Source of the DNA: Torpedo marmorata | Lineage: Eukaryota | Direction of reading: 5' to 3' | Assembly: GCA_977017645.1 (NCBI GenBank) | Contig: OZ360234.1 | Span: 79,794,001 to 79,858,000, forward strand | DNA: 64,000 nt | Shown: positions 1 to 64,000 of the stretch, in pieces | Position numbering within the stretch: the stretch's first letter is position 1 | How the letters are laid out: every line of letters starts with the position of its first letter | Notes under the pieces: model-generated | The model's input: only the letters and a program-made list of their open reading frames with translations | Told to the model about the DNA's origin: nothing | Databases searched by the model: none | Translations under genes and position numbers: made by a program

Positions 1-668
1 CTTAGGTTTGGATAGGTTTGACTAGGCCAGACAATTGTCAGTGTCCCATCGTGAAGATAGGTGTATAAAACTCTTGCTGAGCATGTGTGATGTGGAGAAC
101 AAGTTCTCCACAATAGCCCCCTACCCTTTACCGGCGCACACCTTAAAACTGACTCTCCAGCATCGCCCACAACTCACAACCTGGAGTGGAGCTAGGGTTT
201 GTTCATAGGGGAAAAAGAGAGAGAGCTGCTCCATATGGTGGGCTTTATACTGCAGCCGGCTCAGGGCACCAGCTCAGGTATGCCCAAATGAGGAAATATG
301 TCCAAGAGAGCCAATCATAAGGTGACCTCACTTGTAGGTGGATCTAACCTTGATTGACACAGGCAAATGACTTTTGTCCTGCCTCTCTGGTCAGGTGACC
401 CTCCAGGAGCAAGCACGTGGAAATTCCTTTGTTCAGAGCAGTTTCCTGTCCGGCCTGTTGGATATTCCTCCGGATAACACCGGGAATGAAATTGTCAGGT
501 GTATATCAGTCGAAGCCTCAGGCTATTGCTGTCTAATCACACATTCTGTCAGTCGAGACAATTTGCTGCAGAATCATGGAGTCAGTCTGCATGGAAACAA
601 GCCCTCTGCGGCAAATGAAGTCCACAGAAGTGTGGTCACCATTGGAGATATGGCCGTGTCCCTTAACA
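1..668 (-). mobile_element. Possible LTR (retrotransposon/ERV) remnant running off the window edge
   Basis: Minus strand begins TGTTAAGGG at 668, then has ATTGG (~311-315), TATAAA (244-249) and a CT-rich tract (~210-226), in U3/R-like order. No partner LTR or internal ORF seen. Confidence 0.35.
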
Positions 669-842
669 GGAGTCTCTACAAACACCATGCACGACATAAT
701 GTTGACTGTGCTGTGCAGCAAAAAATTGGTACCATTCCTCAGAAAGAGGTGGGGTTCAAATCTCAGCTCTATTCTTTTGCCAGATTGGCAAAATATCTAA
801 GGGAGGATATACTGGTGTTGGAGAGGCTCCAGATGAAGTGAC

Positions 843-1000
843 ATAGAGCATAGAACAGTACAGCCCAGTGTACGCCCTTCGATCCACAATGTTGTGCTGA
901 CCTATTTAAACCTACTCCAAGACATCTCCCCTAAACTTTCCTCCACTCACCTGAAACAGATGTCCTCTGGCATTGGCCATTGCCACGCTGGGAATAAGGT
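843..1000 (-). mobile_element. CR1 LINE 3' tail fragment
   Basis: catagagcatagaacagtacagc...cccttcg... is the reverse-oriented CR1 tail also seen at 2185, 11160 and 12782. Confidence 0.65.
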
Positions 1001-1452
1001 TCTTGAGAATGATCCCGGCGATGAGAGGGTTAACATATGAGGAGAGTTTGATGGTTCTGGACCAGTACTCGTTGGAGTTTAGAAAGATGAGGGGGGATCT
1101 CATTGAAACCTACAGAATATTATGATGCCTGGATAGAGTGGGTGTGGAGAAGTTTCTAGTAGTGGGAATGCTTGAATCAGAAGGCACAGCCTCAGAATTA
1201 AAGTATGTCCTTGTAGAACAGAGATGAGGAAATATTTCTTCAGCCTGAGCATGGTGAGATGGCTGTGGAGCCAAACCTAGTGGATATATTTAAAACGGAG
1301 GTTGATTGGCTCTTGATTCATAAGGGTATATCAAAGGTTATGGGAAGAAGGCAAGAGAATGGGATTGAGAGGAAAAATACATCAGGCATGGATTGAACGA
1401 TGGAGCAGACTCAATGGGCCGAACAGCCTAATTCTGTTCCGACGTCTTATGG
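1000..1452 (+). mobile_element. CR1 LINE 3' fragment (ORF2 C-terminus and 3'UTR)
   Basis: Encodes ...YSLEFRKMRGDLIETY..., the CR1 ORF2 C-terminal motif; similar to copies at 7035 and 13528. Confidence 0.8.
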
Positions 1453-1579
1453 TCAAGCAACTGAATTGTCCAAATTATTTGTTTCAGTGATATTCTTCAA
1501 GATGTGCTGTGAGATCCTTTACCTCATCCAGAGGGAGAGGGTAGATCTCATCTAATGTTTTATCTTCCAACAAGGAGCA

Positions 1580-2002
1580 TTTGACAGCTCTTGGGCTGTA
1601 TTTGTTGGAATTTAGGAGAATGAGGTGGGACCTCATTGAAACATTTTGAACATTGAAAGGCATGGACAGAGTAGATGTGGAAAGGTTGTTTCCCATGGTG
1701 GGAGAGTTGAGGACAAGAGGACACAACTTCAGGATTGAAGGGCGTCCGATTAGAACAGAGATGCGGAGGAATTTCTTCAGCCAGAGGATGGTAAATCTGG
1801 GGAATTTGTTGCCAGGTCATTGGGTGTATTTAAGGCAGAGATTGATAGGTTCTTGATTAGCCAGGGCATCAAAGATTATGGGGAGAAGGCCGGGCAGTAG
1901 GGCTGAATGGGAAAATGAATCAGTTCATGGTTGAATGGCAGGGCAGACTTGATGGGCTGAATAGCCTACTTCTGTTCCTTTGTCTTATGATTTTATGGTC
2001 TA
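1580..2002 (+). mobile_element. CR1 LINE 3' fragment
   Basis: ORF 1653-1856 has LFPMVGELRTRGHNFRIEG...RRNFFSQRMVN (CR1 C-terminus), followed by a tatggtct-type tail. Confidence 0.85.
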
Positions 2003-2184
2003 AGCGATGTGCCATCTGCATGAGAGTCCATTGAATGGAGCAGACCATCCTCATTGGATGATGCGTAAAATGTATCTGAGAGCGCAGGACATCTCTGAGT
2101 GGGATTGGGGGCATCTATCTCACAGTGCATATAGCTGTCTGGGGTCTGGGAGTGTCTCTTTAATAGAACAATTAAAGGTTAGTA

Positions 2185-2785
2185 CATAGAACATAGAAAT
2201 TACAACACAGTACAGTCCCTTTGGCCCACAGTGTTGTGCCAACCTAATAACCTACTCTAACAACTGTCTAGAATTTCCCCACTGCATAACCCTCCATTTT
2301 TCTCAGTTCCATGTACCTATCTAATAGTCTCTTAAAAGATTCTATTGTACCTGCCTCCACCACCGCTGCCGGCAGTGCATTCCATCCACCCACCACTCTC
2401 TGTGTGAAGAAGTTACCTCTTGCATCTCCCTTGCATTTACTCCCAAGCACCTTAAAACTTTGCTCCCTCATGTTAGCCATTTCAGCCCCTGGGAAAAAAT
2501 ATTTTTTTATAAATTTAGACATACAGCACAGTAACAGGCCCTCTGGCCCACGAGCCCATACCACGCAAATATCCCAATTAACCTACAACCCCTGTTCATT
2601 TTTGAAGGGCTGGGAGAAACTGCAGCACCCGGAAGAAACCTACGCAGACACGGAGAGAACGTACAAACTCGTTACAGACAGTGCCAGATTTGAACCCAGG
2701 TCGCTGGCGCTGTAACAGCATTGCGCTAACTGCTATGCTAAACATGCCGCCCAAAATACCTCTGGCCACCCACATGATCTGAAGT
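2185..2785 (-). mobile_element. CR1 LINE 3' fragment interrupted by a V-SINE
   Basis: Minus ORF 2268-2564 has NFFTQRVVGGWNALPAAVVEAGTIESFKRLLD. CR1 sequence resumes at ~2753 after the SINE. Confidence 0.8.
2502..2752 (-). mobile_element. tRNA-derived V-SINE (HE1-like)
   Basis: Reverse complement shows a GGGCGGCA head, V-domain GTTTGTACGTTCTC...TCTGCGTAGGTTTC and an AT-rich tail. Flanked by AAAATA on both sides (likely TSD). Confidence 0.85.
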
Positions 2786-2867
2786 ATTATAAGATTATAA
2801 GTACCTGTCTTGATTTTGCCATCATGTATAAAGTTGGATGAACATAGGACCTTCTGGCTTGTGGTAT

Positions 2868-3110
2868 GGTAAAGGTAAAGGTAAAGGTTCCATTATTGTC
2901 ATGTAATACTACATTTAGAATGTAACATACATGAAATTCTTTAATTTTTGTCTACCGTAAGGCAGACAGAGGGTCGCTATTTTGTCCAGCGCCCCTCACC
3001 GAAACCTACAGCACCTGGTGTTCCTTGGCGGTCTCCCCTCCAAGTACTGACCAGTCCTGTGCCTGCTTAGCTTCTGAGATCAGACAATCCCAGTTGTATT
3101 CATGCTATTG
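2868..3110 (-). mobile_element. 5S rRNA-derived SINE (SINE3 type) with (CCTTTA)n tail
   Basis: Reverse complement of 3002-3105 matches 5S rRNA (GTCTGATCTCAGAAGCTAAGCAGG...GTACTTGGAGGGGAGACCGCC...CCAGGTGCTGTAGGTTT). It continues into ~130 nt of non-5S tail ending ATGACAATAATGGAA(CCTTTA)3. Confidence 0.85.
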
Positions 3111-5395
3111 GTGGGTGCCACCATCCTCCCATGCCACTAACTGAGAACATGTAGGACCTTAGTCAATGTAATGCTCATTATAATTCCCCCAACCAGCAAC
3201 ATCATACACATTTACTCAGACACTAGCTTCTCAGTTGATAGAATGGACATTGCTGACCCCAATTTGGCTGATCTTCACCTGTCTACAACATGTAATGACT
3301 TTCCAATTGAGGTAAAGTAACATGGTAAATCTGAGTTCTATCTGTCAGCGAGGCAGACCACACGAGGGAATGCTTTCTGATAGAATGGATGGGGACTGGG
3401 TGTGGAGGAGTTGGCAGGGAGCAGATCTGCAGAATGAAATGGTGGGTGAGTGAGTCATCAGAATTCTCATACAAAAACACAATTGTTCATATATTATTTT
3501 GATATAAGAGTGATGATCCACGGCTGGAAATCTATGCAAGTCTGTTCCTCACAAACATTGTTCTCTGATTCAAGTTTGCTTACATTAAAAGGAAAACCAT
3601 TGATTAAAAGTGCGGATGCCTTTATTTTGGGTGAGCCTCCATTTTTGAAAATCAATGATAAAGAAAAAATGGACGATCTTTTGCCAAATTGTTTAGAATT
3701 GTAGGATTTCATTGATTAAAACAAAGCTGAATAAAAAACAGTAGAATCTGATCCTAAAGTAATCACTGGTGTGTTCCCCTGCTCTTAGAGCACAGATAGC
3801 TAAATGGGACCAGCTCTGTCAGCATGAACAGGTGGGCCGGAGGGCCAGTTTCCTTTGTTTGCCCTGTAAAGGCACACAAACAGCACCACCAGTCCAGCGC
3901 CCCTATCAAGACCAGAAAGATAAATAAAAGAGAATCCTATCAGACGCATCGAGAGCCCCCGTAACCTCTGTAGCCACACGGCCTCCTGTCCAGCCCAGTG
4001 GCGAACCCGAGCTCAAGGCATCCCACTCTCAGCCTTCGTTCTGTATTTTTCAGCACCATTCTCTGAACAAAAATCTACCAAGCTCAATTTAGAGATCTTC
4101 AATTGACTCCAGGCTCAAGAGTTTTATGCAGTTCTTCCTGGAATATGTGGTTGCAATCTAAAAAAAATCTTGGTGTTCAGTTGTGAATAAAAAATATTCT
4201 GTTAGGTTTGATCAAGGTGTGGAAATAATCCAAATTAATCCTTGTATTGAGTCACGTTATCAACCAGCCCTGAATCTGTGTTGATTTGCCGAACACCTCC
4301 GCTCTGTTTGTGAGTATAAACTTGAGCCAACCATTTCAACATCCCCAGCCATTCCTACATTGACATGTCTGTTCTCGGCTTCATCCATTGTAAAGGGATA
4401 TTTTCAACTGGAACAGGGCTTTACAATGTTAAATGTGAGTTTATTGTCACATACATAAGTACAATGTACAGATGCACCAAAATTCTTACTTGTAACTAAT
4501 TCATAACTAATCCTGAGTTTCACAACCAGGCAGTATAATATAGGCATACACTGACTACTTCCTTCAAGAAGCAATTGATGTAGGGAGGGGGTGGGGAATA
4601 CTGTTTTGTCTGATCTGTATTTATCTTTACAATCCCTTTGATACCGAAAGTTGAGAGTTTATTTTCCACGAATGCTCCCATAAAATTAGCTGGAGTGTAT
4701 TCTTGTGGAATAATGAAGGTCAAATCCCATTAATATCATTCAACTAACATCAAACATTATCAAAATGGAAGTATCTTTGTTCTGTGGTCTGATGATAATT
4801 TGAAAGGAATTTCCTGATGGGACCTTTCCTTGATTCTTAATGAATCCAGTACTCCATCACTATTTCAGCTAAACAAACCATGGGTACATCTGCATTTGGA
4901 ATACTGCATTCTATTATGCAAAGCAGCACGGACTCTGAGAAGGTACAAAGGAAGGGTGATGTAATGACACCTTGTCTCTGGGCACAGATGAGGCTCTGAG
5001 GCTTAGGGCTATTTAAACTGAAAAACATCAGTTTGGAAGGAATCTGAACAATGATCGTAATATGAAGAAAGACTTGGCTCCAATCCATTGAAGTGGTTTG
5101 TTTGAGATTCAAAGAAAACTTGGACAGTGAAGCATGTATCTGAATTCTTGAGTCAAAGGGGGTAGATGTCAACAAAGATTAATTTTTACAGAGAGAAATT
5201 ATTGCAGAATAGAAGTCTGAGCAAAGTGATGACTAGTGAGTCACATCAGTTCATCCCAAGTGGAATGGAAATGCATGAGAGTAAAATGTTTCATTGGCTG
5301 AAGTGTAAACATTTAGAATCTGGCAGCTTCATGGAGACATTGGTTGCATTATATAACTAGATGTTAAGGTAAGGAGTATGGAGATGGTCTAGAGG

Positions 5396-5748
5396 TAAAC
5401 CCACGCAGGCTGCTGGCTGCTGGCGACTGCGGTCAAAGGACTCACACCAGGCTCTGGACTGCTGGAGACTGACTGAAGGGGTACCAGGTTTCGGAACTGG
5501 GGTGCGAAAGGGTGCTGAGGGTACTGAAGACTTTCTGGTTGTGTCAGAGGTTTGGATCTGGAGCTCGGATTGCCGATGGTATGAACTGAAGTCTGTGTGG
5601 CTGTGGAGGCTGCAGGAGCGCTGGAGGTGAATCCACGGACACTCGGTGACTCAGAAGGGACTCTCTTTTGCTTCTCTTTGTCCTATTGTTGGGGGTGCCG
5701 GGCAATGTTCATGGCAACTCTTTGCCTTATGGCAGAATGAAGTGGAGT
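5396..5748 (+). mobile_element. Partial copy of ~800-bp GC-rich non-autonomous retroelement (tail resumes ~6586-6648)
   Basis: Aligns by eye with 48960-49310 (ggatctggagctcgg..tgccgatgg; gggactctcttttgcttctcttt). Confidence 0.75.
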
Positions 5749-6565
5749 ATTCAAGATTCAAGATTCAAGATTCAATTTATTGTCAATTAATAAAACAGTG
5801 TCATATTACATGAAGTTGTTTTTGCCTGCTGTAAGGCAGACAGATTCGCCATCGGCAGAAATTACCTGAAGCGCCTCTTCCAGTTAGAGAAAGAGAAGCA
5901 AAAGAGTCACCAAGTGTCCGTAGATTCGCCTCCTGCGCTTCCGCAGCCTCTGCAGCCACACAGAGTCCAGTCCAAACCATTGGCAACCCGAGCTCCAGAT
6001 CCTAACCTCCGACACGGTCAGGACCCTTCAGCGCCTTCGGCACCCCCTCGCATCCCGGTTCCAATACCTGGTATCCCTTTAGCCAGTTTCGAACCAGTCT
6101 CCAGCAGTCCGCAGCCCGGTGCGAGTCCCCCGACAGCAGTCTCCTGCAGCCCACAGTCTCTGTGGGTTCCTCGCCTCGAGTCGCCAGCAGCCCACCGCAT
6201 GCGTGGGTCTCTCAGCCACAGAGCCCCCTCACTGGTCATCCGCCGTGGTCACCGTCCCGTGGGTTGTCTCCTCTGATTCTCCTTCTCAGACAGGGGGTGA
6301 TCTCCCCGTTTTCTGGTGCCCAGCGCCAGTCCTCCGATCACCTGGAGTCCGCAACCCCTCGTGGCTACTGCTGATCATAGGCGCCGCCATCTTGGGTGCA
6401 GACCCCGCGGTCGCGGGATTTTAAATAAAACTACCGTCGGCCCTTTTAATGGGCCGTTCAAAGCCTGTGTGGAGCTGACGGCAGTTGACTGGGCGGTTGG
6501 ACCCTGTGGGAGCGTTGTATCTCCGCTCTTTGCTCCCCACGGGTCCGCACCAGATGGGGGCTGCC
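5749..6565 (-). mobile_element. Near full-length copy of ~800-bp GC-rich non-autonomous retroelement
   Basis: Reverse complement of 48566-49381; tail reads (ATTCAAG)n-ATTTATTGTCA on the + strand. Confidence 0.85.
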
Positions 6566-7034
6566 TTCGTCAAATCTGTACATCCGGTATATCATGCATA
6601 TTACATTTTTAATGTATTATTACATGACAATAAAAGGATCCTTTAAACCTTTGGCTGAAGGGACTCTCTTTTGCTTTTATTTCTCTGACTGTAAGGGGCA
6701 CCAGGCAATTTCTGCTGATGGCAAATGTAATATTACATCTGTTTTATTACATGACAATAAAGAAATCCTGACGGTACCAGTTGGTTGGAATGGGATTCAT
6801 GTGGTACATCTCCCCCTTTGCCCCCTCCCCACACCCCTCTCCTCCATCACTATCATTTTTTGTAACTGTTTGCAAGGTTAGTTCTTCCGTCTGTTTGCTA
6901 TTTTCATATACATGCCATTCCACAGGGACCTCTGTCTGAAACCCACCATCAGTTGCCTCATGTACATTGATGGCACCAGTTTTAGCTCACCGCTGTCTCT
7001 CTAAACCCTTAGGCTCTCATTGATAGACAAACAA

Positions 7035-7642
7035 TACTGGAATAGAAAATAAGAGCAGGGATGTGATGTTGAGGCTTTATAAGGCACTGGTGAGACCTCA
7101 CTTGGAGTATTGTGAGCAGTTTGGGCTCCTCATTTAAGAAAGGATGTGCTGACTTTGGAGAGGGTTCAGAGGAGGTTAATAAGGATGATTCCGGAAATGA
7201 AAGGGTTATTATATGAGGAGTGTTTGACAGCTCTTGGCCTGTTCTCATTGGAATTTAGGAGAATGAGGGGGGATCTCATTGAAACATTGCGAATGTTGAA
7301 ATTTTGGACAGAGTAGATGTAGAAAGGTTGTTTCCCATGGTGGGAGAGTCTAGGACAAGAGGGCACAACTTCAGGATTGAAGGGTGTCTGCTTGGAACAG
7401 AGGTGCATAGGAATTTCTTCAACCAGAAGGTGATGAATCAATGGAATTTGTTGCCACAGGTAGTTGTGGTGGCCAGGTCATTGGGTGCATTTAAGGCAGA
7501 GATTGATATGTTCTTGATTAGCCAGGGAATCAAAGACCGGGCAGTGGGGCTCAGTGGGAAAATGGATCAGCTCATGATGAAATGGCGGGCCGGACTCGAG
7601 GGCTGAATAGCTTATTTCTGCTCATGTGCCTTATGGTCTTAT
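7035..7642 (+). mobile_element. CR1 LINE 3' fragment
   Basis: LYKALVRPHLEYC...GLFSLEFRRMRGDLIE...RTRGHNFRIEG motifs and CR1 tail. Confidence 0.88.
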
Positions 7643-7756
7643 GGAAAGCAAGTTTCCCAATTAGTTTCCATGGTCTCACTGGTCACTGTCAGGAACCAAA
7701 ACAAGCTCTGCAACCTTGTTGTCACACTAAACCCTGGAGAACTTGTCAGTGCCATC

Positions 7757-8100
7757 CAGGCCTGGATTAACCATTAAGCAAAATAAGCACATGCTTAGGG
7801 CACCAAGGGAAGGGGGCACCACAGAGTTATTTCCAGTGGCCGGATTTACCATGGTGCAGCTGAACTAGGGCCCCACAAAAAGGGGGCCCCCACAACAAAT
7901 GAAAAAAAAAACATCTATATACAGGTTATATTTAATATAGTTGTGGGGTCTGGCCTGGAAGAAAACTGAATTTTTAATCTATTATTTCACATTCAGCACT
8001 TATTGAGTCTTAATGTCTTGTCAGTTAGAGAATGGAAGGGTCGAGGGGGAACCATTGTTGGGCTGTGCTTAGGGCATCAGTTGTCCTTAATCCGGCCCTG
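7757..8100 (+). mobile_element. Non-autonomous hAT-type DNA transposon (MITE)
   Basis: TIRs CAGGCCTGGATTAA / TTAATCCGGCCCTG; 8-bp TSD GTGCCATC (7749-7756) vs TTGCCATC (8101-8108), 7/8 match. Confidence 0.8.
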
Positions 8101-8707
8101 TTGCCATCATCTCCATTGCATTCTCCACCTCAAACTCTGCTCCTAAATCTGAATTGATCCTTGGGCTCTGATAAACTCAAAGATTGTGGGAATTGGACAG
8201 GAAGGTGAACGTTGAGAGTTAGCCATGATTTAACTGAACGGGAAAGCAGACTCCAATGTCAGAATAATTTACTTCCAATATTTATCATGCTGTTAACTTG
8301 TCTACTTATGAAGCCATCACCAATATCGACATCTGACAACATCAGTGCACATGCCACCAGGTTCTCATCTTCCTATCCACAGAAACTTCAGCTCATCCAC
8401 AAGTGCCTAACCAACACCACGTCTGTCACCATCATCAGCAGCATCAGGTGACTTTTGGAGGTGCTGGCCTGACAATGCCTCAGTTTTAAAATCCTTCTCC
8501 TTGTTTTCATCTCCACACATACCCTCACCACTCCCTGTCTCTGCCAAATCTCTGTGCCCCTCCAATCAGAATCTCAACTTCCCAATCTTTTATTGTACCA
8601 TATTTGGATTGTTGCCTTCAGCTGCCTGGATCCTAAATTTTGGAGTTTGTTCCCTAAGCCTCACCTTGACTCTCTGCCTCTATCTCTTTATTATGCTTCT
8701 CTATTAT

Positions 8708-8969
8708 GGGCGGCACGGTTAGCGTGGCAGTTAGCGCGATGCTTTTACAGCGCCAGCGACCTATATACAAATCTGGCGCTGTCTGGAAGGAGTTTGTACG
8801 TTCTCCTCGTGTCTGCGTGGGTTTCCTCCGGGTGCTCCAGTTTCCTCCCACCCTTCAAAATGTATGGGGTTGTAGGTTATTCGGGTGTAATTGGGGGGGA
8901 GGAGGGGGCGCGGGCTCATGGGCCGGAAAGGCCTGTTACCATGCTGTATGTCGAAATTTAAATTTAAAA
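8708..8969 (+). mobile_element. tRNA-derived V-SINE (HE1-like), full length
   Basis: GGGCGGCACGGTTAGCG head, V-domain GGAGTTTGTACGTTCTCCTCGTGTCTGCGTGGGTTTCCTCCGGGTGCTCCAGTTTCCTCCCAC, AAATTTAAATTTAAAA tail. Confidence 0.88.
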
Positions 8970-9134
8970 CATACCTATTTGAGCAAACTTTTGATCACAT
9001 GCCCTCATAACTGAGGCTGACTCTCACATTTTATCTGATTAAGCTCCTGTGAAGCCTCTTAGGGTTTTATGTTACGTTGAAGATATTTTGAATTACATTC
9101 TGTTAATAAAGGGATTTTTTACATCCACCTAATG

Positions 9135-9925
9135 TGGACACCAAACAACATTGGTTGAATGAGTGTGCAAAGACATGACATTTGGAATACCATATTGGTA
9201 AATGTAGAAAGGAAAATAGTAGAGCCAACTGTTATGTCAATGGTAATAATTGCAGCATGTTGTTGTGCAGAGAGATCTGGGAGTGCTTGTGCATGAATCA
9301 TAAGTTAGTTTGCAGGTGCAGCAGGTGATCAGGAAGGCAAATGGGATGTTGCCTTCATTGCCGGGGGGATTGAATTTAAGAGAAATTAGGTTCTGCTCCA
9401 CCTGTGAGGCCACACCTGGAGTGTTGTGTTCAGTTCTGGTCCATGTACTTGAGAAAGGATATGTTGGCTTTGGAGGTGGTGCAGAGGAGTTTCACCAGGT
9501 TGATTCTGGAAATGATGGGATCATCTTAGGAGGAGAGATATAGTAGCCTGGGATTATACACACTGGAGGTTAGAAGGATGAGGGGGATTTCAAAGTGGCA
9601 TAAAATTACAAAAGGAACAAATAATATGAAAGCAGGGAAATTGTTTCCACTGGTAGGTGAGACTGGAACTAGGGGACATAGCCTCACAATTCAGGGGAGT
9701 AAATTCAAGACAGAGATGAGAAAGAACTGCTTCTCCCAGTGAGTGGTGCATCTGGAATTCTCAGCCAAAAGAAGCATTCAAGGCTGCCTCTTTGACACAG
9801 ATAGATAGAATTTTGAAGAATAGGGGAACAGGGGGATAAGTAGAGCTGAGTCCACGGCCAGATCAGCCAATGGCAGAGCAGGCTCAACGGACGAGATGGT
9901 CTTCTCTTGCTCTTATATCTTGTGT
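9135..9925 (+). mobile_element. Degenerate CR1 LINE fragment
   Basis: QVQQVIRKANGML...RPHLE motifs with frameshifts. Confidence 0.75.
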
Positions 9926-10632
9926 AGCATCACATCTGAGAGAGTTTATTATTTCCATCTATTGTATGTATTTATTGTCTCTTTTAAGTACTATCATAGT
10001 TTTTCTTTACAAGCACCTGTTCAGCTGGACCAAGTAAGAATTTTGGTGCAAGTGTATATTAAACAATGTGTATGACAATAGACTGATTATCAATCTTATT
10101 ATTATCATCAAACATCTGATAATGTAACACTCCCGTGGTATTGCAGGGGACTAGTTTCCGACTTCTTTGTGTTGAAATCTTAGGAACTGGATTTGAGTCC
10201 ACAATCTTCTAGCTCTGCACAGCACCTACAGTTGATACAAGATGACCATTGTGAGTGAAATTAGCATCCTTATTGCCAATCTTGCCAAGTCTACACATAG
10301 CAGTGGCTAACTGCTAATAGTGAACAATCCCCTCCTGACAACTTAGCCACTCACTGTGTAAACCACTTTCCACCCATTTTGTAAGGTGCATATTCTCAAT
10401 ATAAAAGAAATTACAATGATTGTAAGAAGCTAACAGAGTGCGGATAAAGCACAATACTGAAATAAAATTACTCCATAATTTTGGCATCCCACACTCTGAC
10501 AGATCATTGTTGAGTGTAAAGTACAGCTGCAATTTTATTCAGAACTAAATCATTTATTTTTCAAATATTTTCATCTTCATTGAATTTCCAGTTGTATATT
10601 TTTATTTTAAAGTTGTATTGCATAAGAGTGAA

Positions 10633-11016
10633 CTGTATATACGCATGCAATAGTCAAATTTTGTGGACCAATTTTTAGGGTAAAGTTTAGGAGGACAACT
10701 ATTACGCACATACCACCTTCGACTGCGGTAGGTACCTGCATCGTGCAAGGCGTCAGGAGCTCAGATGGGAGGGCGGGTGGGGCGTCGGGAGCTCGGATGG
10801 GTGGGTGGCCGGGGCATTGGGAGCTCGGATGGGTAGGCAGCTGGGGCCTGGGCGAGAGATGGCTGTCGAGGCGTCCGGAGGTCCGGTAGGCAGGCGGCCG
10901 GGGCCTGGGCGAGAGACACCAGTCGGGGAATCGGGAGCTCCGGTGGGCGGGCAGACAGAGCCAAAAATAAGGGATCAACTTTTACATGGTATCGACTATT
11001 ACACACAATATATACG

Positions 11017-11017
<1 letters not shown>
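10633..11017. mobile_element. Tc1/mariner-superfamily (Tc2/pogo-like) non-autonomous element with internal GC-rich minisatellite
   Basis: Imperfect TIRs CTGTATATACGCATGCAATAGTC / GACTATTACACACAATATATACGG; internal degenerate GGAGCTCGGATGGG... units at ~10750-10955. Confidence 0.6.

Positions 11018-11018
<1 letters not shown>

Positions 11019-11098
<80 letters not shown>
11019..11098. repeat. (GT)40 microsatellite
   Basis: Uninterrupted GT dinucleotide run. Confidence 0.98.
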
Positions 11099-11100
<2 letters not shown>

Positions 11101-12781
11101 ACATGTGTACATGAAGGTGCATATATTTGTATATCGGAGTTCAAGTTTAAGTTTATTTAAAACATGGAACATAGAAATCTACAGCACAGTACAGGCCCTT
11201 CGGCCCACAGTGTTGTGCCGACATAATAACATACTCTACTAACTGCCTAGAATTTCCCTACTCTATAACGCTTCATTTAACACATTATACCTAGTACAAT
11301 GAGAAGGTTCTTCTGATAGCAGATTGACAGATTATCTCTAACATTTTTACAGCTGTATAAAGTAGAAGAGCACAATTACACAATATAGAGTTACAATGAA
11401 AAAAATTCAATTAATACTAACAGCAAGATGAGAGCACTGTTGTGGGGTTCATTCAGGAGCCTGATGGCTGCAGGGAAGAAACTGTCTTTGAATCTGTTGG
11501 TGCAAGATGGGAGGTGGGAGAGGATTGTGTGTCCGGGGTGTGATGAGCCCTTCAGTATGTTGGCTGTCTTTCCTAGGCATTAACTTGGCACTCAGGGAGG
11601 GGTGTGGGTATGTGACTGCATGTGATTATAGAGAGTGCTTGTAAGTGTATTTTAGGTTATGGAAGAAAGATGGTTAAATGCAGTTGAGGTGCTAATCGGC
11701 CATAGTGTAATAGACGAATATAACAGATTTGATGGGCTGAATGGCCTCCTATTCCAACATTCATAGATTCTAGATACTCGGAGGAGTCATATTTTGTGCA
11801 ATTATTTTTTCAAATAAGTACTGAAATAGCACCCATTATTGTTTACGGTCCAGGAAATATCTATCCTGCTCCAATCATGAAACTTATTACCAAATGAAAT
11901 GCAGAAACTTATTAATAAGATAAATAGGGCAGATATACAAACACTCTCGGAGATCAGGTAATTTAGTGCAATTTTCTTTAATTCAATGTACGCTTGCTCT
12001 TCGAATGCAACTGCACTGCTGCTTTATCACAAGCTACTAAATAGCCAGGGGTTTGAGGGCTTTTGATACTTGCTACTATTTCCAGTCATTCCAGCAGGAA
12101 AGAGTTTTTGAATAATAAACATGACCTTAAAACCCATGTAAAAGATGGTAAATTCTGAACAGGATTTTTTCTTGTATAACAGCAGGGCAGAACAGCACAA
12201 AGAGCATTTTGAGTTCTCAGTAATTATGGCGATAACACAAGATATCCGATTGGGCTGGGTTTTTCAGTTAGAGTTCATGATAGAAATTGTGAGTAGGTGA
12301 TTATAATGGCCATTTCACTACAGGTTGAATTACAGAACTATAGCGTGGAAAGAGAGAGAGGAATTAAAATAAACAGCAGAAATAAATATGCACAGAATAT
12401 CTGAAGGGTAAAGATACACAGGAAGGAATTACTGTTAATTTCACAAGTGAATAATACTTTATGGAGACTTACCTTCACATAAAGTTTAAATGAGAAGTAC
12501 CCACTGTGTACTATGGTATATGGGCACATACTGTATACCATAGAACAGCCATTCTTAACGAGGGCCCTACAGCCGCCCTGGGGGCCACAGCACATTTAAG
12601 TAAAAGCCTTGTTTTCTTTTCACCTCACGTAACATAAATATTTTTTATATTTTTATGTAGTCGGTAGGAGAGAAGCACGGAAGAAACCAAAACTTGACTG
12701 CTTCACAGGGAAGTGGGCCCATAAACTTTGAGCAGAGTCCAAGGAGTACCATAGCCAGATAAAGGTTGAGAATGGCTGCCA

Positions 12782-13020
12782 CAGAACATAGAACAGTGCA
12801 GCCCTTCAACCCACAATGTCTGCACCAATCATGATTACATAATAAATTAAATCTCTTCTGCCTGCACACGATACATATCCCTCTATTCCCTGCAGGTTTA
12901 TGTATCTATCCAACAGCATCTTAAACACTACTGTCATATCTGCTTCAACCACTACACCTGGCAGCCCGTCCCAAAGCTCTCTGTGTGAAAAACCTGCTCC
13001 CCACTCCCTACATTTCCTTT
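12782..13020 (-). mobile_element. CR1 3' tail fragment
   Basis: Minus ORF has WDGLPGVVVEADMTVVFKMLLDRY; cagaacatagaacag tail. Confidence 0.7.
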
Positions 13021-13091
13021 GAGATAATGAAAAATATTTCAAAATTAGAAAACCACACTGTAAAATGTGGAATTTCTTTATAAATTTGATT

Positions 13092-13527
13092 CAGTAAATT
13101 ACCCCGACTTACGATGAGGTTCGGATCCAGGACTCGCATCGTAGATTGAAATTATCGTTAAGCAGTGGAAATAACAAGAGCTACACAAATAGACCCAATC
13201 TTGATGCAAGTGTAGAAACAATTATTAAATGAATGGAATGCGATGAGCAAGATGACCCCGCTCTCGGCAACCCCCTCTCCCTCACTTACCATCTTCTCCT
13301 CTCCGTGCCGGGTAACTAGGGGCAGTGGCGTCATCTCACAACCTACGTCTGGAAGCGTGCACCCTGGGCGTACTCGCTCTCTCTCTCTCCCCAGCGACGG
13401 CAATCTGTGCATGCTCTCGCTCTCTCTTCCTCCCCAGCGACGGCAATCTGCATTAAAAAACGACGTTGGGCAATCGTCCATCAACGCTCGTTTCCTTGAC
13501 ATCACTACAAGAGAAGGAAAAGCAACC
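13092..13527 (+). mobile_element. Tigger/pogo-like element, left end and body
   Basis: ACCCCGACTTACGATG..CATCGTAG..AAATTATCGT terminus matches the MITE at 14295-14390. Confidence 0.55.
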
Positions 13528-14292
13528 ATGCTGAATGGTGGCCGATTAGGAAAAGGAGAGGTGCAACAAGACCTGGGTGTCATTTTACACCAGTCTTTGA
13601 AAGTGGGCATGCAGGTACAGCAGGCAGTGAAAAAGGCAAATGGTACGTTGGCATTTATAGCAAGGGGATTCGAGTGCAGGAGCAGGGAAGTTCTGCTGCG
13701 GTTGAACAGTGCCTTGGTGAGACCACACCTGGAGTATTGTGTATAGTTTTGGTCTCCTAATCTGAGGAAAGACATTCTTGCCATAGAGGGTGTGCAGAGA
13801 AGATTCACCAGATTGATTCCTGGGATGGCAGGACTTTCATATGAAGAACGACTTGGCCGACTAGGCTTATACTCGTTGGAATTTCGAAGATTGAGGGGGG
13901 ATTTTATTGAAACATATAAAGTTCTTAAGGGATTGGATAGGCTAGATGCAGGAAGGTTGTTCCCGATGTTGGGAAAGTCTAGAACCAGGGGTCACAGTTT
14001 AAGGATAAGGGGGAAATCTTGTATGACGAGATGAGGAAAAATTTCTTCACACAGAGAGTGGTGAATCTGTGGAATTCTCTGCCACAGGAAACAGTAGAGG
14101 CCAGTTCATTGGCTATATTTAAGAGGGAGTTAGATGTGGTCCTTGTGGCTAAGGGGATCAGGTGGTATGGTGAGAAAGCAGGTACAGGGTATTGAGTTGG
14201 ATGATCAGCCATGATCATACTGAATGGCGGTGCAGGCTCGAAGGACCGAATGGCCTACTCCTGCACCTATTTTATATGTTTCTATTTTTCTA
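13528..14292 (+). mobile_element. Well-preserved CR1 LINE 3' part
   Basis: DLGVILHQSLKVGMQVQQAVKKANGTLAFIARG...RPHLEYCV; RLGLYSLEFRRLRGDFIETYK...RTRGHSLRIRG; tatgtttcta tail. Confidence 0.92.
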
Positions 14293-14294
14293 TA

Positions 14295-14390
14295 CAGGTG
14301 GACCCCGACTTACCTTTATTGAAAATGGATTCTGATCATCGTAACTTCGAAATATCGCAAGTCGGAACATCGTAAGTCGGGGTCTATCTG
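14295..14390. mobile_element. Tigger-like MITE
   Basis: TIRs CAGGTGGACCCCGACTTAC / GTAAGTCGGGGTCTATCTG (17/19), flanked by TA on both sides. Confidence 0.8.
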
Positions 14391-14534
14391 TATACGCATG
14401 TGGGCAGCAGAGTCAAAATGTTTCATGGTATATGTGTAAAACATTTGGTTATGCTCACGAGATTGGCTGGTGTGCACAGATCCTATAGGTTTCTTTGGAG
14501 TGAAACATTAAAGTTTGCAGGCGCTATGATTGTA

Positions 14535-14720
14535 TTAAAAGCAGAAAAATTCTGGAGGAACTCAGCAGATCATGTAGTGTCCACAGGAGATAAAGATATA
14601 TAACCAATGTTTCGGGCCTGAGCCCTTCTTCAAGATATGAAACGTTGGTTATATATCTTTACCTCCCATAGACACTGTGAGACCTGCTGAGTTCCTCCAG
14701 CATTTTTGTGTTTTTACTAT
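14535..14720. mobile_element. Penelope-like element inverted terminal repeats
   Basis: CTGGAGGAACTCAGCAG...GTTTCGGGCCTGAGCCCTTCTTCAAG, then the inverted partner GAAACGTTGG...CTGCTGAGTTCCTCCAG. Confidence 0.75.
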
Positions 14721-15149
14721 AGATTTCTGATTTACTTGTCTATGTAAATTTAAGTTGATATTGTTAACAATTTACTGCCCCTCACCCAGAATTTTGGATG
14801 AGGGATGTATTGGGCTTTGATCAAATATCTGCATCTCTCTGACATCAGTTCATTGACTGAACTGCCCACAGGTATAACAATCAAACAATGTTTGCCAGCA
14901 CTTTTGGTTTTATTAAAGCTATTAAAAAGTGGTCTTCATCACATGGAGTCAAAACACTTCAGTTACAGTGAGTCCTCGTCAGATTAAGTACTGCCTCTCA
15001 GAAACCTAGGTCCAGAAGTTAGAGCTTTGTCCATCTAGAATAAAGTGCGTCAGCCCTTTCCTACACAGGTGATAGTGGAGAAGGTTGGAAGTTTCTTTTG
15101 GTGGAGGTGGATTCTTGATGAATTTTAAATATGGTGTTCTCAGAGTATG

Positions 15150-15482
15150 GTGCAAATTCAAGTTCAAATTTATTGTTCCATGTAACAAGGTGCAGGGAGA
15201 CATTTTGTTTTGTGAGCACTCAAGTGAGATATCTCATATATATAGTGCAGCTAATGAAATGCAATACAAAATGCAGAGTTACAAAGAGAGATCAGGTATT
15301 ACAGAGCAAAGGCAGCATTATTTTGCTTATGTGAGGTTCATTCAGGAGTCTGACACTGGCAGGAAAGCAACTGTCCTTGAATCTAGTGGTGCATGATCTC
15401 ACACCTGTGGATCTTCCTGATGGGAGGGATGTGAAGAGAACGTGGCCGGGTTGGGATGAGTCTTTTAATGTGTTGGCTGCAG
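15150..15482 (-). mobile_element. Rex1-like LINE 3' end
   Basis: Minus ORF has TTRFKDSCFPASVRLLN (compare RHKDSFFHAAIRFLN at ~55580); (TTCAAG/A)n tail. Confidence 0.7.
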
Positions 15483-17559
15483 ACACTGAGCTTAGGTGAT
15501 AGCATAGCCATGATTAAATTGAATGGCAGGAACAGGGCTGAAGAGGCTTCTCGTATCTCCCACACATTTTCAGTTTGGGGTGCCTCACTGCTCCATAGAG
15601 ATGTGTAAACCTAGAAGATGAGAGAGCCAGCCATAGGATGGTGCACCAGAATAATATCAGTTATGAAACAGTTAATTTGTGACAGCAAGTTTGTTGAAGT
15701 TGGCTTGTGTTCCTTTGAATTTGGAAGATTGAAGGGTAATCTGATCAACGTATGTAAAATGATAAAAGCACTTGCCAAGGTAGATTAAGAGGAACTATTT
15801 CTTCTCTTGGGTAATTGAGAAGGAGGGAACGTAATCTTGAAATTGGAGCTGCATCACCCAAGAATGGCCAGGAGGCATTATTCCACACAAAAGGAAGTCA
15901 AATTCTGCAAGTTGCTGTTCCCAGAAGTCAGTGAACACAGGGGCACCATTGGGGTTTCCAGTACTGAGATGGAGTGATTATCGGGAGTTAAAGGTATCAA
16001 GGGACGTGGAAGCTCAAAAGCTGATCTAACAGAGTGGACATGAGGGCTGAACGGCCCTCTTGGTCCCGTGAACAAGGTCCCAAAGCTCATTCACTGTCTC
16101 TGTATATTGCAACAAAGTCTGCACCTTTCATGAACCTGAACAGAATACAGAAGGTCTAGAATCCATGAGCTGTTTCTCTGCTATTCATTCTCCAACATAA
16201 TTTCACTTTAGCATCTCATCTCAAAATTTAAAAAAAAAATACTTAGCAGACATAAGACTGGTAAAGTTTGCTACATGCAGTTTCCAAGTGTTGGTATGAA
16301 ATATAATTTTCTGACCAAAAACTCCCAGATGTTCATCGTTAATTAATTGAAATTGTTACACATTTCTCAACAGAAAAAGAAAATCAATTTTGAATGGACA
16401 TGATTTCTGTATCAATTTAGTCAGAGTTCAGCAGGACCAACTCAATGGGCCAGTTTCACTCACACTCTCATATGAATCTGAGGCTGGAGAGATGAGGGAA
16501 TGCATTCACTTTTATGTTGATTTTTTTATTCATGAATTGCAACCTTGAGTTCTCTCCTGCACTTCCCTATGCCCCCTTCTTCTTTCTATTCTTTCCAGTG
16601 AAGACCACCACTGTTTACATCTCCAAGGTCATCAGCGATAATGTTGATGACAACTCCATGCCATGTATTTTTAAGGTGATAAAATGTTTCAGAATGATCT
16701 TCACAAGATTATAATCAGAGAAAAAATCATTTCGATCCACACGAGGTGATATTGGGAGAAGGCAGACTTTTGCTTTAAAAAAGGATCAGACAGGGATGGA
16801 GAGGTTGAGGGAAATTATTCCGGAGATTAATGCCAAGACTACAATGGTTAGGTAAAGAAAGCCAGGTCGAACACAAACAGGTGATGCCGTTTGATTTGGA
16901 AATCGTATAACTGCAGCAATTAATAAAGAGGGAGTTGAGCAGGTAGATTTGTATGGGGGTAGGGGGAGTGTTTGAACTCAAAGATCAGGAAGAGGATCGA
17001 TCAAAATTTGCTGGGAAAATGTTTAAAAACAAAAATCTATTGTCTTGCTATAATTGTTCCGAATTGTAATAATCATAGATTAAAATAATTAAATACCTCG
17101 ATGGATGTATTTTTTCATCCAGTGACTGCACCTGAGAACTTGACGTAGGTCACAGTGCAGGCAACGATGAAGTCACCACGGCGAGACTCTCCACCGTGTT
17201 CCGTGTATAAATCCCAAATACCTCCCATTCTCATCCATGTATTCCTGTGAAGTTCAAACAGCCACACTTATAAAAACGCAGGCTCGAGCAAGAGCGGGAA
17301 AGATGCGTCCTTACTTGAGGCATTGAAATTTAACTTTAAAAAATGAAAACCGATCCTCAGTAATATCAGAACCCGGAGAATGTCCCCACGGCCCGCGGAA
17401 TTAAGACGAATAATTTGTGGTTACTGAGGGAGATAATGACAAGCTGTCCATAGAGAATTTCATCTGTCAAGCATGTGGACATATCGGGATCCGGTCTTTT
17501 GCGACAAGAGCGGGAACGAAATCCTTAAGTTTTCTTTCAGCAGGGAACATTATTAAACG

Positions 17560-17775
17560 TAAAAACACAATGCTAGAGAAACTCAGCAGGTCAAACATAG
17601 CCAACGTTTCGGGCTTGAGCCCTTTCATCAAGGCACACCTTGATGAAGGGCTCAAGCCCGACACGTCGGTTATGTATCTTTATCTTTGCTCTATAAAGTG
17701 CACCGTTTGACCTGCTGAGTTTCTCCAGCATTGTGTTTTTACTCCAACCACTTCTGCAAACTTTCGTGTTTTACT
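17560..17775. mobile_element. Penelope-like inverted termini with two hammerhead-like cores
   Basis: Near-perfect foldback ...CGTTTCGGGCTTGAGCCCTTTCATCAAGG-CACA-CCTTGATGAAGGGCTCAAGCCCGACACGTCGG... Confidence 0.8.
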
Positions 17776-18399
17776 TCTATCATTATTAAACGAGTCATTT
17801 CGCCTCCCTCTGAGCAGCCTGCACCCTCGCGGGCATGAAGTTAGCCAAGCTGGAGGAGTCTTCGTTACACACCGTACACATCTAAGAACACACTATGTGG
17901 TTAATTGAAGGGGGAAGGTATACCTCATGTATTTTTCTAACCCCTGATTAAAGCCCATTCGCTGGAAAATGCTGGAAGCACTCAGCAAGCCAGGCAGCCT
18001 CTCCTCACAGATGCTGACTGACCCTTGGAATATTTTCTCTCTTTTCTCCTGCGCCTGCCGATTTCCAACACCACTATTTTGCCTTTGAATAAATGTCTCG
18101 ATGATCTTTCATCTTAACCATTCTCGTTGCCAACATTCGGCTAATCACATTTGACCCCTTACGTCCATCTTTCCACTGGATATTTTATCCTGTTAATGTG
18201 GTGTATGTGCGGGCACACCTTCACAGAGGCAACTTTGCTTTGAATGAACGAGTCGCCCAACCATAAATCAAACTCAAAGTTCTTTCAGTAACTGATCCAC
18301 TGAAGATTGAGGACGTTGTCAGATAACGGGAATGCCGCCGATTCCAGCCCCCCCGCACTGAGTGGGATAGCACCGGGTGGGAGGTGGCGAGCGGCTCCA

Positions 18400-19110
18400 G
18401 ATACAATTTAGCTCCTGGTGAAATGAACAGCTGTAATTGAAAAGAGGGAGCTGGATTAAAAAGGTGCTGTTAAGAGAGTGGGCCATTCCATTTTCTTCTG
18501 ATCGCGCGCTATTGTCTGAGGTGAAGCTAATTTATTTCTGATCAAAAGGACCTGCCGCGTTGAAAGAGTAGTAATGACTATTCATTTTCCCCGAACCCCA
18601 CGCTTCTCCTTCACCCTCCTACCTGACTATTATTTATAGCCATCTGTAATTTCATTAAAGGATGATAGTTCGGGGGGAAGGAACTAATTTGCACCGAGAA
18701 TAATGTCAATTAATCCAGCATCTATTTTAATTATGTATTCCAAACGAACGACGTATTGCAACATAATTATGCCGGCTTGTTTGTTTGCCTTGAGTTTCTT
18801 TTCTGCGCGAAGCTGCCTTTTAATAACACTTGAACATAGATGTCGCCTTGCTAATGATACCCTTTTCATATGAACATAGCACGTGTTTTATTTTAATTTG
18901 GCTCTAATGAATAGTTTATTCGCACCTAATTAGTCTTGTGGATTACTGCAATTATGTATCTGAGTCGTTTATAAAAGAATAATGGTAGAATGCTTGTTAT
19001 AATAGCTAAGAGTCGTATTAGCCTTGTTATTGTAATGCTGCGCATTTAATACACAGTTACATTCTGCAGAAGCAGTCTCCTCTGTAACCTGGTGTAACCC
19101 AAGTTAATCA
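18400..19110. promoter_or_regulatory. Candidate conserved non-coding enhancer block upstream of Sox3
   Basis: Unique-looking sequence very dense in TAAT/ATTA homeodomain cores (CTGTAATTGAAA, GTAATTTCATTAAAG, GTCAATTAATCC, CTAATTAG). Conservation is inferred, not shown. Confidence 0.45.
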
Positions 19111-20179
19111 ACATAAGGCAAAAAACATATTACTTAGCACATCAGTGTTCTTTCAGGAACAAATCAAGTCCACCAGCTTTTCGGGGGCTGGAGGGATCTG
19201 CTCTCATGTTCTCACAGATACAAGAAATGCCGTTTCTAATTAAACGATACCCCTGTAACGCCTGCTAGATAATACATCAATGCGTACATGCTCGCTGCTG
19301 ATCAAGAGCAAACTAGACCTTCCCGCTTCTATCCGTTTCCACAGATTAGCTAAGTGAGATAACACACGAGCAGTGTGATCATTACATCAATTAAGGTAGA
19401 ATTAAAAGCGAAAAGTAAAGTCAAAGAGCACAAATGCAGCCCAGGTGCAGCGTAAGGTAAGGCTCGGGTTCCTGTTTAAATATTTGCTCGACCCTCCCAT
19501 GGAACACACGTCGAGCGCTGGCGCGGACTGAAAATGCAGGCGATCATTAATACGGTGCTCCCACCGAGACATTTGCAGGCGATTTTTAACTGCGCTCGGT
19601 GCAGAAAGTTGTTGAATGTTTACGTTAAGATTTGGTGTGGTTTAGCTCTTTACAACCCCTGGGGATTTTATTTCCCACAGGCAGGTCCAGATCTCTATTG
19701 CACGATGTCTAAAGAGAGCAGTCTCCAGGATTTCATTAACAGGATAATGGGAACGTTCTCGACAATATTACTGCACCTTGCCAGCTCTTGAAAATATTCC
19801 TCATCATATAGCAATGACAGATCGCCACTTAAAATACTAAAATGTTTAACTATAATATGTTTCAAGCTGCATCTTATTAGTAGTAAATACAACCCATATT
19901 AACTGCGTTTCGTTTTATTCTTCCCATCGCCACGTTTGTATCTGATGCCAGTGTAATTAATTGTACGCATGGCTTGTGACGGATCTATGCCACTTTATTA
20001 AAATTGTAACGACTTTAGAGTATTCAAGTTATTAAGTAAAAGGTTTTGCTTAGATTTCTAAATCCTTCCTCGCTTTACATGTGCCAAATGTGATTGGGAT
20101 ATTTAGAGTGTTCTACCAAAGGAGGTGGGGGGGGGGGGGCGAAACGTTATTTTAAAAAAAGATATCAATATTAACGAAC

Positions 20180-20417
20180 AGCAACGCCTTCACAGCGCCA
20201 GCGATCGGGACCGGGGTTCGAATCCCGCACTGTCTGTAAGGAGTTTGTACGTTCTCCCCGTGTCTGCGTGGGTTTTCTCCGGGGGCTCCAGTTTCCTCCC
20301 ACCGTTCGAAAGGTACTGGGGGTGTAGGTTAACGGGGTGTAAATTGGGCGGTACGAGCTCCTGGGCCGAAATGGCCTGTTACCGTGATGTATGTCTAAAT
20401 TTAAATTAAAAAAAAAT
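20180..20417 (+). mobile_element. V-SINE (HE1-like), 5'-truncated, CpGs retained
   Basis: B-box GGTTCGAATCCC, V-domain GGAGTTTGTACGTTCTCCCCGTGTCTGCGTGGG, AAATTTAAATTAAAAA tail. Confidence 0.88.
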
Positions 20418-20547
20418 TCTTCGAGGCTCCCAATGGAAGATTAGGGAAGTTCACAATCTGCTTGATTTCAATGTACACCCATAACTAAACATTTCCACCA
20501 ATAAAGTGGGGTTCAAAAAAAACCTCTTCAGAATTCAATCAAAGGCG

Positions 20548-20760
20548 CTTTTTTGTGGCTTGGTTCTTTTTATATTGGTATTATAATACTAAATTGTAAA
20601 GAAAAAAAATTGATATATATCTGTAATGTATACTCTGTTATGGATGGATTAATGGAACATGTGATAATGCTTTTCTTTGCTTTTTCTCTGTAAACGTATA
20701 TAGTAAATGAACTGTTATATCCATGATTTTATGGAATTAATAAAGAGATTTAAAAAAGAA
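20548..20760 (+). mobile_element. 5'-truncated L1-type retroposed 3' end with 18-bp TSD
   Basis: Perfect direct repeat AGAATTCAATCAAAGGCG at 20530-20547 and 20761-20778; the insert ends AATAAAGAGATTTAAAAAAGAA. Confidence 0.8.
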
Positions 20761-21444
20761 AGAATTCAATCAAAGGCGACATTTAATTATACTTTAATAT
20801 TCCGTGTTATAATCTGTGGTCCGATTTCTTTTGGTACAGTTTGTAAATGGATTCACTCGAACGGCTAAATGTTGACGCACTGAAATTCTGAGTTTAATTT
20901 GACTGTATAAAGCCGTGGAGTTGTCCAGAGGTTTGGTGGGTTGTTTTTCGTCCGTGCAGATGCTGATGGGGACATTTCGTCTTCAGCTTGTGTATTTTGA
21001 AAACGGCTTGAAGATCCTACTATTTATCCATTGCTTTTTGCCCTCCTGTTGTGAATTAAATGGTTCAAATGTCCAATTTGTCTTCTGATCATCTTTTGAA
21101 TTTTGCTTACATCAATATAAAACAAGATTTCAACTTTCAGTGGGAGGTTTGTAAAATTGTTAATGATTTCCTTGAGGAATAAAGTATATGAATGTTAATT
21201 CTCACACCATGAGCAGGGACGGGTTCTTGATATGAGTGAAATCATTTGACATGCCGATGAGAAACGAAATGTTGATCAGAGTAAAACGTGAAAAAACAAA
21301 ATCAGAAAACATTTCCACGGTTTCACATTTCATTCACCGAAAGAGCAGCACTAATTTCGTGCTTTGTACCACGGGCCAATGTTCGATCAGTTTCCTTTGG
21401 GGAGACTTGGCGTGGTTATTTTTCATCATGGAGACATAAGCAAC

Positions 21445-21780
21445 GCGTCGATTCGGAACGTCGACTGCCAATCTCCCTCCACAGACGCTGCCTGACCCGC
21501 TGAGTCCCTCCAGCCGTTTGATTTTATTTTTTTGCTCGGTATTATTTTTATTAGTTTACCAATCTCGTGGATTTGTAGTGAGTCACACTTGTTACTTCTG
21601 CACAAGTCTACTTACATCACGCTGCTGCGATTCTGAAATGTGGAGCAAAAATCAAACAGCTTGGAGGAACTCAGCGGGTCAGGCAGTGTCTTGTGGACGA
21701 AGAGGGGTGGTCCATGTTTCGGGTCGAAACCTCCTGGAAGGCTCCAGATTCTAGCATCTGCAGTCTTTTGTGTCTTCTTG
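21445..21780. mobile_element. Two Penelope terminal remnants
   Basis: GACGCTGCCTGACCCGCTGAGTCCCTCCAGC (~21485-21514) and GGAGGAACTCAGCGGGTCAGGCAG...GTTTCGGGTCGAAACC (~21663-21732). Confidence 0.7.
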
Positions 21781-23144
21781 TGAAATTGGATTGTTGGGTG
21801 CGGAAAGAAAGTTTCTCCCTGCATTAGACAGTGACCAGGAGGTAAACGGCCCTTATTATCCCGTCCGAATTTGTAAAGTTCAATTGTCCCATAAGCGACG
21901 TTATGAATGCACTGGAGGCTGTGGGGTTAACTCCACGCTGTGTTCTAGCTGTGAATGGTAGCAGGATGGAAGGAAAGTTTCAGAAGCGGCAATTGTGAAA
22001 TGTCTTTTTGGAAGTGTGTTGGATTTAAAATCCAACGCTGGTGGTCGCTTGCCTCTCCGTTGTTCGTTACGAGCGTGAAAAAAATACCCTTAACAATTTC
22101 CAATTTAATGCTTCGCTCTAATAAAGAGATTACACGAGGTCCATATTGTCAGACTGGAATATACTGTCTCTGCGAAGTATCCGATCTGGATGGTGCGATT
22201 TAATTATATAATCGCTGTCTGGATTCGATTGTCCACCGTTAATTGACGGACACTCCACAGAAGCCTTGATATAACTTTCTTTCCAATTAATCAATGAGAA
22301 TGTATTTTAGCCCACCATCTTCTCACTTCTCCCCGACTTCTGTACACGTCTGCAAGAACAAAATAAGACGCCACTAAATTTTATTTTACTTTAATTTTGA
22401 GACCAATCTATTCTCCCCTGTCTCCCTTCAATCAGTTTACATTAATTTTAAAATTCGTCATCGCACGTGGAAGGTTAATGAATAATTGTCGAGTTCTTAA
22501 CGATAAATTCGGATTTTAAACTAGATTGAGAATGGGGCTGATTCGGATGTTTTGTCATATTGAAATCGCCTAGCAGACTCTGCTGAATTGAGCGCGATAG
22601 TATAGTCATATCCATAAGTACAGTGTATAGATGCACTGAAATTCCACTTGCTGCAGCCACACAGGTAAGTAACATACCCAACTACACTAGTGGACATTAA
22701 ATTGCCACAACATGTCCAGACAGAAAAGAGACAACAAATATAAAAGGACAGATAGATAAATATTGCAGTTGGAAGATAGGTTGACAGAGGGGGAGGGAGG
22801 GAGGGGGGCGATCACTTCGATTTAGCAGAGTGAATGGGCCAGAGGTTGTCCCCTAGGAATTCAGGCGCCAAAGGTCGTTCGAAATCCGTCAGGGTTTGTC
22901 ACCTGCAGAAACCTTGGACGGATCAGCAGTAACAAGACACGAGCAGTTCCCCTAACTGTTGCTGATCAGTAACAGGGATCTGTGGTCGTAACACAATGCG
23001 ACCTCCGTGCCTCCTTCAGAGGGACAAGGCACCTCTTCTCATGTGGGGTATTGTATGTCCTGCATTCAGGGGATTTAAAACACTCACAGTACTTGCACCA
23101 ATGCGCGTGGTCACTGTTTAAAACGGGATTACCAAAATAAAATG

Positions 23145-23230
23145 TCCATGGACGCTGCGTGACCTGCTGAGTTTCTCCAGCACTTTAGTGCACTGCACTA
23201 GACCCCAGCGTCTTCAGCCTCCCTGTTACT
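23145..23230 (+). mobile_element. Penelope terminal remnant
   Basis: GACGCTGCGTGACCTGCTGAGTTTCTCCAGCACTTTAGTGCACTGCA. Confidence 0.7.
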
Positions 23231-25184
23231 TTAAAATAAAACTTACGGCAAGATGTATCAACGACTAAAGTGAGGTTATATTTACAGAAGGTAAAAACTT
23301 GAGTTTCTGATCTGAATTATTACTAATATCAAGCGTGAAGGTGCTTTCATTTGAAAAGCACCATTATAAAATTAGAGGGAAACTGTATAAAGTTAGAGGA
23401 AAGGGGTAAACAGCAGAGTAAAAATATACATGTATTTCACTGACCTTATTTTCCAATTTCTATATCTGAATATCAGTTCACGGGCATTTTCCGTAACCTG
23501 AACCTCTGACTAAAAGTGATCGGTCCTTTGCTAAATGGTAACTTTTCAACGATTGTATTGCCAAACAACCCCACCATCCGCCTGTACTTGGTTAAGTGAG
23601 GACGTTCAAAGGTGGAGAATCGTGTTTGTAACAAGTCCTTTCTGTGTGAAATTTATCGTGAGAAGCGGAAAGAATAGTTGCAGTGCAGAGCGATGGAGTT
23701 CGGTCTTGAAGCTGTCAGAAATCGGTGATGTGAGATTGATGGGTCCATTTTTGTATTTTAATAAACATGCACGATAATTCGTTTTATCTTGTTGTGAATG
23801 TGATGATGCGTGTTATGGAGTGAGTGTAATGCCGGGGGAAAGCTAGCTTTAAGATGCTGGAAGAAATACGAGTTTTCTGACTCTCTCCAACGTTGCATCA
23901 GGTTATTAGCGGTCTATTTACAGTGTCAACGAAACGAAAGCGCCTCTGGTGTAAGTGCATTTGAAGATTTCCCTTCCATTCCGATACCCGGTTATGTTTT
24001 TGATATCTCCCCCCTCTCCCCAAAAACAGTGGCTCGAGGGTTTGGATACTTTAAATTTAGACATCGAGCTCCGGAGATTTACGGTACCTCCCGTGTAGTA
24101 TCAAGTTTTCACTGAAACGGTGACTGGGGAAGCCATCGGTGTCGCCAGGCGGCGACAGAGCTTTGCACAGGCACGGTCCCGGGGCATCCGGTTCAAGGGA
24201 ACGAGAGCGACCCCTTTTCTAACCTGTAAGACTCCGAATTAAACCCAAGTGGAGAAAATCAGCGCTGCCATTTAAAAAAAATCTGATGCGTAATGGGTTA
24301 CAAAATTAATCTGTTCCCTCATTACTTCGGAAAAAAGTTCACAAATGTTTTAGTTTTATTCATTAACTACCCAAACTGCACAAAACAGATCGATGCGCAT
24401 TATTAAATATTTATCCCACTTAGAAAATAGCTAGAGGGAGACGGTGCCTGTGACCAACAGCCTTACAGGACGGGAGCTGGGAAGTGGGTTAATCTTCAAT
24501 GTCGACTAGAACGGGTGTGATGGACCGGTCGGCGAAGTATTTCTGCCGGGGCTGACTGGCGTTCTTTTGATTCTGCAGAACCGATGAATGGGAATTGTCC
24601 TGGCAGCTGGTAATTCTGACACAGGTACAGGTACAATTCTTCTCCTATCCCGCCCGATAAAGTAAGCATTCCTTTTATAACTTCCTTGTGCTTATCTGTT
24701 TTCTTGTAGAAGTGAGCAATCTCCAAAGACCGTAAACAATAAGACTGCGTGCGAATTGAACGGCTCTCTTCGAGAATGCAATGCGCAATCATTAACACTT
24801 TTTTTACAAACATTTTTAAACTATTTTACAATGATTAACGACATGCTTGCATATTTCACCAATCAAATATCCATTGGACTTTAGGAACACGTATTTAAAA
24901 TTGCTTTCATTCATATTTGTAAAGTTGCATGAAGGTTTTCAACTATTTTTGAATAAACTGTGCACTAATAAATGTATTGCTCGAGAATCATTAGGTGGCG
25001 ATCGTGTTGTGAAGTTTCGTTTGCTGGATTTTACATTGCTCAGGTTTTTTGGAGGAGGATCGGCCACCTCGACGTTGCCCGGGGCAGGACCATGATCTGC
25101 AGTCAGACTTTGCCCGAAGCTGGGTTTTCACTCGGATGGACTCCCTCCAGAAGTGACGTGACGATGCGGTTACCATGACAGCCA

Positions 25185-25295
25185 AACAATCTCCAATAGA
25201 GAAACAAACCGCAGAGAGTTTTGATTGGCACGTGGTGGAGCTGTCAATCATACCTCTTCCTCCTCCTCCTCCTCCCCTCTCCCCCCTCCCAAAAA
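25185..25295. promoter_or_regulatory. Upstream promoter-like module (CCAAT, E-box, PBX-PREP/MEIS decamer, C-rich tract)
   Basis: CCAAT (~25193), TGATTGG (25222), CACGTG (25229), CTGTCAATCA = reverse TGATTGACAG (25241-25250), (CCT)n/C-tract (25254-25290). Confidence 0.55.
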
Positions 25296-25824
25296 AGCGC
25301 CCAGCTCCAAAACACAAAACGGAACACCTGCATCTGGAGGTTTGCTCCGATTTCCGTGAGTATGTGGATGTGATGCGAGGGAGCGGAGGGGTGGCGGCTT
25401 ATGTCGGGAGCAGGCAGTGGGAAGATTGAAACTGGAGGCCCTTGCAGAACGCAGGCGTGTAATTAAAGATAATTTAAATCGGAAAAAAAAACATATTGCT
25501 AATTTCAGAACATCGAACTTCCTCAGTAGCAGTTGGCAGCGGACGGGATTTGAAATAAAAACCATTTCAATTCCATTTACATATCTTAGAAACTCGTCCT
25601 GAAATCTGGACGCACTTTAATTATTTTTTTTGGCAAACTGTTTGAGATCCCGGCCTGGGATCTCCTTAACACCGAGGTCTCTTGCTTTAATGCAGCGCGT
25701 AATTATTCCAATGGTGATTCGCGTTTATTCCGGGCTGGGGATTAAAATCGCACCTATATTTTTTATAGCGTGAAAATGGTGCCTTCATGCTAACGAACAA
25801 TCCATCAGGACCTGTCCTGAAGTG

Positions 25825-25895
25825 AGCTGCGATTGGCTGCCAGCTACTTATTTATAGGCCGTCAATCTGTATCACATGGATAGATATCTATTGAA
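25825..25895 (+). promoter_or_regulatory. Probable Sox3 core promoter
   Basis: Inverted CCAAT (GATTGG 25831-25836), TATTTATA (25849-25856) and CCGTCAATC, about 280 bp upstream of the ATG. Transcription start site (TSS) is inferred. Confidence 0.55.
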
Positions 25896-25932
25896 TCCTA
25901 ACGGCAGGGCAAGTTTGGCAGCGGAGTTCGCA

Positions 25933-26017
25933 TGCAGTATACAAAAGTGCTGTGGAAACTCAGCAAGTCACACAACACCAATAGCAGTCAACGTTTCGGG
26001 CCTAAGCCCTTCGGCAG
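25933..26017 (-). mobile_element. Penelope terminal remnant in the probable Sox3 5' leader
   Basis: TGCAGTATACAAAAGTGCTGTGGAAACTCAGCAAGTCAC matches the reverse complement of ~23158-23197; CAACGTTTCGGGCCTAAGCCCTTC matches ~17602-17626 and ~52268-52289. Confidence 0.75.
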
Positions 26018-26132
26018 TTTGCGTTATCGCTGTGGGTTTTTTATTTGGGGGGAGTGTACTGTGCTGACTTGCCTCGGGGACTGTTGTTTACTTCCTGTCG
26101 GTGTCTTTTTCGCTCCTAGCTCGTTTGGCTGA

Positions 26133-27053
26133 ATGTATAGTATGATGGAAACCGAGCTGAAGCCGGCTGTTCCCCAATCCAACGCGGGGACAGTCGGCGG
26201 CTCCGCTCCCGGAGCCACGGGCAAGAACGGCAACAACAACCCGGACCGGGTGAAGAGACCCATGAACGCTTTCATGGTGTGGTCTCGGGGCCAACGTCGG
26301 AAGATGGCTCAGGAAAACCCCAAAATGCACAACTCCGAGATCAGCAAGAGGCTCGGCGCGGACTGGAAACTTCTGTCCGACTCGGAGAAGAGGCCGTTCA
26401 TTGACGAGGCGAAACGGCTCCGAGCTCTCCACATGAAGGAACACCCGGATTACAAATACCGACCCAGGCGCAAAACCAAAACGCTCATGAAGAAAGACAA
26501 GTACTCTCTTCCCAGCGGTATCCTCAGCCCGGGGTCAGTGCCGGTCAACAGTGGCGTGGGGGTTAGCCAGCGAATGGAGAGCTACCCCCACATGAACGGT
26601 TGGGCGAACGGGACCTATCCCCTTATCCAGGACCAGTTGGCTTATTCGCAACACCCGGGTATCAATAGTCCGCAGATCCAGCAAATGCATCGCTACGAGA
26701 TGGCCAGTCTCCAGTACAGTCCAATGATGTCCACGGCCCAGAGTTACATGAACGCGGCCACCACCTACAGCATGTCTCCCGTGTACGGGCAACAAAGTAC
26801 CCCGGGCATGGCTCTGGGATCCATGAGCTCAATGGTGAAGACGGAGCCCACCACGCCTCCGCCGCTCACGTCCCACTCTCGGGGCGCGTGTCTGGGCGAC
26901 CTGCGGGATATGATAAGCATGTATCTCCCTCCTGGAGGAGAAGGGGACCCCTCTTCCCAGAACAGCAGACTTCACAGTGTCCACCAACACTATCAGAGCT
27001 CAGCGATACCGGGGACAGGGGTGAGTGGGACAGTGCCTCTAACCCATATCTAA
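26133..27053 (+). CDS. sox3: SoxB1 HMG-box transcription factor Sox3 (intronless, 306 aa)
   Basis: HMG box [61 protein letters not shown], group-B motif KKDKYSLP, C-terminal [18 protein letters not shown] and [27 protein letters not shown] and VPLTHI together favour Sox3 over Sox1/Sox2. Confidence 0.93.
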
Positions 27054-27788
27054 CAAATTAACCACCAGAACTCATCCCAATTTCGACAAACTTTTAGCAT
27101 TCGAGCAAAAGAAAGCAAATTATTTGATCACGCTCGCTCTTCGGACTGAATTTGTTATGCGTGCGAGCGAGTGATAGCTGGAGATTATCTCCATGACATA
27201 TAACGTTTTTAAAAAATTGGTTTCTAAATGTTGAAATGTCTCCTCTTTTCTCGCCAGTTGGGACAATCATCCATTCTGACCAACGAGACTCCCTTTTAGA
27301 TGCCAAGTTTTATTTGAAAAGGAAGCCTTTCTGAGACTTTCAATGACTTCAGACGTGGACTGAAACTTCTCGAGGAAACTTAAAACTTTTTTTTTGAACT
27401 GTCTAATTTGTGTACTTGTAAATAACTGTTCAACAATGTGACACCTGGCTTGATTCAAAATCACGCCGAAAAAAATATACCTTGTAGGGTTTGTGTTTTA
27501 ACCTCTTCTCCCTCTCCTTTTGTTTTTTAGCTTTTAAAAAGACTGCGGGTCACAACGCAAGTTTTAATTTATAGTATGTTTTTTTTGTTTACACGTTTTG
27601 ATGCTTGTGAACATTTTAAACCTTTATAACTGAACCCTCCTACCCCCACCGAGTCTGGATTTGTGAATTTATGGGTGGAGTGTCCTTCCATATCAGTTGA
27701 GTGATTATATTGAACAAGCAGATATTCTAGTTTACTAATAAGGCTTCTTGTGTTTTAAACTCCGGCTCCTGTTCCTGAAATGAGGATG

Positions 27789-27840
27789 AATAAATTTTTA
27801 CAAAAATCACACGACCCGGATGTTTTGCGTTGCCTGTTGA
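27789..27840 (+). terminator. Probable Sox3 polyadenylation signal
   Basis: AATAAA at 27789-27794, CA dinucleotides ~15-20 nt later, then GT-rich TGTTTTGCGTTGCCTGTTG. The UTR also has a Pumilio-type TGTAAATA at 27417-27424. Confidence 0.6.
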
Positions 27841-28594
27841 AAGTCGGGCTACCGGTGAGTCTTTTCAAGAATTAAATGCTTATTAATCTAGATGGATCTT
27901 TTAAACACATTAAATGTATTCTAGTGACAACTTAAAATTAGTCGAGGGCTGGATTTTTATTCTGAATTGTTCCTGTTTCTTTAGGCACAGTAATGTAGGC
28001 CTCTAAAACAGCGAAGGCGTGTTTGCGAAATACCTTATTTTGAGAAGTGAGGTGAACACCAACTGATCTGTTTGCATTAGATCCTCACTTCCGGGAGCCT
28101 TAACAATCTCCAAATCACTCTCAAAGTTCCACCCCTTGCAATATTTAATAAATAAAACATTCGCACTAAAAACTGGATAATTTTGTGTGAAGGCGTGTTG
28201 TCCCTGAGCCAAGCCAATCCATAACAGAGGCTATGAAACGAAAGGCATTTGAACGATCCGGGAGACCGAGTTTCCTCAACGCCCACACCCTCCAAAGCCA
28301 AGCAAGCTGAGACAGAGAACCCGAGTGTTTCAAGAGTCGGGCGTTTCTTGAATCGACTGGTGAACTTTTTGGATGAATGTTTTAAGTGTCGTTGGCTCTG
28401 TTCCCCAGAGAGACAGCAGGTGATTTTAAGTAGGGAGCGTTTTATGAAGATAATACCTTCCAAATTTTTGGGTAACTTCTCGATAAACCCTGGACAACCC
28501 AAAATGTTAGCGATTCCCCCTCCTTCACGATTACTGCAATATTATTTTCCCAGGTGTAACATTATTCGCGAAACAGAAACAACAAAAAAATATG

Positions 28595-28720
28595 TAAAAT
28601 CGGCTCCAGGAACTCAGCGGGGGGAAGGGAATGGCCAGTTTCGGGTCGAGCCCCTTCATCCTCCCCACCTCCCAACCAGCTGAGTTTGCACCAAAAACCA
28701 GCATCTACAATCTCTGGTGT
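28595..28720. mobile_element. Penelope terminal remnant
   Basis: GGAACTCAGCGG...GTTTCGGGTCGAGCCCCTTCATC. Confidence 0.6.
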
Positions 28721-30527
28721 TTGTGAAACTGGGTGTTGTATTAAACCATTGGGGAGAGAGAAAGAGAGTCAGATAATTCATTTGAAATGTAGCGCCTGAA
28801 AGGAAACTTTCCGTCAGTAGAAATTACGCTGCCATTCGTGTCTGTAGAGTTAGAGAATACACTTCACGAAAGTCCCATCCATTACAAGTGGGTGACGAGT
28901 GTGTTTTCCAGTAAGGTGCGAAAATAACAGGCCGCTGTACACTGGTTTCAATCCTTCACCGTTTGTGACCGATTTAAAATTGAAGACAAACTCCTACTAT
29001 CATTTATGCTAATTTGGAGATTTGTTCCAGATCGCTGTTAAATGAGCTAACGGCTCCTGTCACCCATCCCCCCAACCCCCAAAGCATTTTTAAAGACACT
29101 TTTTCCACTTTATTTCAATGCAGGTTCCACGCTGAGAAAGCAATCAGTGTCGGTAGTGTAGTTTTCTTTTCACCTGCGTCGGTGTCATTCCCCTTGGCGG
29201 AGCGCTCCATTCGGTTAACAAACGAGACTTTTTTTTCTTCAGGGTGGGTTGGGAATCTGTCCTTTCCCACTGCTTGGTTTTATTTTGGCGGGGGAGGCAA
29301 CTTTCACAGCTCAGCTCGGATGTGAGAAGTTGCTTGGACAAGGACAAGCGTGGGCAAACTCGCCCGTTTAACTGCGACTGAAGGGCGAACTAAATTTGAG
29401 CCAATATTCTGCGCTTAACTCCATGGAGTTGGTTTGGCCTTGTCTCGCTCAAAGACAACTCTGCACACTTAAGAAAAATATTACCCCCTTAACTGTACAT
29501 GTACTGGGGGTAAGGCAAGCCGGATGGGCCGTGTAGGTTAGTTGATTTTTTTTTTCAATTTTAACTCCTGTTTTTAAAATGGTAGAATAGGTACAGGGAG
29601 AGCGAAGTAACAATCGTCTGAAGTTGAGTGGTCTTAAATACTGTTTTAAATGCATTCCTCGCCGCGGAGTTGGTTTTCCAGTAAGTTATATATTTTATCC
29701 AGTGCAGCTCTGAGAGTAGTATTTTCTAAATTATAGCGAAGCCTTTGGAAAGTTGCGTGGTAAATTGGATCTAAGGCAAATCTGGAAGATTCGCTTGGCC
29801 TGAATATTTTGCGGTTTGTGTAATACCGCCAACAATTCTCATTTCAACTGGGCACGAAAAGATTCGTTTGGGAGTTAGTCAGAGGAAAATATTATTTTTT
29901 TCTGATTTTATTCAGCTTCTCTGTCGTTTAAATATCGTCACCACTGACGAAGGTTGTTGGAACTTCTGAAGTTCATAAATTTCGACCTTTTTTCATTAAA
30001 TGATTTAAATTATTACTTATGTACGTTGCTGGCACACCAGACATTTTCTTAGACCGTTGCCAATTCATTCAGTCTCTTCTCGGCTTCTTGTGACTTCAGG
30101 AGTTAAAAACATCTAATCTAACCATTGAATTTTAATTTGACATTACACGCTTAAAATCATGGGAAACTATCAGCGACCGGTGCAGTTTATTTAAAAAAAA
30201 AATGATTGTATCGATCACATAGAGGTGCTTTTTAAAAATAGAACCAATGGTTAGGACTAAAATTTTAATATGGAGTGGACTTTTATTTTTGAACAATGGG
30301 ACGCGTGCAGTTAAAAGTTGGAGCTGACAGTGTGGCCCCAGCGGGAACTGAGATTGCAAACACCATTTAGGTTTGGAATAGATTCTCTTCCTGTTTGGGG
30401 TTGTTAATTTGCGCGTTTAATTCTGTTTCAAATTTTGAATACAGTATTGGTATGGGCTCAACGACAGTGAATCACACCTTTCTATCTTCGACACGTAATA
30501 TCACCCCCCTCCAGTTACTTTGGTCTC

Positions 30528-30660
30528 GGTCGAGGGTCCTGCCTGACCTGAAACGTTAACTGACTTTTCTACCCACGGACGCTGCCTGACCCGCTGAGTC
30601 CCTCCAGCTTCTCTTTGTTTGCTCAGAATTCCAGCACCTGCACTTTTTTTTCTATTTCTC
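30528..30660 (+). mobile_element. Penelope terminal remnant
   Basis: GACCTGAAACGTTAAC...GACGCTGCCTGACCCGCTGAGTCCCTCCAGC. Confidence 0.65.
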
Positions 30661-33600
30661 TATTGAATCTCATCGCCCGTTATTTAATCGAATGAAAACC
30701 GTGACCTGGTTTTTATCTCTCTGCCCGAACTGCGTTGCACATTTTTCGTTTAATTTGCTTTGGACTTTCTCACACTTACCAATCATCAATACTAACTGCA
30801 AATCTACTGTCTGGTGTGATTTTGGAAGCAGCTTCTCAACCCCTGGCCCACGGAAAGGATCCTGTGAAATTCTTTCCAACATTAAATTGTTTTCGTCTTG
30901 GAAACGGGGCTCGCCTTATTGTAGGGACCTTGTTGTAGCGAACGGTTACCGAACCCAAGCCTGAATGTAATTTCCCAACCTATTTCTTTGGACTATGCAA
31001 ATGTGCTCACTTGGGAAAATCAATTTATCGCCAGTGAAGCTGACCCCGGGATGATGGCACTGAGACTGTTCAGGCGACTTAACCCATCCTGAAACAGAGG
31101 GTTTTGGGAAGTTTAATAAACTTCCAAAGTTCTAGAATTTTTGAAACCCTCCTTCATTGCGCGATCACAATGGCAGGGATCCACTTTAGATCTAAACACG
31201 TACGGGGTTAGAAGGTTAATTGGTCACATGGGTGTAACTGGGCCGCATGGGCCAGAAGGGACTGTTACGGTGCTGTATCTCCAAATTAAAATCATTAAGG
31301 TCGCCAAAAGGCGCCACTGAAAAGAACGGTACATGGTTTCCGGTCTCCCTCCAGGTAAGACCTTGTTTGCACGGCGAAATGGGCAGTGAAACCTGCGGGC
31401 TATGTTTCCACCTGTGCTTTGGTTGACTTTAACTTGGAGGACCCCAACGGTCACTTGTTAGCTGGTTCGGGCCAGGGTGGAGCAGGAACATTAACGATGG
31501 GGAATGAAAACGGATGCCGCAGTTACCCAGCTCCCTCTCTGCAAGGGCAACCTCTGTCTCCCCGAATGAGAATTTGTATTTTTAAATTAAAAAAAAATCC
31601 TCACACTTAAAGCAAGGGATTCAGCGATCCTTAAACCATCTGCAGGGGGGAGGCCCGGCTGTCGTTCATGCGAATTTCCGGCAGGAGTTAATCCGTAACG
31701 ATTTTTTTTCCAAGCGGCTTTGAGAGGAGAATGTTCTCCGCGCTCTCCCCACTTTACCCTCTCGCCACCACGGGACACCCCTACACGTTCCCCAGCCTTA
31801 AATTCGTAACCTTGGACATTTCTGAATTGGTAAATTTGAACGAAATGCAATAACATTCCGGCCGAGGCCGGCGCTCATTGCAAACTGGGACATTTAACGA
31901 AAGTTTTTTTTTTATCTCAAGAACTTCCAAAGTTCGGAGCTCGCGTCTTCTCGCTGAGTTCTTTCTTCGCCGCAGTCTGCGATCCTGTTTCTGCTCCTGA
32001 AGTGTGCACCGAAAACTCCACTTCGCTTCCAAAAATTGGCACAATTAATCAATTCCGTTATTTAAAATTTTTTTGTAAAGCTCACAGCCGTTAATGTTAG
32101 TCATGTACACAACAGTTGTCCGATCAACCATTTCCCACTGGTGAAATCTGAAAATAAATCGATGGCGGCAAGTGCGCGAGGAGACGCATTTGTCCAGCTT
32201 GCGCCAGACCCTGTGATGGAACCCCCAATTTGGGAAACGAGCGAGAGTGACATGTGTCGGTGTCTCTGGGGCTTGGCTGCACAGATTTATCCACCACCGG
32301 TCCCTGATCCCTGATGTTAGGCTTTGTGCGTGTTTGAGTAAAAAGTAACATTGTACGCGGGCGATCTGGTGCTGATGGGAATGTTCGGTCAATGTTACCC
32401 GCAACTAAAGCAGTGAGTGGTCCTGGCTTATTAGCGAGATGCGGATGACTGTAACCCTATCTTAAATTAACCCCAACCCGATTTAACTCCGTTTAGTTAA
32501 AGTGACATTTTCTCTTCAGTTTGAAAGCCAGGGATCTCTGCAAGAAGTATTCTATTTTAATTTACGATTTAAAAGAAATCCCTATAATTCCAATATTTCA
32601 GTAAACGTGCTTTAATACTGTTTTTAGCTGGATGTAAACTTTGTTTTTGGTAATGTTATTAGACGCGGGAGGCAGAAGCAAATTGAACTAACCTATAGGT
32701 CGCACAGCAGTCGCTGAAGAGAGTGCAGAGTGGGTTCCAGATATTTGAAGGTTTTGGAGACTTGGACAGAGGGTATTCAAACGAATTTTGTGCCCAGAAA
32801 TGTGCCGGGGCGCTGCACCTCCTGACAACAGGACTAAAGCCTGTCTGTTCCTGGAAGACTCTTGCTCCAATTATTTTGTTTCCTTGCATGCAGGGAATTT
32901 CTGTCAAGGCAATGGAGTTTCTTGGACCGACGGACGGATCGGGCAATCCCGTGGGGGTTGACTACTCCGTAAAATAACAAAAACGGACCAGGGCAGGGAG
33001 GGACCCGGGTCTATTCCAATCAATTTGGATCCAGAAAGCGAGGGGGAATAAAAGTGCAGAGTGGATTCAAACTCAAAGAAAGTGGAAATTATCAAAGGAT
33101 TCTCCTCGTCTCAAATTGTTTCCGCGTGAATACTGGGGTGTACGTTTATCTCGGCTGTTATTTCAAAGTGAATCCCAGCGCATGTTTTGTAAAGTTCTGT
33201 TATTCATATGTTCGGATGAAGCAAACAGCCCGCAGGTGGCAGCGGTCTGTGAACGCAGGCTCCGGAGTGCAGGCTTGCGATGTGCTCCAGGAGATGTTAT
33301 GTTAGTCCTCTGCTGCAAAATTAAAATTAAATGCAAGCCACTCGTGAGCAGCATGGTCTGGTCGGACAAGTCGGCTGGTAATTGATGAAATGAATGCAAA
33401 GCTGTCTCCTGTTTGAATGGACAATCGTCCTGAATACTTTCTTCCTGAATTATTTAATATTCCAACTGTTGGAATGTTATGAAAGATAGAGGCAATTTAC
33501 ACACATTCATAGTTTCTCCTCTTAAATTAAAATACAAAAAAAGTGTATACATTGAAGGATTTCTGATTATAAATGATCAGGATAAAGTACAAATGAAGCG

Positions 33601-34134
33601 AGATCTAATTTCTGATAGATGCAGTGAAATAGGATACAAAGACCAGACAAAACCGAGAAGCACCATGCAGTAAATATGAGAGCTCCCAGAGTGGTTTCAC
33701 TGCTTTGTTTTTGTTTGTGTTTTTATACCTTGGCTTCCACTGTGGGGGAACAGTTTCATGCTATGGAAAGTTTTGTGCATTAATTGCCATGCTGCAATAC
33801 AATCCTTCCTCCCCGAACCTTAATCATCGTTTGATGCCAGTTCTTGGCAGTGTTTGTCTCATACAGAGGGAGGGTTTTCTGGGCTCCCTCAGAGAAGGCA
33901 ATCCATTGGATATGGAGCACAGATCATGTCCACTGAAATGTAAATCAAATCCAGTAAATCAAATCAAAAGGGAATGTTCCCACTCAAACCAAAGACTATC
34001 CTTGATTTGGGTTCAAAGCAGCCTTGTGTGCCTCTGCCCTCTTTGCAATGTGATCGGATGGTGGTCTTACTGTACATTCATCATTTGGTAATTCTTCAAG
34101 GGAATGTTGAGGACTATGAAAATGGTAGGGTTGG

Positions 34135-34250
34135 AGTCGCATCTTGATGAAGGGTTCCGACCTAAAACGTCGACCATTCTTTTTCTCCCACTGATGCTGC
34201 TCAACCCATTGAGTTCTTCCAGCAGGTTGTTTGTTGCTCCAGAATTGCAG
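34135..34250 (+). mobile_element. Penelope terminal remnant
   Basis: CTTGATGAAGGGTTCCGACCTAAAACGTCGACC...GAGTTCTTCCAGCAG. Confidence 0.7.
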
Positions 34251-35184
34251 AGTTATTCAACAATGAGAAGGCATCACCGTTTTGATCACCAAGTATCCAC
34301 TCATGCACAATTCCTGGCAGCAGCTGTAGTAATCAGAGACTATCTTTCTAATCCAGGGCCACTGTATCTGTTTGTAGTGCTGGCTTGGAGTAGTAAACTC
34401 TGCTCACATTGGGTTAAAAAACAACCTGCAACCTCTAATCCACATTCATTCTGATTACATCACACAACGCTGTTACACTGTGCTTTCCAGAGATGCTCCA
34501 AGTTCTAATCTTGCTTAGAAAGTTTATTTCTTGCAGTCATTGTCCTTGGAATTCGTTGGTGATAATCCTGCATAATGCTTAATGTATTCTACAGGCACAG
34601 TGAACATCACTCCCATATCCAGGGCAATGGTTGTGGTTTCATGTCTCAACTGAGACAGAAGTGGAGAAGTGGAGTCCTTTGGATAACATGACAAACTACA
34701 TCTCTCCCATTAGTCATAGGTTTCCTTGCCACAGCTCAAAGAACTGTAGGCACTTTCTCCATTCTCTCACTCAGCTCTCAGTGAATGTGCCTCAGAACAG
34801 ACTTTATCCCAAATTGGCTGCTAATTTGCTCATACAAATATTCGCTTGCAATGAAGTGGTATATCCCATTAGTGAAAAAAAAATCATGTAATGTGTGGCA
34901 CAGTAAAAAGGCCAGGAGGCTAATTGACCCATTGCCCATGCACTAGCTGTCAAAAATGTTGTTGGCTTTGTCTCGCTCCTTCAGAGGTCTAAAAGTTTTT
35001 CTTTTTTTTCATTTAATATCCAACTATTGTGAAACTTCTAGCAATAATTTTCCTTTCATCCTTTTACTGAGTAAAGTCTCCTGGTGGACATGGTCCTGGT
35101 GGTTTCATGTGTTATCTTCAAATCCCTTGACCCACCCCAAAATCAACCAATTTCCATCTAACTCACACATTTTCAATCAAAGAG

Positions 35185-35620
35185 TTGCTGGAAGAACTCA
35201 GTGGGTCAGTCAGCATCCATGGGCAGAAATTGTCAGTCAACATTTCGGGTCAGGACCCTTTATGAAGGTGAGAGGGAAGGGAGTGATATTATGCATATAA
35301 AGGGGGAAAGAAGCAGGGGGAGGGGTGCAGAGGTGATGGGACAGAAGGCATGAGAGGTGAAGAACAGGTAGAAGGAGAGGCCACTTGGGGGGGGGGCAAT
35401 AAAAATTAAGTACAGGAGTGAATAAAGAAGAGATGGGACCAGATGGGGCAAGTGTTAGAAAACTCAATGTGTATGCTGTTGGTTTTAAGGTTGTCCAGGA
35501 GGAAAACAATGTGTTGTTCCTCAAGTTTGCGTTTGCCCTCTGACAATAGATGAGGCTGAGGACCGACATATCATTGCAGGAATGGTTGAGGAAGTTAAAG
35601 TGTCTAGATACAGGATGCAA
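35185..35620 (-). mobile_element. Penelope-like retroelement 3' end (endonuclease C-terminus plus terminus)
   Basis: Minus strand encodes HPVSRHFNFLNHSCNDMSVLSL and, after a frameshift, KRKLEEQHIVFLLDNLKTNSIHIEF, resembling the Penelope GIY-YIG C-terminus. It is contiguous with the GAACTCAG/TTTCGGG terminal motif. Confidence 0.75.
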
Positions 35621-35689
35621 TTAATACACAAGCCAGCCAAAGAAATAAAATTATATATTTCTCTCTAATTACTTACTCACAGAAGATTA

Positions 35690-36010
35690 CATTTTAATTG
35701 GGGACTCCAGGTGTATTGGCAATTCCACTTTGTTGACAAAGCAAATGCATTTGCAGGTAGCATTAATGCCCAAGTCCACATATATGTCTGAACATATTGA
35801 ATGGGAGGAGACAGCAATAGAATGAAATGTCAATAGCAGCCACCGCTGGGACCAGCTTCATGTTAATAATTTAATAGATTAAAGAGCATTACACTGAGTT
35901 AATATTTGGACAAAATAATGAGCCACTAAAGCAGCTATTTAATTTAATTTGATTTAAAACAGCAGGCAAAATATATAAATACAGGATTAGCAGCATAATC
36001 ATGTTATGTA
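35690..36010. promoter_or_regulatory. Candidate conserved enhancer (Sox/POU/homeodomain motifs)
   Basis: CTTTGTTGACAAAG abutting palindromic GCAAATGCATTTGC (35728-35754), ACAATAG-like site and dense TAAT cores at 35860-35955. Confidence 0.45.
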
Positions 36011-36944
36011 CGAGCTGGATAATTGTTTTGCTCCCCTGATACGAAGGACTTCTCATTTCGTGAGATACTCTTCCCTGTTATTGATTTTTAAACCTTTGAT
36101 TGTTCAAAAGCAGAGAAACTTGAATTTTTACAGCAGAAGATTACGAATACAGTTATCTCATAGCCAATGAAGTATTTTTGTGGTGTCACTGCCATTTACA
36201 GCTAATGTGCACTCAGGAAGTTCCCATCAACAACAAAATAGAGACAAGCTTTTTTTTAGTGATACAATAAATATCGACCTCTGTAAAGCAAAGCTGCTCT
36301 TCAAATATAATGTGCTGAAAATAGTAGGAGAACTTAAATTCTCCGTGATGCAGCTAGCTGTCATGCTAATTGATTTCCAGATATCTCAAGTTACTTTATT
36401 TCATCCCTTAACATGATGTATGTGTCCTGGGAAAAGCTGGCATTTGTTGCACCTCACTTATTGATCTTGAGAAGGTGATCGTGTGCTGCTTTCCTGCAGG
36501 ACTGCAGTCGATGAGATGAAGGGATTTGGGCAGGGGGGGAGTGAAGGAAATGTAATGTGATTCAAGTCAGGATGGTGTGTGACTTGAGAGAAAACCTGCA
36601 GGTGGTGGTGTTCCATTGCACCAGTTGCCCTTGTCCGTCTTGGAGGTGAAAGTTGTGGGTTTGGGAGGCGCTATTGAAGTAGCAGCAATAGAATGCTGGA
36701 AGGGGTTGTCACATTCTGCCCACTTCCTCTGCAATGGATGACAATACTTTGCCACAGAATAACTTGTCCTGCGGTTCAGTTCAGTCTCTGGTTAACTGTG
36801 ATACCCCAGCATATTAGTGATCGGAGAGTCAGTGATATTCATGTGAAGAAAGGTCATAGAGCAAATAAACAGGCCCTTTGGCCCATTCTTCCCCCTTCTG
36901 GCCATCAAGTACTGATATTCACTAATCCCATCTATCACACGGTC

Positions 36945-38208
36945 CATAGCCCTCTATGCCTGGTTGCATCACTGTTTGGTATGGAGGGGCCAATGCACAG
37001 GAACAGAAAAGGCTACAGAGGGTTGTGAACTCGGCCAGCGCCATCACTCCATCGAGGACATCTACAAGAGGTGGTGTCTCAAGAAAACAGCCTCCATCCT
37101 CAAGGACCCTCACCACCCAGGCCATGCCCTCTTCACACTGCTACCATCAGTAAGGACGTACAGGAGCCTGAAGACGAATAGCCAACAGTACAAAAACAGC
37201 TTCTTCCCATCCGCCATCAGATTTCTGAATGGACAATGATCCAAGATTCCTTGATTGTCATATAGTAAAAACAGTGTAATATTACACAAAATTTTCTTTT
37301 GTCTGCCATAAGGCAGACAGATTCCCCTTCAGCAGAAATTGCCTGGCTCCTCTTACAGTCAGAAAATGAGAAGCAAAAGAGAGTCTCCCCAGAGCCACCG
37401 AGTGACCGTGGATTCACCTCCAGCTCTCCCACAGCCTCCACAGCCACACAGTCTCCAGTCCAGACCATCAGCAACCCGAGCTCCAGATCCGAACCACTAA
37501 CATGATCAGGAAGCCCTCAGCGCCCTCGGCACCCTTTCACATCCCAGTTCCGATACCTGGTACCCCTTCAGCCAGTCTCCAGCAGTCTGCAGCCTTGTGT
37601 GTATCCTTTGACTGCGGTCTCCAGCAGTCCACAGCCTGCGTGGGTTCCTCGCTTTGAGTCGCTAACAGCCAGCCATCTGTATATTCCATAGCCACAGAAC
37701 CCCTTGCTGGTCTGCTGCCGTGGTCACTGTGTCGTGAGTCATCTCCTCTGCTTTTCATTCTCAAAAGGTGGGTGTTCTCCCTGTTTTCTGGTGCCCTGCA
37801 TCTGCTTCCCCAGACTCTGCAATCCCTCGTGGCTGCTGCCGAGCACAGGCGCCGCCATCTTGGGTCCAGACCCCGTGGTCACAGGAATTTAAATAAAACC
37901 ACCATCAGCTCCTTTAACAAGCTGTTTAAAGCCTGTACAGAGCCGATGGCAGTCGGACTGGGCGGTTGGACCCCACGGGGGAGCTCAGTGTCTCCGGTCC
38001 CTGCTCTCCGCGGGTGCACTCCAGTGGCAGCGCTGCCATTACAACAGCTCCAGCAGTGCCCCCATTTTAAGACACTACCTCACTTTTCACTTCTTTTGCA
38101 CTAATTTATTTATTTAAAAATGTAATTTATAGCAATTTGTGCACCTGTAATGCTGCCGTAAAACAACGAATTTCGTGACACATGTTCATGCAAATAATTT
38201 CTGATTCT
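36945..38208 (+). mobile_element. Rex1-like LINE 3' fragment (36945-37246 and 38069-38208) split by a GC-rich element
   Basis: GCITVWYG...LKDPHHPGHALFTLLPS...NSFFPSAIRFLN; the 3'UTR resumes AAGACACTACCTCAC, as in the uninterrupted copy at ~55636. Confidence 0.8.
37247..38068 (-). mobile_element. Full-length, older copy of ~800-bp GC-rich non-autonomous retroelement
   Basis: Colinear with 5749-6565 and the reverse complement of 48566-49381; AAGA on both flanks. Confidence 0.85.
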
Positions 38209-39094
38209 GCCTTGGCAATTTAAGTGCTTGTCTACTTTGTGGTTAGTCTCTTGTTGGAGGGGGTCATCATCTGGAAATTGTATTTCCCAAATCATGTCTA
38301 AATACTATCAAGGGCTGTGCTGTGCACAGACATGGACTGATTGATTCCTTAGAAGATATAATCATCAGTGAACATTGCCATTGACCCTGATGAAAGGAGT
38401 TACTCATTAGAGGCTGATTGTGGGCCTAGGATACTATCTGAAGAAACTCCTATCCTGGTGCTGACCTCCAACAACACAACATCCTCCTTTGGTGTTAGAT
38501 ATGACTTTAGCTTTGGGGGAATCTTGCCCCGTAGCTCCCATTGACACAGTTAGACCCAGTCTGGTGGGCCAAGTGGTCACCTCCTGTGAGATTCGTATGA
38601 TCAAGATCTCCTGATTTAGAGTTAATGTACCTGAAATAATAACACTCCACTCTCACCCACAGGTTTGATTCCAGGTTTGGAACTAATTACATAAGAGTTG
38701 CTGGCCATGTAAGAGGGAGAATGAGCTTGAATAATTTGCTCTGAGAACCAGCATAGACTGGGCCAAATGGACTCCTTTATTGTTAAAAATTGTGAAATAT
38801 GAGAAAACATATTCAACTCCAGCGCAAGGTCTTTACCTTAAATGAAAATTTACATTGTGTGTTATAGCAGGGAAAAATCAACTTATTTTATTTGTAGAAA
38901 TACATTACAGAGCTACGAATTGCAGAGGAGCAAGGAGGTTATTCAACCCTTTGGTCACTCAATTAAATTTGTACCTCAATATTATTCACATATATTTGAT
39001 CCAGTTTCTTGAATGGCAAAGAAATTATCAGTCTCAATCTTGGAGACTTTAATTGATTCACATCAGCCTTGGATTGAAGTGAGAGATCTTTTGA

Positions 39095-39385
39095 AGAAGA
39101 AAGCGATCTGCTGGAGGAAGTCAATGGGTCGAGCAGCATCAGTGGGAGAAAAAGAATGGTCGATGTTTCGGGTCAAAACCCTTCATCGAGACTGAGAATG
39201 AAGAGGGGAGGTGGCCAGTCTAATGAGGACAGGGTGGGAGGGGTTAGAGAGAAGGATTGGTGAACCAAGGAGAGGTGAAGGATGATGGAGGGTGGGGTGT
39301 AAATCAAGGTGCCAGATAAAGGGAGAGGAGTGGCAAGAGAAATCAAGGGGTGGGGGGAAATCAGGTGGAGGAAGATGAATCATAG
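39095..39385 (-). mobile_element. Penelope terminal remnant with purine-rich tract
   Basis: CTGCTGGAGGAAGTCAATGGGTCGAGCAGCATC...GATGTTTCGGGTCAAAACCCTTCATCGAGAC. Confidence 0.65.
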
Positions 39386-40115
39386 ATTCTTCTGGAGTTC
39401 TACTGAATCCTGTAATTTAAATAAATAACAAGAAAGAGCACTGATATTCAAAATCTCAACTTTCAAAAGTAGAAAATAGTGGAAGAATTGAACAGGCCAG
39501 TTAGTTTTTCTGACCTGGAAATTTGGCACCCAGCTGCAGGGGTGGCACTACAGTAACTCCACCTAGTGAAAGACTTAAACCTGATTGCCTAATTATGCTT
39601 GAGATGCTGGCTGACCTCTGTACGTTCCAACGTTCTCCTCCTTTATTTTTTGTTCTCCTGTCAATTTGCCAAGTGATATTTCCCATGTAATTTTTGTTGA
39701 GCTCTTAAACAATTTCCCCTCAAACCACATGCATAATCTGAACATTTTCTAAACAGTTCTTCTGAAGGGCAGGATCTTGTTAGTTCAAAGTATTGCATGA
39801 GCTCTTGTCAGGCTTTCAGTTCTCCTGGGAAGGTATCTACTCAAGTGATTATCTCACATTTCATACAGCATGTACACATTTTTTTCTGCCTTATTCCATA
39901 AACTTGCATTTTTGTAGCACCTTTTACTAATGGAAAAGTCTTCCCACAGGTGTTTCCCAGGAGCAAGTTCAAATGAAATTTGATGTCATACTGCACAAGG
40001 AGATATTAGGATAAAAAACTACAGACTTGGCTTTACAGAGTACCAAGGTGGAAAGCAAGGTAGAGAGATTTGGAGAGGGAATTTCAAAGCTTAACACCTT
40101 AGCAGATGAAGACAA

Positions 40116-40741
40116 ACCCTTTATATATGGTGCAACCCTGCATTAAAGCCGGCTCAAGGTTTAAAAAAAAAAGGTGAAATTACCTTTTATGGTGACGACC
40201 TATATGGCGTATCCAGCGTTGCCTTTATGCTGAACTGCGTCGATAGCCGGCTTCCCGAGCTGAGGGAGGCGGGGCGAGTGATGCAGTAGCGCCGCCCGCC
40301 ACCATGACGTCAAACGTACGCGCCGAGAAGGAAAAGCGGACTATACCCAAAAATGGCGACCGAAGAGCAGGTAAGAGCGCTGGTGGAGATCTGTGCAGGC
40401 AGTCTTAGGACTCAGGCAGATCTCCTGCGCAGCGTAATAGCCTCTATTAACCATAAGGGTTTTTAAAAATTCGCGCTCCTGGGTCGCGGGCTGACGACAT
40501 CATCAGCCCTCCCCTTTGTAGCCGATTTCAGTGGCATTCGTTTTATGGAGGAGGTGGAGCGATTCACTCCACCTCTGTGTGTACCCCCCCAGGCAGATCG
40601 GAGTTCGACTGGCCAATCCGCCATCGGACCTTTTATAGAGGTAAGTGAAGCGACTTAAAGACAGAAATGTTCTGTCTTTACAATCGCTTTTTTTGCACTA
40701 TAAAAGGGCAACTATAACAATAAAGCCCTTTTATAGTGCAA
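40116..40741. mobile_element. CpG-rich TIR-bounded element, possibly a PIF/Harbinger-type MITE
   Basis: Left end ACCCTTTATATATGGTGCAA; right end TTGCACTATAAAAGGGC (40693-40709), followed by its perfect inverse GCCCTTTTATAGTGCAA (40725-40741). Interior rich in CpG. Confidence 0.5.
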
Positions 40742-40856
40742 GAAACCAAACTTGAAGTGCATGTTAGGCCATGAAAATTTCTGTGCAGGAGGAGGATATA
40801 GAGAAAGATGGCATGACACTGTGGCGATTTGAAAAAGAGGACAAGAATGTTCAAAT

Positions 40857-43800
40857 TTGAAAGATTTAAATTTAATAGATATTTGGAGGAAACTGAATCC
40901 TAGAGAAAAAGATTATTCTTTTTATTCTTTTAGACATGATTCATATTCTAGGATAGATTTATTTTTATTATCTTCACAGGTTCAAAATAGAATAACGCAA
41001 GCATCTTATAAAGCGAGAATAATTTCTGATCATTCACCTTTATTAATATCTTGTATAATTCCGGAAAAAGAAAAAACTGTATATAGTTGGAGATTTAATT
41101 CTTCTTTATTAAAAAGAAAAGATTTCTGTGATTATATGAGAAGGGAAATTCAGGAATTTTTACAAATAAATTCTAATTCTACTGATAATAAATTTATTAT
41201 TTGGGAAGCTTTAAAAGCTTATTTAAGAGGTCAAATAATAAGTTATTCAGCAAAAATTAAGAAAGATTATCTTAGGGAAGTAGAAAATTTAGAGAAGGAG
41301 ATTGAGTGTTTAGAAAAAGATTTACAAAAAAACAGATCAGTTCAAAAAAGGAATAATTTAATTGGGAAGAAATTACATTATAATCTATTACAAACATATA
41401 AAATGGAAAAATTAATTGAAAGAACTAAACAAAGATACTATGAGTTAGGGGAAAGAGCTCATAAAGTTTTGGCATGGCAATTAAAAAAATATCAAACTTC
41501 TAGAACTATAAATGCCATAAGGAAAAAGAATTCTAGAGAAATAACTTATAAACCTCGAGAAATAAATGATTCTTTTAAAGATTATTATTTGAATTTATAT
41601 AAATCTCAGATTGATCAAGATGATTCTAAAATTACTAGATTTTTATCTAAAATTATATTACCTAAATTAAATACCCAAAGTAGAGAATCTTTAGATTTAC
41701 CTTTCTCAATGAGGGAAGTTAATGAAGTTCTTACTTCTTTAAAGAGTGGTAAATCTCCAGGTGAAGATGGATTTCCATCAGAATTTTACAAAGAGTTTAA
41801 AGATTTATTAATACCTCCGTATATGGATGTATTGAATCAAGTTACGGAAACCCGCTCATTACCAGATACTTTCTTAAATGCAATAATTACAGTTATACCA
41901 AAAAAAGATAGAGATGTATTGAAAACTGAATCATATAGACCTATTTCATTGTTAAATGTAGATTATAAGATAATGGCAACAATTTTAGCAAATAGAATGG
42001 CTAATTATTTACCAGATTTAATTCATGTAGATGAAGCTGGTTTTATTAAAAATAGATATTCAAAAGAAAATATAGCTAGATTAATTAGTTTAATTAATCT
42101 ACATAAAAAGAAGGAAGATTTACCATCAGTTTTAACTTTAGACGCCGAAAAGGCTTTTGATAGATTAGAGTGGAATTTTTTATTTAAGCTATTGGAGAAA
42201 TTTGGTTTTGGAAGTACATTTATTAATTGGATTAAAACTATATATAAAGAACCATCTGCTAAAGTAGTTACAAATGGACAAATTTCTTCAAAATTTCCTT
42301 TGACTCGATCTACTAGACAAGGATGTCCTTTGTCACCAGCGTTATTTATTTTGGCGATAGAACCTTTGGCAGAATTAGTTAGAAAAGATCCTAAAATAGT
42401 TGGTATTAAAGTTGGAATGGAAGAACATAAAATTAGTTTATTTGCAGATGATGTATTGATATATATGACAAAATCTACGACATCCTTAGTACAATTGTCT
42501 GTGTTATTGAGAGAATATGGGGAAATATCTGGATATAAAATTAATTCTGATAAAAGTGAAATTATGGCATTATCACAAGGGGATTATAGTAGATGTAAAG
42601 AAATTACACAATTTAAATGGGCAAAGGAAGGAATTAAATATTTGGGAATAAGGGTTGACACAAAATTGGCTAATTTATACAAATTAAATTATTTACCATT
42701 ATTTGTGAAAATAAAGAAAGATTTAGAAAATTGGAAAGATTTACCTATAACTTTAATGGGAAGAGTAAATTGTATTAAAATGAATGTTTTTCCAAGAATT
42801 CAATATCTTTTTCAATCAATTCCTTATGAAATTCCTCAAAATTTTAAAAAAGATTTAAATTCAATTATTAGAAATTTTTTATGGAAAGGAAAGTTAGCAA
42901 GAGTAGGTATGGAAAAACTAACTTGGAATTATGAAATGGGTGGTTTACAACTTCCTAATTTCCAAAATTATTATAAAGCAGCTCAATTAAAATTTGTTAA
43001 TGAATTTTTTGATTTAACTAAATCTTCTGCTTGGATTAAAATAGAATTAAATAATATAGGAGAAGATTCCAAAGAAGAAGTTATTTATAAATGGGATTCT
43101 AAATTAATATCAACAAGAAAGAAAAATTCTCCTATTCTTAAACATTTGTTAGAAATATGGAATAAGACGAATAAGGAATTAGGAGGAAAAGGATTGATTT
43201 ATTCAAGGATGCCTTTATATCAAAATGGACTTATTCCATTTACTATTAAAAATCAATTATTTAAAATTTGGTTTCAAAAAGGAATTAAGAAAATTAATGA
43301 TTGTTTTGAAGATGGGAAATTTATTACTTTTCAAAGAATGAAAGATAAATTTAATATATTAGATAATACACTTTTTGCTTATTATCAAATTAGAGCTTTT
43401 CTGACTGAGAAATTAGGTTATGCTTTGATTTTACCAAGACAGAATGAATTAGAATTATTAGTTACTAAAGGAGATGTCAATAAATTTATTTCTCAAATGT
43501 ATAAATTGTTTCAGAGGAAAATTCCTAAAGTAGGAATTCATAAATCAAGATTAAAATGGGAATTAGATTTGAATGTAATAATAGATGAAAATCATTGGAA
43601 AGAATTATGTAAATTAAGTATGACGAAGATTATTAATGTTAGATATAGATTAGTACAATACAATTTTTTTCATCAATTATATTTAACACCTAAAAAACTA
43701 AAGAAATTTAATCCGACATTATCAGGTTTATGTTTTCGATGTAATAAAGAGGAAGGTTCTTTTGTACATTCTACATGGTTTTGTCCAAAAGTTTATGATT

Positions 43801-44135
43801 TTTGGTTGATAGTTAAAATTTTTTTAGATAAAGTATTTAAGATTATATTTCCAATGGATCCTATGATATTTTTGTTCGGAGATATTAGAAAATTTAGTAT
43901 TAAGATGAAATTAAACATGTATCAAATAGAATTTTTGCGAATTGCTTTAGCTGTTTCAAAGAAATGTATTGCTATTACTTGGAAATCTGATTTAGATTTA
44001 GGATTAGAAAGATGGCATGCAGAACTTCGTTCGTGTATACCACTTGAAAAAATTACTTATAATTTACGTAATAAATATAATTTTTTCTTAAAAATTTGGA
44101 GCCCATATATGAACGTTGTTGGTTTAAAGATTTGA
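40857..44135 (+). CDS. L1 ORF2 (partial APE endonuclease, reverse transcriptase, CCHC knuckle), N-terminally truncated
   Basis: SRIDLFL/SDHSPL endonuclease end, KSPGEDG, YRPISLLNVDYKI, DAEKAFD, RQGCPLSP, LFADD, IKYLGI, CFRC...HSTWFC. The TTG 'start' spans the insertion junction and is not the native start. Confidence 0.92.
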   Translation: MKDLNLIDIWRKLNPREKDYSFYSFRHDSYSRIDLFLLSSQVQNRITQASYKARIISDHSPLLISCIIPEKEKTVYSWRFNSSLLKRKDFCDYMRREIQEFLQINSNSTDNKFIIWEALKAYLRGQIISYSAKIKKDYLREVENLEKEIECLEKDLQKNRSVQKRNNLIGKKLHYNLLQTYKMEKLIERTKQRYYELGERAHKVLAWQLKKYQTSRTINAIRKKNSREITYKPREINDSFKDYYLNLYKSQIDQDDSKITRFLSKIILPKLNTQSRESLDLPFSMREVNEVLTSLKSGKSPGEDGFPSEFYKEFKDLLIPPYMDVLNQVTETRSLPDTFLNAIITVIPKKDRDVLKTESYRPISLLNVDYKIMATILANRMANYLPDLIHVDEAGFIKNRYSKENIARLISLINLHKKKEDLPSVLTLDAEKAFDRLEWNFLFKLLEKFGFGSTFINWIKTIYKEPSAKVVTNGQISSKFPLTRSTRQGCPLSPALFILAIEPLAELVRKDPKIVGIKVGMEEHKISLFADDVLIYMTKSTTSLVQLSVLLREYGEISGYKINSDKSEIMALSQGDYSRCKEITQFKWAKEGIKYLGIRVDTKLANLYKLNYLPLFVKIKKDLENWKDLPITLMGRVNCIKMNVFPRIQYLFQSIPYEIPQNFKKDLNSIIRNFLWKGKLARVGMEKLTWNYEMGGLQLPNFQNYYKAAQLKFVNEFFDLTKSSAWIKIELNNIGEDSKEEVIYKWDSKLISTRKKNSPILKHLLEIWNKTNKELGGKGLIYSRMPLYQNGLIPFTIKNQLFKIWFQKGIKKINDCFEDGKFITFQRMKDKFNILDNTLFAYYQIRAFLTEKLGYALILPRQNELELLVTKGDVNKFISQMYKLFQRKIPKVGIHKSRLKWELDLNVIIDENHWKELCKLSMTKIINVRYRLVQYNFFHQLYLTPKKLKKFNPTLSGLCFRCNKEEGSFVHSTWFCPKVYDFWLIVKIFLDKVFKIIFPMDPMIFLFGDIRKFSIKMKLNMYQIEFLRIALAVSKKCIAITWKSDLDLGLERWHAELRSCIPLEKITYNLRNKYNFFLKIWSPYMNVVGLKI

Positions 44136-44433
44136 AGATCTCTGGGCATCGGATCTACTGGCATACCTGACCCCCATAATAGAATTAGTTTATAGATGTA
44201 TGTTTTTTTAGATTGGCATTCTCCTTACTCTATCTTTTTCTTTCTTCTTTTTTTTTCTCTTTTTCTATTTTTATTTTCTATTTTTTTTTTTATTAGATTA
44301 GTGGGGTTGGGAGGGTTTGGGAGGGGAGGGTGGGAGCGGAGGTGAAAATGTATCACAAATATTTTGATAATTTCATATTTTATTTTATGTATTTTGTGAT
44401 TTAAAAATTTTAAATAAAATATTTTTTAAAAAA
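40858..44433 (+). mobile_element. Young 5'-truncated L1-clade LINE with 15-bp TSD
   Basis: AAGAATGTTCAAATT at 40843-40857 and 44434-44448; T-rich and G-rich 3'UTR, AATAAA and A-tail. Confidence 0.95.
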
Positions 44434-46834
44434 AAGAATGTTCAAATTAAGGCAATGCTGCTCTGACGTCAAGTCTTCAGCCGAAGACTATCCTGTTTCC
44501 TGTGGGGTTGCATGCGTCAATGGTTAGCATGACCTGATGTTATCTTGAAAGAGTACTGGACGTTATTGATATGGACCAAAGTCTTAAGAGTGGACCAGTT
44601 GAAAAGTCTTGATTTCCAAAACAAAATCCATCTTCATTTCCCTATTTAGAAAAGTTTAGAAACTGCTTTATTTCTTTGAATACTTTTTGTTATTATTATT
44701 TCCTTCCCATATGGACTAAAACAATTCTGAACCGGTAGAGTCAAGAAAATGTCCAAATAATTGTTCTCAGATTATTGCCAAAAGAAAAAGTGGGAACAGG
44801 AAGGGAACAATGGGAAAGTCAGGAAAGAGAATGAAAAGTGGAGTAATTATAGCGATGGGTCGAAGAAGGGGACTGCTACGATAAATACCTCAACAAAAAT
44901 AAAATAATCAATCAAATTAAATATTAGGTATCCATCATTGGGAAGGAAACAAAGTCTCAATTGAAGTACTGTGGAGTGTTGCAATGCAAATGGCTTACTA
45001 GGAAGGCAGAGATCAGAACTATTTGCATCTTCATGGTTCCATTAATTCTTTTTAATAACACGACTACTCACTGTTCAGCTGATGTCAAGCAGTGTTAAAT
45101 TTGCATGTTAAATTTAAATTGGTTATGACTACGTGATCTTCAGTGTTAGAAAAATTAGAGGATTAAATATGCTGTGTTATGACAGTAAATTGGAAAGGAA
45201 TAGACTGCAGTTAATGTTGCATCTTAAAATAAATGGATGGGGATATGAAGCAAATGATGAATGAGTCTGTTTCCAGTTCTCCAGCTGCCGTGTATATGTT
45301 CTTCACTCTTTAATTTTGCAGGTCATCTTCAGATTTCATGAAATAAAGTGACACCCAGTCTTTTTCAGTGCTTAGTGAGTATCTGAAACGTAACTTGTAA
45401 ATAGAACATTGCCATTTTCAGTTGATACTCTCATTTCAAGGAATTATTAACATTCGACATAAAATTTTGCTTGAGAGATTTAAAAAAAATTTCCATTGAG
45501 TAAAATAACTGAACATATGAGAAACGTAACTGTCTCATTACAATAATACTTTAATGAAAATAAAACCATCCGTGTTAGATATGGAGTGCAAGCGCCATAG
45601 TGTATGGAAAATTCTACAATGTCTGTGCATGCACAACAAAAATAATTTTTATTTGTGTAGCAATTTTAACAGAAAAAAAGATTAATGCTCCTTCAGAACC
45701 CTAACTGAGAAAATCAGAGCAGAGCTAAAGAAAATGCCAAAACCCTTTGTTAAAGAGATTTTAAGGAGGGGAACCCGGAGAAGTCCAGTTTGTCTTGATC
45801 CACCACACCACCTCTCTCATGGTGTCCAATCAGCACTATCATCACATTAGATTAATATTCATTTCTTTGAGGTTCAGAATGATAGAATCATTAGCTTGCA
45901 ATTTAAAAATTATAATAAAGAAATCTCATGAATGTCAAAATTATTTGGATTTGTAATGCATTAATAAATCATTTTGTTTAAAATTAAATAGCCAATATAA
46001 TATCAAATCCTAGAACTTCACAAGACTGAGAGGTCCACTAGACTTGTGATGTAAAATGCAAAGGGGTAGATTCTGAATTCTGACAAAGCTGTGTGATACC
46101 GGTAGGTATTGGTGAGTTCAAAACTCTCCATTTTAAAATCTATTGATTTCCATTGTTTTACAGCATTATGAAAAATTGGGCTCTTTTACGATGGTTCTCT
46201 TTCAATGGAAGAATTATACTTTAATAAACACCCATTTCTGAAAAACTGGAACACAACCTTTTCTGTTGTGCAAACTTGTAGTTTTACACACTGAGCTGCC
46301 TTTTATTTTTATGTCCCAGTAATATTTTGCTCCCAAACAATTCTCCATAATAACTGTTAAAATAATTGAATTCAGTGTCAATGCAATGCTGATATTGTTT
46401 GTGTAAATCAATGTGAGCAACAACTTACATTTTTAGACAACCCTAAAAAATCACGATATTTTAAGGACACGAATCCTCCTAAGGTATGCAAGGATGTGGG
46501 CAAAAACTTAGACAAAGTGTTATTTTTCTCAGTGACATGAAGGCAGAGTGAGTGTCAGATCTGATAGTCCTCACATGGCCATCAGTTGTGGAGGAGAAGT
46601 GCTGTTTTACTTTTAGTAGAAGCACACCATAATGTGTTATTACTAGAGTACAAGGAGTATGGCTTCAAACTTCTGAAAATACAGGCCAACGCTGATGGTG
46701 TTTGCTCTGTGTCCAATACTTGTCTTTTGTCAATGGGTTTGTACCAATTTCCATTTTCCTCATGGCTGTTGACAATCTTGTGCTCTAAGCACTTTATTAA
46801 AGTCATTCGATGTTAGGATCTGTATGTTACTGGA

Positions 46835-47538
46835 CAATCTTGGGGCCCGTGTCCATAGGACACTCAAAGCTGCTGCACATGTTGATCGTGTTGTTAAGAA
46901 GGCGTATGGTATGTTAACCATTAACATGCCATACGCCTTCATTAACCATGGGATTGAGTTCAAAAGTCATGAGGTAATGTTAGAGCTATATAAGACCGTA
47001 GTTAAATCCCACTTGGAACATTGTGTTTAGTTATGGTCACCTTACAATAGGAAGGATGTGCATGCTATAGAGAGGGTGTAGAGAAGATTTACAAGGATGC
47101 TGCCTGGATTGGAGAGCATGCCTTTTGAGTGAACTTGGTCTTTTCTCCTTGGAGCGACAGAGGATCAGGGGTGCCTTGATAGAGGTGTACAAGATGATGA
47201 GAACCATTGATCGTGTGAATGGCCAGAGGCTTTTTCCCAGGGCTGAAATGGCTAACACAATGGGGCATCCTTTTAAGGTGCTTGGGAGCTGGTGCAGGGC
47301 AGATGTTGGAGGTCAGCTTTTCACACAGAGTGGTGGGTGCACGAAAGGTGCTGCCAGTAACAGTGGTGGAGGCAGGTGCAATAGGATCTTTTAAGAGACT
47401 ATTAGATAGGTACGTGGAACTGAGAAAAATGGAAGGTTATGCAGTGGGGAAATTCTAGACAGTTGTTAGAGTAGATTATTAGGTCGGCACAACATTTTGG
47501 GCTGAAGGGCCTGTACTGTGCTGTACATTTCTATGTTC
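46835..47538 (+). mobile_element. CR1 LINE 3' fragment
   Basis: KAAAHVDRVVKKAYGML...SHLEHCV; LGLFSLERQRIRGALIEVYK; CR1 tail. Confidence 0.88.
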
Positions 47539-47779
47539 TTGGATGCCAGAACTTGCTCTTCATCGATGACTGCAGTTAAGAGTCAATCATATTGCTGGAA
47601 TCGCAGTGACATAACGAGCAGCTGGGATAAAGAAGATGAGTTCCTTTTTCTTTTTGAAGACGTATTATCTCTCTTATTGACACTATCACCAATATTTTGC
47701 TGCTTTAGATGACAATACATGTTCATGTAGCGTATTTTACCATTTTACGATTGCTCACAATACCTAACATGAGGTATTT

Positions 47780-48120
47780 TTGGTGTTATCATGGTCATAA
47801 TGTTGTTAATATACCAGCCAAAAAGCACACAGCAAGATCCCACAATAGACAGCATGAAAATAACTAGATCACCTGCTTTGGTGATGTTAGTTAGAGATAA
47901 ATATTGGCCAGGGCACTGGGGAGAGTTCCCTTATCATTCGAATTATGCCCTGCATATTGTCCACTTGATAAGTTGTCTCAGAAAAGTCCCCTCCTCCAAC
48001 AGTGTAGTATTTCCATCAGTACTGTGGTGTCAGCCAAGATTATGTGCTCATATCTCTGGACCAGGGACTTCAAGCGAGGACCTTCCATCTCAGGCATCCC
48101 ACTGAGGTACAGCTGACACT
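47780..48120 (-). mobile_element. Ancient DeuSINE-like SINE remnant
   Basis: GTGATGTTAGTTAGAGATAAATATTGGCCAGGGCACTGGGGAGAG resembles the reversed Deu-domain of shark SacSINE/AmnSINE-type elements; recognised from memory only. Confidence 0.45.
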
Positions 48121-48565
48121 GAATAGACATGGGAGGATTGAGGGAGATGGGGATAGGCAAGTCTCTGCTCATAAGCAGATCAGATTTACCTTTTCTAATC
48201 TTGACAGACTCGCAGAATCGTTAGCGCTGGTTTCTCTTTCCTCCACGCCTGTCCATTATAATTAGGGTTCTGGTGTCTATGTGTGGGAACTCACTCTGGG
48301 CAATACTATTGTACAAAAGCTTAACATGCCCATATCAAATTCTTCTCTCTGCTATGTCGTGACAGGGTTTATTTTAAAAGGATGCTGAAATGGAGTGAGG
48401 AATTGAACACCAGTGCATATTATATCCTTGCAAACCACTATTTTTCTGAAGATCTATTCTGTGTTTCAAACATCCATTTTCAAAAAAAATTCAAAACTTG
48501 TTTATAATGGGCAAAGTTCTTTATAATTTCTTATTCTGTAACTATTTCCTCTTATAAGACCATAA

Positions 48566-49381
48566 ATCTAAATGGCGGCGCTGCCAGAGCCACTGTAGCA
48601 GCAGCGCTGCCGCTGGTGCGGACCTGCGGGGAGCGAGAGGAGCGGAGATACAGCGCTCCCGCAGGGTTCAGCCGCCCAGTCGACTGCTGTCGGTTCCGCA
48701 CGGGCTTTGAACGGCCCGTTAAAGGAGCCGACGGTGGTTTTATTTGAGATCCCACGACCGCGGGGTCTGCGCCCAAGATGACAGCGCCTTTTAATCGGCA
48801 GCAGCCACGAGGGGCTGCAGACTCCGGGGAAGCGGGGGACTGGAGCAGGGCACCAGAGGACAGAAAGATCACCCCCGTCTGAGAAGGAGAAGCGGAGGAG
48901 ACGACCCACGGGACGGTGACCACAGCGGCGGACCGGTGAGGGGCTCTGAGGCTGAAGGACCAGTGCATGCGGCGGGCTGCTGGCGACTCGAGGCGAGGAA
49001 CCCGCGGAGGCTGTGGGCTGCTGGAGACTGGCTTGAACTGGTTGGAGGAGTACAAGGTATCGGAACCGGGATGCAAGGGGGTGCCGAGGGCGACCTGACC
49101 GTGTTGGAGGTTCGGATCTGGAGCTCGGGTTGCCGATGGTTTGGACTGGTCTCTGTGTGGCTGCAGAGGCTGCGGAAGCGCTGGAGGCGAATCTACAGAC
49201 ACTCGGTGACTCTGGGGGGACTCTCTTTTGCTTCTCTTTCTCTGACTGTAAGGAATGTTTGAGGCGCTTAGGCAATTTCTGCCGGTGGTGAATCTGTCTG
49301 CCTTGCAGCAGGCAAAAAGAAATTTCATGGAATATGACACTGTCTTATTACTATGACAATAAATTGAATCTTGAATCTTGA
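48566..49381 (+). mobile_element. Full-length young ~800-bp GC-rich non-autonomous retroelement
   Basis: Starts AAATGGCGGCG (YY1-type motif), ends ATGACAATAAATTGAATCTTGAATCTTGA; inserted in a CR1 ATAAGACC tail with ATAA on both sides. Confidence 0.88.
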
Positions 49382-49460
49382 ATAAGACATAGGAGCAGAA
49401 ATAGGCTATTCAGCCCATCGCAATCTGTTCCTTGCCATCATTAAATGTTTGGAAGTTGTT

Positions 49461-49643
49461 CAGTAAAACCCCTGGTATCCGGCATCTATGGGGATTGGTA
49501 GATGCTGGATAAGTGAATTTTCTGGTTGCTTGAGATTTTTTACTCTTTTTTACATGTTTTTTACTTATTTATTTTCTGCAAAATTTTTGCCGGTTGCTTG
49601 AGGCTGCCGGTTGCTTGAATTCCAGATAATGGGGATTTTACTG
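49461..49643. mobile_element. Tigger/pogo-like MITE
   Basis: TIRs CAGTAAAACCCC / GGGGATTTTACTG; repeated GGTTGCTTGA subterminal motif. Confidence 0.7.
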
Positions 49644-49937
49644 TATTGAGGCAAACAAAATAACTATAACACTTGGGCATCACATTCATTTCTTAATATA
49701 GTTAACTTTTACAAACCTCATTAATTCCTCTCCCCCCATAACCCTGAGACTTCCTCAATTCCCAGTCCTCCATCAAGGATGTTTGATTGGGGATTGTGGC
49801 TCCCTATCTAATGAAGTTTAAGCCATGTTTCCAGGAAACTCTACTCCAGCCACTGGGTGATACTTGGGGCACATGTGGTTTCACCCTGGATTCCCACATT
49901 CCACAAATCACCTTGCCAATCCTATTTATTAAGGAAG

Positions 49938-50112
49938 GGATGGCACAGTGGTGCAGCTGTGTTGTTGCCTCACACTCCAGTGACCAGGTTCAATCCTGGT
50001 CTCTAGTACTGTCTGCGTGGAATTTGCATATATTCTCAGTGGCTGCAGAGGTTTCCCCCAGGTGGTTCAGTTTCCTCCCATAACTCAAAGCATGTGGGTT
50101 AGCAGGCTAATT
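49938..50112 (+). mobile_element. Degenerate V-SINE
   Basis: GGCACAGTGGTGCAG head, GGTTCAATCC B-box, GGAATTTGCATATATTCTC...GTTTCCTCCCA V-domain. Confidence 0.7.
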
Positions 50113-50114
50113 AT

Positions 50115-51428
50115 AGTCATGGAGATGTACAGTACATAACAGACCCTTCAGATCACCTCGTTCATGCCAACTAAGTTGTCATTCTGGGCTAGTCCCATTT
50201 GCCTGCATTTAGCCAAGTCAAGTCAAGTCTCGTCTGATTGCACAAGTTCAACCCGACGAAACAGCTTTCTTCGATGCAAAGCACGCAGGCAAACAATCAG
50301 ACATAACACACATGCAGCCGAAGCCCATCTCCTCCTTAACTGTTCCCATCCATATATCTGTCCAAATGCTATTTGAACATCAAAATTTTACCCGCTGCTG
50401 TAGATTCCTCTGGCAGCTTGTTCCAGATACAGACCAAACTTTGAGTGAAAAAGTATCCCGTCAGTTCCCTCTTGAATCTTTCCCCTCTCACCTTAAACCT
50501 ATGCCCAGCTAAACCCACTCTGGTCATGCCTGCTATTGTAAACAGTGAAGACGATTGCCAAAAATTGCAGCAGGATCTTGATCGGTTGGGCAGGTGGGCA
50601 GAGGAATAGTTGATGGAATATAATGCAGAGAAATGTGAGGTGTTGCATTTTGTGAGGTCTAACATGGGTGGGACCTACACAGTGAATGGTAGGGATCTGG
50701 GGAATGTTGTAGAGCAGACAGATCCAGAGTGCAGGTACTTAGTACTTTGAAAGTGGTGTCACAAGTAGATAGGGTGGTCAAAAGGGCTTTCGGCACATTG
50801 GCCTTCATCAGTCAGAGGATTGAGTGCAGAAGTTAGGAGGTCATGTTGCTGTTGTGTAAAAGGTTGGTGAGACTGCATTTGGAGCATTGTGTTAAGGTTT
50901 GGTAACTGTGCTACAGGAGGATGTTGTCAAGCTGGAGAGGGTACAGAGAAGGTTTATGAAGATGTTGCCAGGATTTGGGGGCTTGAACTAGAGGGAGAGG
51001 TTGAGCAGGCTAGGATTTTATTCCTTTAAGCACAGGAGGGTGAGAGGTGATCTCATAGAGGTGTACAACATCATGAGAGGATTAGATCGGGTGAACACAG
51101 AATCTTTTGCCCAGAGTAGGGGAATTCAGTGACCAGCGACATACTGTAGGTTTAAGGTGAGGGGGGAGAGATTTAATAGGAACCTGAGGACCAACCATTT
51201 TACACAGAGGATGGTGGGTGCTTGGAACTCGCTGCAAGAAGAGGTGGTTGTGGCAGGTGCTATTGCAACTTTTAAGAAAAATTTGATTGATACACAGATA
51301 GGATGGTCTTAGAGAGATATGGGCCAAACGCAAGCAGGTGGGACTAGTGTGGGTGGGACATTTTGGTCGGCATGGGGAAGTTGGGCCGAAGAATCTGTTT
51401 CCATGCTGTTTGACGATATGACTCTATG
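50115..51428. mobile_element. CR1 cluster (minus tail 50115-50510; plus fragment 50520-51428)
   Basis: HRFKVRGERFKRELTGYFFTQ on minus; LQQDLDRLGRWAEE...EKCEVLHF and CR1 tail on plus. Confidence 0.8.
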
Positions 51429-51879
51429 AGAGGAACTCGGCAAGTTGAGCAGCATCAGCAGAAGAAAAGGAATGGTGGAAGTTTCTGCCCTCTGGTAATA
51501 GAATTGGTTCACCATTTTAAGGTACTCTAGCATAAGGTTGAGTGATAGAGGTGGTGGGCATTCATCAGAATGAGAGGAGAATAGAATGGGTTTGGATAGG
51601 ATCTCTGTTGATGGCACAAGCAATGGGCTGAAGGGCCTGTTTCTATGCTGTAGGATTCAATGGTGCATCTAATGGTGGTAGGTGCTCCACAGGAGGAGCT
51701 CACTCCTCCATCAGGCCTCCGCTGCCTCTTTCAGTTAGTTCCTCTCCCATGCTTGTTCCCTATTGCTCTTGAAATAATTCCCGCAAATTAACCAATTCCT
51801 CCTTTCAAACTTTTAAACCCTTCAGTTCATGTCCTTGCTTACTGACATCCATTTCAGTGCCCTATGTAATCTTCTCCAT

Positions 51880-53090
51880 GGAGTTACGTCCTCCTGCACC
51901 CACGACTGCACAGCGAGATACAATTCCAACTCCTCTTCAAATTCACCCACAACACCACAGTAGTAGGCTGGGTATCAAATAACATCAAGGTGGAATACAG
52001 GAAAGAGATTGGTGCCAAGATGATAACTTCTCTCAATGTCAATAAGGTGAAGGAGATGATCATTGACTTCAGGAGAAGGGGCAGAGTCCACACTCCTGTC
52101 CACATCAATGGCTCCGAAGTCAAAAGAGTAGATAGCTTCAAGTTCTTAGGAATAAATATTTCCAAAAAACATGAAAGTCTGCAGACCCTGAGGTTGAAGT
52201 AAAAACACAATGCTGGAGAAACTCAGCAAGTCAAACAGTGTCCTTTAAAGATAAAGATACATAACCGGCGTTTCGGGCCTGAGCCCTTCATCAAGGTGTG
52301 GAAAAATGTCAGCAGGCACCGGAATTTATAAAAAAAAAAGACCTGACCTGAGCCAAGCACATTGGCATGACGGTCCACAAAATGCACCAACACCTCTCCT
52401 TGCTCAGAAGACTAAGGAAGTTTGGCATCCCCATTGTTTCCTCAACAACTTCTACAGGTGCAGACTTTCTGGATGCATCGCAGCGTGGGGCGGGAGCTGC
52501 TTGATAAGGTCTTGATTACAAAGGGAATCAAGGGTTATGGGGAGAAGGCAGGAGAATGGAGTTAAAAGATAGTAAATCAGCCATAATGAAATGACAGTGT
52601 GGACTCGATGGTCCAAATAACTAAATTCCGCTCCTGGGTCTTGTGGTTTGCTCAATATCATGAGAAGCTGCAGAAGGTGGTGAATGCAGCCCAGGGCATC
52701 ACACAAACTTCCCTCCCCTCCATGGACTCCATCTACATCACCCACTGCCTAGGAAAGGTGGCCAACACACTGAAGGGCCCATCACTCCCTGGACACACTC
52801 TCTTCTCCCTCCTCCCATCGGGGAGAAGGCTCTAGAGTGTGAAATGGTGTACCAACAGGCTTAAAGTCAGTTTCTTCCCCGCAGCTATCAGGCTCCTGAA
52901 TGAGCCCCACAACAGTGCTCTCACACTGCCCTTGCTGGTGTTGATTGATCGTCCTTTACATTGTAATCCTGCACTCTGTAAATTGTGCACTTTACACGGC
53001 AATGTGAATGTTAGAGATAACCTGTTAGACTGCTTGCACAAGAACCCTTCTCACTGTACTCAAGATAACATGACAAACTTGAATTCAGAC
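51880..53090 (+). mobile_element. Degenerate Rex1-like LINE interrupted by Penelope (~52175-52320) and CR1 (~52500-52645) pieces
   Basis: LNVNKVKEMIIDFRR...VDSFKFLGINI; NRLKVSFFPAAIRLLN. Confidence 0.75.
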
Positions 53091-54079
53091 GTCCTCTTAG
53101 GAGAGATGCTGCTGTTTCTGGGTAGGTGGATGAGAGACCAGGAGTGGTCACCATTTCATCACGTACACTCAAATCTTGGGTTTACAGAGGATGAATTGTA
53201 AGAGGGAAGAGTAAGTGATGGGCAGTGATGGTGACACAGGAAAGTAGGGAGGGCATTTGATCAGGACAAAATTTTTCACCTTGCTGGGTTTCAGGAATCA
53301 GTTGATTTCCTTGGGTTGCCGCCTTTCAAGGCTTCAGTTTAATCATTCACCAGTCAGCCTCTTTTTACCACATTTTACTTCCTCAACACTTTGGCTTGTA
53401 CGTTTCCTGATTGACTCCCATTTTATCCAATTAGGATACAGCCCCAGAGGAATCTCTCCCTCCCTCAGTTCCTGTTGCTTTACTTTTTTCCCTTCTCCAT
53501 TAAACTATTTCTCATAATTTATCGAGTTATTTTTCCTTTGGTATTTTCCCTCTGCCAGCTCGCCCTTTGGGATTTGTGCAACGATCTCATGGGCTGGCAA
53601 GATTAGGTCTAGTTTCACACAGTGCAATTATTGAAGAGTATCCCATTTCCTTCACTAAGTTCATGTCTCATGCTTCCTGCCACTTCAATGTCAGGCTGTC
53701 AAAGAAGGAACTTTGTAATGAGTTAGATATTTAAATCAAACTTGACCTAACCACAGTCAGGGTTTAATTGCTTGGCAACAAGAGAGATTCACTGTCAAGT
53801 ATATGACAATGCAGGTGAATGTGATGGGAGTGGTGGCATGAGTGAGTTATCTTTTGTCTGCTTCTCTCCTGTCCACTGGTATTAATTCCTTTGATAGCCA
53901 CTGTATTCCAATGGTTCACCAACTTCAGCACTGACAGTTCGTGGTCCTTGGTGGTCACTGGTACCAGACCATGGACATCATCAAATTCAGGCACAACCCT
54001 GATCTTGCCATCAACTTCCATGCAAAGTTTGTCACCCCTGGCTAACGATCTCGGACATCCCTCTGACAGAGACAGATAC

Positions 54080-55800
54080 ACGCCAGCTATGGCAGGGAGT
54101 GCAGGCCATTGCAGCCGACAAAGCGAGGGCGAACACTATAGACGGCTGTGATGCTTCACTACCCGATGAGCTGAACACCTTCTATGCCCGCTTTGAGAAG
54201 AAGAACCAAACAGTGCCTACTAGAATCCCTGAAAAGGCTGAGGACCCTGTGATATCTGTCTCTGAGGGCGACGTCAGAACATCATTCAAGAGGGTGAACC
54301 CTCGCAAGGCGTCAGGCCCTGACGGCGTACCTGACAGGGTACTGAAAATCTGCACCAACCAACTAGCTGGAGTGTTCACAGACATTTTCAACCACTCATT
54401 GTGGCAGTCAGAGGTTCCCACCTGCTTCAAAAGGGCATCAATCATCCCGGTACCCAAGAAGAGTAGTGTGAGCTGCCTCAATGATTAACGCCCAGTAGCA
54501 CTAACTTCTACTGTGCTGAAATGCTTTGAGAGGCTGGTCATGGCCAGAATTAACACGTACCTAAGCAAAGATCTGGACCCACTACAATTCGCCTATCGCC
54601 ACATTCGCTCCACAGCAGATGCAATATCGCTGGCTCTCCACTCAGCTCTGGATCACCTCGAAAACAACAATTCATACTCTCTTCATCAACTACAGCTCGG
54701 CCTTCAATACCATTATTTCCTCAGTGTTGGTCAAGAAGCTACAAACTCTAGGCCTCTGTACCCCACTCTGCAATTGGATCCTTGACTTTCTCATTGGAAG
54801 ACCACAGTCAGTACGCAATGGAAACAACGTCTCCTCCTCACTGATTATCAACACAGGCGCACCCCAAGGATGCGTGCTTAGCCCACTGCTCTACTCGTTA
54901 TACACCCATGACTGTGTGGCCAGGCACAATTCCAATGCCATCTACAAGTTTGCCAATGACACTACAGTTGTCGGCAGAGTCACAAACGGCAATGAGGAAG
55001 CATACAGGAGGGAGATAGATCAGCTCGTTGAATGGTGTAACGAAAACAACCTTGCGCTCAACGTCAGCAAAACCAAGGAGATGATTGTGGACTTCAGGAG
55101 GAAGTCAGGGGAACACGACCCAGTCCTCATCGAGGGTTCAGTAGTGGAGAGGGTCAAGAACTTCAAATTCCTGGGTGTCAACATCTCCGAGGATCTGTCC
55201 TGGAGCCTCCACGTTGATGCAATCACAAAGAAGGCTCGCCAACAGCTATACTTTGTGAGGTGTCTAAGGAGATTCGGTATGTCACCAAAGACTCTCGTAA
55301 ACCGGTACAGGTGTACCGTGGAGAGCATTCTGGCTGGTTGAATCACTGCCTGGTATGGAGGCACCAACTCTCAGGACAAGAATAAACTCCAGAGGGTTGT
55401 TAACTCGGCCTGTGACATCACAGGCACCAGACCTCACTCCATCGAAGAAGACATCTACACGAGGCGATGTCTTAAAAAAGCAGCCTCTATCCTCAAAGAC
55501 CCCCACCACCCAGGCCATGCCCTCTTCATTCTGCTACCATCAGGAAAAAGGTATAGGAGCCTAAAGCCGAGCACTCAACGGCACAAGGACAGTTTCTTCC
55601 ACGCTGCCATCAGATTCCTAAATAATCAATGAACCAAAGACACTGCCTTACTTTTCGTGCACTATTATTTATATATATATATTTTTTTAATATAGTAATG
55701 TCGTAAGATGGTTATAATATGATTGTTTGCACTATGATGCTGCAGCAAAACACCGAAATTCATGACTTGTTCATGACAATAAATTCTGATTCTGATTCTG
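54080..55800 (+). mobile_element. Rex1/Babar-like LINE, 5'-truncated, disrupted RT
   Basis: [62 protein letters not shown] (FADD altered), FKFLGVNI; stops and frameshifts; tail ATGACAATAAA(TTCTGA)3. Confidence 0.9.
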
Positions 55801-55840
55801 AACTGGTCAAAGGTGGCTCAGCTACATTTGGTACAAAACT

Positions 55841-56362
55841 TAAATTTCAAAGTTCAGATTTATTGTCAGAGTACATACATGACATCACATGCAACCCTGA
55901 AATTCTTTTCTCTGCGGGCCAGACAGAATTTGTTCTTATCGGTAATGCAAAAAAAGTGTACTCAAGAAAAGATGCATATACAAAAGAGAGAAATGTAAAC
56001 AAGGAAAGAAATGTAAACAAACTGTGCAATACAGAAAATAAATATTCAATAATAAATTATGTGCAAAGTAAGAGTCCTTAAATGAGTCTCTGATAGAGTT
56101 TTTTGTTTAGGAGTCTGATGGAGGAGGGGTAGCAACTGTTCCTGAACCTGGTGGTACGAGTCTAGTGACACCTATACCTCTTTCCTGATGGCAGCAGCGA
56201 GAACAGAGAATGTCCTGGGTGATGTGGATCCTTGATGATTGCTGCTGCTCTTCAATGGCAGCGTTCCACATAGATTTTCTCAATGGTGGGGAGAGCTTTG
56301 CCTGTGATGTACTGGGCTTGTCCACTACCTTTTGTAGGGCTTTCCACTCAGAGGTATTGGAC
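55841..56362 (-). mobile_element. Second Rex1-related LINE 3' end, tail-to-tail with the previous one
   Basis: TTTATTGTCA tail on +; minus strand has ...CCAGGTTCAGGAACAGTTGCTACCCCTCC (TRFRNSCYPS-like). Confidence 0.75.
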
Positions 56363-57429
56363 CATGGAGGTGGTGCAGATGAGGTTCACCAGAAATTAGA
56401 GGGTTAGGTTTTGAGCAGAGCTTAATTTGCCTGGGACCATACTGACTGGAGTTTAGCAGGAAGAGGGGGAAATCTTGTAGAAGTAGATAAAATTATCAAA
56501 GGAATAGATAAGATCGAGGCAGGGAGTTTATTTCCACTGACAGGTGAGACTAGAATTAGGGGACACAGCCTCAAGATTCAGGCGAGTAGATTTAAGACAG
56601 AGTTGAGGAGGAACTGCTTCCCCCAGAATATTTATTATCTATCTAATTTTTTGAATTTAATGTCTTTTTAAAATTTAATTATTTTTTAAGTTGTTTTTAC
56701 AAAGTATCTGTTAGAGTAAGGATTTTGGTACGTTACCTTATAGATGACAACAAACTCGTTACCATTATTATTCGATGAACGCTCATGTTGCCAATCAGGA
56801 TATTTACAGTGAAATGAGTAAATGCAGGAAATACTCAGCAAGTCAGGCCACAGAGCTAACATTTTAGGTGAAAGACCCTTTTGTCGGAATATTTGCAACA
56901 TCTGACACCCCCCCCCCCCACTCCTGAGGCGTACTTTCCCAGTTCTGCCATTCGTCTCAAGCTTCACTGCAACTACTTCCTTCTGCTGACCAGCCCAGCC
57001 TGGATTTGAACAACTTGTTGTATCCGTAGGCACCTTTCTTAAGTTTAGTTATTTGTCTCGTCGCCACTGTCCCTTCATGTTGGGCTCCCACAGCTGGACA
57101 TTTCTCCACTGCGGCAAACAGAAGGCCTGGAATCCTCCATACTGAGGCAACGCGTCGATGACATATGGGAAGCACTTGGTCACATTCGTAAAATGTTGCC
57201 AACTATTGTTACGTATGTCACAGGCTCTTGACAACAAAGGAGCAGATTTGATCTCATTGGGTTGGAGCAGATTTTGAAGCCAACTGAGTCACGCAGCCCA
57301 TATCAAGCCCACGGAGTCACTGCAAACCATCAAGTACTATTTGCACTCATCCAACACAAATCCCATTTATCCATTCTCTCCTAATTCCTTTATGGCAATA
57401 TGGACACCCAATTTTCATCGAGTTAAGAG

Positions 57430-57658
57430 CATGGAAACGATAAGAATTAGGAGCAGAATTAGGCCATTCGACCCATCAAGTCTGCTCCAAATCATGGCTG
57501 ATATATTTTTCCCTCTCAACCCCATTCTCCTACCTTCTCCCTACAACCTTTGATGACCTTACTCATCAAGAATCTATCAACCTCTGCTTTAAATCTACCC
57601 AATGACTTTGCCTCCACAGCTGTCTGTGGCAACGAATTCCATAGATTCACCACCCTCA
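57430..57658 (-). mobile_element. CR1 3' tail fragment
   Basis: TAGGAGCAGAATTAGGCCATTCGACCCATCAAGTCTGCTCC, reverse CR1 3'UTR. Confidence 0.75.
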
Positions 57659-58356
57659 TTTCTTCAGATGAACGATTCTGCGCCACGCGTTAAACACCTG
57701 TTTACATGCACCTCCACTAAATCTCTATTCTCCCTGCCTTCCCATCAATATGGTGAATGATTTGGCAGGGAACATGAAGGTGATGATGCTTCCATGATCC
57801 TGCTGCTCTTGCCTTACCTGGTGGCCGAGGTGATGGCAATGGGTGATGCAGTCAGAGAGCCTACAGTCAGTGTACTTTGTAGCAAACAAAGAATTGCGGG
57901 TCAGGCAGGATCCACAGGTAGAAATGGTCAACGTACCGGGTCAGGACCCGTTACCCAGACTCGAGTCAGTGTATTTTGTAGATGGTGGACTCTGTAGCCA
58001 TGGAAAGTATTGCTCTGGTGGGGAAATGATGGTGTATGGGAGGATGGTGCTATTTGGCAAAGGGGACAATCATCTAAGTTTGGTGATTGAGATTTGAAAT
58101 TTGAAAGCAGCTTTCCCACAAAAGGGACCACTGGGACACAAATTTCCCACCCAAGCAGTTGTGGCTGATTTTAAATGTTCTACCTGAGACCATTAGACGT
58201 TGTTCCATCATCCTTAATGTCCTGACATAACAATGGGGAGTAAATGGTGAAGGGCACATCAGCAATCACCTAATTAAACTGTGGGGAAAAGCCGCAAGGT
58301 TTTGAATCGCCTCACCTTGCTCTTATTCTGTTAACTCTAAGCTACATATTTTACAC

Positions 58357-58574
58357 CAGCCATTCTCAACTTTTGTTTTGGCTATGGCCCGCTTAGGACT
58401 CTGCTCAACGTTTATGGGCCCCCTTCCCTGTGAAGCAGTCAAGTTTAGTTGGTTTCTTCTGTACTTCTCTCTTACCAACTGCATAAAAAATATTTTATGA
58501 TTTCAGTCGTGGCCCCCCCTTGAATGTGATGTGGCCCCTGTACGGCTCCCATTAAAAAAAAATAAAAATGGCTG
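58357..58574. mobile_element. hAT-Charlie-like MITE
   Basis: Ends CAGCCATTCTCAAC / AAAATGGCTG with internal GGCCCC motifs; a related left end at ~12548. TSD only 5/8 (TTTTACAC/CTTTAGAA). Confidence 0.55.
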
Positions 58575-59284
58575 CTTTAGAATTTGAAGTTTAATTCTGA
58601 TATTTTTAAACGTGGGCTCTCCTTTCTGAAGCAAGGGGATCTGCTGTGCCCTTAGTAGCGTGGATTTTGTCAGCTAGCAGCCCGTTCTCAGCACCATCAT
58701 TTTCAATGTACTGATGAAAGGCCAAGTGCCATAACTTGTTGCAACTAGACACAGACCTGCCGGCAGCTGTTTGTTTGAAACACTATTGCATGGACAACTA
58801 GGTTATCAGAAGTATCATCTACGCATGAGTGAAGGAGCAAGAAACGTTGGGAAGAACCTTTTCAGTGCTGAAACATCTCCTTCATTCCTTTACCCTTAGT
58901 CCATGCACATGTAAAGTTTTTTATCCTAGCTAGTGCAAATAAAAATCCTTCGGTTTAAAGGCAATAGTGATTCTATAATTTCATGAGAATATCAATTAGC
59001 CAATGAAGGATATTACATGGAGTTTGTTCTGATTTTAGACACTAGAATGTTTTAAAGTGCCTATAACTGATGAAGTACATTTGAGCTGTATTCCACAATG
59101 TGTGGAAATAAGGAAACCAAATTTTCCAGCGTCATACAGCACAGAAACAGTCTTTTACCTCACTGATTCTCCGCCATCCATTAAACACCCATTTCCACTC
59201 ATCAACACCCCCTTGATTCTACCCCTCACCTACACGCTAAGGACCAACTAACCTACCAACACACATATCATTGGGATTGTCACA

Positions 59285-59697
59285 CAGTGTGGAAACAGGC
59301 CTTTTGGCCCAACGTGCCCATGCTGACCAAAATGTCCCACCCACACCAGTCCCACCTGCCTGCGTTTGGCCCATATCCCTCTAAACCCATCCTAACCATG
59401 TATCTGTCTAAATGTTTCTTAAGCATTGCAATAGTACCTGTCTCAACCACCTCCTTGGGCAGCTTTTTCATACACCCACCATCCTCTATGTATATTAAAA
59501 AAAAGTAACCCCTCAGGTTCCTATTAAATTTCTCTCCCTCTCACCTTAAATCTGTGTCTAGCAGTTACAGATTTTCCCTTCTCTTGGCAAAACACTGTGT
59601 GTTCACCCGGTTTATTGCTCTCGTGATTTTGTACACCTCCATGAGATCATCCTTCATCCTCCTGTCCTCCAAGGAACAAAGCCCTAGCCTGCTCAAC
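59285..59697 (-). mobile_element. CR1 3' fragment
   Basis: ELSRLGLCSLEDRRMKDDLMEVYKI; LPKEVVETGTIAMLKKHLDRYM. Confidence 0.8.
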
Positions 59698-61114
59698 TCC
59701 CGATGTGGGATAAAATGGGAGAACTTGGAGGAAACCCACGCAGTCACAGGGAGAGCGTGCAAACTCCACACCAGAAGTCATCATTGAACCCTAATCTGCC
59801 TCAATACCTGTGAGACAGCAACACTGTCCCACTCAACCTTTTCGCAGAAAATGCTGATGGAGTAAATACCCGGATCACCAAATCCATGCTACTAATTCTT
59901 TTTACCTCAGTTGAGAGAACAGGCATAGTTTGATTTTTGACCTTGCAGCATGGCCTGATTTTTGACCTTGCCGCACATCCTCCCCTGCGATAGTCAGCAA
60001 GGCTCTGGAATAGGATTTGAACTTGAGACTCTAACCAAAAGGTGAGAATTACCTTGGAGCTCACCATGCCCTGATGTGCTTTACCTATCAGATAAGAGTT
60101 TAATTCTAAAAATTACTGATCAAATACTGCATATTTAAAATTAGAAATCCTAAGTCGACAGCAATAATTTCCAACATGTTTGACACGAGCAAAATTTGGC
60201 TAATTGGGGAGCAAGATGTGGTTAATTACTTTTCAAAGAAATTTCAGTTTTAATTAGAAGGAGGCAACCTTTCTCCACCCAGTCATGCAGTCGATGGAAA
60301 ACTGAGATTAATACTTCTGTGGACACCAAGGAAATCAAAAGGTTGGGGTTAGGTGGTCCAAGATTCAATCACGATCTTCGTGAAGGACAGAGCAAGCTCA
60401 AGGGGCCATATCGCCTTATTTTATTAGTTTATTTATTCATGGGGCCCATGCTAAAGAGGGTTTCTGGATTCTTGCCCTGGTTTGGATGGATATTATGTTC
60501 ACCAGTAACAGTCCATAATTCACTGTCAACTGTGTCTTGTGAATTATTACTTTATCACTTGAGAAGTGAAGCCAAATGATGATGTGGTATGTTATTTAGT
60601 TAGCACTGATTTCCTCAGAGCAAGAGTAATTACTTATATTCTTCAGCGTAGCTTGTGATACAGAGTTATCCACCAGTAATCATTGTTCATCCAGAGGTAA
60701 TGCCATGGTGATCCATATTAACTAAGGGCCTGGTTTTGGTCAAAGAATTACATTAAACAATGAAGGCACAACATTAATACATGTTTGATTTAAAAAAAGC
60801 ACTCTGCGTGATTTGGTAACCAAGAAATTAAAGCACTCATATCAATCAAAATAAAACGTGGACATTTTGCATTCCTCTTTGCATTTTATCAACAAACTAA
60901 AGTTTAAATTTCATATGTGAATGAGTATTGACAACTTATGCCTGAAGGCAGTGTCTATTTTGTGTCTATCATTTATTTTTTTTCTAAAAGATGTACAATT
61001 ATCCACTCCTGGAATCTGAGTTAACCAGATGTGGCCAGTCACGGACACACTAAAGAATCAATATTCACCTCCATCAGCCATTTACTTGTCTGGTTCACTG
61101 CACTGGTTGGCATC

Positions 61115-61545
61115 CCTTAAGACGATAAGATATAGGAGCAGAAGTAGGTCATTCAGCCCGACAAGTCCGATCTGCCATTCCATCATTGGCTGATCCATTC
61201 TCACACTCAGCCCCACTCCCTGCCTTCTCCCCATGACCTTTGATACCCTGACTATTCAGATAGCTATCAATCTCTGCGTTAAATAAATCCAACGACATGG
61301 CCTCCACAGCCGCCTGTGGCAGAAAATTAAAAGATTCACCATTCTGGCTAAAGAAATTCCACCGCATCTCTGTTTTAAATGGGCGCCCTTCAATCCTGAA
61401 GTTGTGCCCTTTTGTCCTTGACTCCCCTAACATGGGAAACAACTTTTCCACATCTACTCTGTCTGGGCCTTTCAACTTTCAAAATGCTTCTTTGAGGTCC
61501 CCCCTCATTCTTCTGAACTCCAAGGAGTACAGTCCAAGAGCCGTC
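61115..61545 (-). mobile_element. CR1 3' fragment
   Basis: DRVDVEKLFPMLGESRTKGHNFRIEGRPFKTEMRWNFFSQ. Confidence 0.85.
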
Positions 61546-62294
61546 AAAGACATGATAGTTTATCAATATGCATAGACTACTTCACACACACCCTCCGACA
61601 CAGCTCTCATGCTGCCCTTACTTGGTAATAAATGATTTTTCTTATACTAACTCTATACTCTGTAATTGTGCTCTTGTTCTGCTTTGCAGTTGTTATAAAT
61701 GTTAGAGGTTGGAGAAGAAGCCGTCTCACTGTGCCAGATATAAAGTGACAAATAAACTTGAACTAACTTCATTGTAGGTTAACGTAGGGTCATGGAATTG
61801 TAGCACAGAAAGTTATTCAGCCCATCTAATCTGTGCTAGTTTTCAGTTTTTTATTCCAATCTGCTGCACTTTCCCTATATCTCGCAGCTTTGTTTTTCTT
61901 CAACTCGGTGCTTTGAATGCACTAATCACTCCATCTGACAGTGTGGTCCAAACATCGATTACTCTTACTTTAAAGCAGTTTGTCCTCGCGTCGCCCCAAT
62001 GAAGCAACGTGACTCCTTGTCCTCTGGCTATTGATGAGAAATAGTTCCTCTGTTCTCCAAATCACAGAGGACAGAAATGCGTCTTCACTCCACCAAGTCC
62101 TTACTAATCAGCAAGCATTCATTTACACTAACCTTACACTGATCTTCCTGCTCTCCCTACATGGCCATCAATTCCTGCCAGATTTTACCACTCACCAGCT
62201 CCCCAGGAGAAACCTGGTGGAAAATTAACTTACCGATTAGCACAAGTTTGTGGGAGGAAATTCCACACAGACCGCACCAGAGATCGAGAGCACT

Positions 62295-62538
62295 TTTTAA
62301 AAAAATATTTTATTTAAATTTTTAAATCACAAATTACATAAAATAATTTTGCATATATTTCTTAAAAAATACATGTGATTTACATTTTCTCCCCCCCTTC
62401 CCACCCTCCCCTCCCTAGCCCCTATATCCCCCTATTCTAAACTTAAAGTAAAATAATAAAAAGAAGAAAAAGAAAAAGAAAAAGGAAAGAAAGAAAAATA
62501 GAATGAGGAGTCAATAAACTTAAAAACTAATATACCTT
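62295..62538 (-). mobile_element. L1 3'UTR-only insertion with 16-bp TSD, same family as the 40.9-44.4 kb L1
   Basis: AGAGATCGAGAGCACT at 62279-62294 and 62539-62554; the terminal ~55 nt are nearly identical to the reverse complement of 44380-44433. Confidence 0.88.
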
Positions 62539-62619
62539 AGAGATCGAGAGCACTGAAAAGTTGCTGGATCTGTGAGAGCAGCAGACCCTCAGCACTGCAC
62601 CACCACTTCACCTGGTCTA

Positions 62620-63362
62620 CTGGACCCTCGTGGTCTCAAAACCTCATGACCCTTCACCAGGACTTGGGCTGGCTGGTGCTGAGAGAAGCCCTCCTGCTCA
62701 GATCCTTCCTGTACAACCGGAACATCACCTACAATGCATGTTGTCTCCAAGGTGACTGTGGTGGAGTGGAGACAGTCGGCCACCTCTTTGCTCAATGCAG
62801 ATTCGCTAAGAGTGTGTGGAGAAGGATGCAAGGGTCCTCGACACGGTTCCTCCCCTGCAGCAGCGTGACAGAGTACTCTCTGATTTGCGGGCTGTTCCCG
62901 GAGACGCACACAGAGTCAGACATCCAGAAATGCTGGAAGACCAACAACTCGGTGAAAGACACACTTTGGTCTATCCGAATCCTGTTTGTTTTTCAGCACA
63001 CAGAAATGTCGGTGAGGGAATGCTGCCGACTGGCACATTCCAGGCTGCAGGAGTATGTGCTGAGGGATGCACTGAGGCTTGGCGCAGCCAACGCCAGGAT
63101 GCTGTGGGGAAGGACCACAGTCTACAGTCCTTCTGTTTCCGGGCATTAAGGGGCTGAAACCTAGGGGAAGTCCCTCAAACAACAGAGGGGGGAGTATCGA
63201 CAAGGCGCCACAGTGGTGGCAATGGTGTAAATAGAAATGAATGTAACAATGTACAGTGATGGAAATGTATGGATACAAAATTAAGGGTGGGAAGAGACTT
63301 TGAACAGGTTTCTGTTTGTAAAAAAATATTGTGAATAAAATCTATTTTTGGTTTAAAAAAAA
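62620..63362 (+). mobile_element. Tx1-like (L1-group) LINE 3' end
   Basis: ORF 62646-63149 HQDLGWLVLREAL...CLQGDCGGVETVGHLFAQC (RT-associated zinc knuckle); ends GAATAAAATCTATTTTTGGTTTAAAAAAAA. Confidence 0.75.
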
Positions 63363-63397
63363 CTATTGTGATCACACAGCTCTGAGTGAGTGAGCTA

Positions 63398-63580
63398 CGA
63401 ACAATCTGCTGGAGGAACTCAGCAGGTCAAGCAACATCAGCAGAAGAAAAAGAATGGACAGATTTCTGACCCAAAACATCGACCATTCTTTTCCTCTCAC
63501 TGATGCTGCTCGACCTGCTGAGTTCCTCCAGCAGATTGTTTGTTGCTCCAGATTCCAGCGTCTGCAGTTTTCTCTGCGTT
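63398..63580. mobile_element. Penelope inverted termini (foldback)
   Basis: AACAATCTGCTGGAGGAACTCAGCAGGTC ... GACCTGCTGAGTTCCTCCAGCAGATTGTT perfect inverted arms. Confidence 0.8.
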
Positions 63581-63956
63581 TCTAAGAGACTGAGATTGAT
63601 TTCATGTTAATTTATATTTCACTCCACTGCAGCCATTATACTTTTCTGGAGAATTTACTCGTGCTTTTATTAGGAGAATTTGTTGATTTTTTTTTTTTTT
63701 TTGTTGCTTTTGCTCTTTAAATCAGCTCTGTTCCTGAAGTAGACTCATCCTGTGTCCAATGGAATTGGCTGTGTTCCTAGCTGAGCAAATGCAGCGTTGA
63801 GCGCTACCAGTACAGAAAGGAGGCCTGTGTTGTAACTTGCTTTGCTCCTTCTACATCAATTCTCCTCTGCCCATGGACTTTAACTTTGCCATAAAGACCA
63901 ACTGCTGGAACCTTGTCAATGCCTTTGAAGTCCATGTTCTCCAGATCCGTTATCAT

Positions 63957-63973
63957 TCTCTCTCTCTCTCTCT
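63957..63973. repeat. (TC)n microsatellite
   Basis: Short TC dinucleotide run. Confidence 0.85.
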
Positions 63974-64000
63974 GAACCTCATTAAAAACATGACTAGTTA

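What the first reader, a model, noticed from the sequence alone, without database searches (positions are those of the whole stretch)
25933..26017. Penelope/hammerhead-derived segment in the probable Sox3 5' leader
Seen: between the CCAAT/TATA module (25831-25856) and the ATG (26133) lies an ~85-nt, internally shortened Penelope terminus matching copies at 23150, 17600 and 52270. Its antisense strand reads CTGCCGA-A-GGG CTTAGG CCC-GAAAC-GTT, a hammerhead-like core with altered positions. A transposon relic this close to the start of a constrained developmental gene is unusual. Inference: it may be exapted, for example as a translational control hairpin or a processing site for an antisense RNA; it may also be neutral.
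Basis: partly seen in the sequence, partly recalled or inferred. Interest (0 to 1): 0.7.

Follow-up and report, generated by a model that had tools for sequence, protein, structure and literature searches.

The report
Old transposon scrap in Sox3 leader
An 80-base tail of a very common jumping gene sits just before the start codon of the Sox3 gene, likely inside its untranslated leader, and is shared with related genomes; its ribozyme motif lacks a required stem, so it is most likely a tolerated relic, although a small deletion beside it created an upstream start codon that might dampen Sox3 translation in this lineage.

Summary
The segment is real: window 25933-26012 is the reverse-strand 3' tail of a Penelope-like retrotransposon (about one tail per 9 kb), 121-200 bases upstream of the Sox3 ATG. 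Related sequences in one public run carry it too (4 of 4 contigs reaching the left junction), so the insertion is old. The motif has 0 of 6 stem I pairs, A6C and U17: not a competent ribozyme. No unusual folding (z +0.65, +0.79) and no sign of constraint (4 changes in 26 bases versus 7 in 147 in the promoter core; small sample). The position is uncommon (0 of 75 other developmental genes have a tail within 250 bases of the ATG). A 10-base deletion made a weak upstream ATG (66 codons, ending right at the Sox3 ATG), absent from 4 of 4 relatives. The transcription start is inferred, not mapped. Verdict: tolerated relic. The scan noted this family elsewhere in this genome, not at Sox3.

The parts
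25832..25836 (-). Reverse CCAAT box of the Sox3 core promoter
   Evidence: the same motif precedes the Sox1-, Sox2- and Sox19-like paralogs; no difference listed here in the related contigs
25849..25856 (+). AT-rich, TATA-like box (non-canonical)
   Evidence: aligned with AT-rich boxes of the Sox1 and Sox2 paralogs; one change in each of two related contigs
25861..25878 (+). Paralog-conserved core module (PBX/TGIF-like site, then E-box; labels from the flounder sox3 paper and recall)
   Evidence: Local score of 25826-25900 against Sox2 and Sox1 upstream regions reached by 0 of 500 shuffles each; not significant for 6 other Sox genes
25878..25892 (+). Inferred transcription start zone (not mapped)
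   Evidence: About 30-40 bases after the AT-rich box; flounder sox3 5' UTR is 208 nt by RACE (PMC4661933); inference
25931..25933 (+). Three-base remnant of the left target-site copy; 10 bases lost in this lineage
   Evidence: 3 of 4 related contigs hold the 10 extra bases, equal to window 26014-26023 (tables 4 and 7)
25933..26012 (-). 3' tail of a Penelope-like element: second half of the minimal hammerhead plus about 55 bases, 5'-truncated at the core box, 11-base internal deletion
   Evidence: 8 differences in 79 bases from the subfamily majority (range of 31 copies 4-15%)
25990..26017 (-). Hammerhead-like string: box 26017-26011, stem II 26009-25998, GAAA core and U17 to 25990; no stem I
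26012..26024 (+). Right copy of a 13-base target-site duplication; its first 6 bases match the element's core box at 5 of 6 (junction microhomology)
   Evidence: family units carry 11-16-base duplications
25932..26132 (+). Lineage-specific upstream ORF: weak-context ATG at the deletion junction, 66 codons, stop codon directly before the Sox3 ATG
   Evidence: ATG absent from 4 of 4 related contigs; frame open in 462 of 5000 shuffles
26133..27053 (+). Sox3 coding sequence, one open frame, 306 aa

Best explanation
The segment is the truncated tail of a Penelope-like retrotransposon that sits antisense just upstream of the Sox3 coding sequence, is shared with related genomes, and is most likely a tolerated, non-functional relic inside the 5' leader. 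Inferred history: the element's endonuclease cut the leader of an ancestor; reverse transcription began at the inner of the family's two tail ends, copied about 90 bases and stopped inside the hammerhead core, where 5 of 6 bases matched the target; repair left a 13-base duplication. The copy therefore never had the 5' arm of stem I here and could not self-cleave from the start. It then decayed: an 11-base internal deletion, about 10% substitutions, and loss of most of the left duplicate twice independently. It was probably tolerated because it lies downstream of the conserved core promoter, lengthens the leader by only about 80 bases, adds no stable structure and at insertion added no ATG. Shown: identity, boundaries, duplication, presence in relatives, missing stem I. 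Inferred: leader location, insertion mechanism, neutrality.
For: Family identity: 24 GIY-YIG-end copies were read out and run into the same tail (25 loci fetched); L007 has the endonuclease end about 250 bases before a tail of this subfamily. Truncation at or near the hammerhead is common: 11 of 30 scored random copies. Duplications of 11-16 bases flank 7 of 13 two-ended units (score 10 or more) against 7 of 156 mismatched pairs. Left duplicate seen in 3 of 4 related contigs; the fourth has a different deletion. Stem I 0 of 6 pairs, while 20 of 31 subfamily copies keep the two proximal pairs and 9 of 31 pass all tests. Folding z +0.65 (segment, sense), -1.23 (antisense), +0.79 (leader). One related contig differs at 4 of 26 element bases against 7 of 147 in the core promoter and 21 of about 228 upstream (counted by hand; Fisher p 0.06 and 0.30). 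Distance to the subfamily majority 8 of 79, rank 22 of 32.
Against: Such positions are depleted of this element: 0 of 75 developmental genes have a tail within 250 bases of the first in-frame ATG (2.8 expected, P 0.06) and 1 of 75 within 500 (4.8 expected; one more borderline), so most such insertions seem to be purged and this one was kept in all 4 versions seen. A second related contig is identical over its first 20 element bases (record 6). The constraint test rests on 26 bases of one contig and is not significant. The 31 comparison copies were picked by likeness to this copy, which biases the distance. The same A6C box occurs in 2 of 31 genuine copies (L011, L087), so an element origin of those bases is not impossible. 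The right junction was not seen in relatives. Single-ended truncated copies rarely showed a duplication (1 of 37).
Confidence: 0.75

Rival explanations
1. The relic has a recent, accidental effect on translation. A CpG change plus the 10-base deletion made an ATG at 25932; scanning ribosomes that use it would translate 66 codons and stop on the codon directly before the Sox3 ATG, lowering or retiming Sox3 protein output in this lineage only.
For: The ORF exists and is the only ATG between the inferred start zone and 26133. It is in frame with Sox3 and ends at a stop-then-ATG junction that the Sox1 and Sox2 paralogs also have. Transposon-made upstream ORFs can lower protein without lowering mRNA (PMC9881132, abstract).
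Against: Weak context (C at -3 and at +4). Absent from 4 of 4 related contigs, so not the reason the insertion was kept. An open frame of this length arises in 462 of 5000 shuffles. No RNA or ribosome data.
Confidence: 0.12
2. The tail was exapted early as a cis element (factor-binding site, spacer or RNA element) that tunes Sox3 in this clade.
For: Retained in 4 of 4 related versions whose flanks differ from the window by 3-9%; position is depleted of such elements in other developmental genes.
Against: Changes at 4 of 26 bases in the most informative contig; two independent deletions at its left edge; no folding signal. Retention of 80 bases needs no selection if deletions are rare (inference).
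Confidence: 0.08
3. The antisense strand is a working or conditional hammerhead that processes an antisense Sox3 RNA.
For: Stem II, the GAAA core and 5 of 6 box positions are present. Natural A6C hammerheads keep low activity in Mg and good activity in Mn (PMC7151607, part 1 of 4; PMC3088659, passages).
Against: No stem I in any register; three stems are required (PMC7151607). Even intact minimal hammerheads of these elements showed no cleavage as monomers and low cleavage as dimers (PMC4209133). No tandem partner in the leader. No antisense RNA was shown.
Confidence: 0.02
4. The main start site lies downstream of the segment, so the relic is promoter-proximal DNA and not part of the mRNA.
For: No RNA end was observed. 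An ETS-like site (label recalled) lies at about 26090-26097.
Against: The only paralog-conserved promoter module ends at about 25895; flounder sox3 has a 208-nt leader, close to the 176 bases from the E-box to the ATG once the insertion is subtracted.
Confidence: 0.05

Closest known systems
Endonuclease-positive Penelope-like elements: pLTR and tail, solo or truncated copies (PMC3846280, passages; PMC11167929, parts 1-2 of 4)
   Same: RT plus C-terminal GIY-YIG frame followed by a pLTR with a hammerhead motif; two alternative 3' ends; short target duplication; 5' junction by microhomology as described for Adineta Pen2.
   Different: Only about 80 bases of the tail; single-ended; lies beside the start of a developmental gene. 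Clade (Poseidon or Neptune) not tested here.
Minimal type I hammerheads of metazoan Penelope pLTRs (Cervera and De la Pena 2014, PMC4209133, parts 1-2 of 4)
   Same: Unpaired base before stem II, G-C first pair of stem II, GAAA core, palindromic residue of helix III with no loop.
   Different: No stem I, A6C, U17, no tandem partner; the first box is largely host target DNA.
Transposon-derived upstream ORFs, e.g. maize BTA in ZmSWEET4c (PMC9881132, abstract only)
   Same: An insertion near a start codon gives rise to an upstream ORF that may lower protein output.
   Different: Here the ATG came from a later deletion at the junction, is in weak context, is limited to one lineage among those seen, and no effect is shown.

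Membership tests
Penelope-like element (EN+) tail fragment | Homology to the pLTR that follows an RT plus C-terminal GIY-YIG frame | tested here: met
   Pfam GIY-YIG on L019 E 3e-4, 21.4 bits, just under the 22.6 cut-off; no Pfam RT hit, RT motifs recognised from recall
Penelope-like element (EN+) tail fragment | Minimal hammerhead in the family's pLTR | tested here: met
   10 of 45 random copies and 9 of 31 subfamily copies pass box, stem II, GAAA, UH and two proximal stem I pairs
Penelope-like element (EN+) tail fragment | Target-site duplication at the insertion | tested here: met
   13 bases; right copy in the window, left copy in 3 of 4 related contigs; family norm 11-16
Active minimal type I hammerhead | Core box C3 U4 G5 A6 N G8 A9 | tested here: not met
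   A6 is C; this alone lowers but need not abolish activity
Active minimal type I hammerhead | Stem II with G10.1-C11.1, G12 A13 A14, A15.1-U16.1, H17 | tested here: met
   position 17 is U
Active minimal type I hammerhead | Stem I closing the core | tested here: not met
   0 of 6 pairs; 0 in four registers
Active minimal type I hammerhead | Second copy nearby on the same strand for the dimer | tested here: not met
   Next same-strand copy is about 4.2 kb away (21731-21645) with a decayed core
Active minimal type I hammerhead | Self-cleavage of a transcript | not testable with these tools
   Needs an in vitro assay and proof of antisense transcription
Exapted transposon-derived regulatory element | Lies in a regulatory region or leader | tested here: inconclusive
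   Between a paralog-conserved core promoter and the ATG; no RNA end seen
Exapted transposon-derived regulatory element | Shared by related taxa at the same site | tested here: met
   4 of 4 contigs of run X5 that reach the left junction; right junction not seen
Exapted transposon-derived regulatory element | Purifying selection on the element | tested here: inconclusive
   4 of 26 changes versus 7 of 147 and 21 of about 228; direction against constraint, not significant
Exapted transposon-derived regulatory element | Measured effect on host gene expression | not testable with these tools
   Needs reporter or ribosome data
Sox3 (SoxB1) | One-frame HMG box plus SOXp domain, distinct from Sox1 and Sox2 of the same genome | tested here: met
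   no tree built; a POU3F-type gene lies on the same contig

The most novel reading that the evidence does not exclude
A Penelope tail fixed in the Sox3 leader of a fish clade became, through a later 10-base deletion, the start of a 66-codon upstream ORF that ends on the conserved stop-then-ATG junction of Sox3, giving one lineage a new, transposon-born brake on Sox3 translation that can be compared with sister taxa that carry the same insertion without the ATG.
Probability: 0.12. Interest if true: 0.6.

Novelty: new member of a known kind. Interest (0 to 1): 0.27.

Why it matters
As a neutral relic it is a clean clade marker in a locus that is otherwise poor in repeats, and a warning that a 'variant ribozyme core' at a truncation junction can be host target DNA. 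If the upstream ORF is used, the locus offers a natural series (insertion without ATG in relatives, with ATG here) to test how a transposon scrap becomes a translational control on a neural and gonadal regulator.

Tried and rejected
Rfam scan of the window gave no hammerhead hit and nothing at 25933-26017; Rfam models do not cover this minimal form well, so this is no evidence. Exact look-up of the Sox3 protein found nothing. Mapping the start site failed: no RNA holder listed as RNA, and the guessed-RNA or unlabelled runs X1, X2, X3, X6, X7, X8 gave no contig on the unique parts of the leader (filters may remove them), so nothing is concluded about expression. No run covered 26050-26240. The hammerhead tally was one base out of register and is replaced; the script stopped before the subfamily tally. 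A duplication search on single truncated tails was near control level (1 of 37) because many belong to two-ended units; one search tested whole units (15 found, 13 scored; one lay at a locus edge, one shared a left end). No paper placing the human SOX3 or SOX2 start site relative to the CCAAT box was found; that human SOX2 starts at the homologous spot is recalled only. No look-alike of the locus in other scanned genomes. Rejected: chance similarity; assembly artefact or recent private insertion; stable regulatory hairpin.

Full report
1. Observation. The segment is present as described. Window 25933-26012 matches other window copies at 23156-23197, 17578-17624 and 52211-52289 and 39 other places in the own genome, G000, 6.2 Gb (40 of 629 candidates scored). 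The unique flanks hit only the window's own locus. A tail profile built without this copy scores it at E 6e-21 and finds nothing in a reversed control. Against the majority of its 31 closest fetched copies it has 8 differences in 79 bases and an 11-base deletion. The downstream frame (26133-27053) is a SoxB1 protein. The genome has five other SoxB genes, which I read from recalled features as Sox2, Sox1, Sox21, Sox14 and a Sox19-like gene, so Sox3 is the best label; no tree was built.

2. The element. A GIY-YIG-like C-terminal peptide seen beside these tails had 215,048 first-look candidates in the genome. Of 25 loci fetched, 24 were read out; after the stop codon they run through a pyrimidine-rich stretch into a hammerhead region and the same tail. 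One locus holds 436 open codons with RT-like motifs (recognised from recall; no Pfam RT hit) and a GIY-YIG match just under the curated cut-off. This is the layout of endonuclease-positive Penelope-like elements (PMC4209133, parts 1-2 of 4 read; PMC11167929, parts 1-2 of 4 read). In 400 kb taken at round-number positions there were 45 tails, one per 8.9 kb, or about 700,000 if extrapolated. Many copies end at one of two points about 40 bases apart, like the optional tail described in PMC11167929; the Sox3 copy ends at the inner one. Truncation at or near the hammerhead is common: 11 of 30 scored random copies.

3. Relatives. One run search gave 9 runs of 4 coded organisms. Only run X5 (about 55% read) held contigs on the unique promoter, in several versions 91-97% alike, probably several related taxa; I cannot say which. 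Six contigs lay on 25760-25956; 4 reach the left junction and all 4 continue into the element. Three carry 10 extra bases just left of it that equal window 26014-26023; with the adjoining bases this gives a 13-base direct repeat, 26012-26024, on both sides of the insert. The fourth has a different deletion in the left copy. Duplications of this size are normal for the family: 7 of 13 two-ended units score 10 or more against 7 of 156 mismatched pairs, a lead taken from earlier notes and checked here. Short duplications and microhomology junctions are described for Penelope elements (PMC3846280, passages). So the insertion is old and shared, and the element stops at about 26011. The right junction was not seen in relatives.

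4. The hammerhead. They match the element's own box at 5 of 6, which is the likely reason the copy ended there (inference). Against this, 2 of 31 genuine copies show the same A6C box. Either way the motif fails: stem I has 0 of 6 pairs and none in four registers, while 20 of 31 subfamily copies keep the two proximal pairs and 9 of 31 pass every test. A6C alone would not be fatal: natural A6C hammerheads cleave weakly in Mg and well in Mn (PMC7151607, part 1 of 4; PMC3088659, passages). But all three stems are needed, and even intact minimal forms did not cleave as monomers (PMC4209133). There is no tandem partner; the next same-strand copy is 4.2 kb away and decayed.

5. Leader or not. The module reverse CCAAT, AT-rich box, then a conserved block to about 25895 is shared with the Sox2 and Sox1 paralogs (0 of 500 shuffles reach either score; 6 other Sox genes not significant) and changes little in relatives. 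Fish sox3 promoters share a conserved block with NF-Y, TGIF/PBX and USF sites, and flounder sox3 has a 208-nt leader by RACE (PMC4661933, passages and section 2.1.3; its figure and supplement were not seen). PMC4163894 (passages) confirms NF-Y and PBX1 as human SOX3 regulators but gave no start position. A start near 25878-25892 is therefore likely, which puts the segment about 45-55 bases into a 250-base leader; without the insertion the E-box-to-ATG distance would be 176. No RNA end was observed.

6. Function. The sense strand keeps only a 4-bp hairpin; z-scores are +0.65 (segment), -1.23 (antisense) and +0.79 (leader). One related contig shows 26 element bases with 4 differences, against 7 of 147 in the core promoter and 21 of about 228 upstream (counted by hand; Fisher p 0.06 and 0.30). 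Another is identical over 20 bases. This is a small sample that leans against constraint. Other repeats lie within 500 bases in about 11 of the 75. Depletion shows that most such insertions are lost, not that this survivor works.

7. The deletion in this lineage joins bases into an ATG at 25932. It opens 66 codons in frame with Sox3 and ends at the TGA directly before the ATG at 26133. It is the only ATG after the inferred start zone, its context is weak, an open frame of that length occurs in 462 of 5000 shuffles, and 4 of 4 relatives lack it. The stop-then-ATG junction is older: the Sox1 and Sox2 paralogs have it too. It could dampen Sox3 translation, as transposon-made upstream ORFs do in maize (PMC9881132, abstract), but nothing here shows it is used.

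8. Novelty and verdict. A search for Sox3 with Penelope gave 11 papers, 9 listed, none on this topic by title or abstract start; Penelope with elasmobranch gave 4 listings, not read. The scan has many notes on this family in this genome but none naming Sox3. The locus seems undescribed, but it is an ordinary truncated insertion of a known kind. Best explanation: old tolerated relic with a ribozyme dead on arrival (0.75). Interest 0.27; the upstream-ORF reading (0.12) would deserve about 0.6.

Noticed in passing
window 26130-26135; L039 and L040 at their start codons: Sox3, Sox2 and Sox1 of this genome all have a TGA directly before the start ATG. This blocks any in-frame N-terminal extension; human SOX3 is recalled to have a long one. 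Possibly an old SoxB1 feature.
   Followed up: partly
window 25826-25895; L039, L040: The core promoter (reverse CCAAT, AT-rich box, conserved block) is still alignable among the three SoxB1 paralogs.
   Followed up: partly
window 14499-14717, 17559-17775, 63402-63546: Two-ended, mirror-image Penelope tail units; the first two carry 12- and 14-base flanking duplications. Rfam's microRNA hits at 63406-63534 and 17600-17670 are these hairpins.
   Followed up: partly
L014-L037 tails; random loci L093, L102, L108, L117, L121: The most abundant, young-looking subfamily has U at hammerhead position 3 (U3 with G8) and a different stem I from the subfamily at Sox3.
   Followed up: no
window 41136-44135: Intact-looking 999-codon frame with reverse-transcriptase-like motifs of a LINE (L1-like by recall), 14 kb downstream of Sox3.
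   Followed up: no
window 3003-3116 (-): 5S rRNA-like sequence at the Rfam gathering score (38.8 bits), probably a pseudogene or SINE head.
   Followed up: no
window 22001-31000: CpG observed/expected stays at 0.75-0.96 over 9 kb around Sox3 against 0.50 for the window, and 23200-30540 holds no other repeat match in the self-comparison.
   Followed up: no
window 25338-25485: A low-depth contig of guessed-RNA run X2 lies about 400 bases upstream of the inferred start; may be DNA carry-over or upstream transcription.
   Followed up: no
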